Source: Parachlamydiales bacterium
GTDB taxonomy: Bacteria; Chlamydiota; Chlamydiia; Chlamydiales; JAJFMK01
Assembly (NCBI GenBank): GCA_963765145.1
Contig: CAVXVG010000028.1
Coordinates: 70,595-134,594, forward strand
Length of the DNA: 64,000 bases
Reading direction: 5' to 3'
The notes under the pieces were generated by a model. That model had not been told where the DNA came from. It did no database searches and saw only the letters and a program-made list of their open reading frames with translations. Each line of letters begins with the position of its first letter. Positions within the stretch are counted from its first letter, which is position 1. The translations under genes were made by a program, and so were the position numbers. Positions 1-64,000 of the stretch are shown here, in pieces.

Positions 1-2
1 TA

Positions 3-1658
3 CCACCTTTTGATGAACAGACAATTAAAGCTGTCATCGAAATGGAAAAAAAAGAACCTGAAGCCCTCACCAACGCTTTTTACACGCGCCTTTCTTTTGG
101 GACAGGGGGTTTAAGAGGATTGATGGGGATTGGCACGAACCGTCTCAATACCTACACCGTTGCTTTTACAACAGAAGGTCTTGCAAGGTACTTAAGAAGG
201 ACATTTGGAGCAGGAGATTTGAGCGTCTTTATCGGTTACGACTGCAGACACCACTCCAAAGACTTTGCAGAAGTGGTCGCTTGTGTATTGGCCGGCCACG
301 GGATCAAGGCTTATTTGACTGACACTATTGTGACAACTCCTTTCACCTCCTTTTCAACCAGATTTTTAAAGTGCCAAGCCGGTGTCATGATCACCGCTTC
401 CCATAATCCCAAAGAATACAATGGATACAAAGTCTATTGGCAAGATGGGTCCCAAATCCTTTCTCCTCACGACAAGGGCATCGAAAAAGAATATTTCCAA
501 ATCACCTCTCCCGATCAGGTAAAAAAAGCCGCACTCACCTCTCCCTTGATAGAATGGATGGGAAAACCTTTGAAAGAAGAGTATGACAAGGCCCTTTTGA
601 AGCTAAAATTGCTAAAAAATGCTGATGGCTCCAGCATCAAAATTGTCTACTCCAACCTACATGGCACAGGGATAGTGTTTGTCCCTGAATTGATGAAAAA
701 ATGGGGCTTTACCCACTTTGAAACGGTCAAAGAACAAGAAACGCCGGATGGCAATTTCCCCACTGTCGATTTCCCTAATCCCGAAGAGCCGGCTTCTCTA
801 GAGCTTGGCCTTCAAACACTGGGAAAAGTGGGCGGCGATCTTTTGATTGCGACAGACCCGGATGGAGATCGGATGAGAATTGCCGTTCGCCATCATGAAA
901 AAGCGGAGCTTTTGAATGGCAATCAAATTGCCTGCCTTCTTTTGCACCATATCTTGACCCATTTGCCTCAAAAGCCTGCCAATAGCGTTGTGATCAAAAC
1001 GATTGTGACGACAGACCTTTTCAGGAAGATAGCCGGTGCTTTCAATGTTGAATGTGTCGATGTGTTAACAGGCTTTAAATACATTGGTGAGCTTATCCAT
1101 CAATATGAAGATGGATCCAAAACATATATTTTCGGAGGGGAAGAGTCATATGGAACGCTTTTTGGAACATCTGTGCGAGACAAAGACGGGGTCATGGCAA
1201 GCCTTCTCATTGCAGAGGCCTGCCTTGCAGCCCACCTTCAAGGTAAAACGCTCGTCGACAAGTTAAACGAGCTATATGCAACCTTCGGCCATTATGCGGA
1301 AGGGATTCGCTCGATCACCTACCCAGAGACTAAAGAGGGACACGAAGAGATGCGCCGAGTGATGGATCTTTTACGAACGACCCCTCCCACTTCAATCCAC
1401 CGTCTACAAGTGATCGCAACCGAGGATTACCTCAAAAAGAAAAAGATCGATCTCATAACTGGCACAGAAGAACTTCTCACACTCCCTATTTCTGATGTCC
1501 TCATTTTCCGCCTTGAAAACGATGCCAAACTTATCATTCGTCCTTCCGGCACCGAACCAAAGATCAAGATTTATGGCGAAGTGATTGGTGAACAAACCGA
1601 ATGTCAAGCCCTCCTCGAAGCCTGCCACGACCTCCTCCATAAGCTAACCCATTCATAA
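3..1658 (+). CDS. phosphoglucomutase/phosphomannomutase (alpha-D-phosphohexomutase family); 5' end runs off the window
   Basis: FGTGGLRG, phosphoserine loop TASHNPKEYNGYK and metal loop DPDGDR are present. The frame stays open upstream of Met42 to the window edge (PPFDEQTIKAVIE...). Confidence 0.9.
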   Translation, partial: PPFDEQTIKAVIEMEKKEPEALTNAFYTRLSFGTGGLRGLMGIGTNRLNTYTVAFTTEGLARYLRRTFGAGDLSVFIGYDCRHHSKDFAEVVACVLAGHGIKAYLTDTIVTTPFTSFSTRFLKCQAGVMITASHNPKEYNGYKVYWQDGSQILSPHDKGIEKEYFQITSPDQVKKAALTSPLIEWMGKPLKEEYDKALLKLKLLKNADGSSIKIVYSNLHGTGIVFVPELMKKWGFTHFETVKEQETPDGNFPTVDFPNPEEPASLELGLQTLGKVGGDLLIATDPDGDRMRIAVRHHEKAELLNGNQIACLLLHHILTHLPQKPANSVVIKTIVTTDLFRKIAGAFNVECVDVLTGFKYIGELIHQYEDGSKTYIFGGEESYGTLFGTSVRDKDGVMASLLIAEACLAAHLQGKTLVDKLNELYATFGHYAEGIRSITYPETKEGHEEMRRVMDLLRTTPPTSIHRLQVIATEDYLKKKKIDLITGTEELLTLPISDVLIFRLENDAKLIIRPSGTEPKIKIYGEVIGEQTECQALLEACHDLLHKLTHS

Positions 1659-2185
1659 TAAAAAATTCAGTATCAGTTAACCTCCAGACTCTCCGCCGTA
1701 AGAAAAAACGGCCCTCTCTAGGGGGGCTGAGCACAAATCACTCGCCTTAAGTTGCTTGCAATTTCCACCTTGTTTTTCATTGACACTCTGCACGCTTCAA
1801 GTTCATATACATTCTGTTAAAGCGTCAAAAACAGGAGCTAAAATGTCAGGAATACAAAGAGGCGTCTTCCCAACAGCACAGATACAGTCTCCTTTCAAAA
1901 ATCCCTGAAAAATCGCCAAAAATGGACGAAATCATCCTTGATTTTTCGCCAAAAACACTGCTTTACTTTAGAAAATATCCAGCACCCACTTCGTGGGTGC
2001 AATTCTTATTGTATCACCCTACCCAGGGTTGCGCACTCCGCGCTTACCCTGGGCTACAATCCAAAACGCTCTTCGAGCGTTTATTTATTTTTCACGACTT
2101 CTAATTTCTCTCGAGATCTCATTGCCTGGAGTGGCTAATTATGCAACAAGGCCGCTTAGCTCCAAACGCTAACGCGTAACTTATT

Positions 2186-2478
2186 GGGATTTTAGCACTA
2201 GCCGAAAATGGCCAGATTGCGAAAACGGCTTGAAGAGGGTTTTACAAAATGCCTGCTGCCGTTTATCGCAAGGTGGCCGTTTGCAGGCAGTGCGTAAAAA
2301 TCCCGTTAAAGACGGAACGACTTCTTTTACTTCCGAAGGTAAAAATTAAGGTTGGGCGCCCTCAACGCTCGAAAGCGCCTCAGTTGAAAAAACGAAAACC
2401 TCAGGCTCTACTCCGTAGGCCGAGGTTTTCGTTTTATTCAAATGAGGCCTTTCGAGTGTTTGAGGTTTCAGCGCCCAC
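2186..2478 (+). repeat. composite ~290 bp intergenic repeat (module C + hairpin module B), copy 1
   Basis: Related copies lie at 44017-44313 (same orientation), 49926-50218 (inverted) and 43325-43470 (deleted derivative). Module B is a long imperfect hairpin with the constant loop tctactccgta. Confidence 0.85.
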
Positions 2479-2486
2479 ACCTTCTC

Positions 2487-3350
2487 TCAAGAATGAGATG
2501 ACAAAGTGATTGCGGACCAGTCGAGATGCTCGCGTCCCTCGGCAATGCCCTCTTGGAGGAGGCCGTGGAGAAGGGTGACAAGGGGCATCTTGCAGCCAGA
2601 ATTATCGGCAGTCTGACGGACTAAATGCATGTCTTTTAGGCCTAATGCTAATTTGAAGCCGGCTGGCTCGAAGGCTTGTTTTGCGATGACCTGCCCGTAA
2701 GTTTTATAGACGGGGGATGGAAAAAGGGTTTCGGAAAAGAAATTGGCCAGCTTTTGCTTGTCGATCCCGTTTTTCTCTCCCAAATCGAGCATCTCTCCCA
2801 TCGCTTCGACAGCAGAAAGAATCAAAAAGTTGCCCGAAATTTTAACAACATTGGCTTTGTTTGGAACGTCGCCAAAATCTTCAATCCGCTGTCCAATGTG
2901 TTTGAGAAGCGGTTCGATCTCTTTTTTAGCTTCAGGGTTTCCGGCAAGACAGATCCACAATTTGCCTGCTGCTGCAACATCAGGCCTTCCAAAAACGGGC
3001 GCAGAAACGAAATAGGCCCCTTTTTCTTGGTGTAGCTTTTCTAGCTTATGCACTAGTTCCGGAGAAACAGTGCTCATTGAAACGTGGATCGAGCCGGGTT
3101 TAATCGTCTTTAATAAGAGCCTTGTCACCTCTTCTAAAGCCATGTCGTTGGCCAACATCGTGAATACGATATTTCCTTTTTCAAACGCATCTTCAGGACG
3201 TTCAAGCAAACTTGCCCCGTCTTGAATCAAAGAAAGCGCCTTCTCTTTCGTTCGATTGTACACATAAAGAGTTTTCACCCCTTTGCGTAAATTTCTCGCC
3301 ATGGGCTCGCCCATTTGACCCAAACCAATAAAGGTAACAACTGCAGACAT
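2487..3350 (-). CDS. NAD(P)-dependent beta-hydroxyacid dehydrogenase (3-hydroxyisobutyrate / 6-phosphogluconate dehydrogenase-like)
   Basis: N-terminal Rossmann motif FIGLGQMGEPMARNL; length and overall pattern fit the HIBADH family. Confidence 0.8.
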   Translation of the reverse strand: MSAVVTFIGLGQMGEPMARNLRKGVKTLYVYNRTKEKALSLIQDGASLLERPEDAFEKGNIVFTMLANDMALEEVTRLLLKTIKPGSIHVSMSTVSPELVHKLEKLHQEKGAYFVSAPVFGRPDVAAAGKLWICLAGNPEAKKEIEPLLKHIGQRIEDFGDVPNKANVVKISGNFLILSAVEAMGEMLDLGEKNGIDKQKLANFFSETLFPSPVYKTYGQVIAKQAFEPAGFKLALGLKDMHLVRQTADNSGCKMPLVTLLHGLLQEGIAEGREHLDWSAITLSSHS

Positions 3351-3359
3351 GAGAAACTC

Positions 3360-4118
3360 CTAGCCTCCCTTTTTAGAGACCTTTGTAAAAAAAGAAAGAG
3401 GGGCAAATTTAGAAAAAATGCGTGTAAACAGGGCATATTTCCAGTCAAAAACGACCTCGTCTTTCTCTGTCTCAATCTGCCTGATGATCGATTGGGTTGC
3501 AACACTGACCGGCATGGTCAGAGGGTTATTTCTAACGTCCCCCCCTTTTCGGGATCTCGAGAAAAAAGCAGTCTCTACAGCGCCTGGGCAAGAGGTCAAC
3601 ACATGGATGTTCCCCTTTTCTTCCCCTTCAACTGACAAGGACAAATTACGGACAAATGCTTTTGTCGCAGCATAAAGGGAAGAAAAGGGAAAAGGAAAAT
3701 GGCCAACAACAGAAGCCACATTCACAATGATTCCACCCTCTCCCCTTCTTTTCCAGCGATCGATAGCACCACGGGTTTGCAGGGCAAGCGTCGTGCAATT
3801 GACATTGATCATGTCAATGATCTCTTGGTCAGAAAGCTGCTCATACTCCCCTCTTAATCCATAACCTGCGTTATGGATCTGTACATTAGGATTTTTTTTG
3901 TCGATCCATTCGGAAAGGGCTTTGACGTTATCTAAATTGGCAAGATCTGTCGCATAGATCTCGGCCCCAGTTTGCTGTTGCAGGCTTTTAAGCTCTTCAG
4001 AGTTTCGACCTGTCAATAAAAGAGGAACATTTTTTTCAGCAAGAGCCAAAGCCAAAGCTTTACCAATTCCGGATGTTGCACCTGTAATCAGACAGCTTCT
4101 AATCTCTTTAAGTTGCAC
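3360..4118 (-). CDS. short-chain dehydrogenase/reductase (SDR)
   Basis: TGATSGIGK cofactor motif and YAATK (YxxxK) catalytic motif. GTG at 4118 is preceded by AAGAGG, so the longer ORF to 4166 is probably not used. Confidence 0.85.
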   Translation of the reverse strand: MQLKEIRSCLITGATSGIGKALALALAEKNVPLLLTGRNSEELKSLQQQTGAEIYATDLANLDNVKALSEWIDKKNPNVQIHNAGYGLRGEYEQLSDQEIIDMINVNCTTLALQTRGAIDRWKRRGEGGIIVNVASVVGHFPFPFSSLYAATKAFVRNLSLSVEGEEKGNIHVLTSCPGAVETAFFSRSRKGGDVRNNPLTMPVSVATQSIIRQIETEKDEVVFDWKYALFTRIFSKFAPLSFFTKVSKKGG

Positions 4119-6253
4119 TTGCGACCTCTTTGGGGTATTTGATCCGGACGTGGCTAGCGGCCACAAGTGTTTGTACCATCGTCTTCTTCACAATGGCCAT
4201 CTCTTCAAAAGAAAGAGGGCATTCATCAAATTGGTGGTCTTTTTGTTTGGTCTCAATGATCTGATCCATTAAGCAAGAAAGGTTGGCTTCATCTAACCGA
4301 TCAAGCGACCGAGAGGCAGCTTCAATGCCATCTGCCAGCATGATAATGGCAGCTTCTCGACTCTGAGGCTTTGGGCCAGCATAACGGAATAAAGAGACAT
4401 CCCCTTCTCCTACCTCTAAGCCCATTTGATCAAGATACCCTTTGTAAAAATACCAGACCAAGCTTGTCCCATGGTGCTCTTTGATGATATCGATGAAGGG
4501 CTCAGGAAGACCTGCCTTCCTTGCCATTGCAACCCCTTCAGTCACATGCGAAATGATCGCTTGGGCAGACTCTGTGGGCGTTAATAATTTGTGGACATTC
4601 ATCTCACCCATCTGGTTCTCAGTAAAATAGTGAGGCATCACCATTTTTCCAATGTCATGATAAAGGGTTGCCACGCGACAAAACAGACCATTAGCCCCTA
4701 TCGCCAAGGCTGCTGCCTCTGCTAAAGTCCCTACCACAAGTGAATGTTGATAGGTTCCCGGGGCTTCCATCGATAACCGTCTCAATAGAGGATGGCTTGG
4801 ATCCAAGTACTCCATCAACGTGACATCGGTTACAACCTGGAATGTGGTTTCAAAAAGCGGTAACAGACCCAATACAATTACAGACGTGCCAAGAAGAAAC
4901 ACAAAGGCAGAGAACAGATCTGCCAAAATAGAGATGTCAAACACCGTGTTTTCGTAGAGGTGAAAAGCTACGATCACCCAAATACACCCTAAAAAAGCCT
5001 TAAAGGAAACGACAAAAATTTCTTTTCGGTGCTTTAAGCTTTTGGTTTCTAAAATGGCAATCAAAAGAAGCGACGATATTAATCAACATCCCCTGCAGAT
5101 CGAGTGTTTCTGAAATGGTCAACGTGACGGTGATTAAAACGGCCGTAAAGGTGGCAATTTTCGGCCCCATCAAATGACAGGTCAAAATGGCTGCAAGAGG
5201 GACAAACAGTGGGTAAGATAACCATTCATGCAGACGGCCATCAGAGTTAAGCTGCCAAAGGTCGAAAGCGCGAGATAGTATCAACGGAATGATCGACAGC
5301 GTGGTCAGCAAAAAAAGTTGCCGGTTAGAGCGGAATATTTTGGGGTAATTGGTGAAGAAAAAAGAGGCAGAAACAAACGTGATCAAAATGGCCAGGATCA
5401 AACTGCCTAAAATCGTTGTGGGGGCCCACAAATTTCGACTTTCATTCAGTTGCCGCTTCATAGCCAGCAGCATCGTCACGTGGCGGTTCATGACCCGCTC
5501 GCCCTGATCAATGATCCTGTCTCCCGCACCGATCGAGGTGTACTGCTCTTTTACTTCACTTTCTATCTCATAGCGGATCTTCCGCATGAGCACTGTATCT
5601 TCTTCTAATTTCCAAGGCTTTTTACTAAATTCAGACACAACGAAATTGCTGAAAGATTTAGGAACGGGGTGTTCTTGAAAAATCCTGTCAGCTTCTTGCT
5701 GCCAAATATAAGTGGGTAAAAAGAGGGTAGATTGTCCTTGTAATGATTCTAAAGGTTCAAATTGAGAGACATCGACATTTCTTTTCTTCAACATCTCCAA
5801 TGTTCTTTGATCGGTAAAATGGAGCGAGCGTATCCCTCTTTGAAAGGTATCCATTGTGAAATGGAGTTCGCTTAATGAAGCGTCGGGAAGTTCTTTTTTT
5901 AGCTCATCATTTTCGGCAAAGTCATTTTCGATGTCTTTGATTCTTTGACGTATCTCACGCTCTGACAACCGGTAGATTTTTCCTAAATCTCGTACCGCGT
6001 CCAGCCTTTGCAGCTTTGTCGCATCGTGGTCTAAAAACTCGAAATTGGTTTGGGCAACGACATATTTTTTAGCCGGCGTGTCCAACTCAAGCGTTTCGAC
6101 CCTGACCTCTCTAAAATGGAGAGATAAGAAAAGGGCAAGGACAAACAGGACTCCAATCCCCCATTTAATCGGGAGACTTTCATCGAAATAGCCACAAGTC
6201 TTCTGAAAAAGAAGACTAGGCCCAAAGGAACGTTTTACCTCATCACTAGTCAT
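4108..6253 (-). pseudogene. 7TM receptor with intracellular HD hydrolase (PgpH/YqfF-like, candidate c-di-AMP phosphodiesterase), split by a frameshift near 5040-5064
   Basis: The 417-aa ORF carries the extracellular and 7TM part. The 318-aa ORF carries the remaining TM helices plus the HD domain (LYHDIGK). Removing one T from a T4 run restores ...VASLIAILETK... Confidence 0.8.
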
Positions 6254-6302
6254 GTGTTACAAAAGGATTATACATCAATCTCACAATAGAAGTTTTCGCA
6301 TA

Positions 6303-7256
6303 ATGACACAAACTCTCTTAATCACGGGCGCCGCGGGCTATATTGGCTCGTTTGTAAATAAATTATTTTTGGAGAACGGATATCAAACCATTATCCTTGA
6401 CGATCTATCTAAAGGGAAGAAAGAATACGTTGTTGGAGGTGAACTCATCGTCGGCAATTTCGGCGACCGACACCTTTTAAAAGAAGTTTTCAAAAGAAAA
6501 ATTGACGGCGTTCTTCACTTTGCTGCCTTCACTAATGTGGGGGAATCGGTCGAAAAACCGTTTAAATATTACGAAAACAACGTGGTTAACACCCTTGTTT
6601 TGCTAGAAGAGATAGAAAAAGCGGGTGTTGAAAGGCTTATTTTCTCCTCATCGGCTGCCGTTTACGGCCATCCAGAAGAAGAGCCCATCACCGAAAAGGC
6701 ACGGCAACAGCCGATCAACCCCTACGGTGAGACAAAACGGGTCGTTGAAGAGATGATCAGATGGTCCAGTTTTGAGGCCATTTCATTGAGATACTTCAAT
6801 GCCGCCGGCGGCGATCCAGAGGGAAAGCTGCTGTATCGCAACCCAAGCCCGACCAATTTGATTCCGATTTTGCTGAACGGGATTGGGGAAAACAGGCCAT
6901 TTACCCTTTTTGGAGAAGACTATCCAACCGAAGATGGAACCTGCATCCGCGACTATATCCATATTTATGACTTGGCCACTGGCCATCTTTTAGCATGGGA
7001 TGCTTTAAAGGATGGAAAAATGGGGGCTTACAACCTAGGAAACGGCAAAGGTTATTCAGTTTTAGAAGTCGTAGCAGCTGTGGAAAAGGTGACAGGAAAG
7101 AAAGTGAACCTCAAAAAAGGTCCAAGACGTGCCGGCGACCCAGCCATCCTCCTTGCAGATGCCACCAAAGCGCGAAAAGAGCTTCATTGGCAACCTAAAT
7201 ATCCGGCGCTTGAGCAGATGGTCCACGACTCCTGGCTAGGTTACCGCACAACCTAG
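6303..7256 (+). CDS. galE: UDP-glucose 4-epimerase
   Basis: MTQTLLITGAAGYIGS Rossmann start and the PYGETK (YxxxK) motif; full-length similarity pattern to GalE. Confidence 0.9.
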   Translation: MTQTLLITGAAGYIGSFVNKLFLENGYQTIILDDLSKGKKEYVVGGELIVGNFGDRHLLKEVFKRKIDGVLHFAAFTNVGESVEKPFKYYENNVVNTLVLLEEIEKAGVERLIFSSSAAVYGHPEEEPITEKARQQPINPYGETKRVVEEMIRWSSFEAISLRYFNAAGGDPEGKLLYRNPSPTNLIPILLNGIGENRPFTLFGEDYPTEDGTCIRDYIHIYDLATGHLLAWDALKDGKMGAYNLGNGKGYSVLEVVAAVEKVTGKKVNLKKGPRRAGDPAILLADATKARKELHWQPKYPALEQMVHDSWLGYRTT

Positions 7257-7353
7257 TTCGCGAAGCGTTTGGAGTGCTAAACTCCTGTTTAGCTTTGACT
7301 TATCAGTGAAAGTGAAAGCTAAACAGGAGTTTAGCACTCCAAACGCGTTGCGA
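7257..7353. repeat. family-A palindromic element (inner-stem variant 1)
   Basis: ttcgcgaagcgtttggagtgc + gctaaactcctgtttagc + loop + exact reverse complement. It starts directly after the galE stop codon. Confidence 0.9.
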
Positions 7354-7443
7354 GGTGAAAAAAAATCATCAAGTGAGCTCTCTATTCGAACCCTCTTTTT
7401 CAACATCCCAAGTTTCTCTCAAGATCTGGAGGCTTCGCGGAAA

Positions 7444-8569
7444 TTAAAAGTAGTAATCGGCGCCGAGGACGAGGCCGTAAAGGCCCATGTCTCCCCTCAA
7501 AGTATGAGAGACCGGCATGGCCGTTGTACCATCTAAAAAGTCTTCAAGGACGAAGCCGCTGGCATCTCTAGCTATGAGCATATTGAGGCCGGAGAGGAAA
7601 ATATATTCCCACCCTGCCTTGACAATGAGAAAACTCTCGTCGCAATTAAAATCTTTGACCCACTGCAAGCCAATAGCAAGGGTTGCCATCTGCTTTAAGC
7701 TTTTTGGGTTACTTTTAAAGGTCAAATCTTGTGTTAGAGGAGACGAAGCAGCAACTGTTTCTGCAAGGAAAAGATCCTGCCGAAGACTTACGCAAGAAAG
7801 AAGCACTGAGTAGTCAAAATTCCCATAAAGAGACAATCCGCAAAAACCGATATCCCATGTGCTATCGAGTCCAAATTTGATTCCAAAAGCGTCTATTTTG
7901 TTTTTATTGTAAGTACCCACTCGGAGGCTGTCCCCTACCCCCGATGAGACAAGAGCAAAAGCAGTATTGAGTTGCTGTTCGCTCCAAACAAATCTAAAGC
8001 CAGCTCTTGGTGTAAGAGTGATCGATCGATTGATCATTGAGATGCGAGAAAAATCGACGTCGAGCTGGTTATATTGCCATTTCCAATGGCCAGTGGTCGA
8101 ATAGTCTCCATTAAAAAACTCTGAAACATTGTTAAATAGAACAGGAACGATTCCGCCGGCCAAAGGCACTGTTTCCCCCGGATTGATAACAGGAAAATTG
8201 TTCGCGAAGGCATCTGAATGAGAGGCCGTTGTCCAAAAATAGAGGTAAGAAACATTCAAAGCCCACTGATCGCAAGGTAAATTGAAGCCCAAGATTCACA
8301 CGAAAGCCGGAATCCCAATTCAGGCTCGGAGCTTGACGGGTGATGCAGCCTGAAGCACCCGGCGTATAAACGGTTTTCTCTGAAAAATAGTTCTCATCGA
8401 CTGCTGGCTTCATGTAGAGCCATTCAGCTCCGACAACCACTGTCCCAAAAGATTCTACATAACTGACCGGTGGCGGGTAGCCATAATCGTAATAGTAAGG
8501 GATTTCAGCAGCTTGTAACGCTATCTGAGGCAAAATTGCGGCAGCTAAAAGGACTTTTGAGAAGTTCAT
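7444..8569 (-). pseudogene. MOMP-like / Legionella-type beta-barrel outer membrane protein, split by a frameshift near 8285
   Basis: N-terminal signal peptide MNFSKVLLAAAILPQIALQA; alternating beta-strand pattern; C-terminal ...GADYYF. Removing one G from GGG restores ...RVNLGFNLPCDQW... Confidence 0.65.
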
Positions 8570-8582
8570 GGGTAGTATCCAT

Positions 8583-9377
8583 TTAAAGTAAAATCTGTTC
8601 GCTTACCTGATCTTGGTAAGCAATGGATACATTTAAACGGATACCCCGATTTTCTAACACCCCATTCACCACCTCCAGCGCCTTTGCCTCAGAATTACAC
8701 TCTTTAGACAAATGGGCTAAATGGACAGCGACAAGGCCCGGATGGGCCACTTCCGATAAAATATCGGCCGAGGCTTTATTGGAAAGGTGACCCAGCTTAC
8801 TTAACACCCGATCTTTGTAAACCCTCGGCCGAGGAGAGGCATGGACAAAACTTTCTTCATGGTTGGCTTCCAAGTAAAGATAATGGCAGTCTTTCAATAC
8901 CCTTTTAACAAGGCTTGTCCCAAAGCCAAGATCTGCAGCTACCCCTATCTTTATGCCTCCGCTCTGAATGGTAAAAGCGACAGGGTCAACCGTATCGTGA
9001 GGAATGGTAAAGGGCAAAATTTCTAAATCGGCAAAAACGAAAGATTCTCCGGTTGTGAAAATTTTGAAGCGAGGTACGACTCCAATAGCAGTCACAATGG
9101 CTTTAGCCGTTTCACCATTTGCAAAGACTGGGATCTGGTAACGGTTCCAAATAGCCCCTAGCCCTGCAATATGATCTGAATGATCATGGGTCACTAAGAT
9201 CGCATCGATCTGATCAAGAGATGACCCGATGGCATTGAGGCGCAATTCCAATTGCTTTGGACTCAAGCCCGCATCGATCAATACTTTGACCTGTTCGGTT
9301 TCTAAATAAAGGGCATTGCCTTTTGAGCCCGAGGCTAAGGGGCAAAACCGTACTTTATTCTTATTCGTCATCGTCAA
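8583..9377 (-). CDS. MBL-fold metallo-hydrolase (YycJ/PhnP-like)
   Basis: VTHDHSDHIAG metal-binding motif. Confidence 0.8.
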   Translation of the reverse strand: MTMTNKNKVRFCPLASGSKGNALYLETEQVKVLIDAGLSPKQLELRLNAIGSSLDQIDAILVTHDHSDHIAGLGAIWNRYQIPVFANGETAKAIVTAIGVVPRFKIFTTGESFVFADLEILPFTIPHDTVDPVAFTIQSGGIKIGVAADLGFGTSLVKRVLKDCHYLYLEANHEESFVHASPRPRVYKDRVLSKLGHLSNKASADILSEVAHPGLVAVHLAHLSKECNSEAKALEVVNGVLENRGIRLNVSIAYQDQVSEQILL

Positions 9378-58397: not shown

Positions 58398-58568
58398 ATG
58401 AACCTACTTTTCACCCTTTGCTTTCTATTGACTGCAGCAACAACAGAGCCGGCAGTTCAAGTTCATCCTGTCAACCCTAAGTGCAACTGCACAGCTGAGT
58501 CTCATTGCGGTTGCGTCGATGGCAAACCATGCCATTGCGGCCAACAAGAGCACCCCGTCTCCACCTAA
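58398..58568 (+). CDS. unannotated 56-aa secreted Cys/His-rich peptide (three CxC pairs)
   Basis: Hand translation: MNLLFTLCFLLTAATTEPAVQVHPVNPKCNCTAESHCGCVDGKPCHCGQQEHPVST*. AAGGAA lies 7 nt upstream, and a family-E hairpin follows immediately. It is below the 60-aa ORF-track cutoff. Confidence 0.5.
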   Translation: MNLLFTLCFLLTAATTEPAVQVHPVNPKCNCTAESHCGCVDGKPCHCGQQEHPVST

Positions 58569-58571
58569 ATT

Positions 58572-58646
58572 ACCCTTGCCCGTGCCCCTGCCCTTGCCCG
58601 AAAAACTCTTTGGCAAAAAATTCGGGCACGGGCACGTGCAGGGGCC
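58572..58646. repeat. family-E hairpin element
   Basis: cccttgcccgtgcccctgcccttgcccgaaaa ... ttcgggcacgggcacgtgcagggg. Confidence 0.85.
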
Positions 58647-58659
58647 CTGTCATTAAGAC

Positions 58660-58734
58660 TCTCTCTCTGTGTTCTCTGTGTTCTCTGTGGTTCTAATCTT
58701 TCAAATAGTATTATAACCACAGAGAGCACAAAGG
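58660..58734. repeat. family-D related short hairpin (ctctgtggtt ... aaccacagag)
   Basis: It shares the ccacagag terminal motif of the D elements and includes the tandem ctctgtgtt repeat. Confidence 0.6.
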
Positions 58735-58917
58735 AAGGGCACTTACTTCTTGATGTGAAAGATTGCAGTTGCTTGGAGACTCCAAACGCTTCGCGTAACT
58801 TAAGAGACCACCTATGACGACCTGGTCCGCCCCGAAAAGATGGTATAATACTCCTCTGAAAAAACGTGTATTTATTGAATAAATACTTTACCATTCCCTC
58901 TCTAAAAGAGAGGATTT

Positions 58918-59968
58918 ATGTCGTTAGTTCCAAATTGTACTTTTTGCCAAAGTTCTTCATCTGAGGTTCAACAGTCCTCTTCTTGTTCACACGATCGAAT
59001 TGACCATTGGCTTGCGACGGCAAAGAGGATGGCTCCTCTGTTTTTCACCTCTTTAGGGACGGGCATAGGCGCAATTATTCTTGGCCGAAGAGTTCATTGG
59101 AGAGGTCATCCATTACGCTTCCTAGCTGCCACCAGTCTTCTTTTCATGCTAGGGCGCGCAAGCTTTGCCTTTGGCAAGGACGTTGTTAGATTAATGGGCT
59201 TAAAGGATGCAGGGGCAGTCCGAGCGATAACAGGAATATTTAACAAAATAAATGGCACAAGCATTGATGCACGTGATGTTCTTTCTCGCCGCGAACAAAG
59301 AAACACTGCTGAAGGGGAGACAATCATCGGCATCTTTATGAAATCATTCAGGGATATGCTTCTAGTTACTCTTTCGAGGCTGCCTTGTGACGAAGCTGAT
59401 AAGGAGCTCATCGCATGGATGCAAGGAAAAATAAAGCTGCTTGATTCGGAAGAGAATTTATCTCACTTTGCTTCATGTTTTTTTAATGCGTTGAAGGAAG
59501 CCGATTCGGATTTATATAGCTTTCTGTCTAAACAAGGGGCTAATTTATTCATGAATCAAGATTTTCGTGAAGCAAAAGGAAAAACTGCTCAATCTAATAA
59601 AACAAGCAGTCACCACTTTCTTAGAAAATGGTGAGACACCTTCTTTTACTTTTGACCAAAAGCTGCGTTTGGCGATGCTATATGTGTTAGAAGACCAAAA
59701 ACATGAAGACAGTGGAAAAGAAGTCATTGCAGCTCTTGCTTCTTTGCAGGATGAATGCAAACAGCCTAACTCCCCACTTTTCCAAGTGGTTAAAGACCAC
59801 TTGGAACAAAATGCAACGACGCGTGAGGATGGAAAAACACTTTCTGATCTCTCGATTTTTAAAATGTTGAGAGATTCACGTTTAGAAGCCGCATTATTTG
59901 CTCTTGTTTGCGAGCACAGAAAAGAACTAGCTATTGCCGCCGGCTTGATGACACCAGCGAATAAATAA
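58918..59968 (+). pseudogene. hypothetical membrane protein with bilobed hydrophobic segment (Inc-like), split at an A5 run (59579-59583)
   Basis: LFFTSLGTGIGAIILG...LRFLAATSLLFMLGRASFAF form paired TM helices. Removing one A joins ...DFREAKGK to LLNLIKQAVTTFLENG... Confidence 0.4.
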
Positions 59969-59993
59969 TAAATTCGATACAGAACTGTTTTAG

Positions 59994-60089
59994 TTCGCAA
60001 AGCGTTTGGAGTGCTAAACTCCTGTTTAGCTTTCACTCTCACGAATAAGTGAAAGCGCAGCAGGAGCTGCGCACTCCAAACGCTTTGCG
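59994..60089. repeat. family-A element, chimeric (left arm variant 1, right arm variant 3)
   Basis: The left inner stem gctaaactcctgtttagc is paired with the right inner stem gcgcagcaggagctgcgc, giving 6 mismatches. An extra half-copy lies at 60139-60163. Confidence 0.85.
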
Positions 60090-60160
60090 GAATAAAAAAA
60101 ACTGTCAACTTCGCTCTTTAGGTTGCCGAAACGCCGCTCGAGCACTCCAAACGCTTCGCG

Positions 60161-62804
60161 TTACTTTTCCGGTAGGTGGTAAAAGACACCATGGTTGGGA
60201 TAGGCAAAGATTTGCAGAGCGGCCTCATGAATGTTGTCTGCAGTGATCAATTTGTCCACACGCCTAGGGTCAAAAAGGGTCGATAAGGGGCCGGCATACA
60301 AGGCGCTCGATACCAATTTGCCTACCCAATAACCATTTTCTTCCTGCCCTTCCCGCTGCTCTTCATGGAAGAATGCTTTTAAATTGGATAGCTCCCTGCT
60401 AGTTATCCCCGCTTCTTTTAGAGCTTTAATCTCTTCAAATACAAGATCGGTCAACAGTTGCCGATCGTGCGGTTGACAGGTAAATTCTACTACGAGATAG
60501 GAAACCTCCAAATAGGGGGCGCATGGAGTATCCAACTTTGTGTATACGCCATAAGTTTTCCCATGGCTCGAGCGCAGCACATTCCACAATCTTTTTTCTA
60601 AAATCTGGCAAACAGCCCTCACAGGAAGAAATGAGTGGTATTGATTGTCAATTTTTTGGAAATCAAAAGGAAATTCTAAATGGCAAGTGGCAAAGGTTTG
60701 TTTTCCCTTCAGATATTCAAACTCCTGGCTTGTTTTGGGGAGGAGAGGAAGGACAGGAACCGTCTCTCCACTTTTTGGTCTCTCTGGCAAAGAACCGATG
60801 TAGCGATTGATCGGATCGACCATCTCCTCCAGATCAAAATCTCCTACTAGAATAAAGGTAAAATCTTGAGGACAGCCGAACAAAGCATTAAAAATCTCTT
60901 TTGCCTTCTCTGGGTCAACCTTTGCTAAGTCTGCTTCTTTAAAGGTGTAATGCCCATCTGTCATCGCATCATTGATCTTTTGCTCAAACTGCTCCTTGGC
61001 AGTTTTCTTTTCTTTCTCTTCCCATTTAGCAAAATAGAGCCACTTTCTTAATGCATCGACTTTGAATTTCGGTTCTTTAAAAAGGGCATGGATTGCATGG
61101 AGGACAGCCGCAACCTCTTTTTTATCCATCGTATACTGGATGGAACGGTAACCTAAGCCCAAGTCGATTTTAGCTCCTGCTTGAGCCCAATGTCTCAACC
61201 CAAAGGCAGCAAAATGGCCACTAGAAATATCAGCGACTGAATATTGGGCAAACCCCCCTTTGGCAACCATGTAAAAAACTACTTTTCCGTCACCAAGTTC
61301 GGTGTTTTTAAGAAGCACTTTGATTCCGTTAGAAAGGGTCCATTCAGACACGCCTGAATGGTCTTCAACATCAATCTCTTCAATATAACCGGCATCATCT
61401 TCTAATTCTTGGATAGAATGCTGATCCAATTTTAGAAAAGGTTTGTCCTTCAATGATTCGTAAATATCAGATTTTGGGGTAAATAAAAAAGCCGTATAGG
61501 ACATGTTAAGAGGCGAAAACTCAAGCCACCTATTCACCTCTTCAAGCGTTAACTCATCTAAAGCAGCTAGAGTTAAGTTGTATTCTTCTTCCTCTGATAA
61601 AAGAGGGTCTTGATGAGTGACAAAGTGGGCAACGAATTGCTCGGCGATATCTTCATGGCCCCTCTTCATTGGTTTCTTCAACAGTTTTTCAAGGCTTTCT
61701 TGTTTTTCCCCAATCCACTCCTCCAATTGGCAAGCAGTAAAGCCTTTTTTATTTAAAGATTTGACGCCTTTTAATAAGGAGTTAATTTCATGCTCAACAT
61801 CCTCTTCGTCAAGAGAAAATCCTGTAACGTATTTATCAACTGAAAGAAGAAGCTCTCGACCGAAACCTTGTAGGCGTGGGCACTTTAAATTTTTCAAATG
61901 CTGGATGAAAAGGGAGGTAGCACATTCTGCAAGTAAGTTGCCTTTGACCCGCTCCTCAGGGCTATCGCAACCAATTGGTTCATAAGGAGCTGAAAACATT
62001 AACCAAAGACCCGAATGATCTAGTTCTGGTTCCACATACAGCACCTCTCGATCAACTTCTGGATACACGACAGCCAAATCAGGTTCTTTGACCTTTTCTT
62101 CGGGGTTACTAAGGGTGCTAAATAGGGTTTTTATTTTCTTTTCTACTTCTCTCACATTCTAGATCTCCCACAATGATGACTGCCATCCGATCGGGCCGAT
62201 ACCATTTTTTATAAAAAGTTCTTAGCGTGTCAGAACTTACTTGCGTGATATTTTCTAGGGTTCCTGAAGGAAAATTGGTCTGCAAAAGAGAACCAGGGAA
62301 TGACTCTTCCATAAATTTCACAGCGACTTGTTCATTTGGAGAGGAAAAGCCACGATGCAGCTCATCTAAAACAACATACCTTTCTTTTTGAATGACTCTA
62401 TCTTCAAGGGTTGCAAAGCCGGCAAAATCCCTTAAAAATAAAAGCGTTTGGTCCAAACTTTCCGGGTGGTTCAAAGGGATGTCTAAATGGTAAACCGTTC
62501 TTTCAAAACCGGTGTAGGCATTTCTCCGCATGCCTCCTAAGGAATCCAAATAACTTTCAAGCACCCCATCTTCAAAATGCTTTGAACCTCGAAAATTCAG
62601 ATGCTCTATAAAATGGGCAATCCCTACTTCATGCGGTTTTTCATAAAGCGACCCGACCTTGACGGCAAGCGTCAATACCGCCCTATCCTTTGGCGTGCTA
62701 TTTTCTTGCACATAGTAAGTAAGCCCATTCTCCAAAGTTCCGTGTCGAACTTCTGTTGCGCAAAGCATTTGTAATGAGATAAATAGGAAGAAAAAGAGCC
62801 GCAT
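60161..62804 (-). pseudogene. secreted M16 family zinc peptidase, paralogue 2, split near 62155
   Basis: Signal peptide and HFIEHLNFRGSKHF. The 228-aa and 664-aa ORFs join if one nt is removed in gaa-t-gtg: ...IIVGDLEVREVEKKIKTLF, compared with VVGDFDGKEVEKKVQNLF in the paralogue. Confidence 0.8.
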
Positions 62805-62943
62805 AAGAACCAGTAGGAAATATCGGCAAAATTATAGAGATGCTGACTAATTAATAAACAGCGCCCGAATCCTAATTTGTAAAATATATACTATGTAGAG
62901 TAAATCTGTGGTTGGTGGGGTACAACCCCCTGCCTCGTGCCCT

Positions 62944-63459
62944 ATGTTGATCCAACTTATTGCTGCTGTTATCTTTTTCCAACCCATTTTGGCCGAGTCT
63001 ATTGGAAAGGTTGATTATGACCTGCCCGCTACCAAGAAACATTGGAAGCTGGCGGCAGAAAACAAGATAGATAAGACAAGCATTATCAGCACCACAAGAC
63101 GGTACGTCCCTGAAGATCGAGCTTCCGTAGCCATTGCAGAAGAAGCTTTTAGCGCAAATATCAACAATCTACATGAAGATCCGAACGAAGACGAGGCTGC
63201 GATCAAAGCACGGGTACAAAAGATGTTCCCCGATACAGATGTCGAAATCCACATGATCGAAAAAACCCCCAATATGAACCTTTACACCTGGTCGGTCACC
63301 TCTACAAAAAGCCCCCTTTCATTTTGGGGGGTATCTAAACATTTCATCCTCGACGATGGCAGCGTCAATCTAGTCTACAAGACAACAAACAAAGAGATTT
63401 TCGACGCCGATAAAGATAGCTGGATTGAAGCCCTAAAAGCGGCCCGCCTGAATAAATAG
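62944..63459 (+). CDS. hypothetical secreted protein
   Basis: Signal-like N-terminus MLIQLIAAVIFFQPILA. No motif was recognised. Confidence 0.5.
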   Translation: MLIQLIAAVIFFQPILAESIGKVDYDLPATKKHWKLAAENKIDKTSIISTTRRYVPEDRASVAIAEEAFSANINNLHEDPNEDEAAIKARVQKMFPDTDVEIHMIEKTPNMNLYTWSVTSTKSPLSFWGVSKHFILDDGSVNLVYKTTNKEIFDADKDSWIEALKAARLNK

Positions 63460-63483
63460 AAGCATTGATGTTATCCTTTTGGC

Positions 63484-64000
63484 ATGAAGGTTCACATCAA
63501 ACGCTTTACTTCGGATGCGCTCGGCTTAACTGAAGGCAAAGCCATCCTCGTCCCTTTTGTCCTGGCAGGAGAAGAGGTTGAGATTACAGATCCTTTCAAA
63601 AAAAAAGAGACCCGTTTTGCTGAACCGTTAAAAATCCTCCAAGCCTCTCATGAACGGATTCCAACCTTTTTGCCCCCATTTTAGTGAATGTGGCGGCTGC
63701 CTGACCCAACACTGGGACTACTTGAAAGAACTGAACTGGAAAGAGCAAACCATCCGGGATCTTTTTAAATCTTTTGGTGACATCAAGTTTCTGCCCATTT
63801 TGGGTGCCGATAAAATGGAACATTGGCGCAATAAGATGGAATTCACCTTTTCTTCCGATAAGCAACTTGGCCTTTACCGTTTTTTTGGCAAGCGAGAGGT
63901 CTTCCAAACCACCCATTGCTCTTTAGGCCCTCCTTGGTTCCAAGAGGCAGTCAACGCCATGCGAACTTTGCAAAACGAACAAAACCTGTTGCCTTTTGAC
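63484..64000 (+). pseudogene. 23S rRNA (uracil-5)-methyltransferase RumA/RlmD-like, frameshifted near 63662 and truncated by the window end
   Basis: TRAM-like N-terminus, then in the next frame CPHFSECGGC (4Fe-4S cluster motif) ...HWRNKMEFTF. Removing one C restores ...HERIQPFCPHFSECGGC. Confidence 0.7.

Follow-up and report, generated by a model that had tools for sequence, protein, structure and literature searches.

The dispersed palindromic elements of about 94 nt in the 64,000-nt stretch of chlamydial DNA analysed here (the window) are, with a probability of about 0.8, REPINs, i.e. inverted doublets of REP units that represent gene-less derivatives of a RAYT element. The full version of this element carries, at the position of the spacer, the gene for a RAYT of ~203 aa, a TnpA-REP-like HUH/Tyr transposase acting on single-stranded DNA. 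Two inverted REP units separated by a short spacer are found in six copies of the window and in ~100 others; the ends are conserved and the spacer is less so, the whole unit folds into a hairpin, and within the window the copies are numerous and extragenic.

Six copies and three remnants in 64 kb

The 13-mer GCGTTTGGAGTGC has 15 matches in the window (both strands, at most 2 mismatches) against 1.28 expected, a number reached in none of 100 shuffles. Twelve of these matches form six exact inverted pairs of the 13-mer and its reverse complement, 82–83 nt apart (7265/7346, 12601/12682, 34400/34481, 43485/43567, 50290/50372, and 60002/60083), and two more are right-end matches, at 58777 and 60142. 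The six full and three half copies listed in an earlier, sequence-only reading of this DNA are thus real. When the flanks are read, the palindrome is seen to reach outward to CGCGAA...TTCGCG, which makes the full element longer than had been stated. All six full copies and all three remnants are intergenic, and four of the six full copies sit between convergent gene ends.

The full copies carry an 18-nt inner segment, called the module below, for which three variants are found, together with a common loop in both orientations, as previously claimed. Copy 1 (7259–7352) has variant-1 modules in both arms and is composed of an outer stem (7259–7277 and 7334–7352), a first REP hairpin (7276–7293), a spacer (7294–7317), and a second REP hairpin (7318–7335). 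Copy 2 (12595–12688) also carries variant 1 in both arms and differs from copy 1 by one spacer base; it lies in the interval from a tRNA-His gene to the 3' terminus of a gene with a Fic domain. Copies 3 (34394–34487) and 4 (43478–43573) carry variant 2, GCTCTACGCCCGTTTAGC. The former lies between a cytidylyltransferase-like gene and a rhomboid gene, and the latter, whose outermost bases are degenerate (CGCGCTA...GCTGCG), between an ABC-F gene and the RNase P RNA. Copy 5 (50284–50378) carries variant 3, GCGCAGCTCCTGCTGCGC, in both arms. Finally, copy 6 (59996–60089) is a chimera with a variant-1 left module and a variant-3 right module. The claim that, for every variant, the other arm carries the exact reverse complement therefore holds for the other window copies but fails for copy 6, which has six arm-to-arm mismatches. 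Each of its two modules is nevertheless self-paired at 7 of 7 positions, and its outer bases are compensated (CGCAAA...TTTGCG). A gathering-threshold scan of the whole window with Rfam 15 yielded only a class A RNase P RNA (44339–44702, minus strand, 223 bits) and the tRNA-His (12432–12505, minus strand), each with an element in the adjoining intergenic DNA.

The three supposed half copies are of two sorts. A right-end singlet, GCTCGAGCACTCCAAACGCTTCGCG, at 60136–60160 abuts the stop codon of a minus-strand M16-peptidase gene, and a degenerate right-end singlet, GCTTAGCTCCAAACGCTAACGCG, occupies 2154–2176. The remnant at 58771–58795 consists of the two outer arms, GCTTGGAG and ACTCCAAACGCTTCGCG, joined to each other, with both modules and the spacer gone, and may have been left by excision or by a deletion of the interior. 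A further claim, that copies begin 0–13 nt past stop codons, applies to copies 1 and 3, which follow real genes ending at 7256 and 34387, and to the singlet at the stop codon at 60161. It does not apply to copies 4 and 5, for which the closest gene on the upstream side ends ~166 and ~360 nt away, nor to copy 2, for which the adjoining ORF overlaps the tRNA-His and is probably spurious.

Other repeats are present in the window. At 49949–50037, 250 nt upstream of copy 5, there is a palindrome of different sequence, with a 9-nt loop and arms of 40 nt that are 95% complementary, which looks like a second palindromic element family. Inverted repeats of hexamer runs (GCCCTT / AAGGGC) occur at 23256–23362, 27959–28162, and 58565–58645, the one at 27959 having up to ~15 units on one side. 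Two further repeat families, both intergenic, are represented by nested inverted repeats with arms of 33–37 nt (30246–30412) and by repeated AGTATCCCGACACAT palindromes (14443–14622).

The genomic context allows a comparison with close relatives. The Lon protease encoded at 31452–33881 has relatives at 97% and 90% identity, and the proteins of Parachlamydiaceae, Criblamydia, and Neochlamydia are at ~73%; with a Legionella-OMP-like protein, also encoded in the window, this assigns the DNA to a lineage of Chlamydiota that has not been cultured. An exact-sequence look-up of the GalE-like protein gave no match. Orthologous contigs of 10–22 kb, at ~92% and 76% nucleotide identity, contain no element where the window has two copies. 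At the site of copy 3, the cytidylyltransferase-like and rhomboid genes of the 76% relative overlap by 4 nt, with no element. Comparison with the relatives at copy 3 yielded no clean empty site, as they are either too diverged or have other sequence at the junction. The element-free relatives and the single-base difference between copies 1 and 2 fit a recent gain of the element.

Self-paired modules under constant ends

Species-representative genomes were scanned for both termini 40–70 nt apart, and at least 88 loci were obtained. The hosts among the matches listed are MAGs of Verrucomicrobiota (several of them Limisphaerales), Chlamydiota, and Acidobacteriota (Blastocatellia). Two host MAGs are labelled Heliobacteriaceae and Bifidobacteriaceae; these labels are probably wrong, since the modules match acidobacterial and verrucomicrobial copies, respectively. 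A common plan is observed in ~100 copies from ~20 genomes: CGCGAA-GCGTTTGGAGTGC-[module]-TTT-[spacer of 8–30 nt]-AAA-[module]-GCACTCCAAACGC-TTCGCG. One REP unit is composed of the conserved foot CGCGAAGCGTTTGGAGT, a hairpin of 7–8 bp with a 4-nt loop, and GCTTT. The modules are lineage-specific: a chlamydial MAG has, for instance, GCGAAAGYCCTCTTTCGC, a verrucomicrobial MAG GCGCCGGCCCCAGCCGGCGC, and the window GCTAAACTCCTGTTTAGC. The spacers are hypervariable in a Limisphaerales MAG and conserved within the window.

A feature that the sequence-only reading had not noticed is that each 18-nt inner stem is itself a hairpin, with 7 bp and a 4-nt loop (e.g. GCTAAAC-TCCT-GTTTAGC). Across genomes, the module is nearly always its own hairpin of 7–8 bp, closed by GC...GC and with a 4-nt loop, and among 77 distinct modules the share that forms at least 6 pairs is 91%, whereas it is 30% after shuffling. 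Covariation was counted in a gap-free alignment of 86 distinct 18-nt modules that follow a strict pattern and come from many genomes, with 500 shuffles as controls. Standard pairs fill 93.9% of the cells, against 75.1 ± 1.0% in the shuffles, and cells with double changes number 124 against 27. The covariation score is 0.534 against 0.167; for neither the pairs nor the score did any of the 500 shuffles reach as high. Compensatory changes are found at 5 of the 7 module pairs, and slid controls are far lower. Only 7 of the 602 cells hold a G-T pair, consistent with a need for folding on both DNA strands.

Pairing between the arms is another matter. Among 103 distinct copies there are 49 in which the left module and the complement of the right one disagree at 4 or more positions, and in 41 of these 49 both modules still have at least 6 pairs. 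Chimeric copies of this kind show that arm-to-arm pairing is not required, and such pairing of the modules is dispensable. The "compensated arms" are a by-product, because a self-complementary module and its reverse complement differ in the loop only; the arms look perfectly compensated because one self-complementary module is usually the source of both. The sequence-only reading was right that a hairpin is maintained, but the covarying unit is the small hairpin inside each arm, i.e. the REP unit, and not the pairing of one arm with the other. Its three window variants are three lineages copied as units, plus one chimera, rather than independent events, and the real evidence for covariation comes from the other genomes. 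Variant 2 of the window counts against the REP-unit reading: in copy 3 it forms 5 of 7 pairs within the arm and is perfectly complementary between the arms. Folded as single-stranded DNA, copy 1 adopts a long hairpin (-45.6 kcal/mol, z = -13.7), and for copy 6 the minimum-energy fold is a four-way 'clover' (-40.2 kcal/mol) composed of the outer stem, the two module hairpins, and a central stem-loop.

Two further observations concern the spacer and the flanks in other genomes. In one Limisphaerales MAG, two loci on different contigs (L010 4556–4641 and L038 5306–5391) have identical arms and ~60–75 nt of identical asymmetric flanks, and the 16-nt spacer of one is the reverse complement of the other, a flip/flop of the loop. 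At loci of the Chlamydiae MAG JABDDS (e.g. L039 7336–7479, L048 98–231, and L004), the palindrome extends 26–34 nt past CGCGAA on both sides. These flanks are of few recurrent types (e.g. ACCACGTTTCAACATTTTTCTGTTGCTA), and the elements are embedded in longer composite repeats. Insertion into pre-existing hairpins was considered for the extended flanks and rejected, as they belong to longer, genome-specific composite repeats.

Could a passive DNA process account for the arms? In E. coli, quasipalindromes are known to be corrected by template switching, and such hairpin-templated correction during replication would need neither selection nor a dedicated enzyme. The arms are indeed perfect over 35–44 nt in 5 of the 6 window copies, even the outermost bases of copy 6 are compensated, and the loop is flipped between identical arms and flanks in the Limisphaerales pair. 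However, the process leaves unexplained the dispersal of the element, the constancy of its ends across phyla, and its association with RAYT genes, and the arm differences at 4 or more positions in about half of the distinct copies have gone uncorrected. As a full account it is unlikely. Hairpin-templated arm correction is possible but not needed as an explanation; template-switch correction may contribute to the homogenisation of arms inside a mobile element.

Another possibility is a host-selected RNA hairpin serving in transcription termination or in stabilisation of mRNA 3' ends, the covariation then reflecting selection on an RNA stem. The intergenic position of all six copies, four of them between convergent gene ends, would suit such a role, as would the start of two copies 1–6 nt past a stop codon and the great stability of the long hairpin. 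A scan of the consensus also calls each module hairpin with its TTT terminator-like, on both strands, and secondary effects of this sort are reported for E. coli REPs. Against these points, a U-tract (5 or more T among 6 bases, no farther than 18 nt from one of the ends) accompanies only 2 of 101 copies, the element is symmetric and so has no preferred transcribed strand, and the scarcity of G-T pairs is as expected if both DNA strands fold. The element is also missing at the same gene ends in close relatives, and in 74 of 80 loci selected by protein it is a transposase gene that these ends enclose. An RNA function as the reason for the repeats is thus improbable, and the terminator or stabiliser proposed earlier is not supported, although a secondary effect of the elements on transcripts is possible. 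Permissive Rfam scans of two copies gave only generic miRNA-precursor hairpin models, far below threshold. Integron attC sites were likewise discarded, given that the copies are dispersed among housekeeping genes with no cassette arrays and that the ends do not fit GTTRRRY.

A RAYT gene between the repeat ends

The sequence-only reading had advised a search for a REP-associated RAYT or IS200-type transposase. Such a search finds, in related genomes, a RAYT-like gene bracketed by exactly these ends, but none in the window. The ORFs of the element-carrying loci were searched with E. coli TnpA-REP and IS608 TnpA sequences as queries, and RAYT-like ORFs directly adjoin elements at three loci from two phyla (L027, L030, and L073). 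The encoded proteins are ~203 aa long and share 64–70% identity with one another. They carry the HUH motif NH(Y/H)HFV and the tyrosine motif YVHQN(P/A)VKHGL, i.e. the HUH and Y---N(P) signatures, with the catalytic tyrosine, of TnpA-REP proteins. In the RAYT alignment, H91, H93, Y152, and N156 are invariant; their counterparts in 4ER8 belong to the motifs HMH and YIYINP. This structure of E. coli TnpA-REP is the best and only real match in the PDB (E = 1.4e-6), and the Pfam family Y1_Tnp scores just under its cut-off (E = 2e-4, 21.8 bits against 23). The family is large: a cut-off of E <= 1e-10 gives 6,901 protein clusters, most of which bear the name 'putative transposase'; a single JGI record reads 'REP-associated tyrosine transposase'. 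Many homologues are on contigs of ~1 kb, and some of these contigs start or stop within the repeat.

An independent test of the association used 80 RAYT loci from metagenomes, picked by protein patterns alone. The 13-mer (at most 2 mismatches) is present upstream within 400 bp in 55 of them, downstream within 300 bp in 49, and on both sides in 43. With a looser core (TGGAGTGC, hairpin, GCTTT), an element end is found on both sides in the 74 loci mentioned above. The RAYT gene is located inside a left–right pair of ends, at the spacer position, in 31 of the 80 loci, and a complete mini-element stands on each side of it in 23. The density of the exact 8-mer core is 5.2 per kb within 320 bp of the RAYT gene and 0.24 per kb farther out, a 22-fold difference. 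A locus with the gene inside the element, L107, reads CGCGAA-GCGTTTGGAGTGC-GGTGCTTCAGCACC-GCTTT...[RAYT]...AAAGC-GGTGCTGAAGCACC-GCACTCCAAACGC-TTCGCG. The element ends vary with the lineage of the RAYT protein, and do so symmetrically, one clade having GCGTCTGGACTGC and a clade of acidobacterial type only TTTGGAGTGC.

In Chlamydiota, the link to RAYT is one of DNA-element homology only, since no RAYT homologue was found in the 64-kb window or in ~220 kb (28 loci) from two other element-carrying chlamydial MAGs. The window ORF at 58918–59634, situated between element remnants, was considered as a partner and rejected, being membrane-protein-like with no Pfam match and no HUH/Tyr motif. This ORF and the adjacent one at 59567–59968 are in different frames, with no Pfam match and a hydrophobic N-terminal part, and together (58918–59968) they may represent a frameshifted chlamydial membrane-protein gene. 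Two RAYT matches in Logan assemblies were also dismissed as chlamydial RAYTs, as their contigs are GC-rich and of verrucomicrobial type. Among plasmid sequences, RAYT homologues are distant (30% identity at best), and the element has no match at the DNA level.

Other transposase-like genes and arrays were encountered near the elements. A canonical IS200-type TnpA (Pfam Y1_Tnp, E = 2.9e-24) is encoded at L056 7315–7767, and a variant element end (GCGTATGCAGTGC plus GGCAGCTTGCTGGCGC) occurs at 7966, 200 nt from it. On the verrucomicrobial contig of L073, a second, different RAYT-like ORF (4436–4942, 168 aa) has no Pfam match and matches E. coli TnpA-REP with E = 1.7e-7. Tandem arrays of elements with a period of ~128–148 nt start directly 3' of RAYT genes at L097 (1438–1680 and 3486–3870) and L121 (1347–1950).

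An ordinary MITE, whose terminal inverted repeats would be moved by a DDE-type transposase encoded elsewhere, would also be small, intergenic, and dispersed, with conserved inverted ends, here of 13–19 nt. Yet direct target-site duplications are absent from the borders of all six window copies and of the others inspected, and all-against-all clustering of the ORFs near ~100 copies revealed no recurrent transposase, DDE-type or other, beyond the three RAYT ORFs, the largest cluster being spurious ORFs that read through the repeat. The sole gene consistently bracketed by the ends is the Y1/HUH RAYT. A MITE of this type is accordingly very improbable.

How REPINs of this RAYT would move can be proposed by analogy with E. 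coli TnpA-REP and with IS200/IS605 (PMC3116915, PMC3479197). In single-stranded DNA, each arm would fold into its own small hairpin, giving the 'clover' form. A RAYT dimer, presumably encoded in the window's own genome for the copies described here, would recognise the shape of the hairpin together with the conserved foot, and would cleave and rejoin the DNA by a chemistry like that of these relatives; the doublet would hence be copied as a single unit. Chimeras could arise by recombination or by joining of the ends of neighbouring elements. Under this scheme, the ends would be constant because they are the recognition sequence of the protein, the stems would be free to vary as long as they stay paired, and the spacer would be unconstrained. 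Singlet remnants, chimeras, and the lack of target-site duplication would also be expected.

Known relatives and wider meaning

REPINs were described as having invariant ends, a variable spacer, compensatory changes, and two alternative folds, hairpin and 'clover', the latter proposed for Pseudomonas REPINs as the substrate of RAYT (Bertels & Rainey 2011, PMC3116915). The present elements resemble them in all these respects, as well as in their inverted REP units, singlet remnants, tandem clusters, extragenic location, and flanking RAYT gene. They depart from the described REPINs in that the RAYT gene can lie inside the doublet in the other genomes, with none seen in the window. Their sequence is unrelated to that of Pseudomonas and E. 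coli REPs, and the GT[AG]G tag is missing. This tag at the foot of the REP hairpin is canonical (PMC3733652, PMC6006769). Neither GT[AG]G nor CGTC is present at the foot of the stem-loop, where ...TTTGGAGT is followed by a stem starting with GC (GGAGT-GC), and GTAG is found only outside the element, in one chlamydial MAG. The elements are therefore atypical REPs. REPs generally differ between species, whereas the foot of this family, unusually long with up to 19 nt, is identical across Verrucomicrobiota, Acidobacteriota, and Chlamydiota.

Several families of Y1 transposases offer further points of comparison. TIRYT/TIRtron elements (Di Nocera et al. 2013, PMC3733652) are RAYT-like genes flanked by long inverted repeats, some of them double-palindromic, and one group of them is from Acidobacteria. 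Likened by that description only, the present elements share with them a Y1 transposase between inverted repeats with self-complementary tracts, acidobacterial hosts, and repeats that additionally occur scattered, as families of moderate abundance and often in dimeric form. For TnpA-REP proteins, Quentin et al. (2018, PMC6006769) remark on 'closely related sequences in unrelated phyla'. Judged from motif signatures alone, the protein is like subclass 2.8, within class 2, of that work, with NHYH, W[YH], and Y---N(P) motifs, a length of ~200 aa, and a proline-rich N-terminus. That subclass, however, is from Cyanobacteria and goes with canonical GT[AG]G REPs, and the tyrosine motif here is often YVHQNA instead of ending in NP. 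With IS200/IS605 elements (IS608) and PATEs, the present family shares a Y1 HUH enzyme, end hairpins recognised on single-stranded DNA, the lack of target duplication, and gene-less derivatives. By contrast, the ends of IS200/IS605 are not mutual inverted repeats, and the protein found here aligns with TnpA-REP (4ER8) and not with IS200 TnpA. Finally, an analogy can be drawn with the T-shaped inverted terminal repeat of AAV, which likewise combines an outer stem, two inner palindromes, an HUH nuclease, and an asymmetric centre found in both orientations (flip/flop). The present element is a repeat of bacterial chromosomes and has a third stem-loop at its centre, and no relationship of sequence or evolution is claimed.

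REPINs as a kind are known, but a 13-mer family with nearly identical ends in three phyla appears not to have been described previously. A text search of 8 million papers for the 13-mer GCGTTTGGAGTGC met only unrelated primers, and Chlamydiota hosts of such an element did not turn up in the literature searched either. Unusually, all three phyla have the 13–19-nt foot in identical form, for the most part in peat and soil MAGs, and this prompts the question whether the element has spread horizontally, also into a lineage of obligate intracellular bacteria. It is tentatively suggested, as a rather doubtful extension of the REPIN reading, that a single REPIN–RAYT lineage with a near-invariant 19-nt foot, CGCGAAGCGTTTGGAGTGC, is common to Verrucomicrobiota, Acidobacteriota, and obligately intracellular Chlamydiota of the same peat and soil habitats, which would imply horizontal spread across phyla. 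The RAYT inside the doublet might then be the autonomous ancestral form that links IS200-like elements to REPINs. In a sharper variant of this suggestion, the chlamydial genome would have actively expanding REPINs and no RAYT of its own.

At a practical level, TGGAGTGC followed by a 7–8-bp hairpin and GCTTT, in inverted pairs, provides an annotation signature that marks the large RAYT clade described above and a repeat that breaks many metagenome assemblies. The many natural stem variants under one constant foot constitute a ready-made specificity series for the study of REPINs, and the loci with the transposase still inside the doublet are a further resource for it. For the uncultured chlamydial genome, a conspicuous repeat family is explained as mobile DNA and not as regulatory RNA. 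REPIN–RAYT systems are usually described as strictly vertically inherited, and the distribution of this family over three phyla tests that claim.

Follow-up and report, generated by a model that had tools for sequence, protein, structure and literature searches.

A conserved and previously unannotated cysteine-rich micro-protein, possibly metal-binding, is encoded head-to-head with a PqqL/FusC-type M16 peptidase in environmental chlamydiae

To our knowledge, the bacterial metallothioneins known so far (SmtA/BmtA and MymT) are cytosolic, and we know of no exported counterpart. MymT contains three CxC pairs, among them a CGC and a CHC, and six-Cys modules are found in eukaryotes, for example in the Zn2Cys6 gamma domain of wheat Ec-1 and in fungal Cu-metallothioneins. 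MymT is a 4.9 kDa mycobacterial Cu(I) metallothionein with a proposed solvent-shielded metal-thiolate core for up to six Cu(I), and it provides the precedent of an unannotated bacterial ORF of ~5 kDa encoding a Cu-metallothionein (PMC7558416). CxC motifs occur in Cu(I)-trafficking proteins, CopY and metallothioneins, and exported Cys-based copper proteins such as Csp1 and CopG are known as well (PMC7558416). Bufferins are RiPPs that carry Sec signal peptides and act as periplasmic copper chelators (PMC11626156). In the described PqqL/FusC systems, which serve iron piracy, an M16 protease has a TonB-dependent receptor as its partner (PMC12731061).

Here we describe a small gene and its neighbours in a 64,000-nucleotide stretch of DNA from a Parachlamydiales bacterium; this whole stretch is called the window below. 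The features of the locus are as follows.

58398..58568, plus strand: micro-protein gene (translation; orthologues in L005, L015, L006/L007 and L008/L009/L011)
58398..58445, plus strand: uncharged hydrophobic N-terminal segment, residues 1-16, read from the alignment as a putative export signal or signal-anchor
58479..58541, plus strand: core K28-G48, K-CxC-[TS][AS]x-SH-CGC-[VIL][DN]Gx-P-CHC-G in the orthologue alignment
58387..58392, plus strand: Shine-Dalgarno-like AAGGAA, five bases before the ATG, with a purine-rich counterpart in L006 and L008
58364..58369, plus strand: TAGAAT, conserved, proposed -10 of the micro-protein gene
58341-58346: TTCTGA, possible -35 of the micro-protein gene, 17 nt upstream of TAGAAT
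58331..58336, minus strand: TATAAT, proposed -10 of the divergent M16-TauD operon
58573..58645 (58578-58645 in the narrower delimitation), plus strand: imperfect hairpin with 25-nt arms, beginning ~5-10 nt after the micro-protein stop
55560..58312, minus strand: M16 zinc peptidase (Pfam) of PqqL/FusC type, single-chain, with HFLEH as its active site and a signal peptide
54354..55358, minus strand: TauD/TfdA-family Fe(II)/2OG dioxygenase without a signal peptide (Pfam), following the M16 gene in every lineage
60161..62804, minus strand: second M16 paralogue, HFIEH, split into 228 + 664 aa in this window

The micro-protein ORF comprises 56 codons and a stop and translates to MNLLFTLCFLLTAATTEPAVQVHPVNPKCNCTAESHCGCVDGKPCHCGQQEHPVST, in exact agreement with the 56-aa peptide described in a first-pass annotation of this DNA; the source record does not annotate it. 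Upstream extension is blocked by an in-frame TAA (58395-58397). Of the seven Cys in the product, one (C8) belongs to the hydrophobic N-terminus and the other six make up the three CxC pairs, CNC-x5-CGC-x5-CHC; the window copy has four His, and the family ranges from 55 to 62 residues in length. The ribosome-binding site AAGGAA, the signal-like N-terminus, the CxC spacing and the hairpin that the same annotation had listed are all present in the sequence.

Intact orthologues were found in the four other lineages, next to an M16 peptidase that is 93%, 56% or 49% identical to that of the window. The ORF is kept in every relative that shares the locus, the point on which the first-pass annotation had staked its claim, and start, frame and stop region are conserved across the five contigs with an intact ORF. 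The dN/dS comparison that it had also proposed reveals strong purifying selection: dN/dS is 0.054 between the window and its closest relative, L005 (20 synonymous vs 6 non-synonymous changes; p = 9e-9, binomial), and codon position 3 accounts for 16 of 19 differences. Within the core the same pair differs by nine synonymous and no non-synonymous changes, and all five changes between the L005 and L015 genes are synonymous. The related contigs are not chimeric copies of one sequence, because synonymous sites are saturated. When a motif pattern (CxC-x4-8-CxC-x4-8-CxC) was run over six frames of about 330 kb, comprising the window and 17 loci, it matched the window ORF, its homologues (the chlamydial orthologues and a distant relative on L014) and one translated hexamer repeat, and nothing else. 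With its conserved frame and excess of synonymous change the micro-protein is protein-coding.

These data bear directly on the possibility that the ORF arose by chance in a repeat-rich intergenic spacer. It is indeed short and absent from the source annotation, no curated family library matches it, and dispersed palindromic repeats adjoin it. Against this stand the intact frame in five independent contigs over M16 identities of 49-93%, the low dN/dS with the third-position periodicity of the differences, and the fact that antisense and alternative-frame ORFs at the locus show no conservation in related loci. We consider the chance-ORF reading effectively refuted, with hardly any probability left to it; the ORF is a real, previously unannotated gene. 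Its only orthologue ever called as a gene is P0121 of L008, 62 aa long, which was predicted by ENA gene calling.

The micro-protein represents a new small family. Profile searches of Pfam, NCBIfam and the PDB with the chlamydial micro-proteins returned no family at E <= 10, including PF02069 (SmtA/BmtA) and the other Pfam metallothioneins, OmcA (PF03503) and any inhibitor family. A word-index homology search gave no match with the single peptide and only P0121 with a four-sequence profile, and no record turned up when the window peptide, P0129 and the 238-aa neighbour were looked up by exact sequence. An HMMER scan of 1.84 billion representative proteins produced three matches, P0121, P0122 and P0123, of which the last, a repeat protein without a CxC motif, was rejected as spurious. 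P0122 is one further, distant relative, a membrane-anchored protein with two CxC modules encoded on L014; its match to Pfam Metallothio_Euk is sub-threshold (E = 0.009, 16.3 bits vs a 22-bit cut-off). A metagenome scan with the micro-protein profile found only the already known Ga0153954 contig, and two viral-contig scans found no matches. An M16 scan of genome contigs, in a set that did not include the source genome, detected only distant relatives with 24-30% identity (Acidobacteriota, Spirochaetaceae, Rikenellaceae), none of them with a micro-protein. As far as public data show, the family is confined to one clade of environmental (Protochlamydia-like) chlamydiae; its carriers are a small group of amoeba-associated chlamydia-like bacteria.

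The N-terminal segment is conserved in all orthologues, with M1, L3, T6, L7, C8, L10, L11 and A13 invariant in the alignment, and its Kyte-Doolittle mean is 2.5 for residues 3-13 vs -0.6 for the remainder. The h-region spans ~13 residues (13-16) and lacks a positive n-region, as does the likewise uncharged signal peptide of the neighbouring M16 enzyme. From this N-terminus, the micro-protein is predicted to be exported or membrane-tethered. Export is also favoured by the distant homologue P0122, in which a strongly positive N-terminus is followed by a 23-residue transmembrane helix, therefore placing the two CxC-module copies outside the cytoplasm. Possible cleavage sites lie after A13, A14 or T16; they are poorly conserved, and there is no well-conserved AxA. 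A lipoprotein was considered and rejected: the only N-terminal Cys, residue 8, is too near the N-terminus, has Leu at -1 and does not form a canonical lipobox.

A plain signal peptide leaves the strong conservation of this segment, Cys8 included, unexplained. In the comparison with L006, 12 of the 13 residues at positions 1-13 are identical, vs 8 of 22 in the signal peptide of the adjoining M16 enzyme of the same species pair (hand count), and codons 1-13 carry seven synonymous changes and one non-synonymous change (hand count from the codon alignment). Such exceptional conservation at the protein level, together with the missing conserved signal-peptidase site and the membrane anchor of P0122, would suit a small integral membrane protein that retains its helix and has a regulatory or type-I-toxin-like role, the Cys-rich tail being secondary. 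We regard this as unlikely: with 13-16 residues the hydrophobic stretch falls short of a standard transmembrane helix, conservation is strictest in the Cys/His core and not in the helix, and neither an antisense RNA nor toxin-antitoxin features came to light. A type I toxin proper was rejected on the same two grounds, the short hydrophobic stretch and the location of the conserved part.

Among the 21 residues of the core are six Cys and two invariant His, and none is aromatic; its other invariant residues are K, S, G and P, and aromatic residues are absent after residue 16 in four of five orthologues. In composition it agrees with the operational description of metallothioneins, that is, low mass, Cys-rich CxC sequence and few or no aromatics, and a metallothionein or metal-chaperone reading is therefore plausible for it; the sub-threshold match of P0122 to Metallothio_Euk points the same way. 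Our best reading, which we hold tentatively and at somewhat less than even probability, is an exported or membrane-tethered Cys6His2 metal-binding micro-protein.

The comparison with described metallothioneins shows both likeness and difference. MymT and the micro-protein are both encoded by very small bacterial ORFs that annotation had overlooked; both are rich in Cys and have CxC-type motifs as well as His beside Cys. However, MymT is cytosolic, lacks a hydrophobic N-terminus and is regulated by RicR; no homology between the two was detected and no family model gave a match, and MymT belongs to a copper regulon, whereas the gene described here lies beside an M16/TauD operon. With SmtA/BmtA (PF02069) and the eukaryotic six-Cys modules the micro-protein shares low mass, a core made up of Cys to ~29%, His as a candidate additional ligand, the lack of aromatics, and CxC pairs spaced by short Gly/Ser/Lys-rich loops. 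It differs from them in that it matches no metallothionein in Pfam (E <= 10) or the PDB and in that it carries a putative export or anchor segment; SmtA/BmtA and MymT act in the cytosol without an export signal, unlike the micro-protein with its conserved hydrophobic N-terminal segment.

Several observations speak against metal binding. The two His are not kept in P0122, whereas the Cys are. Among the neighbours examined no metal transporter or metal-sensing regulator was found near the gene, and no conserved metal-regulator operator is evident in the orthologue alignment of the intergenic region. The periplasm is an oxidising compartment, where six exported Cys might do no more than pair into three disulfides. 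Chlamydial envelopes are known for disulfide-cross-linked cysteine-rich proteins. A possible, if doubtful, alternative is a disulfide-stapled exported mini-protein without metal, in which DsbA-type oxidation would give three disulfides and a small beta-hairpin or knot. Candidate roles for it would be those of an inhibitor, regulator or substrate of the M16 'cryptase', or of a small Cys-rich envelope protein resembling OmcA. The number of Cys in the predicted exported part is even (six), the DG and KP/AP turn residues between the CxC pairs suit beta-turns, and an AlphaFold2 model from a two-sequence alignment, unreliable at a pLDDT of 56, places short strands at residues 36-38 and 46-48. M16 chambers admit peptides up to about 65-70 residues, and the M16 enzyme HrrP degrades cysteine-rich peptides (PMC12731061). 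The retention of Cys but not His in P0122 counts for the disulfide reading as well. On the other side, invariant His directly beside Cys and a Lys/Ser/Gly-rich, aromatic-free sequence are more typical of metal-thiolate proteins than of mini-proteins with a knot, and three CxC pairs give no obvious strain-free three-disulfide ladder. OmcA and the micro-protein are alike as small, exported, cysteine-rich chlamydial proteins, the export of the latter being predicted; but the micro-protein matches neither the OmcA family nor any inhibitor family, has no lipobox at a workable position (Cys8 follows Leu), and differs in Cys pattern and genomic context.

The genomic context is itself conserved. In all lineages the micro-protein gene and the M16 gene are arranged head-to-head with 83-93 bp between their ATG codons. 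The association with M16 peptidases claimed in the first-pass annotation, which had placed the ORF between two paralogues, is therefore stronger than was stated: it always involves one particular paralogue. In the window this M16 gene is split into 626 + 297 aa by a 1-nt gap near 56447; its intact orthologue, P0001, has 914 aa and is 93% identical, and the closest solved structures are 9LDY and PqqL (6OFS), with FusC (6B05) also among them. The second paralogue, which is intact as P0009 in L016, does not adjoin the micro-protein gene in other lineages, and the interval between the two M16 genes in the window also contains two unconserved ORFs of 238 and 133 aa. The far-side neighbour varies by lineage (the 238-aa ORF, an LptE-like lipoprotein, IS66, DarT), and an attenuation leader peptide was rejected since the downstream gene is not conserved. 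Pfam domains of the neighbours in the window, L006, L008 and L011 were limited to M16, TauD, Pom, HD, IS66, DarT and similar. The 2OG dioxygenase, previously treated as a separate feature 3 kb upstream, turns out to be the second gene of the M16 operon.

The micro-protein gene lies back-to-back with the promoter region of this M16-TauD operon. It appears to form a transcription unit of its own, as judged from a -10-like hexamer, the Shine-Dalgarno sequence and the hairpin after its stop. The proposed -10 reads TAGAAT in the window/L005 and in L006 and TAGAGT in L008; a consensus promoter scan called no sigma-70 site in the micro-protein promoter region. The ATTATA block on the M16 side is invariant across all four lineages. 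A 21-bp imperfect palindrome in the window, GAAGTACTATTATATCACTTC, was evaluated as a metal-regulator operator and rejected; conservation of its arms does not extend to L006 or L008, and the block is therefore read as the putative M16 -10 region. The hairpin folds with -44 kcal/mol (z = -6) and belongs to a dispersed family of palindromic repeats, (GCCCNT)n, which is also represented near 23.3 kb, 28.0 kb and 52.5 kb; it is not trailed by a T-run on the plus strand, and in L005 and L015 an unrelated hairpin occupies the same position after the stop. An Rfam search found nothing near the locus. The shared promoter region also offers an argument against a functional tie to the M16 enzyme: the linkage may be no more than a consequence of how costly it is to disrupt an 85-bp region that serves both genes.

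The clustering of micro-protein, M16 and TauD genes in all four lineages could alternatively mark a RiPP-type precursor. According to this reading, the cytoplasmic TauD enzyme would hydroxylate a core residue (e.g. Asp/Asn41, His or Pro) and the periplasmic M16 enzyme would trim the peptide after export; the product, by analogy, would be a mature Cys-rich peptide, possibly metal-chelating, with a logic resembling that of bufferins, which serve as the precedent. The N-terminal segment, far better conserved than the signal peptide of the neighbour, behaves as a recognised leader would, and the precursors of PQQ and subtilosin are matured by M16 enzymes (PMC12731061). We nevertheless find this reading improbable. 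No MNIO/DUF692, radical SAM, YcaO, LanM or RRE was found in any neighbourhood examined, and the known role of PqqL/FusC-type enzymes is that of periplasmic proteases in degradation or import (PMC12731061). NCBIfam matches of the TauD protein are weak, with amino-acid hydroxylase models far below their cut-offs; the micro-protein is transcribed divergently, outside the enzyme operon; and the clustering is seen in one narrow clade, where shared ancestry could explain it. The suggestion of PqqF-type leader processing in the first-pass annotation is accordingly weakened, given that the M16 proteins are single-chain, signal-peptide-bearing and of PqqL/FusC type and that no recognised maturase is encoded nearby. 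Bufferins do resemble the micro-protein: their precursors are small, contain Cys and start with a Sec-type signal peptide, which in the micro-protein is a putative one, and they act on metal in the periplasm (PMC11626156), an activity that for the micro-protein is a proposal. Their loci, in contrast, are defined by an MNIO (DUF692) and a DUF2063 partner, neither of which is present in the micro-protein neighbourhoods, and their precursors belong to the DUF2282 or BUF_EGKCG families, neither of which the micro-protein matches.

As regards the neighbouring gene, rather than the micro-protein, the likeness to PqqL/FusC is that it encodes an M16B peptidase of ~915 aa, a single chain that bears a signal peptide. 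The difference is in its partners, which at this locus are a TauD-family dioxygenase and a Cys-rich micro-protein; no receptor gene was seen near the loci in the neighbourhoods examined. One might go further and propose that micro-protein, PqqL/FusC-type M16 enzyme and TauD constitute one new functional module, either a periplasmic metallothionein or metallochaperone serving protease-associated import or processing in bacteria with an obligate intracellular life, or a new class of RiPPs built on a Cys6His2 peptide with Sec export, which a TauD-family enzyme would hydroxylate and M16 peptidases would trim to a secreted metal chelator. To this proposal, in either form, we give only a small chance.

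For the metal-binding micro-protein, which we prefer, the following mechanism may be envisaged. The uncharged hydrophobic N-terminus would direct export of the C-terminal part through the inner membrane. It could be a Sec signal that is cleaved off or, as its unusual conservation suggests, a signal-anchor that stays in place. The 21-residue core would then fold around metal, the six Cys and two invariant His forming a compact metal-thiolate site, for which binuclear Zn2Cys6(His) or Cu(I)4S6-type arrangements are candidates. The resulting module, similar to a periplasmic metallothionein or metallochaperone, would buffer metal or hand it over in the compartment of the co-regulated zinc peptidase, with which it may interact functionally.

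Annotation systematically misses small proteins, and the present family is missing from both Pfam and NCBIfam. Periplasmic PqqL/FusC-type M16 enzymes are widespread and functionally obscure, and the fixed head-to-head pairing provides a testable handle on their role outside iron-piracy systems. Should the micro-protein prove to be only a disulfide-rich envelope peptide, it would be a modest addition to the cysteine-rich envelope proteins of chlamydiae. If metal binding is real, the bacterial metallothioneins would gain an exported, periplasmic counterpart in chlamydiae, whose metal handling in host vacuoles is poorly understood.

The small ORF, its AAGGAA sequence, the CxC spacing, the hairpin, the flanking M16 peptidase genes and the 2OG dioxygenase gene described in the first-pass annotation were all found in the window. 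The micro-ORF runs from an ATG start through 56 codons and encodes MNLLFTLCFLLTAATTEPAVQVHPVNPKCNCTAESHCGCVDGKPCHCGQQEHPVST; an in-frame TAA immediately 5' of the ATG closes any upstream extension, and AAGGAA (+) lies five bases 5' of it. Both flanking M16 genes are on the opposite strand, with the dioxygenase gene downstream of one of them:

54354-55358 (-), TauD-family dioxygenase gene
55560-58312 (-), partner M16 peptidase gene, M16_B
58398-58568 (+), micro-protein gene
58918-59634 (+), ORF of 238 aa
59567-59968 (+), ORF of 133 aa
60161-62804 (-), second M16 peptidase gene, M16_A

Related contigs were reached through the nearest homologues of the adjacent M16 gene, and each one examined carried an intact small ORF: 56 aa in L005 and L015 (M16 identity to the window ~93%), 55 aa in L006 and L007 (56%), and 62 aa in L008, L009 and L011 (49%), the L008/L011 orthologue, P0121, having already been predicted as a gene by ENA. 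Compared with L005, the window ORF has 20 synonymous and 6 non-synonymous changes, for a dN/dS of 0.054; the excess of synonymous changes has a binomial p = 9e-9. In the Cys-rich core the counts are 9 and 0, respectively. Of the 19 differences in codons 1-48, 16 lie at the third position, and all five substitutions between L005 and L015 are synonymous, the encoded peptides being identical. Against L008, synonymous sites are saturated, yet the Cys motif is preserved. No antisense or alternative-frame ORF was conserved among the compared loci, and elsewhere in the six frames of ~330 kb (window and loci) the pattern CxC-x4-8-CxC-x4-8-CxC occurred only in one translated hexamer repeat. The substitutions follow the pattern expected of coding DNA; a chance ORF is effectively excluded by the orthologues, the dN/dS, the codon-position pattern and the rarity of the motif, and the micro-protein gene is conserved, under selection and solidly real.

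The micro-ORF is intact, and at least four genes in the surrounding ~10 kb (52561-62804) are broken up, their orthologues elsewhere being intact: M16_B by a frameshift near 56447 with a 1-nt gap (626 + 297 aa versus 914 aa in L005), M16_A by one near 62118-62155 (228 + 664 aa versus 882 aa in contig L016), Pom (165 + 136 aa versus 298 aa in L006) and an HD_4 hydrolase (136 aa versus 254 aa intact), with split ORFs at 53459-53869/53857-54354 and 52561-52971. Identical split products stand in the public record (P0129, P0133), and the splits point to either long-read assembly indel errors or gene decay. The organism is assigned to the environmental chlamydiae on its general gene content and on the presence of Pom (PF17251, 'Protochlamydia outer membrane protein').

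In every lineage, four of one clade, the micro-protein gene stands head-to-head with one particular M16 paralogue, followed by TauD, at an ATG-to-ATG distance of 83-93 bp, in physical linkage with the promoter region of M16-TauD. Its far-side neighbour is the 238-aa ORF in the window and L005, an LptE-like lipoprotein gene in L015, an IS66 element in L006 and a DarT toxin gene in L008 and L011. The linkage need not mean a common function: it could persist because an 85-bp bidirectional promoter is costly to split. Within the spacer, TAGAAT/TAGAGT ~28 nt before the micro-protein ATG and TATAAT on the opposite strand are kept in all lineages and may be read as back-to-back -10 elements; a consensus promoter scan of the spacer called no promoter. 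The 120 bp covering the M16 5' end and the whole spacer (58273-58392) are 100% identical to L005, with the flanking coding DNA ~8-12% diverged, which would fit a bidirectional promoter under dense regulatory constraint, a signal that is suggestive only, because 60-nt perfectly identical blocks also occur elsewhere in this alignment.

Neither the 238-aa nor the 133-aa ORF matched Pfam or NCBIfam; the former is kept in L005 (~85% DNA identity) and missing at that position in L015, L006 and L008. The IS66-family element of L006 (7145-9302, TnpB_IS66 and DDE transposase) lies just beyond the micro-protein gene, between the second and third of three tandem M16 paralogues in that 2.6-Mb genome, versus two in the window. 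The DarT (PF14487) ADP-ribosyltransferase toxin gene (L011 10166-11233 (-); L008 7234-8301) is convergent to the micro-protein gene and overlaps its 3' end by 24 bp.

After the micro-ORF stop lies an imperfect hairpin (58578-58645, 25-nt arms, dG -44 kcal/mol, z = -6), a member of a dispersed (GCCCNT)n palindromic repeat family with copies near 23.3, 28.0 and 52.5 kb. Several such short families, including (GCCCNT)n and (CTCTGTG)n-type hairpins, occupy intergenic spacers (window 58573-58645, 58665-58733, 23257-23361, 27963-28146 and 52540-52555; L015 1690-1760), and 27963-28056 is a hexamer repeat of ~16 units. Even near-identical strains differ in them: between M16 and TauD, L005 carries a 99-bp hairpin insertion (relative to window 55534), and both L005 and L015 have a different hairpin after the micro-ORF stop. 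The repeats appear to behave like mobile MITE/REP-type elements.

The orthologue alignment divides the micro-protein into a hydrophobic, uncharged segment (residues 1-16; M1, L3, T6, L7, C8, L10, L11 and A13 invariant), a variable Pro/Ala/Thr-rich linker, a 21-residue core (K28-G48) and a variable C-terminal tail. The core follows K-C-x-C-[TS]-[AS]-x-S-H-C-G-C-[VIL]-[DN]-G-x-P-C-H-C-G, with six Cys, two His, K, S, two G and P invariant; four of five orthologues lack any aromatic residue after residue 16. The AlphaFold model (pLDDT 56) was not usable. Between the window and L006, the N-terminal segment is identical at 12 of 13 positions (7 synonymous versus 1 non-synonymous change, hand count on a codon alignment), and the adjacent M16 signal peptide at merely 8 of 22 (hand count) in the same species pair. 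The N-terminus is far more conserved than a signal-peptide role would require; a reading of the product as chiefly a retained membrane-anchor micro-protein, its Cys-rich tail secondary, is improbable.

The M16 partner, a single chain of ~915 aa, carries a signal peptide and an HxxEH site. Its nearest matches among solved structures are 9LDY, PqqL (6OFS, E = 2.5e-64) and FusC, so it belongs to the periplasmic PqqL/FusC type and not to the PqqF type (PMC12731061), which weakens the earlier analogy with PqqF/G-type leader processing. The conserved N-terminus and the clustering of the three genes speak to some extent for the accompanying proposal of a RiPP precursor, processed by TauD and M16, but no recognised maturase is encoded at the locus and the M16 enzymes belong to a degradative periplasmic type; we consider this proposal very improbable.

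The micro-protein is predicted to be a small protein, rich in Cys, that either binds metal or carries disulfides. The hydrophobic N-terminus would export or anchor it with the core facing the periplasm, where, as we tentatively propose, Cys6His2 may bind metal as a small metal-thiolate cluster. The composition of the core is metallothionein-like and its invariant His flank Cys; CxC motifs serve in Cu(I)/Zn(II) proteins, and the six Cys would be as many ligands as Zn2Cys6 and Cu4S6 clusters have. Exported Cys-based copper proteins are known (Csp1, CopG), and MymT shows that a ~5-kDa bacterial metallothionein can be overlooked (PMC7558416). Against metal binding, no known metallothionein family matches the micro-protein, and no metal-homeostasis genes lie near its gene. 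Moreover, the oxidising periplasm favours disulfides. The alternative of a mini-protein stapled by disulfides, which might inhibit the M16 'cryptase' or serve as its substrate, is rather unlikely.

Searches of Pfam, NCBIfam and the PDB at E <= 10 gave no match for the family. When 1.84 billion representative proteins were scanned in full with HMMER, P0121 and a single remote homologue, P0122 (E = 2.9e-5), were recovered; scans of genome, metagenome and viral contigs gave no additional members. P0122 (153-172 aa, 15 Cys) has two copies of a CxC-...-CGCxDGKPCxC module, which keep the Cys, Gly, Asp-Gly and Pro of the core and not its two His, a further point against metal binding. Its strongly positive N-terminus and 23-residue transmembrane helix would, by the positive-inside rule, place the CxC modules outside the cytoplasm, a predicted topology that supports an extracytoplasmic role of the module. 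The P0122 gene (L014 659-1177, on a 1.3-kb high-GC contig) adjoins the 3' end of a glycosyltransferase-like gene and two tiny ORFs.

By sequence, the micro-protein falls outside the SmtA/BmtA and eukaryotic metallothionein families, OmcA and the bufferin precursors, and its putative export/anchor segment sets it apart from all characterised bacterial metallothioneins. As a working likeness, it would be most like a metallothionein or metallochaperone. It represents a new, rare family of narrow distribution, and the pairing of its gene with a PqqL/FusC-type protease is intriguing.
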